From Naegleria gruberi (Eukaryota): DNA of 64,000 nt. Where the stretch lies: the NCBI GenBank assembly GCA_000004985.1, contig GG738857.1. One strand, written 5' to 3'. Shown piece after piece: positions 1 to 64,000 of this stretch (the first letter of the stretch is position 1; every line of letters begins with the position of its first letter). The position numbers were made by a program, and so were the translations under genes. Below the pieces are notes generated by a model that saw only the letters and a list, made by a program, of their open reading frames with translations, had not been told where the DNA came from and made no database searches.

Positions 1-880
1 TGATATTTAGTTCGGTCAATTGAGTCATTTTTCTTAATAACATAGCACCCCTGAAACCAATGACATTATTAAAGACACTTAAAGCAGTCAATTTATCCAA
101 TTTTCTGATATATTGAACTCCTTCCACTCCGAGTTGATTCGTTCCAATGTCAAGTTTAGTCAATTGTTTCATTTCACTTATATATTTAGCTCCTTGTTTT
201 CCCATTTTATTATTAGCAATATTCAGACTGGTCAACTGATTCAATTCGCTAATAATTTTAGTTCCTTCTAGTCCAATTTGATTGATCTCCAGCTCTGTTA
301 ATTGTTTCAGTTGACTAATTGCTTTAGCTCCTTCAATTCCAATTCTATTCCAAGATATTACAAGTCTAGTCAATTGTTGCAGTTGATCAATAAATGTAAC
401 CAATGTAGATGCACCTTGGCCTTTTCCAATAGAACATCCAGTAACATCAAGATCAGTCAACTGTCTCATATTACAAATTGATTTAATGTCCTCTTCATCC
501 ATTCCAATGTATGCAATGGAAAGAGTTTTCAATTTTTTCATATTCATTAGAATACTGCACCATGGTTTAATTTTCATATTGTGAAACTCTACTTGTTCGA
601 AACAGTTTAGAAATTGACTTTGGATTCGGTTGACCATTTTACTGTCAATTGAAAGTGAAAATTTTGATCGTTCTTGGATGACTTTTAGGAATTGTTTGGA
701 TACGAGAGCACAGTTTCTAATAAGAAATTTGGGATTATCGGAAAGAAAGGAAAATATTTCGAAACAAGCATCATCCGAAAATATTTCTAATAATTTTTTT
801 TAAATATTCACTATCTGAAACAAACCTTCTGAATTTACAAATTCCATTTTGTCGAAAGGTTTCGTCTTGTTTAGTTCCAT
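1..880 (-). CDS. F-box / RNI-type leucine-rich-repeat protein, 3' part of the gene runs off the window (partial). Proposed structure complement(join(<1..786,826..880)) with a 39-nt GTTTGT..TAG intron; alternative start Met at 847.
   Basis: Minus-strand translation gives an N-terminal F-box-like segment (FSDDACFEIFSFLSDNPKFLIRNCALVSKQFLKVI) followed by about six 28-residue RNI-like LRRs (LTxLxIxxNxIGxEGAKxIS). The frame is open to position 1. The upstream ATG exon joins in phase across the short intron. Confidence 0.5.
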
Positions 881-1003
881 TTTTTTAAATTTTTTTTACC
901 AATTAATTAAATTAACAAAGAAATTGTAAACAGATTATGATATTTATTGAAAATGGTTGTAATCAATTTTAACAAGTTAAACTGTCAATAATCACAAAAA
1001 AAA

Positions 1004-2422
1004 ATGTCATCACATCAACTGCCACACATCATCTCACTGTTCTCGATTATAATCCTCATCATATCTTCAATCCACTGCGAACAATTCGTCTTGGGTGGCT
1101 CATTCACCATGAAATCCAGAACATCAGACTCATCTGTCACCAATCACTTTATTAAAAATCTTGCACTGTACAATACAAAAAACAATGAACTGTCAGCATT
1201 TTATAATATCCCACCTGATGGCCCCATTAACGTAATTTATTATGAACCTCGTTGTGATATGATGTTTATCGGAGGAAAATTCACAACCATTGATGGAGTG
1301 AAAAGTGGACCCATTGCTGTGAAATTATTGGCGAGTAGTGGAGGAAACACAACTCAAAATCAGTGGCAATCGTTGGGTGTATTTGATAGAGATATATGTA
1401 TGGGGGAATGGTCGGATGGAGCTGAGATTATGGATATTGAATTGTACTTTTCAAATTTTGTAAAAAGTTGTCAACCAAGTATTGTAATGGTTGGTAAATT
1501 TACAAAGGCAGCTGGTATTAGAAATTTGAATAATATTGTCATGTTGGATACGAAGAGTTTGAAATGGGAAGTGTATGCTGGAGGAAATAATTTGAATGGA
1601 TCTTCGTTTAATGGAATTAGGGCAAATTCATTGAGAGCTGCTCTGTATCATGATGATTCGTATTTGTACGTTGGAGGTGATTTTGATGGATATTTCAAAA
1701 GATATAAGGATCAGAAATGGGAAACTCTTCTTCAGGGACAATTGGATGGTCCAGTAACTACCATTTCAATTCAGAATAATCATATTTATGAGGATATCAT
1801 TGTTGTGGGAGGTCAATTCACAGTTCCTAAGCAGTACATGTTTCTATTCAAGCCATCGAAGAGTGTTAATTATGTGAGACATTTTAAAAAACCAACCAAA
1901 TTGATTGCACCATCAGTTGAATTCCTAACTGCCAATCAGACAAGTAGGAGAGGTGTGAAACAACTTGTGGTGAGTGGAGATCAATTGTTTGCAGGTGGTG
2001 CTTTTTCACATGAATCTGCAACCAATGGAATTTACAATAATTATCTGAGTTTAACTATTGAGGGATATGTAGCAGCCTCTTCTGAAACTTTGAACACTGT
2101 CTTTGAGAATAGTACAGTGTCGTCAATGGGCAAGTGTAAACCTCCATATAGATCTTGTAAGAGAGGATCTGTGGCTATCATCAAGAGGGATTTTATTTAT
2201 TATCCTGAAGAGAAGGGATATTATTATGATCCAGATCTGACATTATGCATTCATAGATCAGTGAATGATATTGACCAATTTAAACTTGCTATTGAAGGTG
2301 AGGAAGATACTGTGAATGATGTCATGTTCTTACCTTATGCTGCATCGAATTGGATTCAATCATCCTTACTGCTAACAGTTTTTTGTTTAATGAATGCATT
2401 GACATTTATTTATACTATATAA
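1004..2422 (+). CDS. Secreted, possibly GPI-anchored Kelch-type beta-propeller protein
   Basis: 472-aa ORF with an N-terminal signal peptide (IISLFSIIILIISSIHC). It has repeated GG-F blade motifs (FIGGKFTTIDG, YVGGDFDGY, VVGGQFTV, FAGGAFS) and a C-terminal hydrophobic tail after a small-residue stretch, which reads as a GPI-signal. Confidence 0.5.
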   Translation: MSSHQLPHIISLFSIIILIISSIHCEQFVLGGSFTMKSRTSDSSVTNHFIKNLALYNTKNNELSAFYNIPPDGPINVIYYEPRCDMMFIGGKFTTIDGVKSGPIAVKLLASSGGNTTQNQWQSLGVFDRDICMGEWSDGAEIMDIELYFSNFVKSCQPSIVMVGKFTKAAGIRNLNNIVMLDTKSLKWEVYAGGNNLNGSSFNGIRANSLRAALYHDDSYLYVGGDFDGYFKRYKDQKWETLLQGQLDGPVTTISIQNNHIYEDIIVVGGQFTVPKQYMFLFKPSKSVNYVRHFKKPTKLIAPSVEFLTANQTSRRGVKQLVVSGDQLFAGGAFSHESATNGIYNNYLSLTIEGYVAASSETLNTVFENSTVSSMGKCKPPYRSCKRGSVAIIKRDFIYYPEEKGYYYDPDLTLCIHRSVNDIDQFKLAIEGEEDTVNDVMFLPYAASNWIQSSLLLTVFCLMNALTFIYTI

Positions 2423-5400
2423 ACAACATTGGCTTCTTCCAATAATTGTTGTTGAAGAGTGTGAGCCTTATTGAATACTGTATATTCAGAGGTAAAGACA
2501 AATCTAGAGAAGGTATCACCAAGATTGATGAGAATTTGTCGATTCAAGTTTTCAAATGTTTCCTTCACAACCTTTTCTTCAATTTCTATAACTGGAACAG
2601 GAGCATTCTTTGTGGCAACCTTGATATCTTGATCAACAGCTTCAATATCCACAGAGAATAATTCATAAGATTCATTCTTTTTGATAATGCTCTTGTAGAG
2701 GAAGAGGAATGCATTTCTACATTTGGATGGAATATTGACTTCTGTTGGTGCATTCGTCTTGATATAATTGTTATAAATATACTTGGAGAACTTTGGAAGC
2801 CTTTCCAAGTCATTACTATCCAAGAATGATTTGTTTGTTTTGATATCAGTAAAAAGATAAATATTCTCCAATGAGAACTCCTTTTCACAGAAAACTTCAA
2901 AGAGTCCATAACCTTCCTCATTATCCAAAACGACGCTCATATCCTTGTTGATAATTTCATCATTGGATGATTGTCTATTTTCTGGCTCGCTAGCTCTTTC
3001 CGTGTTTCTGACCTTTCCTTTGATCTTGTAGTTTGCCAATACCAACAGAGCATAACCACCAAATGTTAACATGTAGGTGAACACGTACAAAACTTCAAAG
3101 ATGAATGAAACCATATCTGTAACGAGGGCTTTTTGGAACATTTCTTCAGATTGGAATCTGAATGATAAACTACTAAGACCAAGTACTTGATTGAAGAAGA
3201 GGAAAATAAAGCACAAAATGTAGAGCATCATTTCCATTCTGAAATAAAGAGGACCGTCCAATGAAATAAACCATGTATAGAGTTTCTTGAATGGATTTGT
3301 GTAATTTTTCTTAAAGTTAATGGTATTAACATCAAACTCAGATGTTGGCTCCTTACGTTTGCTTGATGCTCTTGCTACTCTTTCCTTTTCTTGTTTATGA
3401 GATCCTACAAAGTCAAATATGGTAACCAGAATAATCATTACACTAAATACAAATACTGTGGTTGTGTAGGAAATAGAAACAATGTAGGTGTAAGCTGCTG
3501 AGCTAATGGCTCCAGTTCTAACTAGGATGACCCATAATGTCCAATAGAGCAAATTGATGCCAGCAAAAACGCAAACAATGGTTACAAATAAAGCAGTAGA
3601 GGTGGTGTAACGAAGCATTTTGAATATTCTTTCGCTCTTCTTTTCGTCTCCTCTTGTCTTGGCAATTAATTGATACAAATATTTCATAAATTGGAATCTG
3701 AATACTTGTAATACATATGAAAGAATAGCCGTCAAATTGAGTGTGTTGACAAGAATAGCAACAATATTAGCAATCACATTAGCAGCTGTATCACCAGCTT
3801 CCCACATTTGAGAATTACCAGAGTAGAGTTGAGATACTAGAACACTTCTTTGGATGATATAAACCAAAACACTTTCAATGATCAAAGCAATCATACCCAA
3901 GTATGGAGTTCCCAAACGAGAGGAAATTGGTTGCTCCTTTCTAAAGATAATTAATAATGTTAGGATGATAGTAGACATTACAAAGTAAAAGATACCGAAT
4001 GCAATTTGAGCACTATACAATCCAGTTACTACCTGCTTAACAATTGGTGTCATCTCTATTGTTTTTTGTTCCAAGAATGTGGAGAACATTGTGGTGTGAG
4101 TACAGGCACAATCAATCATTTGAGTAGCAGGATTATAGCCCACCAATGTACATCCGTCTGTGCTCCAAGCTCCACTACGTTCGTCATAATATCTACATGC
4201 AAAGGTTGATGTATTGGAAGAATAATTGGAAACAGTAGACAAATCCAAGTTCAATTTGAAGGAGAGAATGATTGGAGTTGTCAAGTTAGCCAATGGTAAA
4301 ACGCTTCCCTCTTGTAAGAACTTGAAGTCATTAGCAATAGATGTGGAAGGAGTACTTTCAGTAAAGTTATTGGAGAATGGAAGATTTTGATAGGAAATTA
4401 AAGATGTACCAGCACTCTTTGAGAAACCATCATATTTGGCCAAGATACTGGATATGTCCATTCCAATAGAACTGTCTCCTGATGAGAGAGTTTGATTGCC
4501 TGATGTTGGTCCACTCAATTTGAAGCTAGAAATTGTAATATTGATGAGAGGAGTACTGATTGTTACGGCAGGAAGTTCAGAGGATGATGAGTCCAATACT
4601 GTTGGAACTTGAGAGAGTAAGACAAGTGCGGCCATCTTACTGGTAACCTCTGTCGTTTTATCAGCACCAACACCAGATTGCAGTAAGTTGCCTGAAATTT
4701 CAATTGCTGATTTAACATCATCTTGTGAAATTTTGGATCTAACGTATCCGTACTGCTCAATTTCCTTCTTGTATAAATCTGTAAGAGAATCAGCGAAACT
4801 ACTCATCTTGGTTGTTACTTGGTCAACTACCTTGTCATTAACCGAGTCAGAGGAAGAAGTTAAGGCTTGGAAACTTGACAAAGCAGTAGCAGGATTAGTT
4901 GGATCTATCTTAATGTTTTGGACAATTTGTGAAACCAAATCAGCGTTACCACCACTTCCAGAGGAAGCAACCAAATACGATTGATCGTATGAGGCCACTG
5001 TTACAGCCACTCCTGTTAATTCACCAATTCTAGATGATAATTGAGAAGATGTTCCATTAAATGCAGTTACATTTACAGAAAGAGTCTCAAGTAAATCACT
5101 ATTTCCAAGAGAATCTTTTACATAAACAAGTAATCCAAGAGATCCCACTGTTACTTTCTTGTCTGTACTAATATACGGCAAGTAGGTAGAAATTGTCAGA
5201 TTTGCAGAATACTCAGTCAATCTAATTTGTTTCAAAGAGGTTGGATCAGTAAACCCGATAGCATATTGCAAAGGTTGTAATTGCTCAGCTGCAGCCCACT
5301 GATTAAAGGTAATTGTGAAATAATCAGTGAGTGCATATCCTGATGTTCTATCCAAAGTTACCAAATCACCTTCTGGGGCAGAAGCAGCAGAAATAATTGG

Positions 5401-8400
5401 GATAGTTACAGAACCAGTCATATTCTTGTTAGCAGAATTGAAAATTGCTAAAGAAATAACAACATAAGAACTGCCTGAAATATAGTTGGTTGTACTCAAT
5501 GTAATTGCTGGGGTAAACAATAAGGAATTACCTTGACGTGTATAACCAGTAATAAGACCAGTTGATTTGAAAATATTAGTGAGAGTACTCTTGACCATCA
5601 TTGATACACTCCAAGAGAAAGTCAAGGAAGAAGAACAATTTCCTTCACATCCCAAGAATGATTGAACAATTGATTGATTCAATGCCACTTTAGAAACAAC
5701 AGCCTCAATAGCTTTTCCAGCAGCAAGTTGTTTTCCTACATAAACTGAAGGCAAACCAAAAATGTCCAATGAAGGAACATTTACATCAACAACCGGTACT
5801 ACCAAGACAGTCATATTAAATTTGACAGTGTTGGATACACGACTAGCAAAACCTTTTGGATTAGTATAGAAAACATTAGCCGAGAAAATGTACAAAGCAG
5901 GAGCCTTGAGTTCTGATGGATTAACCATAAGTATTCTATCATTAGTTTGGTTAAATGGAGTTGAAGTGTTTGTATTACCTTGGCAATTTTCACAAATCCA
6001 TTGGTAAACCAGATTGGAGCTGGCGAGAGAGGAAAATTCGTCTGATATTATTTCCAATGAAACAGAAGTAACATTTTGATAGTAAACTCCTGATGATTTT
6101 TTCAAAGAAATAACTAATGGATTGAGGTTGACGCTACAATCGGTAGAAGAGTATCCAGATTGACAGCTACATTCGTTATAAGAAATACAAGTACCCTTAG
6201 ATGAACAAACGTTGCTGGAATTAGATGAAACTGAGTTGCAAGTAGTGAGCTCGCATTTAGTTCCGAAATAGTTTGCATTACATGAACAGATATCATTACC
6301 AGTACATGTTCCCTTTCCATTACAAACAGAGGTGTTGTTAGAATTGATACCAAAACATTTTGTTACTGAACAAGATGGTCCAAACCAATTAGCTGTACAA
6401 TTACAGGTATTGTAGTCCAAACATTTACCATTTCCAGAACAGACTGTGGAGTTCAAATAATTGATTCCATAACAATTGAATTGTGAACATGTGGATCCGT
6501 AATAATTCTTTGAACAATTACAGTTGTTTGGAGAAACACATGAGCCCAATCCGCTACAAACATTGGATGAATTGAATTGAATATCATGGCAAGAGTAACT
6601 TTCACAGTTTGATCCATTGAAACCTGATTTACAGCTACAAATATTTGGCGCAATACAGGAACCATTGCTTGAACAAGCCAAAGAGGAATTAAAGTTGTAT
6701 CCAAAACATGAGAAGCTTTCACAATTAGATCCAGAATATCTTGAGGTACAGTTACATTTGTTTGGTTGAGTGCACGAGCCTCTTCCAGAACAAACATTCT
6801 TATCAGAATAGACGACTGAGTTACAATAATAAGTACCACAGTTTGATCCAGAGTATCCTGCAATGCAAGAACAATTATTTGGTGAAATACAACTTCCTTT
6901 TCCAGAACAAGCTAATGGATCAGAATAATCAAAACCAGAACATTGGTAAGTTTGACAATTGGTGCCATTATATCCAGAGAAACAAGTACAGTTGTTTGGA
7001 GAAGAACATACTCCAAAACCAGAACAAACTGAGGAACTATTCTTTGAAATATTAGAACAATTGTAATTTTCGCATTGTTGTCCATAGTATCCTGAATTAC
7101 ATGAGCAAATATCAGCTCCATTGCATTTACCATTACCAGAACAGACCTTAGAATCATTTGATAACAATCCATAGCATTGGAATTTTTCACAATTATTTCC
7201 ACCATATCCTGCAATGCAAGAACAATTATTTGGTGAAATACAACTTCCTTTTCCAGAACAAACTAATGGATCAGAATAATCAAAACCAGAACATTGATAA
7301 GTTTGACAATTGGTGCCATTGTATCCAGAGAAACAAGTGCAGTTGTTTGGAGAAGAACATACTCCAAAACCAGAACAAACTGAGGAACTATTCTTTGAAA
7401 TATTAGAACAATTGAAATTTTCGCATTGTTGTCCATAGTATCCTGAATTACATGAGCAAATCTCAGCACCATTGCATTTACCATTACCAGAACAAACCTT
7501 AGAATCGTTTGATAACAAACCAAAACATTGGAATTTGTCACAATCATCACCACCATATCCTACAATGCAAGAACAATTATTTGGTGAAACACAGCTTCCT
7601 TTTTCAGAACAAACTCCTGAATTGTTATAGAGTTTTCCATTACAATCATAATTTTCACACATGTTACCATAATAACCTGATTTACATGTGCAAACATTTG
7701 ATGAGGAGCAAACACCATTTCCAGAACATACACCAGTATTATTGTTGAACGTTCCATAACAGTAATAAGTCTGACAACTTTCTCCAGAGTATCCATTTTG
7801 ACAGGAACAATTATTTGGTTTAACACAAGCTCCCTTTCCTGAACATACAGATGAATCATTGTAATAAACGTTGTAACAATTATAATCAGAANNNNNNNNN
7901 NNNNNNNNNNNNNNNNNNNNNNNNNNNNNNNNNNNNNNNNNNNNNNNNNNNNNNNNNNNNNNNNNNNNNNNNNNNNNNNNNNNNNNNNNNNNNNNNNNNN
8001 NNNNNNNNNNNNNNNNNNNNNNNNNNNNNNNNNNNNNNNNNNTGTTATTACAATAATAAGTTCACAGTTAGTTCCGTAGTATCCATTGACACAAGTGCAT
8101 ATATTAGGATTGTAACAAGTTCCATGACCTGAGCAAACATATGAAGTGTTAGTATTTGTAATTCCATTACAAGTCCAATATTCACACAAGGATCCAACAT
8201 AATTGGTGTTGCAAGTACAAGTATTTGGACCACTACAAGTACCTCTACCACTACAAACATTATAACTACCAGCAAGAGTACCGCCACATACGAATGTTTG
8301 ACAATTAGCATTGCCATATCCACTGTTACAATTACAACTATTTGGTGAAGTACAGGTACCATGACCTGAACATACTGCGTCACTGGTTGCATTTACATTA

Positions 8401-9041
8401 AAACAAACTGGTGTCTGACAAGTAGAGCCAACATATCCATAATTAGGAGCACTTCCATCAGAATAATCAGTACTCCAACAAACATATCCATCAGAACCAT
8501 ACAAGACTAAATCTCCATTATTTTGAAGAACTAAAGCAAAAGGAGCAGTACCTCCAGTACAAGCTTCTGACAATGTCTTTACAACGTTACCATTGCCATA
8601 AATTGCCAAAGTACCGTTAGTTTCTAATTTCAATTGATATGGAGCTGTTCCCTTCTTATAGGTTCCACTCATCCAACTGGCATAATTGCTGCCAGCACTA
8701 TTATCAAACAATACCAAGTTTCCTGAGGTTTGCATCTGTAAATAGTATTGTCCAAAATAGAGCGAGGAAAAGGTTGCTCCTGCAGTCATGATATTATTCT
8801 GATTTGAAATTAAAGCAGTGGATGTTGTAATATCCAAGCAAGTACATTCATCATCGCCTGTACATAAACCATGTCCAGAACATACACCACTAGTTCCAAT
8901 CTGTGTTGATTCTACTCCTGTACATGTATGTTGAGCATGGCTGGAATGGCTCATACAAATTCCTACAATGATTAGGATAATAAGGTATATACAACTAGTG
9001 CTAGAAAGACGTAACCTAGGGGTTGCTTTCCTATTTGTCAT
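2410..9041 (-). CDS. Giant adhesion-GPCR-like receptor. Domain order (approximate + coordinates): signal peptide (~8.95-9.04 kb), EGF (~8.86-8.99 kb), bulb-type (B-) lectin (~8.43-8.80 kb), long array of about 30 EGF/tenascin-like Cys repeats (6.12-8.42 kb), Ser/Thr-rich heavily N-glycosylatable stalk (4.2-6.1 kb), GPS motif (CRYYDERSGAWSTDGCTLVGYN...CACTHTTMFS, ~4.09-4.21 kb), 7TM (~3.0-4.0 kb), C-terminal RGS domain (~2.64-2.91 kb). Interrupted by a 151-N assembly gap at 7892..8042.
   Basis: One continuous 1750-aa frame runs from 7662 to 2410 and stays open upstream to the gap (EGF repeats continue in frame as ...SGYYGNMCENYDCNG). The 8043..9041 segment encodes an N-terminal signal peptide, an EGF repeat and a B-lectin domain (LVLFDNSAGSNYASW...GDLVLYGSDGYVCWS) and begins with Met at 9041. 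Seven hydrophobic helices follow the GPS. The C-terminal region matches the RGS signature (GLFEVFCEKEFSLENIYLF...YIYNNYIKTNAPTEVNI). The ORF-track frame for 7560..7891 (LIIIVTT...) is an artefact of arbitrary gap length. Confidence 0.7.
6856..7557. repeat. Near-perfect tandem duplication, 2 x 351 bp (6856..7206 and 7207..7557, about 97% identity), inside the EGF-repeat coding region. A third, diverged copy begins at 7558.
   Basis: Direct comparison of the two blocks: both begin tcctgcaatgcaagaacaattatttggtgaaatacaacttcc and differ by only a few substitutions. The protein shows the 117-aa unit ...GYGGDDCDKFQCFGLLSNDSKVCSGNGKCNGAEICSC... twice. Confidence 0.85.
7892..8042. other. Assembly gap (151 N)
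   Basis: Run of n characters. Confidence 1.
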
Positions 9042-9742
9042 TTTGTTGTATAAAGCGTTTCAAAATTTTGGATGACAAGTGAAAGCAAGTGAGTTGTAAC
9101 TTTTTTTCTATTTAGTTTTTACCCAACTTCATATTCTTTGCTTCAGTAAAATGCGCATTTCTGATTCCAGCTGAATTGTCACTAGTCGTTTACAGAGATG
9201 TTAAGAGTGACTTGGGTGAGTGTGGGTGAAGGACCGTAAAGAAATTTCCCGCCAAACAATTCTACAACTGAGATTCAATGTTAATGTCATCACTCATTAA
9301 AAAAGGCATTGTGATTTGGTTATTTTTGATGGAATGAAGGAACTTTAATGTTGGATGACTGAAGAGAGGTGAAATGTCTGTTAAATAAATGTTGTATGAC
9401 TCATTAATAGATATTTTGTTCCGAAATTTGTACTATTGTAGAAAACATATTAGTTTGATGGTTGATGATAATGTTTAACAACAAGGTGTGTATATCAGAT
9501 GCTCATTATGGAAGGTGATAGAGCCAAATAATTTTCTTCCTTGTAAATTATTATTTAATAAAACATATGCTGCTAATTAGCGAAGAGAGGAATTTCCGAG
9601 AGATGCCATCCTGATGGTTTCATCCTTTCACATTTTAATCATTTTTATTTTAAAAGTAATTTTATTTAACATTCCTTCCAAGCGGGAAACTACAGCCACG
9701 TTTCGGATCAAAACGTTTCTCTATTTACAAAAATTCAAAAAA

Positions 9743-10693
9743 ATGTTGGTAACCAACCAAAGCCAAACACTGAAAGAAGAGCTAAACACCATTACTACGC
9801 TCTTTGAGCAACTTCATGCCAAAGCAAATGAAAAAATAGCTCTCTTGGAGAAGAAAGAGAAAGAGTGGAAGATCAGACAAGATCAAATCGAAGAAAATAT
9901 CAAAAAGTGTCCTGATAAAGTAATTTTGAACATTGGAGGAAAAACCTTTGCATCAACCAAAGACACTCTTCTCAGCAAGAAGGATTCCTTTTTCTATGCC
10001 ATGTTGTCGAGTGGTAATTGGTTACCAGATCAAGATGGAACTTATTTCATTGATCGAGATCCAAAATATTTCCGATACTTGTTGAATTACTTGAGAACTG
10101 GAGAACGTCCAGATTTATCTGAATTATCAAAGGTTAAATTGAAGGAATTGCAAAAGGAGGCAAACTTCTATTGTCTTGATGATATGTTCGGAAATGACTC
10201 ATCACTTGAAATATTGGCTATGCCCTCTGTCAAGTCCACAATAATATCACAAAGGAAAGTTTCTATTGTTGGTGATGATAGCAGTGGTACATACATCAAA
10301 ACCTATAACCTCACAAAGTTGGAGAGTGGAACCTTTAGATGGAAGATCAATATTCATTCATTTACTTCATGGCTTGGTATTGGAGTTGTTATGACTGACA
10401 GGGTGGAAAAGAAGATATTCAATGACTTTGTTACTCCATACAAAGAACACGGATGCTACATGGCAAGTGCAAATTGTTACCTGTGGCAAGCAGCTAACGG
10501 TTATTCTGCTAACAGTTTCCCATTAAAAGCTGGAGACGAGATGATGATGGAATTGTCTTGTGAAAGTCAAGTTCTCACCATCACCAATACTTCCACCAAT
10601 GCTCAACTTACAATTCCTAATGTTAGCCTGCCAGCTTTTCCTTGTATTGTTACGAATGGAAAATTCAGCATTGATTTAGAGTGGGTAGCTTAA
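9743..10693 (+). CDS. BTB/POZ (K-channel-tetramerisation T1 / KCTD-like) domain protein with N-terminal coiled coil. Alternative upstream ATG at 9614.
   Basis: VILNIGGKTFASTKDTLLSKKDSFFYAMLSSGNW...YFIDRDPKYFRYLLNYLRTGE is a canonical BTB/T1 signature. The ATG at 9743 sits in an A-rich context. The 9614-9742 region looks like AT-rich leader. Confidence 0.6.
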   Translation: MLVTNQSQTLKEELNTITTLFEQLHAKANEKIALLEKKEKEWKIRQDQIEENIKKCPDKVILNIGGKTFASTKDTLLSKKDSFFYAMLSSGNWLPDQDGTYFIDRDPKYFRYLLNYLRTGERPDLSELSKVKLKELQKEANFYCLDDMFGNDSSLEILAMPSVKSTIISQRKVSIVGDDSSGTYIKTYNLTKLESGTFRWKINIHSFTSWLGIGVVMTDRVEKKIFNDFVTPYKEHGCYMASANCYLWQAANGYSANSFPLKAGDEMMMELSCESQVLTITNTSTNAQLTIPNVSLPAFPCIVTNGKFSIDLEWVA

Positions 10694-10828
10694 CTTTGCA
10701 TTCACAATATAATGGTGAAGGTTGTTGTTTTTCTTTTTGTGATTTTTAACATCCGTGATGAGCGGCAAAAACTACCGTTACACAATAAAAAAAAATCAAG
10801 CCTTTTCTTATTGGCCACATCAGATTTT

Positions 10829-11020
10829 TTATTGCGCCAAACACATTATTGTACAAGCAAAGGCAATAATTGACAATCCAATGAATAAACCAATGGCAAT
10901 AACTGCTATCAAGATTTCTGAACAAGCCTGATGAAATTCTATTCTTGAATTCTGGTTTGTCAATGCCTTCAAGGGCCTTTTGAATATATCTTTTCTCTTC
11001 ACGGACATCATCATGGCCAC
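10829..11020 (-). CDS. Small (63 aa) tail-anchored membrane protein, hypothetical
   Basis: Basic N-terminus followed by a single C-terminal TM helix (ILIAVIAIGLFIGLSIIAFACTIMCL). No family recognised. Confidence 0.25.
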   Translation of the reverse strand: MAMMMSVKRKDIFKRPLKALTNQNSRIEFHQACSEILIAVIAIGLFIGLSIIAFACTIMCLAQ

Positions 11021-11374
11021 ACATTATTTAATTATTCAAGAAGTTCGGAACAAATCCAGTTCTAATTTCCATGAATATTACCTTTCGAAAAGTGGTGAAG
11101 AATTCTTCTATTCCATGACTACAAAATGTATTCTATTTAATTATTAATTCATTTTGTGTTTACTTGTTCAGATAAAGAGAGCGTGCTTTCCACTTGTGAT
11201 TTTAATGCTTTTGAAGAGAAAAATTCTCGTTTAATATTCATCTGGCCATTAAGAAGGTTTAAAATACAATTTTGGAAGTCAACCGTCTACGTGATGACAT
11301 GTTTGTAATGTCAAATGGTGAATTACCTTCTCACAAGAGAGAAAGAAAAAAAACAAACGAAACCCTTCAAAATA

Positions 11375-13161
11375 ATGTTGCCTTTCTTACTGTTTCTCTG
11401 TTTGCTTGTGGCAGTTTCGCTTTGGCTCTTGTATTTCAAGTTTTACAAACCATATCTTGATTGTCAAGTATTGCTGGAAGATATTCAAAGTGCAGCAGAT
11501 GAGAAAGTTGAAAGAATTGGAGATACAGCAATAATCCTAGGAGGATCCTTTGCTGGACTGACAAGTGCCATTGTACTGTCAAAATATTACAGAAGGGTAA
11601 TTATTGTGGATCGAACTGTGATGGAGCCACTTGAAACTGTGGCCAAAGCCAGACAGGGAGAACAAGCTCATGCTATTTCATATCGTTCATTATTGGTGTG
11701 GGATCGATTATTGCCAGGATTTTGGTCCGAGTTGGTAGAAATGACAAAAGCTAATCGACTTTCACAATTAATGTTTCCTGCCACCGAAGTCAAATATTTC
11801 TACAGGGAAGGTTATAATTTGAGTGGACATTTTGATTTGAGAAGTAGATCGATTATTACTGCCAGTAGAGGACAGATGGAAACTGCACTCAGAGAAAGGA
11901 TTAGAAAAGATTTGAAGAATATTGAGATATTCGATGGATACAATGTTTCCTCTAATGGAATCAATATTGAAAGAGTACAAGAGAGCAACAATGGAGAGAA
12001 GGTTGTACGTGTCAAATCAGTGACCATTGCAAAGTGTTCACAAGAAAATGATCCAGCAGATCGATTGATAATTGATTGTGATTTGTTTGTCAATTGTGCT
12101 GGTGTAGGATCCAATGTTTTGATGAAAAACATTGAAAATGAAGTTTCACCTCATAAGAAACTATTAACCAAATCTAAGGTAGAAGTCAAGATTAGATATC
12201 AAACTGTTTATTTTGAACCTAAGGATACTTCATACGATAGTGAAGGAAAGGTCGTTCTCTGTCGTGAAGATAGACAAGTGAATGAGAATAGAAAGATTAA
12301 TGATCCATACTATATGATTTATCACTTGTTGACCTACCCAAATACAAAGGGAATGCTCATAATGCCATTCACTGACAATACCATGTTGCTCCTCTTACAC
12401 AATTACAATGAGAAAATTGAGTCATTGACTCCAGAACGTGCAAAGGAGCAAATTTTAGAATTTTGTAAAGATTTCCCAGATATGGAGAAGGACACTTCAC
12501 ATGTATTGGATCTACTCAAAGATGAACCAAAGAGAATAGCTCCAATCTATGAAAAGAATGGCAGCGAATACGTACACTATGAAAATTTAAAGAATGTCAA
12601 AGGATTTATTGCACTCGGTGATGCTGTTGGTAAGTTGTGTGTGGAAAATATTCAATTTAATCCTTTTGCATTCAAACATTAGCTTCTCTCAATCCTATTT
12701 ATGGCCAGGGAATTACCTTGTCTGTAGATTCGGCAGTATTTTTGGATAGCATGATCAAGAAGGAGCTCGAAACATCCAATAAGGCAGTATTTAATGCCAA
12801 GTTTTGTAACAAGTTTCAATTGGCTCTTTCCAAGACCTATTTAGTTCCTTGGATTTTGGGGTCTAGCTCCGATTTGAGATTTGACTTTTCTAAATATTCA
12901 AAGAACCTCTACTTACAAAAATTGGTTGCTCCACTATTGGCTTGGCTCACTGATAGATTATTCATTTCAAGTCACTACTCTGCAGTATCGAGTTATTACT
13001 TTCAAACTGTCTTGATTATGGATGATGGTTTCAGAAAGCAATTGTTAAATCTTCGTTGGTTGCTTGGCTATGTTTTCTGGAGAGAGCTCAAAATGGCCAT
13101 GTGGTGCCTTGCTATCGCCGCTTTGTGTACCTTGGCTGTTGTTGGTGTGGAAAATTATTAA
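11375..13161 (+). CDS. FAD-dependent monooxygenase-like oxidoreductase with N-terminal membrane anchor; join(11375..12629,12683..13161), 53-nt GTAAGT..TAG intron
   Basis: Rossmann dinucleotide motif (AIILGGSFAGLTSAIVLS...VIIVDR). After splicing the conserved GDA-x(n)-GQG motif is restored (ALGDAVASLNPIYGQGITLSVDSA). Intron phase 1 is consistent at both junctions. Hydrophobic stretches at both termini. Confidence 0.6.
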
Positions 13162-13400
13162 GGTATCCTAATTCCGAACGATCGCACACTCCTTTGGAAA
13201 CACTTTTTCACACAATTTACCAAAAATGTTTCTGACACAGCTGTTTCAGTTTGGGTAATAAATAAGGTTGTTCAATGCACACAGTTTGTTGGCTCTGTTT
13301 TTGAAAAAAACAACATACCAACAAACCTCACATCTTTACTGTGGTGGTGGTCAATATCAAATTGTTCTTACTAAGATAATTCACATTAAAAGGGAGAAGA

Positions 13401-13767
13401 ATGGGAACTTGTGCAAGCATTCCAGACCATCATCATTCAGAGACTATTGAGGATGTTCAGGATGTTGCAGCTGGGGATGATAAGGACTCGATTCATGTCT
13501 CCTCAATAAGTGGCTGCTCAGAGAAGGGGAATAACAATAACATCATAGAGGCTGTTGAGACGATAATCTTCTTCTCAAAACAGGAGAGGAGAATAATGCT
13601 ACCTTCTTCATCGACCTCTTCTATTGACAGTAAAGTGTTGAAACCATCATCTGTTATTTTACATTCGGAGGATGGAAAACATTTAGCTAAGGAAATTAAC
13701 ATTCCAGTGAATCAAATTCCAGTCATTAAGGAAATGAGTCCTCAAAATCAAGAAGTTCTGGTCATTG
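13401..13767 (+). CDS. Hypothetical protein with N-myristoylation-type start (MGTCAS...); 3' end lost in assembly gap (partial)
   Basis: ORF starts MGTCASIPDHHH (Gly2, Ser6) and runs into the N-gap at 13768. Confidence 0.3.
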
Positions 13768-13871
13768 NNNNNNNNNNNNNNNNNNNNNNNNNNNNNNNNN
13801 NNNNNNNNNNNNNNNNNNNNNNNNNNNNNNNNNNNNNNNNNNNNNNNNNNNNNNNNNNNNNNNNNNNNNNN
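13768..13871. other. Assembly gap (104 N)
   Basis: Run of n characters. Confidence 1.
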
Positions 13872-13906
13872 GGAATGAAACACTAGTGTTCAACCTTCAA
13901 CGTAAT

Positions 13907-15112
13907 TTATTGGAAATGATCAATGTAGAGATGACATGTCCTTGCAATAATATCCATACCAACCCGAGCACTCTTTTCCTTAAGGAATTGTGGATCTTTG
14001 AGTTTACCACTTTGCAAATAATATTTCCAATGACTTCCAATACCTAGCACGCAATAACACATCTGGAGAACTATGCAATGTTTGTAGGATTCAAGGAAAC
14101 TCTCCCAACTCAACTTGTTACCACTCAATGATTCAAAGTATTCACGGAGGAGCGACTCTTCCACTGTCCTCCTCTTTTGAATGGATATGCTTTGGGCAGT
14201 AAAATGTGAAAGATCATAGGAGCAAGGACCTTTGCTTAAGGATTGAAAATCAATAAATTTTACAGAATTTCCTTTCTTAATAATATTTTCCAATCTAAAA
14301 TCACCGTGAACGGCAAATGCTTGATCATTTTGGAGGTACGAGAGCGAGTTCTTAATGTTGGCCACCAAATTTGGCAACTCTATTCTTGTGTGAAAATGTT
14401 GCAAAATGGTATCACTGTAAGTAGACCAATCTAGTTCCTTAATAACGTCCAAAAATATTGTCCAGTCCCCCTCAACCTTCGCACAAACAGTTTCCACCAG
14501 ATATTTATCAAGATTTTCCTCCTTTTCTAGTAGCGAGTTAAATTCAAAGAAGAGAACTCCATTTATGAAGGAGTAAAACAAGCTCCTAACATTCAAATCA
14601 GAAAGATTGCTCCCAATTTCGAGTTGGACTCTCTGCCAATGTCTCAATATATTAGATGCATCCTCAATAGAGCAATCACTCAATTGATCCATTTCTCCAA
14701 TTCCACAATCTTCCATTACAATGTAAAATAATTGCTCTTCTTCATTCAAATATCCACTGGCAAATATCTTTGGTAAGCCATCAACTTTTTTCTTCATCAT
14801 CAACCATCTACAAAATTCCACTTCATTTCTGTATTGATTCTTCAATAGAGGTCTCATCTTTCCATTCGTACTAGCCAACTTGACAATCACACTCTCCTCT
14901 CCAACTTGTATTCTCAGCACCACACCACAAAATCCCTTCATTGTATTTACAATATTTCCATTCCTCAAGACCAGTTCCCAGGAAACATCTTCCCTCTTTT
15001 CATTCAATTGATCTTCAACATTCGATACAGATCGCAATGAATCACTCTTCTTGATCAATACCGTGGCATCATCAAGTAAGCCAGCATACAACCGCTCAAT
15101 ACAACTTTCCAT
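13907..15112 (-). CDS. Phosphotransferase-family (aminoglycoside/choline-kinase-like, APH fold) protein
   Basis: 401-aa ORF with the Brenner motif (AVHGDFRLENII) and a downstream IDFQSL...SYDL metal-binding region, typical of PF01636-type kinases. Confidence 0.55.
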   Translation of the reverse strand: MESCIERLYAGLLDDATVLIKKSDSLRSVSNVEDQLNEKREDVSWELVLRNGNIVNTMKGFCGVVLRIQVGEESVIVKLASTNGKMRPLLKNQYRNEVEFCRWLMMKKKVDGLPKIFASGYLNEEEQLFYIVMEDCGIGEMDQLSDCSIEDASNILRHWQRVQLEIGSNLSDLNVRSLFYSFINGVLFFEFNSLLEKEENLDKYLVETVCAKVEGDWTIFLDVIKELDWSTYSDTILQHFHTRIELPNLVANIKNSLSYLQNDQAFAVHGDFRLENIIKKGNSVKFIDFQSLSKGPCSYDLSHFTAQSISIQKRRTVEESLLREYFESLSGNKLSWESFLESYKHCIVLQMCYCVLGIGSHWKYYLQSGKLKDPQFLKEKSARVGMDIIARTCHLYIDHFQ

Positions 15113-15394
15113 TTTTTTTAAGGTTTTTTAAAAAATTGGCGCTCTTAAATTTTAAATTGATCAAAAATCGCCCGCGCTGTAATTGGATTTGGTTCTAAAA
15201 ACAACCTCTTCATACAACAAGACTCAGCTTTGGCAAAAATGAGGCTTCCTTCTAACATATTGATTTTGTAAGCTGCTGTGCTAACAAGAAGCTAGGCTTG
15301 TGTTGTAACAAGAACAAAAGATATTTAAGTGAAGATGGGGTCTCTTCTGTTTCACAAGTGCTATTCAGGTTTATTTACAATTTTAATAATTTAT

Positions 15395-17029
15395 TTACTT
15401 GTTGAGTTTGAATTTCTTTGAAGGTTTGGCATCTTGAATGGCACTTGGTCTGTATTCTCCCGAGATACCAATTCCAACATATCCATTTTGTACACTGAGA
15501 TTGGTATTGTCGATGATTAATCCAGGAAGATAGTTGGCCAAATTGAAGAGTGGAATACCATCAGCAAGTTGAATGTTAAGTTGACGAACAACTCCTCTTG
15601 CTACAACAACATTGACAATGAATGCAAAATTCTTAATATCTATTGGTCCAATCCATGATTGTTTCAAGGTGAGAAGAACTGATGGATTATCAATTTCGGC
15701 AGTCATGTTGATGGTAGTGGCATTATTCTTAAGGGAAATCTTATCCAAAGAGAATTGAGCAGCAACTGAGACAGAGAAGGCATTCACAGTTGAAGAACCA
15801 TTTAAAACTTGGAACAACAATTCACCATTGAAATTGGCATTCATTCCAACAGTTGTAATGTTAAAGTCTGGAACTGGTGCATTACTTGGGTTGCTTGACA
15901 AGACCAATTGGACAAGTTGATTTGGATACTTGTTGTAAAGTTCTGGGAGGTAAATCTTCAAACTTGTAGTATTGAGTTGGATCATTTCAGTTGGAGGGAC
16001 CATTTCAGGAGTAACGACAAATGAAATTTGGTTAGATTGGTGGAGACTGAATAATAAACTCTTTACAACAAAGTCAGTAACGTAAATTTGCAATAAATCA
16101 TTACTAGTTGGGCTGGTTGGCAAATCAACTGGTTCAAATGGTAATTTTTCACCGAGAGACTTGTCGAAGAATCTAACTTGAGAGAAGGCACCAACAGTCA
16201 AATAATCAACAACCTTAAAGATATCAAATCCAAAGTCGATCATTAAACTCATAGTTGATGACAAGTTGATTGGCATGATGAATGGTTGTTGAGCAATGTA
16301 ATCATTGACTTCTTGGATCTTCAAATGAATAGTATCAGAAACAGCATTAGCAATAAGTTTGTTAATAGTTGATGTAAAGAGAGAATCGAGCAAATTAATA
16401 ATCCATCCTTGAATACCACCTTCACTAATATGAATCTTCATGTCATACAATTCCAATCCAACTTGTGACATAAATTGTGGTTTTTCGTCAGGAGTAATTG
16501 ACAATTGAAGTCTCAAACCTCCATAAACACTTTCAGTATTAACATCAGCAATACCAGATCCAGTCAAATATGGGAATGACAATTGCTTGTATTGGAATTT
16601 GGTAGTCAAAACCAAACTTGCTTTGGACATTTTAACATAGAAATAATTACCAGTAGGATCCAATGAAGTTTGAATATCTTGTCCCAAGTCAATTTGTTGA
16701 AGTTTCGTTTCACTAACAACAACTTGAACATCACCAATCACTGAAACATGTTGTGTTACATTAATTTGTGGAATGACAATATGATCCTTTACATATTGTG
16801 CAAATTCGTCCTTATTTTTCTTTATAATTTGATTCAAATAGGAAATGTTTAAAAAGCCTGCAGAGGAAGGCTTTAAAGGAGTTGCTTTTATCTTATTTGT
16901 TATTGTTTTAATATTTCCTCGTAAATTTGATCCGCTAATTAATGATGCACACAAGCCGATGATCATCATACCCACTATCATCATCAGCGAGAGAATAAAA
17001 CTTCTCCCTCTATGATTGAATTTAAACAT
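15395..17029 (-). CDS. Secreted BPI/LBP/CETP-like (lipid-binding barrel) protein, putative
   Basis: 544-aa ORF with signal peptide/TM (FILSLMMIVGMMIIGLCASLISG). Overall beta-rich composition and length resemble the BPI superfamily. Assignment from memory only. Confidence 0.4.
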   Translation of the reverse strand: MFKFNHRGRSFILSLMMIVGMMIIGLCASLISGSNLRGNIKTITNKIKATPLKPSSAGFLNISYLNQIIKKNKDEFAQYVKDHIVIPQINVTQHVSVIGDVQVVVSETKLQQIDLGQDIQTSLDPTGNYFYVKMSKASLVLTTKFQYKQLSFPYLTGSGIADVNTESVYGGLRLQLSITPDEKPQFMSQVGLELYDMKIHISEGGIQGWIINLLDSLFTSTINKLIANAVSDTIHLKIQEVNDYIAQQPFIMPINLSSTMSLMIDFGFDIFKVVDYLTVGAFSQVRFFDKSLGEKLPFEPVDLPTSPTSNDLLQIYVTDFVVKSLLFSLHQSNQISFVVTPEMVPPTEMIQLNTTSLKIYLPELYNKYPNQLVQLVLSSNPSNAPVPDFNITTVGMNANFNGELLFQVLNGSSTVNAFSVSVAAQFSLDKISLKNNATTINMTAEIDNPSVLLTLKQSWIGPIDIKNFAFIVNVVVARGVVRQLNIQLADGIPLFNLANYLPGLIIDNTNLSVQNGYVGIGISGEYRPSAIQDAKPSKKFKLNK

Positions 17030-17382
17030 TTTTTTTTGGCTTGATTTATATTTGGCTTGATGGGCAAGATTTTATGGGATTCGAAGTCCGCATTGGAAAT
17101 CATGCCTTTCAGGTTCAACAATAAATGTTATCTAAAACATGTATTATTATAGGTGAATAGGAAGAAGAATCATACCAATAAGACTAATTGCCATTAAAGC
17201 ACAATGCAAATATCATAAAAATTGATTTCATTTTCTTGCATTTTGTAATTTGAATTGCAAAATTAATAATTGTCAAGTACATATTTGTAAGGGTGAATTA
17301 AAATTCTCTCTTTGATATTATTCAAAACTTTTCCCGCCTTCCAGTCTCTACTCGAATGGAAGAGTTTCATAATTAAAAAAAA

Positions 17383-18462
17383 ATGTCTCAACAATCATCA
17401 GTGCAGAGTTTGCTGTTTCCCTTCTTGCAAACTTATCACTGTGGTAATTCGGAATGTAAATACTACAATGAAGAACAATGTCTTGATAGACCTCTCGGGG
17501 AAGAGTTGATAGATTCTGGAATTTCGACATGTTTAAAGTGTTTTTCTTGTGATGATAGTTTACTTCCTTGTGATTGTTGTACACAATTATTTTCAATAGG
17601 TGCTAAAACTTCACCATCATCTAACATGATTAAATTCTGTTCGTATTGTAGCTTTCCGAACGTTTGTCATCCAAAGTGGAGAAGACATGATGGATTTTCA
17701 TTATCGGAACAGGAAAAGCTACAACAAATCAAATACATTCAACTTCAAATTATAGAACATTCATCTGGGGAAGCTACAATTAATCACAGTGAAAAGGAAT
17801 ATGGAAAACACTTGTTGGATAGTTGTCCTAATGATGACCAATTCACAATTGAAATGTTTTACAGATCACCTCTTACTTTTGGTTCTGCTCTGAAAACAAC
17901 ACTTGGAATTTTGACAGAGCCTAAGAAACAATTCTTTGAATCTGATTTTCTCATGCTAAAATCACTCTATGCTAGCTCAATTACTAAAGAGGCTAAATTA
18001 TCGAAACTTTTCGAGAATATTGAAAAACATTTCGTAAAGAACACCTCCCTCCATTCAGTATTGCAGAACATTAACCAATATATTTTAGGCAATGTTAGCT
18101 TTCCACTCCTTCCAAATTGTAGTAAATTGAACACTATCAAAATGATATTTAAGAATCAGTTTTTAATAATGTTGGAAACTCTACGATTGGAATTAACCAC
18201 AAATTTATTACCTAACATAATAGAACCACTCAATGAACACATTACTGAAATATCACAACTAACAAATGAAGGAAAATTGAAAAGTACTACTAAGATACCT
18301 AGACCACTAATCTATCCATTTGGATCCACACCACTAGGAGAAACCAATGAAAGTCAAGAATCTCTGTTTATCAAAAAGTTTGAATTGTGGAGAAGTTTAT
18401 ACTTTCAATTATCCACTATCATTAACTTGCTTTCAACATTCCATCCTTGTACAAGTGTGTAA
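17383..18462 (+). CDS. Hypothetical protein with Cys-rich (zinc-binding-like) N-terminus
   Basis: 359-aa ORF. N-terminal CxxC-type clusters (HCGNSECKYY...CLKCFSCDD...CDCC...CSYCSFPNVCH). Confidence 0.4.
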   Translation: MSQQSSVQSLLFPFLQTYHCGNSECKYYNEEQCLDRPLGEELIDSGISTCLKCFSCDDSLLPCDCCTQLFSIGAKTSPSSNMIKFCSYCSFPNVCHPKWRRHDGFSLSEQEKLQQIKYIQLQIIEHSSGEATINHSEKEYGKHLLDSCPNDDQFTIEMFYRSPLTFGSALKTTLGILTEPKKQFFESDFLMLKSLYASSITKEAKLSKLFENIEKHFVKNTSLHSVLQNINQYILGNVSFPLLPNCSKLNTIKMIFKNQFLIMLETLRLELTTNLLPNIIEPLNEHITEISQLTNEGKLKSTTKIPRPLIYPFGSTPLGETNESQESLFIKKFELWRSLYFQLSTIINLLSTFHPCTSV

Positions 18463-18760
18463 ATAATAAAAACTTCTTCCAATGATGCCATTGTACAAGT
18501 CCAATCGACAATGAATGCATGCTTAGCTTCCTTTCTAGTCATTACTTTGAATAGAGTTTCTAATAATTGTTTGCTATCGTTTTGATGATTACCAATTCTA
18601 AATTCCAATCTGTTTGCAAAAGTTTCATTGTGTGAAATTAAATTAGGTGGAATTCCATTTTCATTTTCAACCAATGAGGTTTGAACATAATTTCTAGCAA
18701 CTTCATTATATTCTGTACTTGATGTTTGGACGTATAACTTGTAAATTATCTCATTCTTTT
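18405..18760 (-). CDS. Small hypothetical protein; 5' end unresolved (no in-frame ATG; an upstream exon is likely). CDS 3' end overlaps the converging gene by about 58 nt.
   Basis: Frame is open from about 18760 to the stop at 18405 (...YNEVARNYVQTSLVENENGIPPNLISHNETFANRLEFRIGNHQNDSKQLLETLFKVMTRKEAKHAFIVDWTCTMASLEEVF...). Confidence 0.25.
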
Positions 18761-18773
18761 GTCAAGATTGACA

Positions 18774-19775
18774 TTATTCCAGCATTTTTTTCACGAATTC
18801 TTCATCCGCATCTAACCTCTCTTGAATAGTATGTTTTGTCTTTTCACACACCCTCTCTACTTGATAATAAATATTCTTCAATTCCTTTTCTATCCTTGCA
18901 TTATTAGTTTGTTGATTGCTGAATCGTTTTTCCCATTCTTTCAAAAACTGCCTTTTCTCTTCTATCATTTCCTTTAAAAGAATTTCAGATTGCTGACAAT
19001 GCTGTTCCTGTAAATCTTTAATCTGAGCTACAATAGAGCGCTTAGTGTAAGGTCTTCATCAACTCCTTCATCATCTTTTTGAATATTTTCAATAAACTTG
19101 GTTCTAAGGATTTTAGCTTGCTCCACTATTGATTTCGGAACTTTCACAGTTTCATTAGTTTCAAATCTTCTATCCTCTTTGATTTTTGCTAATTTTGCTT
19201 TCGTTTCTGCTGCCATTTCCAGAATCTTATTAAACTTTTGTTCATATAGTGGTGACACAGTGCTGAACTTTCTCTTTTTCTCATTTAGTCTCTCACTTTC
19301 ATTGATCACCTTTACACCTCGTTCATACTCATCAATTAATTCCTGAACAGTATCGTTTTTTGATTTCCTAAACAATGGATTGTAGCCACATTCATCTGAT
19401 TCATTATTTTCAATTTCCAATTCCTTATGATTATTACTCCTCCTAGAATTTAATTCATTTTCCTTTAAATCCTTTTCAATCTCGGAAATATGTTTCCTGA
19501 TTAAATCCAAAGATTTGTGCAATGATTCGATAATCAGTACTCGCCCGAGACTTGTTTGGAAGATCCATTCTCTTCATAGCAGCTATGTACAATCTGCTCA
19601 TATTTGCATGCCATTTAATTAAAACAGAATTTGTTGCATTAGAATTTGCTGGTAAATCAATCACGGTTCCGAGAATTTTCACAAATCTATCAAAATCCAA
19701 ACCGACTGCTTCATTGTTATTATTACTAATATCTTGTGATGATGAAGTTTTCATTCCCGACATTTTTAATTGCAA
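18774..19775 (-). CDS. Acidic coiled-coil protein. The locus reads as three consecutive same-strand ORFs (19775..19476, 19522..19028, 18968..18774) in different frames; possible pseudogene or indel-containing assembly.
   Basis: Frame-A and frame-B ORFs overlap at 19476..19522. Candidate GT..AG pairs that would join them are only 23-55 nt long or use weak donors, so no convincing intron is found. Confidence 0.3.
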
Positions 19776-19831
19776 ATGTTTTCATCGCAGTGCATTGGTT
19801 GAGTGAAATAAATTACAATAATGGATTTTAA

Positions 19832-20929
19832 TTATTTAAGGTATGGAATAATGTTATCAATGAACCACTGCTCAGTGAATCGAAGATGATCACCATTGCT
19901 TTCTAAAAAGACCAATTTTCCTGCTTTATCCATTTCTTGTAAGCCAAGCCAATCCTCCTTGTAGAGTGGCGATTCTCTTAATGGAACGACACGTTTATCT
20001 TGTCCAGGTTGATAAAATTCAAATTGTTCAGATTCTATTGGTTGTACGAATGAGTCTTGCAAGAATTTCACCATTACAAATTTGTTCAAGCTCTTTAAAT
20101 TAATCTTGTAAGTTTCATTCTTAATTCTTCCATAATTATTAATGTCTGGAAGGAAAATACACTTATCAATATATTCCTGTTCATTGAAAGGATCATGCCA
20201 ATATTCTGCTTGAACAAGAGAATCTTGAACCCAACCCCAATAAACTCCAATATCCAACATTTCTCTTATATATTCGCAAACTGTATGATTGACTCCAATA
20301 CATTTAGGTAAGCCATAAACTCCTTGATGTTGTCCTCCAATACTGATCAAATTATTAACCTTTGGCAAATTGCATCTTTGAACAAAGGCTGCATTATTAA
20401 AATATCACAATAGGTCAGTAATTGGTTTACAATATAAAACAAACCTCTCAAAAATTGAGATCCTTGAGAGAATCCAATAGCATTAAATCCATCCTTCAAA
20501 TTAGGATCCTTCTTCAACATATCACAAGCCATTTGAACTTGTTTGTTGGCATTCATTAGATAACTATTCTCAACATCTTCCTCTATATTATTTCCAATTC
20601 TAATAGAATGAATATATGGTAAATTTGATGAATTAAATTGTGATCTAATCAGTGTTTCAATCTTTCCCATTGACTATTATTCCGATCCAATTAATAATTA
20701 AATTTATTAGAATTTGATCAACAACAATTGAATAATAACATACAAATGGAAAACAGCATGAATCACCCATACCATGCCACAATACAATTGGTTTAATACT
20801 ATCACTTGATGAAGCAGCAACTTGTTGTGATTTTGGATTGATACGAACCGATAATGATTCCACCTCCGTGCTGATCATGAACACACAAATCACAACCAAC
20901 AATACAAACATGAACCGCCTTTCCTTCAT
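19832..20929 (-). CDS. ppt1: Palmitoyl-protein thioesterase 1; complement(join(19832..20388,20445..20673,20744..20929)), introns 70 nt (GTATGT..TAG) and 56 nt (GTTTGT..CAG)
   Basis: Spliced product is collinear with PPT1. Signal peptide, then PIVLWHGMGDSCC, IGFSQGSQFLRA (nucleophile Ser), ISIGGQHQGVYGLPKC, LVQAEYWHDP, KFVMVKFLQDS, DHL. Both junctions are phase-consistent and restore conserved residues (QFLRA|FVQRC). Confidence 0.85.
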
Positions 20930-21309
20930 TTTTCTATTTCTTGATTTAATTCTATTAAAAGATCACCTCATGATGATCAATAATAGTAACTATCAGCAAT
21001 CAAGCCTTTTATTGCAAATTTTTGTTCTAATAACTGAATGAGATTTCATTAAGCGAAAAGCAATAATTAATTCCTTGATGATATTTTTGTTTTTTAAATT
21101 TTAAAAAAAACAAACAAATATGATTATAAAGTAAAGCATTATTAAAATTTGCTCTTTTATTAAGGAAGTAATGTCAATGGGTCACTGAGAACAAGAGTGT
21201 CTGAATAACAGCAAAACTCCTCACCCAGACATTAATTTTAAGAAATCCATTCGTTCTGAACGTTATGAGAAAGGATATCTAATCCAAAAGTCCGTCACAC
21301 GAAAAGAAA

Positions 21310-23910
21310 ATGATTGGTTGTTTTCTTCGTCATCATCATGATGGATCATCTCTGCTGGTGATCCTTTCTGTGATGATAATTTCTTCATTATTAATAATTA
21401 TTAATTCATCTGATGCTGCAATAATTTCTCTGAATAATAATCAAACAATTAATCATCAACATCATAACCAACAACAAGAATATATTTCACAATTTTGGAT
21501 GAATAGTAATGTTATTCCTTCCTTATTACCTTCTCATAAATCAAGAGCCTCTCGTTTCTATTATTCCAATCATCATCAACAACAGCAAGAGAAAAAGGCT
21601 ATTAGAAATAATCATCATCATGAAATTGTGAAGGAGTTGCCAAGTGAAAAGAAGATTTACAAGGGATTTGCAACAATCGACTCACAAATCAGAGAAAATG
21701 TTTATTCAAAAGGGGCTGCAGCAACTTCACAAGATTTCCTTCTTCCACGACCAAAGATGTACTCTGGTATTCAAACAAAGGATTCGGATCCATTATACTT
21801 TGGTATTGCTTGGAATGAATATGATAATCAACAGTGGAATATCAAAGTGAGAGAAAATGTTTACACTGAAGATATTCAATTTAATTGTTTGAAAGTGGAA
21901 CGTGCTGATCCCTTGACATTCTCCAAGGTTATTGTTGTGGATCAATATTTGACCAATGTTCGTCTGAATATCACAACTGTAAAATATGGAGGTGTGAAGA
22001 ATAATGCATTTGCTGTGAAAATTACAGGTGAATCAATGTATGATCCAAGAAAGAAGGAGAAGGTTGATGATCACATTGCTGTTTATTTGTACACTGGTGT
22101 AACTAAGGGAGAGGTTTATGATATGAAGACTGATTCAAATGGACAATTGGTATTACAAGGAGTTGACGACAGTTCTTATGGTAGTTTTAGAATGAGAACT
22201 AGCTCTGTGAAGGGTGCCAATACAGAAAAAACCAAGTGGAGATATGATAATGCGCTTGAATCATTCTACTTTGTAAATGAAACTGACAGACCATATTATG
22301 CCAAGCAAATAATTACTGACACGATCAGCTCTGGAGTTGGAAATGACTATAACAATAATCCAGCCTGTTGTCAAAATGGTGGAAATCACTTTAATTTATT
22401 GCCAAATAAGAAAATGTCACAAAAGAGTAATATTGGTATTATTCAAAAGGTTCTTAAAACACCTTTCGAATGGGTTATTACCTTTGATAATCCTAATGCC
22501 AATCCTCTCACTGATCTTGAATCATCGCCTGCCTATATTGACCACCTCTATGAAAAGTACAAACAAGAGTTTGAACAAAAGTTTGATGATAGATTCCCTG
22601 TCACTAATTTCATTAATACAAATACTCAAAAAGCTTCTGCTCAAGATTACAGAGAGTTTGGTATGCAAGTTGTTAGCAGTTTAATGTTTGGATTGAGTTA
22701 TTTTGAAGGTTCAGGATATTTCAAGAATATGAGTGATCCAGCGAATCCAATTATTGTCATGAAGAATAGAAAATTATTATCTCTCATTCCCAACAAACAA
22801 TCCTTCCCTCGTCCATTCTATTGGGATGAAGCATTCATGGAAATGGTTCAAGTGAGATGGAATAGAGAAGTATTTGAAGAAGTAACTAGAAATTGGCATT
22901 TTGATGCAATTCTTGATGATATCACTGGATGGATCGATAGAGAACAATTTATTGGAGAAGAGGCTAGATACCAACAACCCCAATGGGCTTGGTATGGCTT
23001 ATCAAATCAAATGAATCCACCAGTTTACTTTATCACTTTGGAGAGATATTGCAGAATGTATGACAAGAATGTTGTTATTGATTATTTTAACAGAACTGGT
23101 CTCTTTGAAAGATTACAAAAGATCCTTGCTTGGTATTTGAAGAATCTTCAAGCTGCTGGAAGTGAAGAGTATACTTACAGATGGGGAGGAAGAGTTTTTG
23201 ATGTTTCTCTAGATAGTGGTCTTGATGATTATCCAAGATTTATGAAGGTTCTACCAGGAGAGAGCAATGTAGATCTTCAAGCATGGATTGCTAAAGCAGC
23301 TCAAGTTATGAGCGACTTGTCTCAAATGTTATCCAAGCCAAAAGATCTCATTGATTACTATGCCTCCATATCCAATATTATTTCCAAGAATTTACATGAT
23401 TTGTTCTGGAATGAATCAATTGGATTTTATGTTGACAGATCAAAAACTCTTGGATTTGCCAACCACATTGGATACATTGGAATGTTACCTGTTTGTCTTG
23501 GAATTGAAACTAACATGACTCGTGTGGAAAAAACAATTGAAAAAATGTCAAACTCTGACTATTTATGGTATGAAGAGGGTGGTATCATTTCTCTCTCCTA
23601 TGAAGATATTACATTTGAAAGATCAGGTCAGTATTGGAGAGGAGCATTGTGGGCACCTTTTCAATATCAATGTGCTAGAGGACTTGCCTTTTATGAGAAT
23701 AATTACAAGTTGAACTCTGCCAAAATAATGAGAAAGAAAATTCAAACTGCCTACGTTAACAATGTTGTAAAGCATTACCACGTTAATGATAATTCCATTG
23801 GTGCAATCTATGAGACATACCATCCAACTGATGGAAGAGGTTTCAATAATCATCCTTTCACTGGTTGGTCAGCTCTAGTTGTTTTATTAATGTCTGAGGA
23901 TTATCAATAA
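21310..23910 (+). CDS. Mannosyl-oligosaccharide glucosidase (glucosidase I, GH63), type II membrane protein
   Basis: 866 aa with an N-terminal signal anchor. GH63-like segments: GWIDREQFIGEEARYQQPQWAWYG, ...GQYWRGALWAPFQYQCARGLAFYE.... A poly-His/Gln tract lies near the N-terminus. Confidence 0.7.
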   Translation: MIGCFLRHHHDGSSLLVILSVMIISSLLIIINSSDAAIISLNNNQTINHQHHNQQQEYISQFWMNSNVIPSLLPSHKSRASRFYYSNHHQQQQEKKAIRNNHHHEIVKELPSEKKIYKGFATIDSQIRENVYSKGAAATSQDFLLPRPKMYSGIQTKDSDPLYFGIAWNEYDNQQWNIKVRENVYTEDIQFNCLKVERADPLTFSKVIVVDQYLTNVRLNITTVKYGGVKNNAFAVKITGESMYDPRKKEKVDDHIAVYLYTGVTKGEVYDMKTDSNGQLVLQGVDDSSYGSFRMRTSSVKGANTEKTKWRYDNALESFYFVNETDRPYYAKQIITDTISSGVGNDYNNNPACCQNGGNHFNLLPNKKMSQKSNIGIIQKVLKTPFEWVITFDNPNANPLTDLESSPAYIDHLYEKYKQEFEQKFDDRFPVTNFINTNTQKASAQDYREFGMQVVSSLMFGLSYFEGSGYFKNMSDPANPIIVMKNRKLLSLIPNKQSFPRPFYWDEAFMEMVQVRWNREVFEEVTRNWHFDAILDDITGWIDREQFIGEEARYQQPQWAWYGLSNQMNPPVYFITLERYCRMYDKNVVIDYFNRTGLFERLQKILAWYLKNLQAAGSEEYTYRWGGRVFDVSLDSGLDDYPRFMKVLPGESNVDLQAWIAKAAQVMSDLSQMLSKPKDLIDYYASISNIISKNLHDLFWNESIGFYVDRSKTLGFANHIGYIGMLPVCLGIETNMTRVEKTIEKMSNSDYLWYEEGGIISLSYEDITFERSGQYWRGALWAPFQYQCARGLAFYENNYKLNSAKIMRKKIQTAYVNNVVKHYHVNDNSIGAIYETYHPTDGRGFNNHPFTGWSALVVLLMSEDYQ

Positions 23911-23987
23911 ATTCAAAACAAAGAAAACTTTAGTGAGACAGCAACTGCACATAAGAAATGAGTAAACCCTTGATTTATTCTGAACTA

Positions 23988-25949
23988 TTACCAAGAGGAT
24001 TCTTCATGAATCTTTTTACGCCAATCATCCTTCAAACAGACAAATGTAATTTCTGGGTGTGCATTTCTCAACTCATCCCAAGAAACAAATTGTTTAGGTT
24101 TGCTTCCATTTCTTTCTCTTCCATACTCCATATCTGACTCATTTGGTTCGTAATATTCAACAAGTTTAAGGGATGGTGGATGATTGATAAATGGGTCCTT
24201 AGTAAACATGCACACAACCAAACTCAAAGATTCCAATTCAGTCAAACTCTTCAACATGAGTTCTAATTCTTCTCCTTGAACAAAGTTTGGCATTCGTTGC
24301 CTTAATTCAAATCTCTTTAGTCCTGGATTGTTATTGGAAATTTGTTTGGAAATTGAATTGTCAAACTCCTCAACAGCAACAACTTTCAAGTTTTTGAATT
24401 TCTCTAAACAATAACCAGTAAAAGTTACAGAAGTATCATAAGTACCATATCCATAATTGTAAGTGAGAGGTATCCAAATATTGGAAGCAGAGTTCAATAG
24501 AGAATTATTGAGTGCATTATGAATAAATTCCCTGTAGGTTAATCGATGATTTGGAAGGAATATCTTGCCCATCTTACCTCTTGGATCCTCCACTTTTGCC
24601 TTAATATCATGTGTTAAACTATCAATGGAAACTTGTACTTGAAAGTTCTGTAAATATTTCACAATGACCTTTCTCCAAACTTTTCCACTTGCAGCTGAAG
24701 TAATCAATGTTCTTGTGGGGAGGAACGATAATACATTAAATAGAGTATCATCATCCAAAAGTCTAATATGAAATGCCGAAATTTGACTTGAAAATGGATT
24801 AATAAACTTGGCCTTTCTTTCATCGTCTGCTTTCTCCTTATTCAAACCTAATCTTCCATATGCACAAGCTCTCATCAAATAGGTCTGTTCTCGTTGTCTA
24901 GTGAGTGGCATTAAGGAAATTGATTGTGTGAAATCCTCAATAGCATACTTGACAAGATCCTTAGACAAGTAATAATAACAAAGTCCTCTATTGTAATAAG
25001 TAGATTCCAACAAATCAGAATCATAAACTAATCCAATAGAGATGGCATTATTAAAGAGAGTAATGGCCTTCTCATAACGAGCTGAATTATAATAGGAAAT
25101 ACCAGCCCTTACATATAATAATTCGAGTGAAATCAAAGTTTTTGGTTTTTCCTTAAGAATTGGCTTTGTTGTGTCCAATTTCAAATTGTGATTGAAAAAG
25201 TTCTTGACGTTATTGTTGAAATTTGAGGAAAATCTTGAAAAGTTTTGAGAAACTGTAATCATAGTTCGCTCAATTGGTTTTTTAGAATTAATTTGTAATT
25301 CAACAAATTCCTTTTCCAATTCTAGAATTTCATCTTCGGTTAATGGTTGATTATTCGAATTGACCAAAGTTTCTCTCAAATGAATTGAACTAAAGAATGA
25401 ATCACCAGCCGATTGGAAATCACCATTAGCATATTCAATAGAACCCTTCAAATACATTGTGAGATAACTGTCTCTAACAGCTGACACCTCCAAAGCTTCC
25501 AATAAACTCCAAGCTTCCTTCAAATCTGCATTCGATTCTTCCAATCTAGAATCTTCCAAACGAATCGTTGCTCTCTTTAACAATAATCTTGCCAATTCTT
25601 CATTAGAAACTTTTGTTTCCCTCTTCATAGCTTCAACTGCCATCGTTGTTTCTTGATCCAACTCGAGAGCTCTTTCCATTCGTTTCTTCTTCTCTGATTC
25701 CTTCATCATGTCCAAAATCTTTTCATTATTTCCACGAATGGAATGATCAATCGACTCGGCCAGTCTTTTCACACCCGCAGCAGCACCAACTACCAAGATC
25801 AATGGTAATAAAAACATTGGAGGATTATAACTATTGGAAACCAGTTCATCAATTTTAAGCAATATTTCACACAATTTCACACACACACGAATATTAAGGT
25901 AAATTTTCATCATCATTTTAGCAACATCATCATGAGAACCCGAAGACAC
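23988..25949 (-). CDS. TPR-repeat and F-box-like domain protein with N-terminal TM segment
   Basis: 653 aa; TPR-like helices (YNSARYEKAITLFNNAISIG..., YYNRGLCYYYLSKD...). F-box-like LLDDDTLFNVLSFLPTRTLITSAASGKVWRKVI. Confidence 0.5.
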   Translation of the reverse strand: MSSGSHDDVAKMMMKIYLNIRVCVKLCEILLKIDELVSNSYNPPMFLLPLILVVGAAAGVKRLAESIDHSIRGNNEKILDMMKESEKKKRMERALELDQETTMAVEAMKRETKVSNEELARLLLKRATIRLEDSRLEESNADLKEAWSLLEALEVSAVRDSYLTMYLKGSIEYANGDFQSAGDSFFSSIHLRETLVNSNNQPLTEDEILELEKEFVELQINSKKPIERTMITVSQNFSRFSSNFNNNVKNFFNHNLKLDTTKPILKEKPKTLISLELLYVRAGISYYNSARYEKAITLFNNAISIGLVYDSDLLESTYYNRGLCYYYLSKDLVKYAIEDFTQSISLMPLTRQREQTYLMRACAYGRLGLNKEKADDERKAKFINPFSSQISAFHIRLLDDDTLFNVLSFLPTRTLITSAASGKVWRKVIVKYLQNFQVQVSIDSLTHDIKAKVEDPRGKMGKIFLPNHRLTYREFIHNALNNSLLNSASNIWIPLTYNYGYGTYDTSVTFTGYCLEKFKNLKVVAVEEFDNSISKQISNNNPGLKRFELRQRMPNFVQGEELELMLKSLTELESLSLVVCMFTKDPFINHPPSLKLVEYYEPNESDMEYGRERNGSKPKQFVSWDELRNAHPEITFVCLKDDWRKKIHEESSW

Positions 25950-26779
25950 TTCTACTTACGCACCACCACACATTTTTTTTATATTTGTTGTGTGAAAAGA
26001 TGGTTTTTTTCAGTTAGTACTGTTTTTGCTTAGTAGAACTTCATCTCTTTCCAAATATGAATTTTAACGCAAGTTCATTAAGGACTCTGTTTGACTATTG
26101 CATGAAACTTTATACTCAACCAAATATATATACAAATGAAAATGGTGATGTAAAAGTAATCAATCTGATAATTGTTGAACAACAACCTAAATGTTCTGAA
26201 AGCCAAAACCAAATCAATATATTGAATGATAATCATCAAAATTATTGCATTCAAAAACAATCACTGCAATATATAGAAAACAATCATTTGGTAATAGAGA
26301 AAGAAGACTCTCTTATACAATAATTGAGATGACACAAATTAAAGTTCACTGTTATCTGTGCTTTGATAAGAAAGGGTTTGCATTTTCGTATTTTTTGAAT
26401 TCCTCTTACTCCTTGCATGCACGTTATCCAAACACATATTGTTGTATGACCTTCCTTTTAAAGAATTTATACCGAATTTTGAATTAATTGCTATATTGGT
26501 ATATTGAATAGTTTTGGTGATGACCGAATTCATAAGATAATCAACACAAAATCATTGTAAACTACCAGCAGCACTGCATTCAGTCAATTTGTGCAATTTA
26601 TTAGAAATGAAACTCTTCTTCCTTTTGTCCCTTCCCTTTCGAATAACAATTTGGCAAAACGAAACAAATTTTGGCGATACCTCCAGTTCACTCATCAGAA
26701 GATTTCAACATGAAAAACTGACAATCTCTTTACAACCGTCTAAAACAGCAAAATAAATATTGTCGTTGAAGAATTTCAA

Positions 26780-28009
26780 ATGTTCCAGCACAAGTTCAGT
26801 ATTATTTTGAGTGACATTTGGCAGGACAGTGATGCATTCTTACAACCAAAGCATGTACCCACTTCCTTCAGAAAATCATCTAAAATCTTCTTGTGCTCTC
26901 ATTCTTCTTTATCAATAAACGAAACAGACGAATCTTGCCGATTTCACCCGATTTGCAATACAAAAAAAATGCTCAAGAATACACTCTCACTGCATCCATC
27001 AGTTTCCACCACCACAGAATTAATCTATTGCACTTCTCCCCCAACTCCAACTAGACCATTTTCACTTTCGTCCACACTTTCGTCTCCTTTATCCAACCAC
27101 CAAATTCCTTCCTCCAACACGACCATGAACAATATTCATACCAATAATAACAATAATCCATATCTTCACTTTCACAACAACACCATCAACAATACTTCCA
27201 TTCCATCTTCAAACTCTTCCAGCACCAGCTCAACTTCCACAACCTCTTCAACTACCATATTTAGCAGCAATCGATTTAGTTTCAATCTCACAAATCTCTT
27301 CACCACCTTCTTCACCTTGTTTCTCTTCAGTTGTTACTTTTTTTCAGTGACTTATCATTGGTTAAATTTATATCCAAATTCAGTTGGTTTTCCTTTGGGT
27401 TTAAAATTTTTATTTTTGAATCAGGAACCTGAGAATGTTTTTTCATTGATTGATCAGATGCAACAGTTTGGAAGGGATCATCAGAAAAGTTTGGATTTTA
27501 TTCATGTTTTTGTGACAATTCCACTTTTTACATGTTTTGTGTTGGGATTGTGGTTTGATTCGTTTTTGAGTTCAAATTCGAATCATTATTCGAATCATCA
27601 TAATTCATACCTGATGAAAATTGGTGTTTGTTTCATGATTGGATTGCAATTGTTACTGTCTTGGATGGAAAAGATAATGATTATGGTCTTGTTGGAGAAA
27701 CATCCATTCGATGTTCGAATCATTGGAAAGAATCCACTGATGAGAGCTGTGAAAGATGTTGAAATTTTAAATTTAACATCAAAAGCTTCATTCATATTGG
27801 GTTTCTTGTTGGTTTTGGGTGGATTCTTGTCTATTCATTATAAGAATAATCAACAGCAACAATATTCAGATTCGTCTAGTTTATTTAATCATTCATTAGC
27901 ATACGAAAGTGTCAATTCATCATCACAGAAGGGATCTAATTTTCTAAATTTTGCAAATACTAGATTTCGTTCTGCTAGTGCTCATCAACAGTACAAAGAT
28001 ATTCTCTAA
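26780..28009 (+). CDS. Hypothetical multi-pass membrane protein with Ser/Thr/Asn-rich low-complexity N-terminal region
   Basis: 409-aa ORF; poly-Asn/Ser tracts (NNIHTNNNNNPYLHFHNN, SSNSSSTSSTSTTSST), then four or more hydrophobic helices. Confidence 0.4.
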   Translation: MFQHKFSIILSDIWQDSDAFLQPKHVPTSFRKSSKIFLCSHSSLSINETDESCRFHPICNTKKMLKNTLSLHPSVSTTTELIYCTSPPTPTRPFSLSSTLSSPLSNHQIPSSNTTMNNIHTNNNNNPYLHFHNNTINNTSIPSSNSSSTSSTSTTSSTTIFSSNRFSFNLTNLFTTFFTLFLFSCYFFSVTYHWLNLYPNSVGFPLGLKFLFLNQEPENVFSLIDQMQQFGRDHQKSLDFIHVFVTIPLFTCFVLGLWFDSFLSSNSNHYSNHHNSYLMKIGVCFMIGLQLLLSWMEKIMIMVLLEKHPFDVRIIGKNPLMRAVKDVEILNLTSKASFILGFLLVLGGFLSIHYKNNQQQQYSDSSSLFNHSLAYESVNSSSQKGSNFLNFANTRFRSASAHQQYKDIL

Positions 28010-28493
28010 TTCTTCAGTTGCAACAAGAAGGTCATTTGGATTACTCGAGTTTCGAATAGATAGTTAACATGATTTCGGGAACAAGTGCATCATCAATTCT
28101 CACAATCTTCTAATTAATAGACCGACTCTTTGGAGGTTTACAAACATCGAGTTGCAACACCGATGTAACTTTCTAATAAAATTTAAATGATTATAATAGT
28201 CAATAATAATTGTATTTACAAAATCTTTGAAATTTACAGTTTTTTGTGGAGGTCACCAAATTAATCCATTAAAGATGTTGAATATTTGAATATTCGAATG
28301 TGGTATCCTATTCCTGTAGTTGATTTCACTTCGACTTTTTACACAAATATTTGTTTACAAAACTGCTAGAAAAGTATGATTTGGAATAATTGGTTATCAT
28401 GTACTGCTATGTTAAAAGTTTTATGGGAAGTTTACAATTCATCTCTCAAAAATCATAAAATGTCAAATTCAAAAAACACAAACGAACAATCTG

Positions 28494-29011
28494 TTGGGAA
28501 CAGTCGGTGCAGGAACCATCGGAGCAACAGTTGCAGGAGCCACGACCTATGTAGGTGTGCCACTCGTTGTTTCATCATTGGGTTTTGGATCGGGTGGAGT
28601 GGTGGCTGGAACGACAGCAGCTGGCATGATGAGTGCTGCAGGAAATGTGGCTGCTGGTAGTTTGGTGGCTGGATTGCAGTCAGTTGGTGCTACAGGTAAG
28701 TTTAAATTATTTGTTTGTTTGATTGATTGAATTTGTTTGAATTATATAATTGGGTTGACGAATTTCGATTTGGATGAATAGGAGCTGTGGCTCTTGGAAC
28801 GACTGTTTTGCCAGTTACATTGGTGGTTGGTGCTGGAGTGGCAGTTGGATATCATTATTGGAATAAGAAGGGTGACAACACATCATCATCAACAACAATT
28901 GATGAAAATAAGACAAATGAAGAGAATGATAAGTTTGGTGGATCAACCAATGAAGAGAATGATAATAGTAATAATGGAAATTCGAGCAAACCATGGTGGA
29001 AAGTATGGTAA
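28494..29011 (+). CDS. Small Gly/Ala-rich membrane protein with Asn/Glu-rich tail; join(28494..28695,28782..29011), 86-nt GTAAGT..TAG intron. The true start is unresolved; the in-frame ATG ATG at MMSAAG is a candidate.
   Basis: The two ORF pieces join in phase 1 across a canonical intron. No in-frame ATG lies upstream of 28494 before a stop. Confidence 0.35.
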
Positions 29012-29167
29012 TTGGTCTAATCTCTTTGAAATAATCTCTGTACATTAAATATATTCTTGTATTATTAAAATTATTGGAATAGGATAAAAAGAAACTATTC
29101 CATATTCATTATACTTGACTAGACATGACCACTCAAATATTATGACTCCATACATATATCCAAAAAG

Positions 29168-30157
29168 TTATAGGATAAACAATAGGAAGAATTCAGAAAG
29201 TGACAACAAGTTATTTCTCATCTTGGGGAAATAAATATTTCCCATCTTTTCACTTGCTAAAATGTCAGGCTTATTGAGGAATTGTTTCATGAGATCTACG
29301 TCTTGTTTACTGAATTTTTCATCTTCAGTTCTTTGTAGAGCTTGTTCAATGGCTGATTGAATAACGGATTTTTGAAATTCATTTGCAAAACTTATTTGAA
29401 TTGGAAATCTTTGGAATGGAACTTCAAATAGAATGGAAGATTCATTACAATAATTTGCTAATTGTACGAATATTTCAATTAAACTTTCAGTGTCCATGTA
29501 CTTGATGATGAGAACATCGTGTTCTTGTGTTGAATGACCTTTGAACCATTGCCAGACATCCATTTCACTAATTGGAATCATTTTCATTGGAAGAAGAATA
29601 TTGGAAAAGTCTTCCTTGGCCTTTTCCATATATTCTATTGCTTTCGAATATTCCAATCTTCTATTATTGAACTCGTTCAATGTCTTGACATTGGAACAAT
29701 ACAATTTTTTCGACAATTCACTATGAATACCATATCCAAAACAATCATAACTTGGATAAATTGAAAATAATGTTTTGTACAATCCAGGTTGTCTAATAAT
29801 CTTTCCATCACATTTTCTATGAATAATAATTGGTAAATATTTCATTTCCAACTGATTGTCCAATGTTAATTCCTTCGGATTGTTTCCAAATAGCTTTAAC
29901 GAATCAAAAGCAGCACTTGTTATTGCATCATACTTTCCACACCATGAACTATTCCAAAATTGTTTAAATTGACGATTAGGATTTAATCTCTTCATCATAT
30001 TTTCTGTAGAATTATTGGATTGTTGTTGTTGTTCATTTACTGATGATAGAATAGTTGTTGTAGAAAATGATCGGAAATTCTTGATCAAGAAAAATTGATT
30101 GGAAAAAAATTGATTTTTCGAGAGATGAGAAAATGGGAGGGGTCTGAGTTTTTGCAT
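29168..30157 (-). CDS. Hypothetical protein, possible mitochondrial presequence
   Basis: 329-aa ORF. The N-terminus is Arg/Ser-rich and amphipathic-like (MQKLRPLPFSHLSKNQFFSNQFFLIKNFRSFSTTT). No family recognised. Confidence 0.45.
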   Translation of the reverse strand: MQKLRPLPFSHLSKNQFFSNQFFLIKNFRSFSTTTILSSVNEQQQQSNNSTENMMKRLNPNRQFKQFWNSSWCGKYDAITSAAFDSLKLFGNNPKELTLDNQLEMKYLPIIIHRKCDGKIIRQPGLYKTLFSIYPSYDCFGYGIHSELSKKLYCSNVKTLNEFNNRRLEYSKAIEYMEKAKEDFSNILLPMKMIPISEMDVWQWFKGHSTQEHDVLIIKYMDTESLIEIFVQLANYCNESSILFEVPFQRFPIQISFANEFQKSVIQSAIEQALQRTEDEKFSKQDVDLMKQFLNKPDILASEKMGNIYFPKMRNNLLSLSEFFLLFIL

Positions 30158-30266
30158 TTTTTTCTATCTTAAAAAAAGATCTCTAATTAAGATATTTAAA
30201 TTCTATCAATACAAATCAAAATGGAAGTTCCAAAATATTTGATATGAAAATAATCAATGTAAAAGA

Positions 30267-30340
30267 TGCCTCCCTTGGGAATCGAACCCAAGACCTCTGT
30301 CTTACTAGGACAGCGCTACTGCCAACTGAGCTAGGAAGGC
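30267..30340 (-). tRNA. tRNA-Thr (anticodon AGU)
   Basis: Reverse complement GCCTTCCTAGCTCAGTTGGCAGTAGCGCTGTCCTAGTAAGACAGAGGTCTTGGGTTCGATTCCCAAGGGAGGCA folds as a cloverleaf. It has a 7-bp acceptor stem with one G-U pair, a CTGTC/GACAG anticodon stem, loop CTAGTAA (anticodon AGT), a TTGGG/CCCAA T-stem with GTTCGATTC T-loop, and discriminator A. No encoded CCA and no intron. Confidence 0.85.
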
Positions 30341-30465
30341 CACATTCATTAAAAATCCCTTAATGAAATTGTGCTAACCATCATTAACAAAGATTAGAAT
30401 TTAAAGAATACGTATTTGTCTTAAATTGTGTTTTTGTTTTTAATCAAGTCTTTCAATGGTTGAGA

Positions 30466-32913
30466 ATGTTCATTATTTCGTTTGGAACTTTTCAAAACTC
30501 AAAAAAAATGCAACACCCACTCACAGATGTCAAATTTTCATTTCTTGTTGATGAAACATCAACAATAGGAAACTCGCATGATGACCTGATGGGAAAGTTT
30601 CATGATACTTTAAATTATTCCTTCCGATCCCATAAAAATCGTGCCTATCAACTTGAATGTGAATTGTTGGAGATTTTACTTCACGGAAATTATCATAATC
30701 ATGTTATGAAGAATAGTTTTGAGATTGCAGATCCGTATCGATCAGTAATAATTCAATTGATTTCAAAGTGTAATATTGGTAGTGGTTGTGTGAAATTTTT
30801 ATCGGATCGATGGAAGAGAGATCGAGAATTAATGAAAATTGCACTGAGTGTTAACGGTTATCAATTTGATGAAATGTTGCCAGAATTCCAGAAAGATAGA
30901 GAGTTGATTTTGATGGCAATTAGAAATGAGAAGCAATCGCTGGTAGACAAACACTCTCCAGAGAAAATTATCACACAAATATTGAGCGATTTTAGTGAAG
31001 ATATAGAGCTTATGATGGAATGTTGTAAGAAGAAAAGACTTTGCTTTTATTATCTCAGTGAAAAATTGAGAGATAATGAAGAGTTTGCTGCATTTTGCTT
31101 TTCTGAATGGTGCGGTACGTCTGAAATGGATAGTCTTTCTGAGAGATTGAAAAACAACCGAGAATTCATCTCAAAAATTATTGAAATCAACCCAGAGATA
31201 GTGACCAGATGTGGAAAAGAAATTGTGGATGATGAATTAATGTTAAAAGCACTCAAATATGGTCTTTCTTTGGATCACTTGTATAACTCTCCCCTTTTGA
31301 CAAGAGAGCTAGCATTAGAATATTCCAAAACAAATCATTGGTCCTATATTCCTAAACGATTTGCCAAAGACAAAGAAATCTGTTTAAATATTGTTGAAAA
31401 ATATGGTTCCAGATTAACAAATCTGGATAGTGAAATGCAATATGATATGGATGTTGTTAAGGTTGCAGTGAAGAACTATCCGCACGTTTTTAAAGACCTA
31501 CCAGAAGAAGTGAAGTTACAATTTGCTAAATCTTGCCGTGAAACAATCATTGATATTGTACATAATGATTCAAACTATCATCTTTATAACTATTTCAAGA
31601 ATTACATGGGAGAGGACATTGATTTTTATGTTTTTGCCTATACCAAAGACTGTAATTGCAATCCTCCAGCATCTTTATTAGAAAATAGAGAATTCACTTT
31701 GAAATGTCTGCTACAAAATCATTTACGGATCAAAGTACCAGCTCAATATAAAACAGATACAGAAATCATCAATGCCTATTGGAATTGTAAAAAAAATCCA
31801 ACAAGGAGAATCGAATGGGATTGGGAGATTATTCTTCAAAATTCTGAAATCACAATGGAAGCTTTAGAAAGTTGGTCCAATGAAGAAAAATTTGATTTAG
31901 AAGTTACCCAATTTGAAAATGCCTCTCTAGATATATTATCAAATAGAAAAATCATTCTATTGGCAGCCAAGAATGAATTACTTTCCAATATTTCAATTCT
32001 TCCAGATCAGTTTAAAGTTGATAAGGAAATTGTCATGCCAATGTTGAAGAAGAATCCAAAGCAATTAGAAAATACTCCTCTCAATCGAAACAAAGAATTT
32101 TTGTTGGAATTTTTGAAAGAAAACCCCTCAGTTGATTTGAACTTGGTAGCTCATTTCATTACACCTTTTGGAGATGAATTTTTACGAAGTGCCATTGAAT
32201 TGAACGGATTACTTTTAGAACATGCCAATGCGGAAATGAAATCAGATAGAGAGTTAGTTTTGAAAGCTGTTTCTAATAAGTGTCACGCTCTAGCATTTGC
32301 TAGCGATTTATTGAAACAAGATTTTGAAATTGTAATGCAATCGGTTAAACAAGATGGCTCTACTTTACTTTATGCCAATGATTCTTTGAAATCAAACAGA
32401 GAACTCGTATTGGAAGCATTGAAATCTGGATATTTTGACGAAAACAAGGATATTGACTGGAATGATCCTGAAATACTTTTGAATTTTGCAATGAGTAGAG
32501 CACCAGTCTATTCTATTCCATCGTTATCAGAAGAAATTAGTTCTGATTGTAATCTCTTTGAGAAACTCTTGTCATATAATGGAGAAATGCTTCAATTTGC
32601 TTCAGAAGCTATCAGAAATGATGAAAATCTAGTTCTTCTTGCAGTGAAATCATCTTGGAGTGTATTAGAATATGCCTCTCAAGAAAGACAAAATGATCTC
32701 TTAACAATTCTAAGAGCTCGTCAACTAGCTGTTAGAAAGTTTAGCTCCCTAGATATGGCAGCTGATGATTGGGCACCCTACAGGCCTCCATCTTCTGTAA
32801 CCACTGATAATGTATGGTATGAGAGAGTATCAGCTGATTTTGAAAAAAGAGTATGGACTCAATATCTCCTAGATTGTAAGCAGCAAACCAGAAACCCCTA
32901 TGCAATGAATTAA
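30466..32913 (+). CDS. DUF4116-repeat protein (alternative start Met at 30508)
   Basis: About 815 aa built of more than 10 repeats of the DUF4116 consensus (DRELxLxAVxxNGxxLEYASxELxxDxExVxxAV, e.g. DRELMKIALSVNGYQFDEMLPEFQKDRELILMAIRN; NRELVLEALKSGYF; ENLVLLAVKSSWSVLEYASQERQND). Confidence 0.55.
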   Translation: MFIISFGTFQNSKKMQHPLTDVKFSFLVDETSTIGNSHDDLMGKFHDTLNYSFRSHKNRAYQLECELLEILLHGNYHNHVMKNSFEIADPYRSVIIQLISKCNIGSGCVKFLSDRWKRDRELMKIALSVNGYQFDEMLPEFQKDRELILMAIRNEKQSLVDKHSPEKIITQILSDFSEDIELMMECCKKKRLCFYYLSEKLRDNEEFAAFCFSEWCGTSEMDSLSERLKNNREFISKIIEINPEIVTRCGKEIVDDELMLKALKYGLSLDHLYNSPLLTRELALEYSKTNHWSYIPKRFAKDKEICLNIVEKYGSRLTNLDSEMQYDMDVVKVAVKNYPHVFKDLPEEVKLQFAKSCRETIIDIVHNDSNYHLYNYFKNYMGEDIDFYVFAYTKDCNCNPPASLLENREFTLKCLLQNHLRIKVPAQYKTDTEIINAYWNCKKNPTRRIEWDWEIILQNSEITMEALESWSNEEKFDLEVTQFENASLDILSNRKIILLAAKNELLSNISILPDQFKVDKEIVMPMLKKNPKQLENTPLNRNKEFLLEFLKENPSVDLNLVAHFITPFGDEFLRSAIELNGLLLEHANAEMKSDRELVLKAVSNKCHALAFASDLLKQDFEIVMQSVKQDGSTLLYANDSLKSNRELVLEALKSGYFDENKDIDWNDPEILLNFAMSRAPVYSIPSLSEEISSDCNLFEKLLSYNGEMLQFASEAIRNDENLVLLAVKSSWSVLEYASQERQNDLLTILRARQLAVRKFSSLDMAADDWAPYRPPSSVTTDNVWYERVSADFEKRVWTQYLLDCKQQTRNPYAMN

Positions 32914-33019
32914 GATGACAACAAAGATAACAAGAATCCCATTGCTTCCCTGATTTTCTAGCCGTTACAAATTTTAACAATTAATAATAAAATAATAAAA
33001 ATTTATGATTTAAAAAAAA

Positions 33020-34657
33020 TCAACTTCCTTTCTGTTCTCGATAGGCTTTGTACCACTCGCAAGAGCCAAAGGTCTGAATGTTTTCCTTCAAGCATCGATA
33101 GGCTAAAAATTCATCATCATTACTGATGCGAAACATTTTGTCGACATTCAACATGCAATCTTCTTCTTCCTGCTGTTGTTGTTGTTGTGGTTGCGATGGA
33201 GGATAATTATTCTCATCGTTGCCATCATCATGTTGATTCACCAAATATTGCCTACTCCTGTAATCCAACCACTTTTCATAGAATAATGGTGCTGCATCGA
33301 GTAATGATGTTCTCAAAGCCTTTGCTCTCCTTTTAATCATCATGGTAGAGAACATGGAGGTTTGCAATGGAAACTTCATATCGGAAAAGACAATAACAAT
33401 CAGCCTTGTGGAGTGAGGACCCAATCGATAGAAGAAACGAACTACAAGAGCATCAGCTCTCACTTCATTCTCCGATTGTTCCAATTCATTGTTGTTATCA
33501 CCATAGCTTTTGTGAATGGTTATGATGCAATCCAATTCTGCATCGTAGACTGTTGCATTGGTAGTGTAGAGAGCTCTGTCCTTCATCTTAATTCCTGCAT
33601 AGTCAAAGGAGAGAATGGTCTTACTCTTTGTACAGGAGAGGGTCTTGTTTTGTGTGCCACTTTTGAAGCCGAGAAGGTGAGATTTCTCTTCAATATCTAA
33701 TTTACATCTACTCTCTGATGAGGCATACAAGGCAAAGATGAAATCTCTCTCCATGTCCAAATTGAAGACATGTTTGTAACATTTGAGGCCAGTTGTTTCT
33801 CGCTTGCCAATACTAAAGTCAGTATTAGAGAGATAGGTCGATAGTACGGATGGCTCCTGTGACTCGTGAACCAATTCCCAGCAATCTGAGGCCTCAGATA
33901 GAGAAAAAGCTCCATAGATGTATCTTGGAGTGATTTCATCACCAACAAAATCATTGGATTTCATTCGAAAGTCAATCCTTCCCTTTTCGTTACTTATGGC
34001 TATACGACGGGTGAATTCTTCACCTTGCTCTGTTAACAATTCTTGTAAATCATTGCTCGTTAAATACCTTGGAAATTGATCTTGCATCATATCGTGCAAT
34101 ATGGAAAGTCGTATACCCTCAAAAGTAAACTCAGGATTAAGTAATTGCAGTATTCTATTTGTGGTGGTGTTACTACTTGAGCGAGATTCTTTGAGAGATG
34201 GCAGCGAACTCACACGGCTCAGTTTGCTTTTCATGAGATTCTCAAGTTCTTCATTCATCTCTTTGGCTTTTTGGATGAGGGTACTCGATAAGTTAAGGGT
34301 AAAACTTTCTAAATGTTTCTTAAAGAATGCTCGAAAGTTATTGTACAAATAATTGATATTGGTTTGGAGTGAAGCTTCCATCTTTTCAGTTTTGAAAAGT
34401 GCCTTCTTTCGGATGGTTTTCAACTTGTATTCATGCTTATATTGTTCGAAATCCTTAAGAAAGACAACTATTTCTTGACAATCAGAAACATTAATCAGAT
34501 AACTGAAGAAATGTTCTCTGGCATCATCTACTTGCAATAGGGCATCAAACTGTACTGAATATTTCTTTGGGTCAAACTTTGTTGGCGACTGTTTGCCGTC
34601 ACCAAAAGATCGATTCTGGCTTCGTCTCTTCATTAATAGCTTTAAAGGTGACGACAT
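33020..34657 (-). CDS. RGS-domain protein (possible upstream Met at 34717)
   Basis: The N-terminal region FDALLQVDDAREHFFSYLINVSDCQEIVVFLKDFEQYK resembles an RGS box. A large C-terminal region has no family recognised. An ATG in an A-rich context lies at 34657. Confidence 0.45.
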   Translation of the reverse strand: MSSPLKLLMKRRSQNRSFGDGKQSPTKFDPKKYSVQFDALLQVDDAREHFFSYLINVSDCQEIVVFLKDFEQYKHEYKLKTIRKKALFKTEKMEASLQTNINYLYNNFRAFFKKHLESFTLNLSSTLIQKAKEMNEELENLMKSKLSRVSSLPSLKESRSSSNTTTNRILQLLNPEFTFEGIRLSILHDMMQDQFPRYLTSNDLQELLTEQGEEFTRRIAISNEKGRIDFRMKSNDFVGDEITPRYIYGAFSLSEASDCWELVHESQEPSVLSTYLSNTDFSIGKRETTGLKCYKHVFNLDMERDFIFALYASSESRCKLDIEEKSHLLGFKSGTQNKTLSCTKSKTILSFDYAGIKMKDRALYTTNATVYDAELDCIITIHKSYGDNNNELEQSENEVRADALVVRFFYRLGPHSTRLIVIVFSDMKFPLQTSMFSTMMIKRRAKALRTSLLDAAPLFYEKWLDYRSRQYLVNQHDDGNDENNYPPSQPQQQQQQEEEDCMLNVDKMFRISNDDEFLAYRCLKENIQTFGSCEWYKAYREQKGS

Positions 34658-35116
34658 TTTTTTAAGCGAATACTTCTTACCACCTAGGCGAAGAAGAGAT
34701 GCACAAATAATTCTCAAGCACTATAGCACCGTGCTATGATTACTAAGTTTTTGACACTCGTTGATAGAGGCGTGGGTTAATGAATCATTCAAAACTGGTC
34801 AATCGCCACAGTGTTTGGACGAAAAGAAATACTTTTATAGATATCCCAATTACTTTATTATTCGGGATGAAGTAAGGATTTATATTGGCCTGGGGTGGTA
34901 TTTTCCCTCATCCCATCAACGCCAATTCTTTGAATATTTGAAGCTCACTTTCGTTGAATTGGACGAAATACAAATAAGGTGTAAAAAAGTGTTTTCTTTA
35001 AATAATGAAAATTTGAGTAAGGTCCTTTAGCAACGTGTAGAAACTTAATGTTTTTTTTTGGATCATGTCGTGTAATCCTTCACTCATCAACCTGTCAACA
35101 ATCATCAAATAAAAAA

Positions 35117-38100
35117 ATGTTAAACTCGGGGACATCAGCAACTGCCTCACATAGGAGGATACACAGTGCTAGTGTCTTTCAGTTCTCTCGTCCCTCCATC
35201 TATAAAAACATTTACGGACAAGAGCAAAAGAAAGAACTTCAATTCACAAATTTATCAAAAATCAACAAGGCAGCATGTTCAGCCGAATCAACAGTTATCA
35301 GTTGTAATCAGGACTTTTTTGCTTTACCATTCGGAACATATGGTAGTGTGATTAGTAGGTTTTATTTTGATGATCAAATTGCCAAATGTCATTTAAGTTA
35401 TGAAACATTCAAATATTGCTGAGGATTCAAAAGTTAGAAGAGCAAATGCCAGTCCACCACTCTTATCTGAACACTCAGGACTTGTTCACGATCACTCCTT
35501 CTCTCCATTTCTTCCATCTGATGGCACTCATCTATTTTCAACATGTTCAGCAGATTGTACTGTTAAAATTTGGAAAATTACACAAAAGGAACAAACAATT
35601 CATGGACATTGTGAAGATTTACAACAAGTTATCACATTGAAAGGTCATGATAAGAAGGTCAATACAGGAGATTTCCATCCGAGTGTGAATAATATTTTCG
35701 TGAGTGCGAGTGGAGATAATACTTTGAGAATTTGGGATATCACAACACAGAAAGATATGATTGTTTTGAGGGATGATTTTGATGATATGGTTCAATCGTG
35801 GGATTGGTCTTCAACTGCATCAGTTTTATATACCTCGAGCAGAGATACTGTGGCAAGAGTTTATGATCCTAGAACAAAGTATGCAATTGTGGTAAGTTTT
35901 CTCATAATTTTCAAAGATTAATTTCATTGGATTTAATTTGTAAAATTTATTCGAATATTATTATGTTCAATATTGGTTTGGAAAATAATGAATGGGAAAA
36001 TAACAGTCAGGAAAAGCTCACGATGGTAAGAAGGGTTTCAGAGTTGTTTGTACCAATCACGATCAATTTTTCACAGTTGGTTTCAATGGATCTGGATCTC
36101 GTGAATTTGCCTTGTGGGATTTGAGAAAAGGTATGAGAAAGGGTCCTCTCACAAGAGAAACAATCAATGACATGACACCAACCCAGCTCTTCCCATTCTA
36201 TGATTCTTCATCTCATCTTTTATATTTGGCTGGTAAGGGAGATACCAAGATGAGAGTTTATGAAATTGATAGTAATTCAGAGCCGTACGTTCACTATTTG
36301 AGTGAATTTAAGCTTACCACAACCAATACTGGTCTTGCCATGTTGCCAAAACGTTTGTGTGATACGAAATCATTCGAGGTGGCTCGTTTTATGAAGTTGA
36401 ATGTGGAGAGTGTGGAAACTTTCAATTTTTACGTTCCAAGAAAGAAGGAACAAGCCGACATCTTCCAAGAGGACTTGTATCCGCCAGTTCCAAGTGGAAA
36501 ACCATCAAACTTGTCATCAGCTGATTGGTTTGGAGGAAAGAGCTGTATGCAAGACCTTATTTCATTGAGACCACCAGAACAAGAATCCTCACCAACTGTA
36601 TCAACTGGCACAAAAATAGCAAGAGGAAGATCGTATGCCTTAAAATCTGCTCCCTCAGTTGATAATGGACTCAATACCAAAGCAAGTGATGAATTTTCGG
36701 ACTCACTCCTTATCAATTCATACGGTTTCTATTTGAATAGTTATTTGAATATTTGGCTTCTCAAGGAGATGAAATGGAAACGATTCTTCTTTGCCCTCCA
36801 CAAGACAAAGAACAATTCGGATACGAATAGCGTAATTATTTATGGTGAGAGTCCTTCTCAGGTCAAAACAATCAGAGATGAAATTTCCAATAAGGAATCC
36901 AATTTGAATAGAAATGAATTCATTTCCAAATATTCAAGATCCAAGAATTGTGGAGTGATTTTCCTTCACCAACTCGTCTACATGCACAAAGCTTACACTT
37001 TGGGAGATGAAAAATTCTCAGACAATCAAACAATTGAAGTCATGTACACAGATATTGTTCAGAATGACAATGTCACCCTATTCTTATCGAGTGATTCTGA
37101 TGAAACTGTCAAATCATGGGTTGAAACCATTATGAAGCTCTGTAAAAAGAAGGATATTGTAAAGAACAACAAGACATTCAAGGGTTACATTTTACAACTC
37201 AAGGAACATGAGGATGATATTCCTGCCTATTGGGCAAAGAGATGGTTAAGCATTACAGAGGATTACATTCTCTTGTATGCTAGTAGAAAGGCAAGCGTGC
37301 CTGAGACTGCTTTGAAATTCCCATCAAGAAAAGGATCCTCCCAGTTCTTTGATTCTCTTTCTCATTACAAGGTCTATGAAAATGTTGATGCTTGTGAATT
37401 TTGTGATAGCATGGCTCTCAATGGAGACGAAAAGAATTTGTGTTTTACTTTGAGATTTGAAGGAAAATCAAAGAAGGACAGAAATATCATTTACTTTTTA
37501 GCAAATGATGATCAACAAAAAGAGTCAATCTTTGAAATGGTCGGTATCAATAGTGGAGCTATCAAGCTTGGTGCTTCAGAAGAGGAAAAGCTCTTGGATA
37601 AACTTGGTCTTGTTGCTCATGAAGAACCAGAAAAAATTGAAGAATCTGTCACTCCAGTCGATGAAGGAATTGGTAAAATTCAAGTATGGCCAATTTCTAG
37701 CTCTATTGCCAATGAAGATATAGAAGATTTATTCTCAGTCTTTGGTAAGATTGATAATACTTTCATTGATCCAAAGGAAGGATTTGCTCTTGTGACTTAC
37801 CATCAAAAGAGTTCTGCTTTGGCAGCTGTCGTACTCAACCAATCTACATTTGATGCTAACAAGATTAATGTTCAAGTTTTGTCAGATGATGAAGTTTATG
37901 AAGCTGGCTTTGTAAAGGTTGATAATCTTAGCCCTCAATGTTCGAAACAAGATTTACGTGATTTGTTTGGAACATTTGGTACCATTCAAAAGATCAAACT
38001 GTGGCGTGATCAAAACAAATCTACAAACTTTAGTGGATTTATCAAGTTCAAGACAAAAGAACAAGCAGAGATGGCCTTAATGTTTAATGGCTCCAAATTA

Positions 38101-40542
38101 TATTACGAAGAAATCAAAGTTACTCTTGTGACTTCTGAAACTGAATTGTCATCTTTCAATCAGGGAGATGATAAGGGTTTTGTCAACGAATATGATCCTA
38201 ATGAAGTCAAAGCAGGAAGACAAAAAGTTCTCATTCAAATCAAGGGTGACAAGAAGATTAGAAGTAGAAAAGTTGAACTTTCACCAAAGAGTGTCAATTC
38301 TGGAGATATTTTCGTTCTCGATTGTGGAGCAACAATTTATGTGTGGAATGGTAAACAGACATCTCGTTTCAAGAAGGCCAGAGGTTTAGATGTTGCTACC
38401 AATTTGAAACTCAAGGAAAGAGGAGGTAATGCTAAAATTCTGATTATGGATGAAGGAAAGGATGATGAAAAGGAGTTGGAGAGACAATTCTGGAATGCCA
38501 TATTTTCCGAATACAAGGATCCATCATTCAAGAAGGAAGATTTCCTTAAAGCAATTCCAGATAAGAAGGCAGGAGGTGACGACAAGGAATTCGAAGAATA
38601 CATTGATAAGAGAACCATTCTCTTCAGAATTGGTTTCACTGAACACAAGTTTGACATGACTGCAGATCCAAAGAGACAAGATGAATATGGAAAGTATCAA
38701 TTGAAAATTGTTAGTAGAGGTGGTCAACCGGCATTGAAAGATTTCAACTCTAACTTTGTCTATGTTTTGGATTGTTGGAGTGAAATTTACATTTGGGAAG
38801 GAAAATTCTCATCCAAGCAACAACGTTCATTTGGAAGAAAATTCGCTTCCAAACTCGAACAACAAGACAAGAGACCAATTTGGACCAGCGTGTGTAAAAT
38901 TGTTGAACACTCTGAACCAATTCTATTCAAGGAGAAAATGTCAGATTATGCAGGTGCTCTTCCAATTGCTGTTTCAAGTGCAGCTCTTGAAGAAAAACAA
39001 GGCAAGGGCAATATTGCTGCCAAGAGAGAACAACATGAAATTGATGTTGATCAAATGTTAAATGCATCGATTGCTCCAAGGGAAGCCATGTTCCACGATG
39101 AATCCCTCTCTGACCAGAACGAGGTCTTTATTTGGAGAGTTGAAGGATTCGAGAAGGTTGAATTCGACTCTAAATTCTATGGACAATTATTTAGTGGAGA
39201 CAGTTTCGTCATCTTATTCAAGTATATCAAGTTTAATAAGGCAAAACATATAATCTACTTTTGGCAAGGAAGAGATTGTTCTACCAATGAGAAGGGTGCT
39301 TCTGCATTGCTAACCATCGATGTTTCTAATATTGATTTGCAAGGTGGAGATGCTCCTCAAATAAGAATAGTTCAACAAAAGGAAACTAGACATTTCTTGT
39401 CCATGTTCCATTCACATTTAGGTTTGGATTCACTCATTATCAATACTGGAAAGTGCATTACAACAGCTCCTGAGACTATTCCAATTAGGAAGAGAATAGG
39501 AGGTGTAGCTGCTTCATCAGCCACAAATGAAGATCCAAACAAGAAGGGATTCCAACAAGCTTTGGAGAATTTGATTATTTACGATGTTCGATGTGTAAAA
39601 TCTCCAATTGCTGACAATGAAAAGCTTGAAAAGACCAAAGCTATTCAAGTTGACCTCTCACCAAATGAATTCAAAAACGTGGAACAACTTTCCCGTCTTT
39701 TCAATTCTAATCACTGTCTCTTAGTATGTACAAAGGACAAGAAGGAATGTTACTTGTGGAAGGGCAAGTATCACAATCAAAAGGAGCTCGAACTCGCTGC
39801 TCACATAGCATTGGATGTGTTAAAATTACCATCCAAACTTATTTCAGTAGATGAAGGAGCAGAAAAGGATGCCTTGTGGAAATTATTTGGTTTGACTGGA
39901 CTTTCTGCAGCACCAATCAAGAAGTACATCAAATCTCAATCAGACAATATCAAGAAGAGAATAGTTCCTAAATTGTATCAATTTTCTGGAGCTACAGGTG
40001 TTGTTGATGTTGAAAGAATTTACAATTATAGTCAGGATGATTTGGATATATTTGGAGTTTTCTTCCTCGATGCCCAGGAAGCTGGTTGCTTCGTTTGGTT
40101 TGGATCTTACTCTCAACATCATGTTCAAAAGGTAGCACTGGAAACAGCCATGAAATACTGTGTGAAACATTACAATAATGGTGAAATGCTTTTACAAGTG
40201 ACACATACCTGTCAAGAACCTAGCTCATTCAAGACTGCCTTCCATGCTTGGTCTTCCTATCGTGACAAGTACATTGTCAATTATTCTAACAATAATCCAA
40301 ATGTTGTAAATAAGGAAGTTGTCATTCCTGCCATGGATATGATCAAGGAATATGCAAGAAAGACCTATTCCTACAAGACCCTACTTTCAGAACAATTACC
40401 AGCAGGAGTTGATGCCACCAAATTGGAAGAATATTTGAGTAGTGAGGAGTTCCAAATGGTTTTCAATATGGGTAGAGAGGAATTTGCAAATCTTTCCAAG
40501 TGGAAACAAGAATCTGAAAAGAGAAAGGTCTACTTGTTCTAA
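35117..40542 (+). CDS. Villidin-like actin-binding protein: coronin-type WD40 propeller, PH-like modules, two RRM-like domains, gelsolin repeats and C-terminal villin headpiece. Proposed join(35117..35342,35434..35891,36007..40542); the first acceptor could alternatively be at 35398.
   Basis: Exons 2-3 encode a coronin propeller (SASGDNTLRIWDI, ARVYDPRT, FFTVGFNGSGSREFALWDLRKG, HLLYLAGKGDTKMRVYEIDSNSEPYVHYLSEFK). Intron 2 (35892..36006, GTAAGT..CAG, phase 0) restores collinearity with coronin. Downstream are PH-like WxxRWF segments, RRM RNP-like motifs (GFALVTY, SGFIKFKTKEQAEMAL), multiple gelsolin-type repeats, and a headpiece (LSSEEFQMVFNMGREEFANLSKWKQESEKRKVYLF). Confidence 0.65.
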
Positions 40543-40731
40543 ATTCATTATTAAAAATCTTTCAAACTCTGGTGTGAGAACAAACAAATTATAAAATTTT
40601 ATTCTTATACGAAACACAAATGAACCAAAACACAAACTATTTATTGATTCAATAATAGTTACTATTTGGAGAAACACATTATTTTACAACTCCAAACCAA
40701 TAACCATTTCAGCAACTACTCAAGAAGTAAA

Positions 40732-41163
40732 TTAATTTTCCTTGATATCATAAACATGTTCAACACCCATAGCAGAGATGGTATAAACAGTGAATGTCTT
40801 TGCATCACCACCTTCCATAGCTGCTTTAAACTTTTTCAACAAGTTCTTGTCCTTGATTTGCAAATCAGTCTTTTCTTGACCTTCATCATTCATCAAATTC
40901 AAGTAACCGTCCTCCTCATTGAAATCAATGAATTCATACTCCTTCTTGGTAACGAATGGAGCATAGATGGTCAAATCAGTTGGATGAATGGCTTCATACT
41001 TTCTTCCAGTGAAGATATCAGATGCTGTCAAGTGCATCTTTGAGCTACCATGTTTACCTGGCTTGGAGCAGGCAAAATCGATAACTTTGCAAGGAAATCC
41101 TTGAATTATTACATGTGATCCTTTCTTAATATTTCCGACTTGGATTGGATGAGTTTGGCTCAT
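40732..41163 (-). CDS. eif5a: Translation initiation factor eIF-5A
   Basis: 143 aa. Hypusine loop SKPGKHGSSK inside GFPCKVIDFACSKPGKHGSSKMHL. C-terminal OB-fold region (EYEFIDFNEEDGYLNLMNDEG) is collinear with eIF5A. Confidence 0.9.
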   Translation of the reverse strand: MSQTHPIQVGNIKKGSHVIIQGFPCKVIDFACSKPGKHGSSKMHLTASDIFTGRKYEAIHPTDLTIYAPFVTKKEYEFIDFNEEDGYLNLMNDEGQEKTDLQIKDKNLLKKFKAAMEGGDAKTFTVYTISAMGVEHVYDIKEN

Positions 41164-41304
41164 TAAAATTCTGAAGAGTTTAATTGATGATTGAGAAAAC
41201 TTGTTGTTTTGCTTTTTTTTGTTTGAAAATTATCATTTCTGCTGCAAATTGAGAAATTTATAGAGAAATTTGAGTTTTTTCTGATTGGATGCTTGAAATT
41301 TTCA

Positions 41305-41469
41305 TTGTAAAGTGGGGTGACGTGTTCTGTGATCGAAGTTTGTTGTATTTTTGGAGCTAGTTGAGGAAGTGTGTGGGATAATTACATGAAACTATTGAAG
41401 TACATTTTTGAAAATGCACATTTTGTGGATTTTTGAAAATGCATTTTGTAAAGTGGGGTGACGTGTTCT
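41305..41469. promoter_or_regulatory. Pair of identical 24-bp GC-rich elements (ttgtaaagtggggtgacgtgttct) at 41305..41328 and 41446..41469, plus duplicated tttttgaaaatgca boxes, in the 0.8-kb bidirectional spacer between eif5a (-) and the coiled-coil gene (+)
   Basis: Exact repeat read directly from the sequence. It contains a TGACGTG (CRE/G-box-like) core and stands out against an AT-rich background. Confidence 0.3.
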
Positions 41470-41957
41470 TTTTGATCATATTTTTAGTTGAATGGAAGGG
41501 AAAATTGAGGATTTTAATGAAACCAAAAGAATGGGCGAGAAAATTGATTGTAATTGATATCTTTGTTCAAATTATTAGACAAGATTCGAATAAATTTTTT
41601 TTTGAATATTTGAAATAAAAAAGAAAGTTTTCAATACTTTCTTTTCATTCCATCGTGAACTATTCTTGATTATTCAACCTAATCTTTACAATAGCCTCAA
41701 AGTTTCTGAAAGAGAGAAAGTCCAACACCCATTCATGTTCCTTCCATTTTTATTTCATTCTATCATTAACTTTCCAATGCACTCTGATCTGAATTCTTAT
41801 GATGACCTCTTTGAAATATTAAACATTGTTTCAATTTCACTTTTTTCTTTCAACACCTTTCTTATTCGAAAGTGCCCATAATTAGTCAAAATGCTCATCG
41901 CTGCAAATAAGTCCAAATATTGATTGGCACCCTTCAACCATCATCTTGAGAAAAAAA

Positions 41958-44900
41958 ATGTCACAACCTTCACCTCTTCTCATTGGCTCAGCTGCATTGT
42001 TGGGTGTTAGTGGTTTAGTTAATGGATTGTTGTTTATGAAGAATGGAGAATTACAGAAGAAACTTGAGCAATCAACAAGTACTACAAAGAAACATGATGC
42101 TTCATCGTATGGTAAGTTGTTTATTATTTGTTTTGTGTGTTATCTAAACGACCATATGTTTATTCGAATACTTTCGAATATTTATTCATCACCATATGTG
42201 TTTTATTTTCGAATATTTATTCATCACCATGGTGAATTATCGGGTTGAACAACATAATATAGAACAAATTGAAAAATTGGAGAAGGATTTGGAACAATTA
42301 AAAACACTCATCAAGGAAAAGGAAATTCTTCTTCAACAAACTACCAAGGAAAAGGACAATGAATTGAAAAGCATTCAAGAAAATTATAAAACCAAAATGG
42401 AAAAGTTGAATCAAGAGAATTCTCTTCATCTTTCCAAATTAGAAAGTGAAAAGAGTTTGGCAATTAAAGAATTACAAAACAAGACACAATTAGAGATTAC
42501 CAATCTCAAGAATTTACTTGAAAAGGAAAAACACGATCACACTCAATATGTTAAACAAAATACGTTAGAATTAGAAAATGTTTTAAAGACAAAATTGAAA
42601 GAACAAGAAGTTCTCAATTTGGAAATTAACAAATTAAAGAAACGTGAAGTAGAATTAGAATCAGAATTCAATGAAAAGAATGAACAAATTACAAGTCTTG
42701 ACAATCAATTGAATAATGTTAAGAATTTATATTCTGAGAGTATGAAACGTATTCAAGGTATTACCTCTGATTCAATGCAAAAGAAGGAACATGAAGTGAC
42801 TAAATTGAGAGAACAAGTTGAAGAAAAGGAGAAACAAGTTGAAGATTTGTTGAGTGAAAAGAAGAACCTTGAAAATGAATTGAGTGAAAAGAATGAAAGA
42901 ATAACACAACTTGAACAATCAGTTTCTTCAAATAATTCACAAATTGACAATATCGGTACTACTTTAGAAAACTTGAAACACATTCTCACTGATAAGGATT
43001 CTATCATTAATGAAAAGGAAAGTGAAATCAAGCAAAACAGTGAAAAGATTTCAACTCTCTTGAAGGATACCTCACAATTAGAATGTCAATTTACTGAAAC
43101 TATCAATAGTTTAAAGAAACAAATTGAAGATTTGATGACCAAGTCAAGCACTCTCGACAATGAACTCCAACAATCAAGAGAAGTTGTCTCCCAAACTGAA
43201 AAGGAACTTCAATCCAGCGTCAAAAGATCAGAAGGATTGTTGATGGAAATTAATCAACTCTCCAATGAGAAAGCAACTCTCCTCTCCGATAAGGATTCAC
43301 TCTCTGAACAATTGGAAGCTGTCAAGAAGCAATTCGAACAAGTTTCCTCAAAACTCCAACAAGTTCAACAAGATTTGGAAAAGAAAACCGAAGAAGAAAA
43401 GAAGACTGTCTCTGAATTGAATGATACCATTAACAAGGTTAATAATTCTCTCAATGAAAAGGTCACTGAACTCTCCTCCCTCTCGACAACACTCTCACAA
43501 AAGGAAAAGGAAATTTCCGAACTCAAATCACAAGTTGAACAATTGAATAATCAAATGGCCTCAAAGGAACAATCAATTTCTCAATTGCAAACTCAACTTG
43601 AAACTCTTTCATCTGAATCTTCTGCATCAATCAAGAGTCTCACTGAAGAAAAGCAAAAGGTTGAACAAGAATTGTCTTCATTGAAGGTTCAATTGACTAA
43701 TGCTTCTGATGAAGTAAACAAGGAACACACCTTGTTGGAAAATTATAAGAAGGATTTGGAACAAAAGCAAACAGAAATTAACAAGAAAACCGAAGAAATT
43801 TCCACATTGACCAATTCACTCAATCAATTAAAGAAGGAAAGCGAAGAAAAGATTCAGAACCTCGATCAATCAATTTCATCACTCAATGAAAAGGACGTCA
43901 AATCTCAAGAAACCATTCAATCCGTCACTGAACAACTCAACACAGCAAAGAACTCTCTTGAAACCTCACAACAAGAAGCTCAACAATTGCAAGCTACCAT
44001 CAAATCCCTTGAAGAATCCAAAGAACAATTGCAAAACCAAATTCAATCTTTGAATGATCAAGTTCAAAACAAGGATTCTGAAATTCAATCCTTGAAGAAC
44101 TCTTTGGCTAATTTGGAAAAGGAGAAACAAACTCAAAGCGAAGAATTGAGCCAAACATCAAAGAAGGTCACTCAATTGGAAGAAGAATTAAAACAAGCCA
44201 ACTCTTCTATTTCAGACATCTCCAAGAAGCTCGATTCTACACAAGAAGCTGAAACTCAAAAGACCCAAAAGGTTAGCGAATTGGAAAGTCAAATCAAATC
44301 TTTGCAAGATGCTGCCAATAATCAATCCAAGGAAATTTCTGATTTCACTGAACAAGTCAACTCTGTAAAGAAGCAATTATCTGAAAAGGAATCTGAATTA
44401 GGAAAGGTTTCGGAACAAGTTTCTTTATTGACTGCTGAACTTGCCAAATACAAGCAAGACCTCTCTGAATCCTCTTCATCATTGGAATCAACCAAGCAAC
44501 AATTAACAACTGCCACAGAAACGATTGCAACCCTTGAAACTCAAGCTGGAGAATTGAAAGATTTGGTTTCTCAAAAGGAATCTGCTGCCCAATCCTTGAC
44601 TGAACAACTCGAAAAGGAAAAGCAACAATCTACTCAAGCACTCGCTGAAGCTTCTCAAACAAAGGATGCTGAAATTCAAACTCTTAAGGAATTAGTCAAC
44701 CAAAAGGAAACTTCCAACAGCCAAGTTTTGCAAGAATTACAAGAAAAGACAGAAACAATCGCCAAGATTGAAAACCAAATTAAGGAATTGGAATCAAAAC
44801 TTACTGCCTCCACTCAACAATTCACCGAATTGCAAAGCAAGAAGGAAGAATCTGAAAAGACTGTCCAGAAATTAGAATCCGAAGTCCAAACTCATTTGAG

Positions 44901-45843
44901 TACAATTAACGACTTGAAAAAGTCCATGAAAGAAAAGCAAACTCAAATCACTGAATTGGAATCAAAGGTCAAACAATCGAATAGCAACAATAACAATAAT
45001 GGAAAGAAGAAGAATAATGGAAAGGGAGGAAATAGCAGTAATCACGATAATGAAGTTCAACAACTCCAAAAGGAAAACAACAAGTTGAAACACGAATCAG
45101 AGGAGAAAATTACCCAACTCTCCAAGACAATTTCTGAACAAACTGAACAACAAGAAAAGAAAGAAAAGGAATTCAAAGAACAATTGGAAGCCCAAGAAAA
45201 GACCAAACAAGAAGAAGTTGCTGCTCTCAAGAAGATCATTGAAGAATTGCAATCCAAGTTGAAGAATTCAAGTACAAGTACTAGTACCACTCACCAACCT
45301 AAAATCACATTGACCGAATCATCTGATGCCTTAGATAAGCTCATCCACAAGTTGCAAAATGATAACGTTGAAACTATTGATATTTTCGTACCATTGATTG
45401 ATAGTGGATTCCTTGAAACTCTTTCTGATTTGCCAAGAGAAAAGATTAGTCTCTTATTCGAATCCTTGAATAATACTCCTTCATTGAGATCGATTATTTT
45501 TGATGGATGTGCTCTCACTCAAGAAGATATGACAAGTTTGCTTCAAACTCTCTCCACTAACAAGACAATGACTACCTTGGATATTTCAGATGAATTCAAG
45601 GGAGATGAAGTTTTAGATGCCTTATGCTCTTTCATTTCAACAAATGACACTTGTAAGAGTCTCAAGATTAGAGATTGGAAATTCGAAGCCAGCTCTCTCC
45701 ACAAACTTGCCACCACCATCCAAGAATCTACTGAAAAGGGTGTTTGTAAGCTTAGTACTTTAGAGTTTGATCCAACCCTTGAATCTGTTATGACCGATGA
45801 CGATTTGGAATTAATCAATTCTGCCCTTAAATCTAATCAATAA
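41958..45843 (+). CDS. Long coiled-coil protein with N-terminal TM segment and C-terminal RNI/tropomodulin-like LRR cap; join(41958..42111,42263..45843), 151-nt GTAAGT..TAG intron carrying a 23-bp direct repeat
   Basis: Exon 1 encodes MSQPSPLLIGSAALLGVSGLVNGLLFM... and ends GTAAGT in phase 1. Splicing to the AG at 42261-62 continues ...EQIEKLEKDLEQLK... into about 1000 aa of heptad-rich E/K/Q/L sequence. The C-terminus reads ...SLRSIIFDGCALTQEDMTSLLQTLSTNKTMTTLDIS.... Confidence 0.55.
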
Positions 45844-45881
45844 ATAATTTTATCAAAAATTTCTCTATCAAGTTATAAATC

Positions 45882-56161: not shown

Positions 56162-59100
56162 CTAAGCACCTGTAGATTGCTCTTCACAACTGTCTGAGTG
56201 TTCTTCTTCTTCGTCTTCGTCATCATCATAAAAGTCACTGTCGTCTTCAACGCCTTCATCAGAGTCTTCTAAAGATTCAGAACCAGCTACAGATTCATTC
56301 GATACATGTTCAGTAATATTTCCTCTTTGAATGTTCTTCTGTTCCTTACTCTTGAATTTGCTTTCCATGAGGGACTTTAATACTTCCTCCTCTGTTAATG
56401 GTTTAAGGAAAGGATGGTCGAGAAGGGATTTCGCAGTACTTCTCTTTTCTGGATCCCACTCTAGACATTTAACCAAAAAGTCTCTGGCTGTCTCTGAAAC
56501 GAAGAAATTTTCCATCTCTTCGTCAGTTATTGCTGGAGACTTTCTAGCTTTGAGAATTTCAACGAAAACATGAATTGGTTCTCTGAGAGGTTGGAATGCT
56601 GGATACGGACATCTTCCTGTAAGTGCTTCCAAAATAACACAACCTGCAGAGAAAATATCAGATGGTTTGCCTTGATTCAAAGATTCCATGACTTCAGGTG
56701 CAATATACATTGGAGTACCGTTGATTTGCTTTGTTTGCTTATCTGATGCAGCATCTGCGTTCATCTTTTTAGATAAACCAAAATCGATCATTTTGATAAC
56801 ACCCCATTGGTTAAGCATGATATTGTAAGGTGAGATATCGCCGTGAACTATATTCTTATCATGCAAGTATGTCAATGCCTCAAATATTTGTTTGGCATAA
56901 ATTCTCACAATATTTTCATGCAAACGACCCATAGCATTCTTTCTGATAACTACATCCAAGGTTTCTCCTTGTACTAATTCCATTACCATACAAATAATAT
57001 CAGGTCTATAAATTGCTGCACAGGATTTATCATCCTTGAACAGAACGTATTTGAATAAATCACTTGCAATAAATTTTACAATGTTAGCATGATCTCCAAT
57101 ATCTTCCAAAATCTTAATTTCATTGATAATCTTGGAAAAGATGACCTCTGGCACCTCTGTGTTGAATGTTTTCTTAAGTGTATCCAGATAACAAATTTTC
57201 ATAGCAAATGATTGTCCTGTTAAAATGTGCATAGCACTGTACACAACTGAAAAGCTACCAGCACCAAGCTGTTTACCAATTTGAATGGTATCAAATAGTT
57301 TTTGTTGTTCTTTAAATGATGGACAATAAAGTGAACTGAAATGGTAAACTCCACGATACCAAAGAGCTTTTTGTTGCTCTTCCATTGACATGGAAGAAAA
57401 AGATGATGATGTAGGTGTTTCGTCAGCTGATAGGGTTTTGCTTAGCTCAGAGTTAGTTACACTTGATTTCCTAGGTGGTTGGACAGGTGTTTCTTCAAAA
57501 TCGTCATGGTCATATCTTTCTGAAGGTGGTGTCTTTTTGCTATTCTCAAACTGTGGTTTAAACATGTCATCTTCAGAAAAACTCTTATGTAGACTTTTCT
57601 TGGATGAGTAGGAAGTTGGAGTTTGATATCCATAAGCTGAGTGGGCATGAGGACTATGAGCAAAGTGTTGGAAGTTTTGATGGGAATGATTGCCATACAG
57701 GTGGTGATGATGGTGATGTCCATGTGAAATTGTTGGGCTCATGTATGTGGTTTGCAAGATGGAATGGGATGGAGAATGACTAACTTGTTGTTGTACAATA
57801 ACAACTTGCTGTTGCATATTATCAACATAGATATTAGTTCTGTCCATTTGTGAGTTTGCAAAATCTGAAGCAATGATAATAAAAGGATCATGTTCTATCA
57901 TTGGAGTACCAATAGAAAATACGCTTCCATCAGAATCATTGGAATAATCCTCTGTATACCTGACGCCTGGATTTACGTGAGCTTCCAGTTCAAAAACAGG
58001 TTGGTCATTATCATCTAGTTCTTCTATCTTGACAGTTTCTTTTTCTCTCTTTTTTGCATTCAGGTATTCCATATAGGCAATTTTCAACTCTTCAGTAGAT
58101 CTGATTGTAATCAAGTCTCCTTCAGCATCTCTGTATTTCAAAACAATAGCATTCACATCAGGAAGATCATCATCATCTACAGGTTGATGTGAGCTAGTAT
58201 ACTTTTGAGAAATGATCTTTCTCTTAAGGTCATCCAAAGTAGTGTTTGCCTCTAGCAAATTTTCAATCGATTCCATGTTATCATCCTGATTATCTGCATG
58301 AGTATAATCGCTAAAGTATTCTCCAGGATGGAATGTATCCATAGTAATATTTGGAATTTGAATAATTGTCGATTGCCTAGCTGTGAGTGGTGTAGCACTG
58401 GATGAAGCAACATTTGACTTTGTAACTATGAATGTCATTGGGATTTCTATTTGAATTTCTTCATTATTCTGCAGAGCATGATTCAACTCGTCTATTCCTC
58501 CATCAATTTCAAAAATATATTCTCCTCCATCTAAAAATGCATCACCAAAATGATATTCATCCAAATCATGAGTTCCACTATTGGTACTTGATGGTTCTGT
58601 GGATGTGTCTGATTGTTCAGAATCAGCTTCAGAAGATATTTCTTCATCTGAGCTGTAGTTGACCTCTTTTGGTGTAATGGTTTCGGTGACTTGCGAAGCA
58701 GGTACTTCTGTACGTTCTACGCTAATTTGTGATTCGCTTTCTAAAGGTGTCTTGTTTTCAGATGTTCCATCATCAGTTTGAGTCGAAACATCAAAAAATC
58801 TCCTCTTGTGACTATTAGCTCTTTCTCTTCTTTTTTTGGCAATAGCATCTGAAACCTGAGACTTGTTCACAACAACTGAGCGTCCATGTCGTAATCTCCT
58901 TTCCTTCTTTTCCTTTTTTTTCTTTTCTTTTGGAGGGGATTTTTCATTCTCTGGATCGTTCCATTTAACCTTAATGGTTTGAACAACTATTGAGGTTCTT
59001 GTTCCATTTTTCTGTAGTGGAAGAATATTTGGAGAAGTTGCAGACATCCTTCTTACTTGATGAATGCTCTCCTTAGGTGAAATGGAATGTTCTGAATGAG

Positions 59101-60646
59101 GTGTACTAGGCTGTAAAACTGCCATAATATTGCGATCTTGATTTGTAATAATAGAATGAGGTTTCTTTGTTCTATAATCACGTTTTTCGTGACTAGAGCT
59201 AGATGAATAATCACCATCTCCACTTGCTACAGAAGTTGATTCAAGACTTGGCAATGTTTCGTCATCATCCTCCACTTCCTCAATTGTGAATCCTTCCTCG
59301 TTATGGACATGAGAAGGTGGTCTAGGGATTGTTGATGAAGGTGTTGATGAAACAACTGTTAGTGTTGTGGTTGTCGTACTAGTTGTTGTTCCACTTCCTC
59401 TCCTAGCTGATGATGGTTCTGAATGCGAGCAAGGATCAAAGAGTTGCTCTGTTACGATTTGCACATGCATTGAAGTTGGTGAAGTTGCAGAGGCACAAGG
59501 ATTATTCAAAGGTGATGCAAAATAAATATTTGTTGCAGAGGAAACACGTTTGTGACCTCTTTTCCTTTGTGGTGGTTGTGTTGTATCAGAGATTGGTGTT
59601 GATGTTTGCGAGGAAGTTCTTATGGAAATTTGATTAAATGTGCCTGATCTTCTAGTATTTAGAGAGTAGCTTCTGGAATTTTTCGAGTCCTGGTTGTGAT
59701 GACCATTTACTACTGGAGGTTGTTGATGAAAATGAGGGTGTTGTTCATTTGGCATGACGAAAGAATTGGAAGGAAGGGATTGAGAAAGAATTTGAACATT
59801 TGTAGATGAAGGAGTGTGGTATGGTTGGGAATAGTGAATTTGATGAATTGTAGGAGAGGCAACACTTTGAAGGTTATAATTGTCTCCACTTCTAGAGTTT
59901 CTATGGTGATGATGGAGGTTTGAGGTATTCGGAGAAGGGTTACCACTAATACTAATATTTAACCTCGATGATGACACTGTTGGTACTGATTCAGAAAAGG
60001 CAAAATCAGCGGAATTTGTTCTTCTGTGATTTGGCCTGGGTGGTCTTTTTGATGTTGTTTGGTTGTTATTGAAAGAACAACGTTGTTTAATTTCCTCGTC
60101 ATCACTACTCGTATCACTATCTATTGTATAACCAGAAGTTTCCTTCTTGAAATGGTTCTTTGGGAGAGAAGGAAACGTTGGTTTTTTGTAGTTAGTTGTT
60201 GCTGATGCTGGTATTTTGTTCCAGTTATCAAAATGATGGAAACTATTGTCATAATTTTCTGCTTCTTCCTCCTCTTCCTCTTGACCATAAATTGGTGAAT
60301 CATGATGATGATGTTTAGGTTGTTGTTGTTGTGGAATGTCAGTGAAAGAAGATGAATCGTGTGGATGAGGAGAAGCCTTTTCATCAGTATCATCCTCTAA
60401 TCCTCCACTAAAATGAAATGAAGAGGCAGAGGAAAGAGGTGAATAGAAGGAAGACTTTGGATTGAGCCTAGTGGGTGTTGTTGTTGATGTTGGTTTAGTA
60501 TTCTCAGTGTTGGTGGTATTTTCATTTGACTGTACAGTATCTTCTTCCGATGTTTGAACCATATCCATATCGAAAAATTCATCATCAGTACTATGTTGAA
60601 GGAATCCCTCTCCTTCAGATCCTTCAAAATCTTCGTAATTATTCAT
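56162..60646 (-). CDS. Ser/Thr protein kinase (MEKK/STE-like) with PB1-like domain and long low-complexity N-terminal region; atypical catalytic loop HGDISPYN
   Basis: 1494-aa single ORF. C-terminal kinase domain has LGAGSFSVVYSA, FAMK, HGDISPYNIML, DFGLSKK, GTPMYIAPEV. A PB1-like beta-grasp (VLKYRDAEGDLITIRSTEELKIAYMEYL) precedes it. His/Gln/Asn/Ser homopolymer tracts and an acidic C-terminal tail. Confidence 0.75.
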   Translation of the reverse strand: MNNYEDFEGSEGEGFLQHSTDDEFFDMDMVQTSEEDTVQSNENTTNTENTKPTSTTTPTRLNPKSSFYSPLSSASSFHFSGGLEDDTDEKASPHPHDSSSFTDIPQQQQPKHHHHDSPIYGQEEEEEEAENYDNSFHHFDNWNKIPASATTNYKKPTFPSLPKNHFKKETSGYTIDSDTSSDDEEIKQRCSFNNNQTTSKRPPRPNHRRTNSADFAFSESVPTVSSSRLNISISGNPSPNTSNLHHHHRNSRSGDNYNLQSVASPTIHQIHYSQPYHTPSSTNVQILSQSLPSNSFVMPNEQHPHFHQQPPVVNGHHNQDSKNSRSYSLNTRRSGTFNQISIRTSSQTSTPISDTTQPPQRKRGHKRVSSATNIYFASPLNNPCASATSPTSMHVQIVTEQLFDPCSHSEPSSARRGSGTTTSTTTTTLTVVSSTPSSTIPRPPSHVHNEEGFTIEEVEDDDETLPSLESTSVASGDGDYSSSSSHEKRDYRTKKPHSIITNQDRNIMAVLQPSTPHSEHSISPKESIHQVRRMSATSPNILPLQKNGTRTSIVVQTIKVKWNDPENEKSPPKEKKKKEKKERRLRHGRSVVVNKSQVSDAIAKKRRERANSHKRRFFDVSTQTDDGTSENKTPLESESQISVERTEVPASQVTETITPKEVNYSSDEEISSEADSEQSDTSTEPSSTNSGTHDLDEYHFGDAFLDGGEYIFEIDGGIDELNHALQNNEEIQIEIPMTFIVTKSNVASSSATPLTARQSTIIQIPNITMDTFHPGEYFSDYTHADNQDDNMESIENLLEANTTLDDLKRKIISQKYTSSHQPVDDDDLPDVNAIVLKYRDAEGDLITIRSTEELKIAYMEYLNAKKREKETVKIEELDDNDQPVFELEAHVNPGVRYTEDYSNDSDGSVFSIGTPMIEHDPFIIIASDFANSQMDRTNIYVDNMQQQVVIVQQQVSHSPSHSILQTTYMSPTISHGHHHHHHLYGNHSHQNFQHFAHSPHAHSAYGYQTPTSYSSKKSLHKSFSEDDMFKPQFENSKKTPPSERYDHDDFEETPVQPPRKSSVTNSELSKTLSADETPTSSSFSSMSMEEQQKALWYRGVYHFSSLYCPSFKEQQKLFDTIQIGKQLGAGSFSVVYSAMHILTGQSFAMKICYLDTLKKTFNTEVPEVIFSKIINEIKILEDIGDHANIVKFIASDLFKYVLFKDDKSCAAIYRPDIICMVMELVQGETLDVVIRKNAMGRLHENIVRIYAKQIFEALTYLHDKNIVHGDISPYNIMLNQWGVIKMIDFGLSKKMNADAASDKQTKQINGTPMYIAPEVMESLNQGKPSDIFSAGCVILEALTGRCPYPAFQPLREPIHVFVEILKARKSPAITDEEMENFFVSETARDFLVKCLEWDPEKRSTAKSLLDHPFLKPLTEEEVLKSLMESKFKSKEQKNIQRGNITEHVSNESVAGSESLEDSDEGVEDDSDFYDDDEDEEEEHSDSCEEQSTGA

Positions 60647-61247
60647 GTTGTGTGTGTATCAAACAATCTTGATCTTTTTCGTTCTTTAAATAAAATCTCT
60701 GGTTCTCTTGACTACACTCTAAAACTCACAAAACTTCAGAACCTCTATATGATTCTGATAATGTTATATCAAACAATATTGATGAACCTAGAGACAAACG
60801 GATATGACTTTCCGGTCACAGAAGCAAAAAAGACGAACAACCAAAGTTTGTCGTTTGGGTGAGAGAAGAAGTGTTTGCTCTTCTAAATTTTTTTTATTGT
60901 TCTGCTTGAAAATTAATTAAAAATTGTTTTCATGATTTGGAAGCCAATTACACCCATCTTCACGTTTCTATGGAAAGAAGGCTGATAATTCATCGATTTG
61001 ATCTGGTAGTAATTATTATTCAAATTGATGATTTGACCAAAGTTTAAAAGAACATGAACGAAGATTTAAATGCAACATGATTTTCAATTCTATCCGAATG
61101 TTGGTGGAATGATAGAGACGAAATCTATGTATTCAGATCAAGTAATTCCTAAATTACAATGTTTTATTCAAAGAATTAGAATTTAATAATTTATTTAAAT
61201 AATAATAATTAAGATAGTGAAAATTAAAGAGAGAATTCTGGAATAAT

Positions 61248-61985
61248 TTAATCAGTCTTATTAGAAAAGAGTTTTTTAACAGTATTAATAATCATCTTGA
61301 CAACATTTCTATAAATTACTAAAATTAATGCAATATGAACAACAGCAACCATTAATGCAGTTGATAATCCAATAACAGACCAAACAAATATCAATACAAT
61401 ATAAACATAAATGACAACTGAGGCTGCATGACAAATTAAATTCAGATCGAGTTTCATCATTTCTGGTGGAATGGCATTATTAGGTTGATCGGCCATTTGA
61501 TCAGCCATTGGATTGGCAACATAACCAGTCTTTGCTGATGAAATTACATGACCAATATAAGAGCTGGCAAAATTCATAATGAAAAAGTGCATCTTGATAA
61601 ATCCAAAAGCAGCATTGGCACTATTTTCATACATTCTCTTATTAATTTCATCCTCATCTGCATCATCATCCTCCGGAATGAATCCATTGAAAACTCCACG
61701 TACATTATGTTCCAAACAATAGTACCTTGTCCAAAAAACTAAAAGAAAGAATAATCCAGTCCTAATCAAACCGAAAATAATTTGTAACATGAATGTAACA
61801 ATTGGCCATCGGATACGAACAGGACCAGAGGCATCTTGATTTTTAACCTTAGGTGAGAGAATATAGGCCAAATAACAAACGAGAGGATCTCCAATAATTG
61901 ATCCAATTGTTCCAGGTATTATCCAAATTGATCCGAAAAAGTCGTAGAGTGAAATTGGTATTGGTGGTAGAATAGAATCCATCAT
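61248..61985 (-). CDS. Hypothetical multi-pass membrane protein
   Basis: 245-aa ORF with four or five hydrophobic helices. No family recognised. Confidence 0.35.
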   Translation of the reverse strand: MMDSILPPIPISLYDFFGSIWIIPGTIGSIIGDPLVCYLAYILSPKVKNQDASGPVRIRWPIVTFMLQIIFGLIRTGLFFLLVFWTRYYCLEHNVRGVFNGFIPEDDDADEDEINKRMYENSANAAFGFIKMHFFIMNFASSYIGHVISSAKTGYVANPMADQMADQPNNAIPPEMMKLDLNLICHAASVVIYVYIVLIFVWSVIGLSTALMVAVVHIALILVIYRNVVKMIINTVKKLFSNKTD

Positions 61986-62624
61986 TATTTTTTTTTATTT
62001 TATTTAATTTAAATATTATTATTAATATTTATCATTATGATTCAATTATCGGAAAATGGTCATTCTTTAAATTATAATAATATATTCAATCTAATTGTGT
62101 AATAATAATAATACTATCTCTGCAATGATCATCTCGCACTAATAATCTACTGCTTAGTATCTTCTCACTACACTTGAAGAACAAGTAAGAACAAGCAACT
62201 CTTTCAAAAGTGGAAAGTGGTATTATTGGAAAGATCAACTGTCCAACCAGATTGCTTGCTCCACAGAAGCTTCAATTCAATTAGAGTTGTAAAGTATTGT
62301 AAGTACGTTCAACTGTAATGAAAAGGTGCATTTGACTCTTGTGTTACGGCCTCTTCCTCTGTTCATCATTAAGGCACAACTCAAATCGCACCGTTCAACT
62401 TCTAAACTCGCCCAACAACAACACAAACAACGCGCAAACAATAGTCGACGGCTAGAGTTCTTTCAACCCTTCTTGTTAAGATCCAACCTGCGGCTTGTTG
62501 ACGTGGCGCAACAAGGCCACACAACCTCACTCCGTTGTTAAGGCAAATCAATTTTTAAACAACCCACACACGGAACAACCTTACTCATAATTACAACAAG
62601 AAAAAAAACAACAAACAAATAAGA

Positions 62625-63761
62625 ATGTCATTCTGTGAAGAAGTTCAAGGATTGGTTGTCGATAACGGTTCTGGTATGTGTAAGGCTGGCTTCTCTGGTG
62701 ATGATGCTCCAAGATCAGTTTTCCCATCTATTGTCGGTTATCCAAAGATGCAAAGTACCATGGTTGGTATGGGTGGTAAGGACGCCTATGTTGGTGATGA
62801 AGCTCAATCCAAGAGAGGTATCTTGAAGTTGAAGTACCCAATTGAACACGGTATTGTTACTTGTTGGGAAGACATGGAAAAGATCTGGCATCACACTTTC
62901 TACAATGAATTGAGAGTTTCTCCAGAAGAACACCCAGTTTTGTTGACTGAAGCTCCTCTCAATCCAAAGACTAACAGAGAAAAGATGACCAAGATTATGT
63001 TCGAAACCTTCTCCGTTCCAGCTATGTATGTTGCTATCCAAGCTGTCTTGTCCTTGTATGCTTCTGGTAGAACTACTGGTGTCGTTGTTGACTCTGGTGA
63101 TGGTGTTACTCACACTGTTCCAATCTATGAAGGTTACTCCTTGCCACACGCTGTCCAAAGAATTGATTTGGCTGGTCGTGACTTGACTGAATGGATGGTT
63201 AAGCTCTTGACTGAAAGAGGTTATCAATTCACCACTACTGCTGAAAAGGAAATTGTCAGAGACATTAAGGAAAAGCTCTCCTATGTTGCTCAAGACTTCG
63301 ATGAAGAAATGAAGAACTTCTCCACCAACCCATCTTCCATTGAAAAGGACTACGAACTCCCTGATGGTAACGTCATTGTTGTTGGTAACGAAAGATTCAG
63401 ATGTCCAGAAGCTCTCTTCAACCCAATGCTCATTGGTCTTGAAGCTTCAGGTATCCATGAAACTACTAACAATACTATCAAGAAGTGTGATATTGATATC
63501 AGAAAGGATCTCTTCAACAATATTGTCATGTCTGGTGGTACTACCATGTTCGAAGGTATTCCAGAAAGATTGAAGAAGGAAATGACTGGTTTGGCTCCAG
63601 CTTCTATGTCTGTTAAGGTTGTTGCTCCACCAGAAAGAAAGTACTCTGTCTGGATTGGTGGTTCCATCTTGTCGAGCTTGTCAACCTTCCAACAGATGTG
63701 GGTTACCAAGGAAGAATATGAGGATGCCGGTGAACAAATTGTCCACAGAAAGTGTTTCTAA
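62625..63761 (+). CDS. Actin (divergent paralogue, intronless)
   Basis: 378 aa, full-length. Conserved blocks read directly: [118 protein letters not shown]. Many substitutions at normally invariant positions (e.g. MSFCEE N-terminus, GYPKMQST for GRPRHQGV). Confidence 0.9.
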
Positions 63762-63803
63762 ATCTTGTACTACATAAATTGTATTTTATTAATTTTTCAT
63801 ACT

Positions 63804-64000
63804 TTATTTATTCCAATAACTTAATAATTCTTGGTGATCATATGAGTTGATTCTAACTTTCCTTAACTTGGCAAAAGTTGGATTAGTTTGCAAAGCTTTC
63901 ACACATTCACTTGATGCAGAAACTGCAAATGCATCAAAGTTTCTCAAATTTACCAAATTGGTACATTTTGAAACAAGGTTTTCATACAATTTGATTCCAT
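63804..64000 (-). CDS. 3' end of a minus-strand gene that extends beyond the window (partial); product unknown
   Basis: Frame is open from the window edge down to the stop at 63804 (...LQTNPTFAKLRKVRINSYDHQELLSYWNK*). Confidence 0.2.
   Translation of the reverse strand, partial: GIKLYENLVSKCTNLVNLRNFDAFAVSASSECVKALQTNPTFAKLRKVRINSYDHQELLSYWNK

What the first reader, a model, noticed from the sequence alone, without database searches (positions are those of the whole stretch)
2410..9041. Giant lectin/EGF adhesion-type GPCR fused to a C-terminal RGS domain
A single reading frame of about 6.6 kb (broken only by an N gap) encodes, in order: a signal peptide, a bulb-type lectin, about 30 EGF-like repeats, a Ser/Thr-rich stalk, a GPS/GAIN-like autoproteolysis motif (C-x-C...CACTHTTMF) immediately before TM1, seven TM helices, and a cytoplasmic RGS box. 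A receptor that carries its own GAP for the cognate G-alpha is known from plant AtRGS1 and fungal class-VI GPCRs. Combining that with an adhesion-GPCR ectodomain of this size is unusual and is, to my knowledge, not a described architecture. It suggests a self-limiting adhesion/lectin receptor.
Basis: partly seen in the sequence, partly recalled or inferred. Interest (0 to 1): 0.7.

Follow-up and report, generated by a model that had tools for sequence, protein, structure and literature searches.

The report
Naegleria lectin/EGF/GAIN 7TM-RGS receptor
This is a real, very large Naegleria gruberi membrane protein that joins a lectin/EGF/GAIN outer part to a seven-helix membrane domain and an internal RGS "off-switch" for G proteins, but the gene is already in GenBank and this exact architecture was published for the sister species N. 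fowleri in 2022, so it is not new.

Summary
The gene is real and lies on the minus strand (9041 to 2410), broken only by an assembly gap.
- signal peptide and bulb-type lectin;
- 18-19 visible EGF repeats, not about 30;
- a folded REJ-like plus GAIN region, not a Ser/Thr stalk;
- a GPS motif, seven TM helices and an RGS box with its G-alpha contact residues intact.

The window is Naegleria gruberi NEG-M. The gene is already annotated as a 2075-aa "predicted protein" and has many paralogs on the same GAIN-7TM-RGS chassis.

The novelty claim fails. Bosch, Jeck & Siderovski (JBC 2022, PMC9283941) describe 28 N. fowleri "7TM RGS" proteins, several with EGF repeats, lectin domains and GPS motifs. 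They showed GAP activity for three of the RGS boxes.

The most likely function is a receptor-GAP, as in AtRGS1, rather than a self-limiting GEF receptor. This is an uncharacterised member of a published family. Interest is low.

The parts
8934..9041 (-). Start codon (ATG at 9041) and N-terminal signal-peptide-like segment, aa 1-36 (MTNRKATPRLRL...IILIIVGICMSHSSHA)
   Evidence: The hydropathy peak is 2.35 at aa 8-36. A basic n-region precedes the hydrophobic core. No dedicated signal-peptide predictor was available.
8832..8933 (-). Short Cys-rich EGF-like half-module ahead of the lectin (aa 37-70)
   Evidence: This is read from the sequence (CSGHGLCTGDDECTC). The paralog P0014 has the same arrangement.
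8457..8807 (-). Bulb-type (GNA-like, beta-prism II) lectin domain. All three QxDxNxVxY sugar-site motifs are degenerate (QTSGNLVLF, ETNGTLAIY, QNNGDLVLY).
   Evidence: Pfam B_lectin gives 23.8 bits, below the gathering score of 32.4. phmmer against PDB gives E 9.7e-12 to 1dlp and hits to curculin, gastrodianin, garlic and snowdrop lectins.
8061..8435 (-). Three EGF-like repeats on the N-terminal side of the gap
   Evidence: EGF_2 gives 47 bits in 3 stretches.
7892..8042 (.). Assembly gap (151 N). The reading frame differs on its two sides. It probably hides further EGF repeats.
   Evidence: The GenBank model bridges the gap with an artificial intron.
6136..7890 (-). Fifteen EGF-like repeats with a 39-aa (117-nt) period. 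The array includes a 351-nt (3-EGF) tandem duplication at 6854..7615.
   Evidence: EGF_2 gives 188 bits and EGF_TEN 155 bits. The repeat register is shown. TRF finds a period of 351, 2.2 copies and 95% matches.
5056..6135 (-).
   Evidence: There is no direct Pfam hit in the window protein. The region is 45% identical to the N. lovaniensis ortholog P0006, whose equivalent region scores 40.5 bits for REJ PF02010 against a gathering score of 25. REJ is found in 3 of 22 relatives.
4609..5055 (-). GAIN subdomain A (helical)
   Evidence: The AF2 model has helices 19-164, mostly at pLDDT 75-93. Foldseek matches the BAI3, latrophilin and CD97 GAIN structures at E 1e-9 to 4e-6.
4063..4608 (-). GAIN subdomain B (beta sandwich), containing the GPS motif CxC-x-H-T|T-M-F-S-T-F-L. 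The putative cleavage site lies between T1266 and T1267 of the C-part (nt 4090..4095). The last beta strand is Stachel-like.
   Evidence: Pfam GPS gives 29.5-30.3 bits, above the gathering score of 22.5. The AF2 model has strands 180-346. The motif is conserved in 81 of 86 family members.
3004..4047 (-). Seven-transmembrane domain with a GPCR fold and a long third intracellular loop (ICL3)
2431..2967 (-). Cytoplasmic RGS box with an insert of about 45 aa. The motifs EFSLEN, EVNIP and DTFSRF are conserved.
   Evidence: Pfam RGS gives 38-41 bits, above the gathering score of 23.9. phmmer hits RGS16, RGS5, RGS10 and RGS4. Foldseek hits RGS1, RGS9, RGS16, RGS8 and RGS2. Family-invariant residues are listed.
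2410..2412 (-). Stop codon. The 3' end overlaps the convergent + strand ORF 1004..2422 by 13 nt.

Best explanation
This locus is the Naegleria gruberi NEG-M gene for one member of the heterolobosean '7TM RGS' receptor family. It is already annotated as a 2075-aa predicted protein. The real product is at least 2159 aa plus whatever the gap hides.

The protein is N-out and C-in. A signal peptide leads a large glycosylated ectodomain made of a GNA-type lectin, at least 18 EGF repeats, a REJ-like module and a GAIN domain with a GPS site. A GPCR-fold 7TM bundle follows, and a canonical RGS box sits in the cytoplasm.

The most likely mechanism is a receptor-GAP. The RGS box accelerates GTP hydrolysis on Naegleria G-alpha subunits, several of which exchange nucleotide spontaneously, and so holds signalling off at the membrane. 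Engagement of the ectodomain with a glycan, particle or cell surface then changes GAP access. This might involve shedding at the GPS site and rearrangement of the conserved Stachel-like strand. The precedent is AtRGS1 in plants.

Shown here: the domain anatomy, topology, fold assignments, family membership and conservation. Shown in the literature for N. fowleri relatives: GAP activity and G-alpha binding of the RGS boxes. Inferred: the ligand, autoproteolysis, and the direction of regulation.
For: - Organism and annotation. Three neighbouring ORFs are exact N. gruberi proteins on a 573,072-bp scaffold. P0010, a 'predicted protein [Naegleria gruberi]', is 100% identical to the query on the same scaffold.
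- Domains.
- Family. A 7TM-only profile finds 113 cluster representatives among 1.84 billion. Even the weakest 7TM hits carry RGS. Every named member looked up is from Naegleria or Willaertia.
- RGS contact motifs. EFSLEN, EVN and DTFSRF are invariant across the relatives.
- Literature. N. fowleri has 28 7TM RGS proteins, several with EGF, lectin and GPS. [quoted passage not shown] GAP activity on the two mutants tested, G-alpha2 and G-alpha3, was lost in the RGS-insensitive G-to-S form (PMC9283941).
Against: - No experiment exists on this N. gruberi protein.
- Transcription across the whole ORF was not checked here.
- All three lectin sugar-binding motifs are degenerate, so glycan binding is uncertain.
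- The residue before the GPS cleavage point is Thr rather than the Leu usual in animals, so autoproteolysis is unproven.
- Nothing shows how, or whether, the ectodomain controls the RGS box.
- A GPCR fold with a conserved Stachel-like strand is also compatible with real G-protein activation.
Confidence: 0.8

Rival explanations
1. The 7TM is a true adhesion-type GPCR that activates a G protein as a GEF, triggered by its tethered Stachel peptide. The fused RGS box then quickly switches the same G-alpha off, giving a self-limiting pulse.
For: - The 7TM has a GPCR fold.
- There is a full GAIN domain.
- Family-wide conservation of H-T|T-x-F-x-x-F-(I/L/V) matches the animal Stachel positions T+1, F+3 and hydrophobic +6/+7 (the animal consensus is from my own knowledge).
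- The AF2 model has long TM5/TM6 cytoplasmic extensions.
Against: - The 7TM profile shows no sequence similarity to any solved GPCR at E<=10, and no member matches a Pfam 7TM family.
- No 7TM-RGS protein has been shown to be a GEF.
- Some Naegleria G-alpha subunits self-activate, and the authors propose AtRGS1-like regulation (PMC9283941).
Confidence: 0.15
2. This is an assembly or annotation artefact. Two or more separate genes, a secreted EGF/lectin protein and a 7TM-RGS protein, are run together across a gap, or the locus is a pseudogene.
For: - An N gap with a frame change lies inside the gene.
- The N. lovaniensis ortholog is annotated as two genes.
Against: - The EGF, REJ-like, GAIN, 7TM and RGS regions lie in one uninterrupted 1826-codon frame in a 33-37% GC sequence, all on one side of the gap.
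- The same order is seen in dozens of relatives from four species.
- The paralog P0014 carries lectin, EGF, GAIN, 7TM and RGS with no gap.
- The N. lovaniensis split falls between TM1 and TM3, which is not a plausible gene boundary.
Confidence: 0.03
3. The RGS box is a non-catalytic scaffold, as in GRKs or axin. The protein would then be mainly an adhesion or endocytic receptor without GAP function.
For: - An insert of about 45 aa splits the RGS box, and Pfam aligns only positions 4-94 of 117.
- Bosch et al. cloned and expressed the RGS box of Nf 7TM RGS1, the N. fowleri protein whose primer-encoded termini resemble this protein. However, GAP data are reported only for RGS2-4.
Against: - The residues corresponding to RGS4 S85, E87, N88, N128, D163 and R167 are kept and are invariant across relatives (RGS4 numbering is from my own knowledge of the 1AGR complex).
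- RGS boxes of three family members are active GAPs.
Confidence: 0.07

Closest known systems
Naegleria fowleri 7TM RGS proteins (Nf 7TM RGS1-4 of a family of 28; Bosch, Jeck & Siderovski, J Biol Chem 2022, PMC9283941)
   Same: - The genus and the chassis are the same: a GPS motif, seven TM helices and a C-terminal RGS box, with EGF-like repeats and lectin domains in the ectodomain.
- Sequence homology covers GAIN+7TM+RGS. N. fowleri P0005 and P0020 are 32-35% identical, with profile scores of 697-903 bits.
- Primer-encoded termini of Nf 7TM RGS1 (NKDMSI ... NVVYLC*) resemble this protein (NKDMSV ... NVVYIV*).
   Different: - This is the N. gruberi copy, which has not been characterised.
- The paper does not mention the REJ-like module, the full GAIN fold, the class-unresolved GPCR fold of the 7TM, or the family-wide H-T|T Stachel-like motif found here.
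Arabidopsis AtRGS1 and other plant or protist 7TM-RGS receptor-GAPs
   Same: Both have seven TM helices followed by a cytoplasmic RGS box. In both, the presumed logic is to keep a self-activating G-alpha off until an extracellular cue arrives.
   Different: - AtRGS1 has only a short N-terminus with no large ectodomain (my own knowledge), so no lectin, EGF, REJ or GAIN.
- Homology between the two 7TM domains could not be tested. The AFDB library was unavailable, and the last homolog search found only the query itself.
Metazoan adhesion GPCRs (class B2: latrophilins, BAI, CD97/ADGRE5)
   Same: - Both have a large adhesive ectodomain with EGF repeats and lectin.
- Both have a GAIN domain with a GPS motif immediately before TM1 (Foldseek E 1e-9 to 4e-6).
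- The Stachel-like pattern T+1, F+3, hydrophobic +6/+7 is shared.
   Different: - The 7TM does not match 7tm_2 or any solved adhesion receptor by sequence.
- Adhesion receptors are not among the best structural matches of the 7TM alone.
- The residue before the cleavage point is Thr, not Leu.
- The cytoplasmic tail carries an RGS box, which no animal adhesion GPCR has.
Polycystin-1 / PKDREJ family
   Same: An REJ module lies directly upstream of a GAIN/GPS domain next to the first TM helix. REJ scores 40.5 bits in the ortholog.
   Different: - There are seven TM helices, not eleven.
- No PLAT domain, polycystin channel domain or PKD repeats were detected.
- REJ is not detected directly in the window protein.
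GPR158/GPR179-RGS7 complexes (class C orphans that recruit an RGS protein)
   Different: In GPR158 the RGS protein is a separate polypeptide that is recruited non-covalently. Here it is fused. There is no sequence homology.

Membership tests
Heterolobosean 7TM RGS family (Bosch et al. 2022) | Seven predicted transmembrane helices | tested here: met
   There are seven hydropathy peaks. The AF2 model has seven helices with pTM 0.80. The positive-inside rule holds.
Heterolobosean 7TM RGS family (Bosch et al. 2022) | RGS box C-terminal to the 7TM | tested here: met
   Pfam RGS gives 38-41 bits against a gathering score of 23.9. phmmer matches RGS16, RGS5 and RGS4. Foldseek gives RGS hits.
Heterolobosean 7TM RGS family (Bosch et al. 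2022) | Sequence homology to Naegleria family members across 7TM+RGS | tested here: met
   N. fowleri P0005 scores E 3e-80. P0020 scores 697 bits. There are many N. gruberi, N. lovaniensis and Willaertia relatives.
Heterolobosean 7TM RGS family (Bosch et al. 2022) | GAP activity of the RGS box on Naegleria G-alpha | not testable with these tools
   This has been shown only for Nf 7TM RGS2-4. Here only the contact motifs are conserved.
Adhesion GPCR (class B2) | GAIN domain fold with a GPS motif immediately before TM1 | tested here: met
   GPS gives 30 bits against a gathering score of 22.5. Foldseek matches the CD97, BAI3, CL1 and ADGRL3 GAIN domains at E 1.3e-9 to 3.8e-6.
Adhesion GPCR (class B2) | 7TM belonging to the secretin/adhesion family (Pfam 7tm_2) | tested here: not met
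Adhesion GPCR (class B2) | Autoproteolysis at H-L|T/S and a tethered-agonist (Stachel) sequence | tested here: inconclusive
   The motif is H-T|T-M-F-S-T-F-L. His-2, Thr+1, Phe+3 and Phe+6 are conserved in 79-81 of 81 members, but position -1 is Thr, not Leu. Cleavage itself cannot be tested in silico.
Adhesion GPCR (class B2) | Coupling to, and activation of, heterotrimeric G proteins | not testable with these tools
   No data are available.
AtRGS1-type 7TM-RGS | 7TM followed by a cytoplasmic RGS box in one polypeptide | tested here: met
AtRGS1-type 7TM-RGS | 7TM homologous to that of AtRGS1 | not tested
   No AtRGS1 sequence or AFDB library was available. The search from the short relative P0104 returned only itself.
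Polycystin-1 / PKDREJ | REJ domain upstream of GPS | tested here: inconclusive
   The window protein has no REJ hit at E<=10. The ortholog P0006 scores 40.5 bits over the region that aligns at 45% identity.
Polycystin-1 / PKDREJ | PLAT domain after TM1 and an 11-TM / polycystin channel region | tested here: not met
   There are only seven TM helices and no PLAT or PKD_channel hit.
Bulb-type (GNA) lectin | B_lectin / beta-prism II domain homology | tested here: met
   Pfam gives 23.8 bits, below the gathering score of 32.4. phmmer against PDB gives E 9.7e-12 to 5e-8 for several bulb lectins across about 100 residues.
Bulb-type (GNA) lectin | Intact QxDxNxVxY mannose-binding motif | tested here: not met
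   All three sites are substituted (QTSGNLVLF, ETNGTLAIY, QNNGDLVLY). This is read from the alignment; the canonical motif is from my own knowledge.

The most novel reading that the evidence does not exclude
The GAIN domain and its invariant Stachel-like strand (H-T|T-x-F-x-x-F) may act on a 7TM whose only output is a fused GAP. That would make it an 'inverse adhesion GPCR', in which mechanical removal of the ectodomain switches G-alpha inactivation on or off rather than activating a G protein. Because named members occur in Heterolobosea (Discoba), far from animals, this would mean that tethered-ligand control of a GPCR-fold bundle is either very old or arose twice. It would also give a tractable system for asking what a GAIN/Stachel does when no GEF step is involved. 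Bosch et al. hint at an adhesion-like function but did not analyse the Stachel, the GAIN fold or the REJ module.
Probability: 0.25. Interest if true: 0.6.

Novelty: already known. Interest (0 to 1): 0.2.

Why it matters
As a discovery it matters little. The gene is in GenBank, and the lectin/EGF/GPS/7TM/RGS architecture was published for the sister species together with biochemical proof that such RGS boxes are GAPs.

It keeps some background value. It shows that an amoeboflagellate far from animals has expanded a receptor family that pairs adhesion-GPCR-like ectodomains (GAIN/GPS, EGF, lectin, NHL, ephrin-receptor-like repeats) with a GAP output. That bears on how G-protein signalling worked before GEF-type GPCRs became dominant.

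This analysis adds a few details:
- a full GAIN fold;
- an REJ-like module;
- a family-wide H-T|T Stachel-like motif;
- a 7TM that is GPCR-fold but of unresolved class and is nearly always inherited together with RGS.

These are refinements, not a new kind of system.

Tried and rejected
- Pfam on the 7TM segment alone at E<=10 found no GPCR family.
- A profile HMM of 17 family 7TM domains against all PDB chain sequences at E<=10 gave only spurious single-helix hits.
- Foldseek of the 7TM-only model against PDB gave no hit at E<=0.001. The top hits were a mix of class A and class B1 receptors, so the class cannot be assigned.
- Foldseek against AFDB50, intended to test similarity to AtRGS1, was not possible because the library was unavailable.
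- The homolog search from the short distant relative P0104, intended to link the family to plant or other 7TM-RGS proteins, returned only the query.
- The look-up of encoding contigs on a neighbouring gene, intended to show the called gene models, found nothing on record.
- The first word-indexed homolog search missed the identical GenBank protein and briefly suggested the gene was unannotated. The profile search corrected this.
- Anantharaman et al. 2011 and Bradford et al. 2013 are not held in the library, so earlier descriptions of N. gruberi 7TM-RGS proteins could not be checked.
- The choanoflagellate GPCR paper (PMC12716839) has nothing on RGS-fused adhesion receptors.
- I considered and rejected a polycystin-1 relative (no PLAT domain, seven TM helices) and a Ser/Thr mucin-like stalk (the region is folded and conserved).

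Full report
**What is in the sequence**

The finding's coordinates enclose a minus-strand gene. ORF listing and translation show two parts:
- an N-terminal part at 8043..9041 (333 aa, ATG at 9041);
- a C-terminal part at 2413..7890 (1826 codons with no stop; TAA at 2410..2412).

The parts are separated by a 151-N assembly gap at 7892..8042. The frame differs on the two sides of the gap, and the last bases before it look frameshifted. So "a single reading frame" is only approximately true. An uninterrupted 5.5-kb frame in DNA of 33-37% GC cannot be chance.

**Domains**

Pfam gives the following:

| Domain | Score | Gathering score |
|---|---|---|
| EGF_2 | 188 bits | 22.1 |
| GPS | 29.5-30.3 bits | 22.5 |
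| RGS | 38-41 bits | 23.9 |
| B_lectin | 23.8 bits | 32.4 (below threshold) |

- **Lectin.** It is nevertheless real. phmmer against PDB sequences gives E 9.7e-12 to the Scilla lectin and 5e-9 to 4e-5 to gastrodianin, curculin, garlic agglutinin and snowdrop agglutinin, over about 100 residues. All three QxDxNxVxY sugar sites are substituted, so mannose binding cannot be assumed.
- **EGF array.** It has a strict 39-aa period. There are 15 units in the C-part plus 3-4 in the N-part, so 18-19 are visible, not about 30. A 351-nt (three-EGF) tandem duplication at 95% identity lies next to the gap. This probably explains the gap and means the true number is unknown.
- **Membrane domain.** Hydropathy gives seven membrane segments. 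K+R counts in the loops (3, 6, 6 inside; 0, 0, 1 outside) fit an N-out, C-in topology with a cytoplasmic RGS box.

**The 'stalk' is a folded REJ-like plus GAIN region**

The stretch between the EGF array and TM1 is only mildly Ser/Thr-enriched. It is 45% identical to its N. lovaniensis ortholog over 760 columns. In that ortholog, Pfam REJ scores 40.5 bits against a gathering score of 25.

An AlphaFold2 model of C-part residues 930-1826, built on 22 relatives, has mean pLDDT 77.9. It shows, in order:
- a helical subdomain;
- a beta sandwich that ends in the GPS strand;
- seven long helices;
- an all-helical RGS domain.

Foldseek against the PDB gives:
- inactive CD97 (GAIN+7TM) at E 1.3e-9;
- the GAIN domains of BAI3, latrophilin-1, ADGRL3 and CD97 at 4e-8 to 4e-6;
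- RGS1, RGS9, RGS16, RGS8, RGS4 and RGS2 for the tail.

So a complete GAIN domain is present, not merely a GPS-like motif.

**The 7TM**

No Pfam 7TM family matches this protein or any of 21 relatives. A profile of 17 family 7TM domains finds no GPCR among all PDB sequences, even at E<=10.

- Foldseek mixes class A and class B1 hits at E of about 0.02-0.2.

"Adhesion-type" is therefore justified for the GAIN/GPS module but not for the helical bundle.

**Organism, annotation and family**

Three neighbouring ORFs (actin, GH63 glucosidase, a phosphotransferase) are exact matches to N. gruberi NEG-M proteins on a 573,072-bp scaffold. A profile search recovers P0010, a "predicted protein [Naegleria gruberi]" of 2075 aa on that scaffold, 100% identical to the query. 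Its model bridges the gap with an artificial intron (...CSGRG|KGACVKPNNC...).

N. gruberi has many paralogs with the same GAIN-7TM-RGS chassis and different ectodomains:
- B-lectin plus EGF (P0014);
- NHL repeats (P0016);
- ephrin-receptor-like repeats plus NCD3G (P0025).

A search of 1.84 billion cluster representatives with the 7TM-only profile finds just 113 proteins. RGS was found in 109 and GAIN-B in 86, always in the same order. Even the weakest 7TM hits have an RGS box, although RGS was not part of the query. Every named member looked up is from Naegleria or Willaertia.

The bundle and the RGS box are thus inherited together in a small, lineage-restricted family.

**Conserved functional motifs**

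The RGS box keeps EFSLEN, EVNIP and DTFSRF. These align with RGS16 and RGS5 and are invariant among six relatives. From my own knowledge of the RGS4-Gi-alpha1 complex, they correspond to S85, E87, N88, N128, D163 and R167, the G-alpha contact residues.

The GPS site reads C-x-C-x-H-T|T-x-F-x-x-F-(I/L/V) in 81 of 86 members. His-2 is in 81/81, Thr+1 in 80/81, and Phe+3 and Phe+6 in 79/81. This parallels the animal H-L|T-x-F-x-x-L-M Stachel, except that Thr replaces Leu at position -1.

**Comparison with what is known**

Bosch, Jeck & Siderovski (J Biol Chem 2022, PMC9283941) report:
- N. fowleri expresses 28 7TM proteins with C-terminal RGS domains;
- several have EGF-like repeats and lectin domains (Nf 7TM RGS2-4);
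- this activity works through a canonical interface, because on the two mutants tested, G-alpha2 and G-alpha3, it is lost in the G-to-S RGS-insensitive form.

Their primer table encodes termini that match this clade:
- Nf 7TM RGS1: NKDMSI and NVVYLC*;
- Nf 7TM RGS4: VVYGI*;
- this protein: NKDMSV...NVVYIV*;
- N. lovaniensis: ...VVYGI*.

7TM-RGS fusions in general are long known in plants, Trichomonas and many other lineages (de Mendoza et al. 2014, PMC3971589).

**Mechanism**

The best-supported reading is a receptor-GAP. The cytoplasmic RGS box keeps Naegleria G-alpha subunits in the GDP form, and the ectodomain senses a surface, glycan or particle and modulates that activity. This is by analogy with AtRGS1 and as proposed for the N. 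fowleri family.

The GPCR fold and the conserved Stachel-like strand do not exclude it. It has no direct support, and the bundle shows no sequence link to any G-protein-activating class.

An assembly or fusion artefact is very unlikely. The part from the EGF array to the RGS box lies in one frame on one side of the gap. An ungapped paralog (P0014) has the whole architecture, including the lectin.

**Verdict**

This is an already catalogued, uncharacterised member of a published family.

A modest residual interest lies in the GAIN/Stachel-to-GAP coupling, the REJ-like module and the class-unresolved 7TM. None of these has been analysed in the literature I could read.

Noticed in passing
window 36112..40542 (+): A 1476-aa ORF combines a coronin-type WD40, a PH domain, two RRMs, three gelsolin repeats and a villin headpiece. 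This resembles Dictyostelium villidin (my own knowledge) with an odd RRM insert. It may also be several genes read through in one frame.
   Followed up: no
window 6854..7615 (-), next to the gap at 7892..8042: A 351-nt tandem duplication (three EGF units, 2.2 copies, 95% identical) lies inside the EGF array. It is evidence of recent repeat expansion and the likely cause of the assembly gap.
   Followed up: partly
window 7836..8240 (approx.), GenBank model P0010: The deposited N. gruberi gene model jumps the N gap with an artificial intron. It deletes about 66 aa of the N-part and 18 aa of the C-part, giving 2075 aa against at least 2159 aa encoded.
   Followed up: yes
N. lovaniensis proteins P0006 (C9374_004465) and P0001 (C9374_004464): The closest ortholog is annotated as two adjacent genes. 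The split falls between TM1 and TM3 of the 7TM bundle, which is almost certainly a mis-annotation (missing exon or frameshift).
   Followed up: partly
N. gruberi paralogs P0016, P0022, P0025: The same GAIN-7TM-RGS chassis is fused to quite different ectodomains: NHL/teneurin-like beta-propellers, SGL, or 14 ephrin-receptor-like repeats plus a class-C 'nine-cysteine' NCD3G domain. The ectodomains have been shuffled modularly on a fixed signalling core.
   Followed up: partly
metagenomic relatives P0110 and P0116: The most distant 7TM hits are short proteins from unnamed metagenomic eukaryotes. They lack GAIN but keep RGS, and in two cases they carry an N-terminal alpha/beta-hydrolase domain.
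   Followed up: partly
window 2410..2422: The 3' end of this gene overlaps by 13 nt the 3' end of the convergent + strand ORF 1004..2422, which has a weak Rax2-like beta-propeller hit.
   Followed up: no
window 30460..32913 (+): An 817-aa ORF is made of at least seven DUF4116 repeats (239 bits).
   Followed up: no
window 13768..13871 and 55616..55665: There are two further N gaps in the window.
   Followed up: no

What the first reader, a model, noticed from the sequence alone, without database searches (positions are those of the whole stretch)
37670..38150. Two RRM-like domains embedded in a villidin-type actin-binding protein
Between the PH-like modules and the gelsolin repeats the protein carries two segments with RRM topology and RNP1-like motifs (KEGFALVTYHQKSSALAAV; NFSGFIKFKTKEQAEMALMFNG). 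Coronin-PH-gelsolin-headpiece is the villidin architecture. An RNA-recognition module inside it would link an actin cross-linker to RNA or to RRM-mediated protein interactions. I do not recall this for villidin.
Basis: partly seen in the sequence, partly recalled or inferred. Interest (0 to 1): 0.55.

Follow-up and report, generated by a model that had tools for sequence, protein, structure and literature searches.

The report
Tandem RRM domains in Naegleria villidin-type coronin
The Naegleria gruberi actin-binding protein annotated as "villin" really does carry two conserved RRM-fold (RNA-recognition-type) domains where related amoeba proteins have a membrane-binding PH domain, a lineage-specific and so far undescribed domain swap of untested function.

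Summary
Window 37672-38130 (+) encodes two RRM folds. Pfam RRM_1 gives E=1e-23 to 4.5e-26, 83-91 bits against a cut-off of 20.7. The AlphaFold2 model has mean pLDDT 90 with two β1α1β2β3α2β4 units.

They lie in one 1511-codon exon of a 1755-aa protein identical to XP_002679428.1, "villin [Naegleria gruberi]". Its architecture is coronin, 2 PH, 2 RRM, gelsolin repeats and a headpiece. That makes it a class-4 coronin (villidin type).

The region is coding and constrained, with dN/dS of about 0.03 against a close relative. The same arrangement occurs in N. fowleri, N. lovaniensis, Willaertia magna, Acrasis kona and several unidentified organisms. These proteins form one group (100/100 bootstrap). 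Class-4 coronins without RRMs, including the Cavenderia villidin-like protein, have a third PH domain in the same slot.

The RNA-binding signature is degenerate. RRM1 has lost the conserved aromatic residues and is acidic. RRM2 keeps one aromatic (7/10), an invariant Lys and a basic residue on β1.

I found no paper that mentions the RRMs, although databases already flag them automatically. I class this as a new variant of a known kind. Function is inferred only: a ligand adaptor on an actin scaffold, with RNA binding plausible through RRM2 but unproven.

The parts
35117..40542 (+). Whole gene for a class-4 coronin / villidin-type protein of 1755 aa. Exons are 35117-35354, 35398-35891 and 36007-40542 (stop included). 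The introns are 43 and 115 nt, both GT..AG.
   Evidence: I derived the splice model by eye against the N. lovaniensis orthologue and verified it. The product is identical to XP_002679428.1 / EFC46684.1 / UniProt D2V8H4, 'villin [Naegleria gruberi]'.
35183..36543 (+). Coronin domain, aa 23-423, made of DUF1899, a WD40 propeller and WD40_4. It spans both introns.
   Evidence: Pfam: DUF1899 E=1.9e-11 (aa 23-85), WD40 E=2.5e-12, WD40_4 E=2.8e-11 (aa 382-423). It is 80% identical to N. lovaniensis.
36724..37545 (+). Two PH-like modules, aa ~484-757. The better-scoring PH2 is aa 636-750, window 37180-37524.
   Evidence: Pfam PH gives E=2.6e-7 with two stretches and E=4.9e-7 for aa 636-750. This is the least conserved part of the protein, 51% identical to N. 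lovaniensis.
37672..37878 (+). RRM1, aa 800-868. It is a pseudo-RRM: acidic, with no conserved RNP aromatic residues and an invariant Pro at RNP2 position 5.
   Evidence: It is one of the two RRM_1 stretches. It also matches RRM_occluded at E=2.8e-7, 30.8 bits against a cut-off of 30. AF2 pLDDT is about 90-95. RNP positions across 10 orthologues are tabulated. pI is 4.7-6.4.
37879..37905 (+). Nine-residue inter-RRM linker, aa 869-877, with a short predicted helix.
   Evidence: AF2 predicts helix H74-77. pLDDT dips to about 78 here. pTM is only 0.57, so the relative orientation of the two RRMs is not fixed in the model.
37906..38130 (+). RRM2, aa 878-952. It scores better than RRM1 and is basic in the Naegleria, Willaertia and P0015 proteins. 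It keeps an aromatic at RNP1-5 (F922), an invariant Lys at RNP1-7 (K924), a Lys/Arg at RNP2-2 (K881) and an aromatic just before β1 (F879).
   Evidence: The best RRM_1 stretch is aa 881-947, profile positions 2-69 of 70. K924 is invariant in alignments A2 and A3. pI is 8.9-9.4 in 5 of 7 sequences.
38131..38265 (+). Variable low-complexity linker followed by the conserved pre-gelsolin motif F-x-N-E-Y-D-P-N-E-V-K-x-G-x-Q-K-V-L-I-Q-I-K-G.
   Evidence: The motif is conserved in class-4 coronins with and without RRMs, so it marks the C-terminal edge of the swapped slot. AF2 pLDDT is below 50 in the linker.
38266..40431 (+). Gelsolin-repeat region. The first repeat is aa 998-1062, window 38266-38460.
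   Evidence: Pfam Gelsolin gives E=4.6e-42 with 5 stretches.
40432..40539 (+). Villin headpiece (VHP), aa 1720-1755, at the C-terminus.
   Evidence: Pfam VHP gives E=1.5e-13 and covers the full profile, positions 1-36 of 36.

Best explanation
Shown: window 37672-38130 encodes two genuine RRM-fold domains inside one exon of the N. gruberi class-4 coronin, annotated 'villin' (XP_002679428.1). The domain order is coronin, PH, PH, RRM, RRM, gelsolin repeats, headpiece. The RRM pair sits exactly where other class-4 coronins (villidin type) carry a third PH domain. That slot runs from a short '..LGL/LGI..' segment after PH2 to the conserved 'DPxEVKxGxQKxLIQxKG' motif before the first gelsolin repeat. 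The arrangement is shared by Naegleria (3 species), Willaertia, Acrasis and several unidentified relatives, which form one group. It is under strong purifying selection.

Inferred: the pair works as a ligand-binding adaptor on an actin- and membrane-associated scaffold. RRM1 is a pseudo-RRM. It has lost the RNA-stacking aromatic residues and is acidic, so it most likely makes a protein or intramolecular contact. RRM2 keeps a conserved aromatic-plus-basic β-sheet face: F/Y before β1, K/R at RNP2-2, an aromatic at RNP1-5 and an invariant Lys at RNP1-7. It is the candidate for low-specificity or non-canonical binding of single-stranded RNA or an RNP. That would tether RNA or RNP to actin filaments held by the headpiece, gelsolin and coronin parts.

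I put the anatomy and evolution at about 0.95. I put the RNA-tethering function at about 0.4.
For: - Domain identity: RRM_1 E=1e-23 to 4.5e-26 in two stretches. AF2 mean pLDDT is 90.4 with two βαββαβ units. Foldseek top hits are tandem RRMs at E about 1e-12.
- Coding status: the region is one open exon of 1511 codons. My model is identical to RefSeq. dN/dS is 0.027 over 128 RRM codons against a close relative, compared with 0.063 in the adjacent PH2 and linker. Indels between N. gruberi and N. lovaniensis fall in linkers, not in the RRM cores.
- Conservation: an exhaustive HMMER search finds contiguous RRM-RRM-gelsolin in N. fowleri, W. magna and unidentified organisms. A full-length profile search adds Acrasis kona and P0170. 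Nine of the 10 tandem segments hit RRM_1.
- Single group: the split between RRM-bearing proteins and the others gets 100/100 NJ bootstraps, separately on coronin-only and on gelsolin+VHP-only columns.
- Slot equivalence: the same slot gives Pfam PH in 4 of 6 RRM-less class-4 coronins (E=5.6e-9 to 2.5e-12) and no RRM at E<=1.
- RRM2 face: K924 is invariant in 10/10. RNP2-2 is K/R in 9/10. RNP1-5 is aromatic in 7/10. The residue before β1 is aromatic in 9/10. pI is 8.9-9.4 in five taxa.
- Flexible tandem: pTM of 0.57 is compatible with RRM pairs that close on a ligand.
Against: - The canonical RNA-contact aromatic residues are mostly absent or not conserved. In RRM1, RNP2-2 is aromatic in 0/10, RNP1-3 in 2/10 and RNP1-5 in 2/10. 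In RRM2, RNP2-2 is aromatic in 0/10 and RNP1-3 in 1/10.
- N. fowleri and N. lovaniensis have Ile at RRM2 RNP1-5.
- RRM2 is acidic in P0016 and P0090, with pI 5.1-5.4.
- The P0172 tandem is so diverged that Pfam no longer detects it.
- No RNA-binding or expression experiment exists for this protein.
- The direction of the PH3 versus 2xRRM swap cannot be polarised, because no outgroup has this slot.
- I saw no transcript data.
Confidence: 0.45

Rival explanations
1. The two RRM folds are purely protein-protein or intramolecular interaction modules that never touch RNA. They might dock a partner protein, or fold back on the gelsolin or coronin parts to regulate actin binding. Known precedents for protein-binding RRMs are UHMs, the raver1 RRM1-vinculin contact and occluded RRMs.
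For: - The RNP aromatic residues are lost and not conserved, and RRM1 is acidic.
- RRM1 hits Pfam RRM_occluded just above its cut-off (30.8 against 30 bits). Six of the 10 orthologues hit this family.
- The exposed β3 positions of RRM1 are aliphatic (L/V/I), as expected for a covered sheet.
- The raver1-vinculin complexes are among the structural matches (3vf0_B at E=1.3e-11; 3h2u at E=2.4e-5).
Against: - The defining UHM R-x-F motif is absent in both domains (read from the alignments).
- The RRM2 β-sheet face keeps an invariant Lys, a K/R and an aromatic, a pattern typical of nucleic-acid contact.
- AF2 shows no helix covering either sheet within the tandem, and pTM is 0.57.
- No partner is known.
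Confidence: 0.35
2. Both RRMs are canonical, sequence-specific RNA binders like PABP or HuR RRM1-2, and the protein is a dedicated mRNA-localisation factor.
For: Profile scores are high, and the closest matches by sequence and structure are PABP, HuR/HuD, CELF and TIA-1.
Against: Five of the six canonical aromatic positions are not conserved across orthologues, and RRM1 is acidic.
Confidence: 0.07
3. The RRM pair is an inert, folded spacer that merely replaces the PH3 domain sterically and has no ligand of its own.
For: The same slot tolerates a PH domain in other lineages. One lineage (P0172) has let the RRM signature decay.
Against: dN/dS is 0.027, lower than in the neighbouring PH2. Surface residues are invariant (P806, S808, D815, D860, D893, K924). 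The pair is retained across Naegleria, Willaertia and Acrasis.
Confidence: 0.1
4. Artefact: an unrecognised intron, a gene fusion caused by mis-assembly, or a chance profile match.
For: None was found. I saw no transcript data directly.
Against: - The exon is a continuous 4.5-kb ORF.
- The same contiguous arrangement occurs as uninterrupted ORFs on independent contigs in several assemblies, with the RRM region part of the annotated coding sequence in the others.
- Purifying selection is strong.
- RRM_1 scores E=1e-23.
- The model is identical to the RefSeq protein.
Confidence: 0.02

Closest known systems
Class-4 coronins / villidin (Dictyostelium VilA; Eckert, Hammesfahr & Kollmar 2011, PMC3203266)
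   Same: It has an N-terminal coronin domain, PH domains, gelsolin repeats lacking villin's G1, and a C-terminal villin headpiece. N. gruberi is explicitly listed in that paper as possessing a class-4 coronin. The pre-gelsolin motif and overall colinearity are shared.
   Different: This protein has 2 PH plus 2 RRM, where the RRM-less class-4 coronins I examined have a third PH domain. The paper's domain list (WD, PH, LZ, VHP, gelsolin) does not include RRM.
Tandem-RRM RNA-binding proteins (PABP RRM1-2, HuR/HuD RRM1-2, DBHS proteins SFPQ/NONO/PSPC1, Prp24)
   Same: These are the best sequence and fold matches. They share two RRMs joined by a short linker.
   Different: Those proteins keep the RNP1 and RNP2 aromatic residues and are dedicated RNA-binding proteins. 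Here the aromatic residues are mostly lost. The NOPS and coiled-coil parts of DBHS proteins are absent. The flanks here are actin-binding domains.
Raver1 (three RRMs; binds vinculin/metavinculin; PDB 3H2U, 3VF0, 3SMZ)
   Same: RRM modules are physically coupled to actin-associated machinery, and an RRM is used as a protein-contact surface. It appears among the structural and sequence matches.
   Different: Raver1 is a separate protein recruited non-covalently. Here the RRMs are fused in cis to the coronin, gelsolin and headpiece domains. There is no detectable specific homology beyond the RRM fold.
Non-canonical RRMs: occluded RRM (Pfam PF16842, Prp24 RRM4) and UHM
   Same: RRM1 has degenerate RNP motifs and an acidic helix α1. 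It scores 30.8 bits on RRM_occluded against a cut-off of 30.
   Different: No R-x-F motif (the UHM hallmark) is present. AF2 predicts no flanking helices covering the sheet.
Coronin 7 (tandem, class-3 coronin)
   Same: Outside class 4, the coronin domain's best matches are coronin-7 proteins, at 32-45% identity over 7-12% of the query.
   Different: There is a single coronin domain here. Coronin 7 has no PH, RRM, gelsolin or VHP domains.

Membership tests
RRM (Pfam PF00076 RRM_1) | Profile match above the curated gathering score | tested here: met
   83-91 bits against a cut-off of 20.7, in two stretches. Nine of 10 orthologous segments match.
RRM (Pfam PF00076 RRM_1) | β1α1β2β3α2β4 fold | tested here: met
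   AF2 predicts E3-8 H16-26 E29-35 E40-45 H48-57 E68-71 and E81-88 H94-104 E107-114 E122-128 H131-140 E151-155, with mean pLDDT 90.4. Foldseek hits are tandem RRMs. This is a prediction, not a solved structure.
RRM (canonical RNA-binding type) | Conserved aromatic residues at RNP2-2, RNP1-3 and RNP1-5 | tested here: not met
   In RRM1 the counts are 0/10, 2/10 and 2/10. In RRM2 they are 0/10, 1/10 and 7/10 (alignment).
RRM (canonical RNA-binding type) | Binds single-stranded RNA | not testable with these tools
   This needs EMSA, RBNS or CLIP.
Class-4 coronin / villidin | N-terminal coronin domain (DUF1899 + WD40 propeller + WD40_4) | tested here: met
   DUF1899 E=1.9e-11, WD40 E=2.5e-12, WD40_4 E=2.8e-11.
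Class-4 coronin / villidin | Two to four PH domains after the coronin domain | tested here: met
   Two PH stretches are found. A third PH is absent, and its slot holds the RRM pair.
Class-4 coronin / villidin | Four to five gelsolin repeats plus a C-terminal villin headpiece | tested here: met
   Gelsolin E=4.6e-42 with 5 stretches. VHP E=1.5e-13 at the extreme C-terminus.
Class-4 coronin / villidin | Groups with class-4 coronins in a coronin-family phylogeny | not tested
   My NJ trees contained class-4 sequences only. Placement of the N. gruberi protein in class 4 rests on Eckert et al. 2011.
UHM (U2AF homology motif, protein-binding RRM) | R-x-F motif in the α2-β4 loop, with an acidic α1 | tested here: not met
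   The α2-β4 loops read QSTFDANK and NGSKLYYE, with no R-x-F. The F is not conserved and is L in most orthologues. The acidic α1 is present in RRM1 only.
DBHS family (SFPQ/NONO/PSPC1) | RRM1-RRM2 followed by a NOPS domain and a coiled coil | tested here: not met
   After RRM2 comes a disordered linker (pLDDT below 50) and then gelsolin repeats.

The most novel reading that the evidence does not exclude
Heterolobosean amoebae use this coronin-RRM-villin fusion as a direct anchor for mRNA or RNP on actin filaments. Naegleria amoebae lack interphase microtubules (Velle & Fritz-Laylin 2020, PMC7594500). RNA positioning or local translation in them would therefore have to be actin-based. A single polypeptide that binds F-actin (headpiece, gelsolin, coronin), membranes (PH) and RNA (RRM2) would be a minimal, previously unknown solution. 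It would have been acquired by exchanging a PH domain for an RRM pair.
Probability: 0.15. Interest if true: 0.75.

Novelty: new variant of a known kind. Interest (0 to 1): 0.42.

Why it matters
Class-4 coronins are described in the literature as coronin-PH-gelsolin-headpiece proteins that link actin to internal membranes. This work shows that one whole eukaryotic lineage, the Heterolobosea, which includes the pathogen N. fowleri, has a conserved and strongly constrained variant. In it one PH domain is exchanged for two RRM folds.

If RRM2 binds RNA, this would be a rare case of an RNA-binding module fused in cis to an actin-binding scaffold, in cells that lack interphase microtubules. That makes the question of actin-based RNA positioning directly testable with one recombinant fragment (aa 798-955) and three point mutants.

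If the domains turn out to be protein-binding modules, this is still a clean example of RRM folds being reused for non-RNA roles, and of domain-slot exchange at a fixed linker.

The practical value is modest until an experiment is done. Databases already tag the RRMs automatically, and domain shuffling is common in protists.

Tried and rejected
1. Word-indexed homologue search with the 204-aa RRM alignment A1. It returned only two fragments (P0090, P0014) and missed known orthologues. The index appears sparse for short regions of long proteins. The exhaustive HMMER search and a full-length profile were needed instead.

2. Identifying the organisms behind P0015 (ERR14790941), P0016 (SRR32315890) and P0170 (GCA_037189345.1). 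A full-text search for the two run accessions found nothing. The neighbouring genes on L002 (TauE, ferritin) are uninformative. These organisms remain unidentified.

3. Transcript evidence. L003 has no poly(A) tail and looks genomic. The exact N. gruberi protein is not on record in the contig look-up. I therefore have no direct cDNA evidence, and coding status rests on ORF continuity, the RefSeq model and dN/dS.

4. The UHM hypothesis for RRM1 was rejected because there is no R-x-F motif.

5. A rigid tandem unit was not supported. pTM is 0.52-0.57 despite pLDDT of 90.

6. Polarity of the swap. The unrooted split is robust, but no outgroup has this slot, so I do not claim which state (PH3 or 2xRRM) is ancestral.

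7. Link to the 'villin-1' protein reported as most up-regulated in highly pathogenic N. fowleri (PMC4082629). That paper identifies the protein only by its best Swiss-Prot hit (bovine villin-1). Identity with the RRM-bearing orthologue FDP41_010354 could not be established.

8. Charge as a predictor. RRM2 is basic in five taxa but acidic in two, so charge is not a consistent argument.

Full report
**Source and gene model**

The window is Naegleria gruberi. The eIF5A ORF at 40735-41163 (-) is identical to XP_002679554.1.

The finding lies in a + strand ORF, 36112-40542. Comparison with the N. lovaniensis orthologue P0001 (58% identity, 100% coverage) and the upstream DNA gives three exons: 35117-35354, 35398-35891 and 36007-40542. 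The introns are 43 and 115 nt, both GT..AG, and the product is 1755 aa. This product is exactly XP_002679428.1 / EFC46684.1 / UniProt D2V8H4, "villin [Naegleria gruberi]". The public annotation therefore already treats the region as coding.

**Observation**

- Pfam finds DUF1899, WD40 and WD40_4 (the coronin domain), PH, RRM_1, gelsolin repeats and a C-terminal villin headpiece.
- RRM_1 scores E=1.1e-23 on the ORF and E=4.5e-26 (91 bits, cut-off 20.7) on the isolated 177-aa piece, in two stretches each time.
- phmmer against PDB sequences finds 92 RRM proteins.
- AlphaFold2 on a 10-sequence alignment gives mean pLDDT 90.4 and two β1α1β2β3α2β4 units. pTM is only 0.57, so the two domains are well defined but their mutual orientation is not.
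- Foldseek against the PDB returns tandem RRMs: HuR, SFPQ/NONO/PSPC1, Prp24, PABP and raver1, at E=1e-11 to 2e-13.
- Exact coordinates are RRM1 37672-37878 (aa 800-868), linker 37879-37905 and RRM2 37906-38130 (aa 878-952).

**Coding status and constraint**

The RRMs lie in one 1511-codon exon together with the PH, gelsolin and VHP domains.

L004 is a metagenomic contig from a close relative, 79% identical in nucleotides. Against it, the 128 RRM codons give dN=0.039, dS=1.44 and ω=0.027. The adjacent PH2 and linker give ω=0.063.

Between N. gruberi and N. lovaniensis, RRM1 is 64% identical and RRM2 70%. The whole protein is 68% and the PH region 51%. The many N. lovaniensis insertions fall in linkers.

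**Distribution**

An exhaustive HMMER search of 1.84 billion representatives with RRM1-RRM2-G1 found contiguous matches across all three domains in four full-length proteins:

- N. fowleri (FDP41_010354)
- Willaertia magna (ABK040_011939)
- Two unidentified assemblies (P0015, P0016)

The same search also returned fragments P0090 and P0014. P0090 spans both RRMs and runs just into the pre-gelsolin motif. P0014 covers part of RRM1 and RRM2 only.

A full-length profile search added Acrasis kona AKO1_014343, P0170 (assembly GCA_037189345.1) and P0172. The tandem in P0172 is too degenerate for Pfam. Nine of the 10 tandem segments hit RRM_1. The named organisms are all Heterolobosea.

NJ trees were built on coronin-only columns, on gelsolin+VHP-only columns, and on all ungapped core columns. 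Each separates the RRM-bearing proteins from RRM-less class-4 coronins in 100 of 100 bootstraps.

**The slot**

RRM-less class-4 coronins are P0020, P0075, P0099, P0102, P0155 and the Cavenderia fasciculata 'villin' P0029. None has an RRM. The segment that aligns with the RRM pair was scanned on its own at E<=1. It gives a PH domain in four of the six (E=5.6e-9 to 2.5e-12), a weak PH in Cavenderia, and never an RRM.

Both kinds of protein share the flanks: a '..LGL/LGI..' segment after PH2 and the 'DPxEVKxGxQKxLIQxKG' motif before the first gelsolin repeat. This is a domain exchange (PH3 versus 2xRRM) at a fixed slot. The direction cannot be polarised without an outgroup that has the slot.

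**RNA-binding signature (10-sequence alignment)**

RRM1:
- RNP2-2 is Q/K/S/D/I/H/L, with no aromatic in any of the 10.
- RNP2-5 is an invariant Pro.
- RNP1-3 is aromatic in 2/10.
- RNP1-5 is aliphatic in 8/10.
- pI is 4.7-6.4.
- It also touches Pfam RRM_occluded (30.8 bits against a cut-off of 30).

RRM2:
- RNP2-2 is K/R in 9/10.
- The residue before β1 is aromatic in 9/10.
- RNP1-3 is aromatic in 1/10.
- RNP1-5 is aromatic in 7/10, but Ile in N. fowleri and N. lovaniensis.
- RNP1-7 (K924) is invariant.
- pI is 8.9-9.4 in five taxa but 5.1-5.4 in two.

No UHM R-x-F motif is present in either domain.

RRM1 is therefore best read as a pseudo-RRM. RRM2 keeps a partly canonical aromatic and basic face.

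**Literature**

Eckert, Hammesfahr & Kollmar 2011 (PMC3203266) define class-4 coronins, with villidin as representative. They list N. gruberi and describe PH, gelsolin and VHP domains only. 'RRM' and 'RNA recognition' do not occur in that paper.

Searches combining Naegleria, villin, coronin, gelsolin and RRM found no paper that mentions the RRMs. The precomputed Pfam annotation of the orthologues does list PF00076, so databases flag it automatically.

Velle & Fritz-Laylin 2020 (PMC7594500) state that Naegleria amoebae lack interphase microtubules. They do not discuss this protein.

**Interpretation**

The anatomy is settled. This is a real, conserved tandem RRM fold in a villidin-type coronin, specific to Heterolobosea as far as the sampled data show.

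Function is inferred. My preferred reading (about 0.4) is an adaptor in which RRM2 binds RNA or an RNP non-canonically and RRM1 makes a protein or intramolecular contact. That would couple RNA to an actin and membrane scaffold. A pure protein-interaction role is nearly as likely (0.35). Canonical sequence-specific RNA binding by both domains (0.07), an inert spacer (0.1) and an artefact (0.02) are less likely.

Novelty: a new variant of a known kind. Interest is moderate. The architecture is unusual and easy to test. Against that, domain shuffling in protists is common, the RNP motifs are degenerate, and no functional data exist.

Noticed in passing
window 39760-39900 (aa ~1246-1290 of the protein); L001 / P0001: The N. 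lovaniensis model C9374_008911 lacks about 40 residues (GNIAAKREQHEIDVDQML...SDQNE) that are present in both N. gruberi and N. fowleri. Identity drops to 0.24 in that 50-aa window. This is probably a mispredicted intron in the N. lovaniensis annotation rather than a real deletion.
   Followed up: partly
L004 ~480-500 (metagenome contig ERZ4903137 k141_633963): The close relative's contig switches reading frame inside RRM1 (FSVFEKN* against FSVFGKIDNT), so two overlapping genes were called. It looks like a single-base assembly error, because both flanks stay under strong purifying selection.
   Followed up: partly
P0172 (EukProt gene6648-10813_t), aa 664-847: This relative of P0015 keeps a recognisable two-RRM-like segment in the same slot, but no Pfam RRM is precomputed for it. 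It has lost the G of the FG motif, and RNP1-5 is Asn. It may be a lineage where the RRM pair is decaying.
   Followed up: partly
window 40732-41163 (-): An eIF5A gene lies 190 bp downstream, tail to tail with the villidin-type gene. It is identical to XP_002679554.1 and served to identify the species.
   Followed up: yes
window 42196-45843 (+): A 1215-aa ORF dominated by coiled coil (Q/E/K/L-rich) with a C-terminal leucine-rich segment. It has only sub-threshold Pfam hits (ATG17_like at 31.8 bits against a cut-off of 43). The exact ORF is not in the protein collection, so the public gene model probably differs.
   Followed up: partly
window 33020-34717 (-): A 565-aa ORF upstream on the opposite strand has no Pfam match at E<=1e-3. 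It contains a short poly-Q/E run near its C-terminus.
   Followed up: partly
N. fowleri orthologue P0162 (FDP41_010354); PMC4082629: A proteomics paper reports a 'villin-1'-like protein as the most up-regulated protein in highly pathogenic N. fowleri, 10- to 17-fold. Whether that protein is this RRM-bearing class-4 coronin or another gelsolin-family protein is not stated and could not be checked.
   Followed up: partly
RRM1, window 37690-37698 (aa 806-808, P-I-S): Pro at RNP2 position 5 is invariant across all ten orthologues, and Ser two residues later is near-invariant (9 of 10; P0172 has Pro). Canonical RRMs have Asn or Gly at that position. This is a family-specific signature with no explanation so far.
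   Followed up: no
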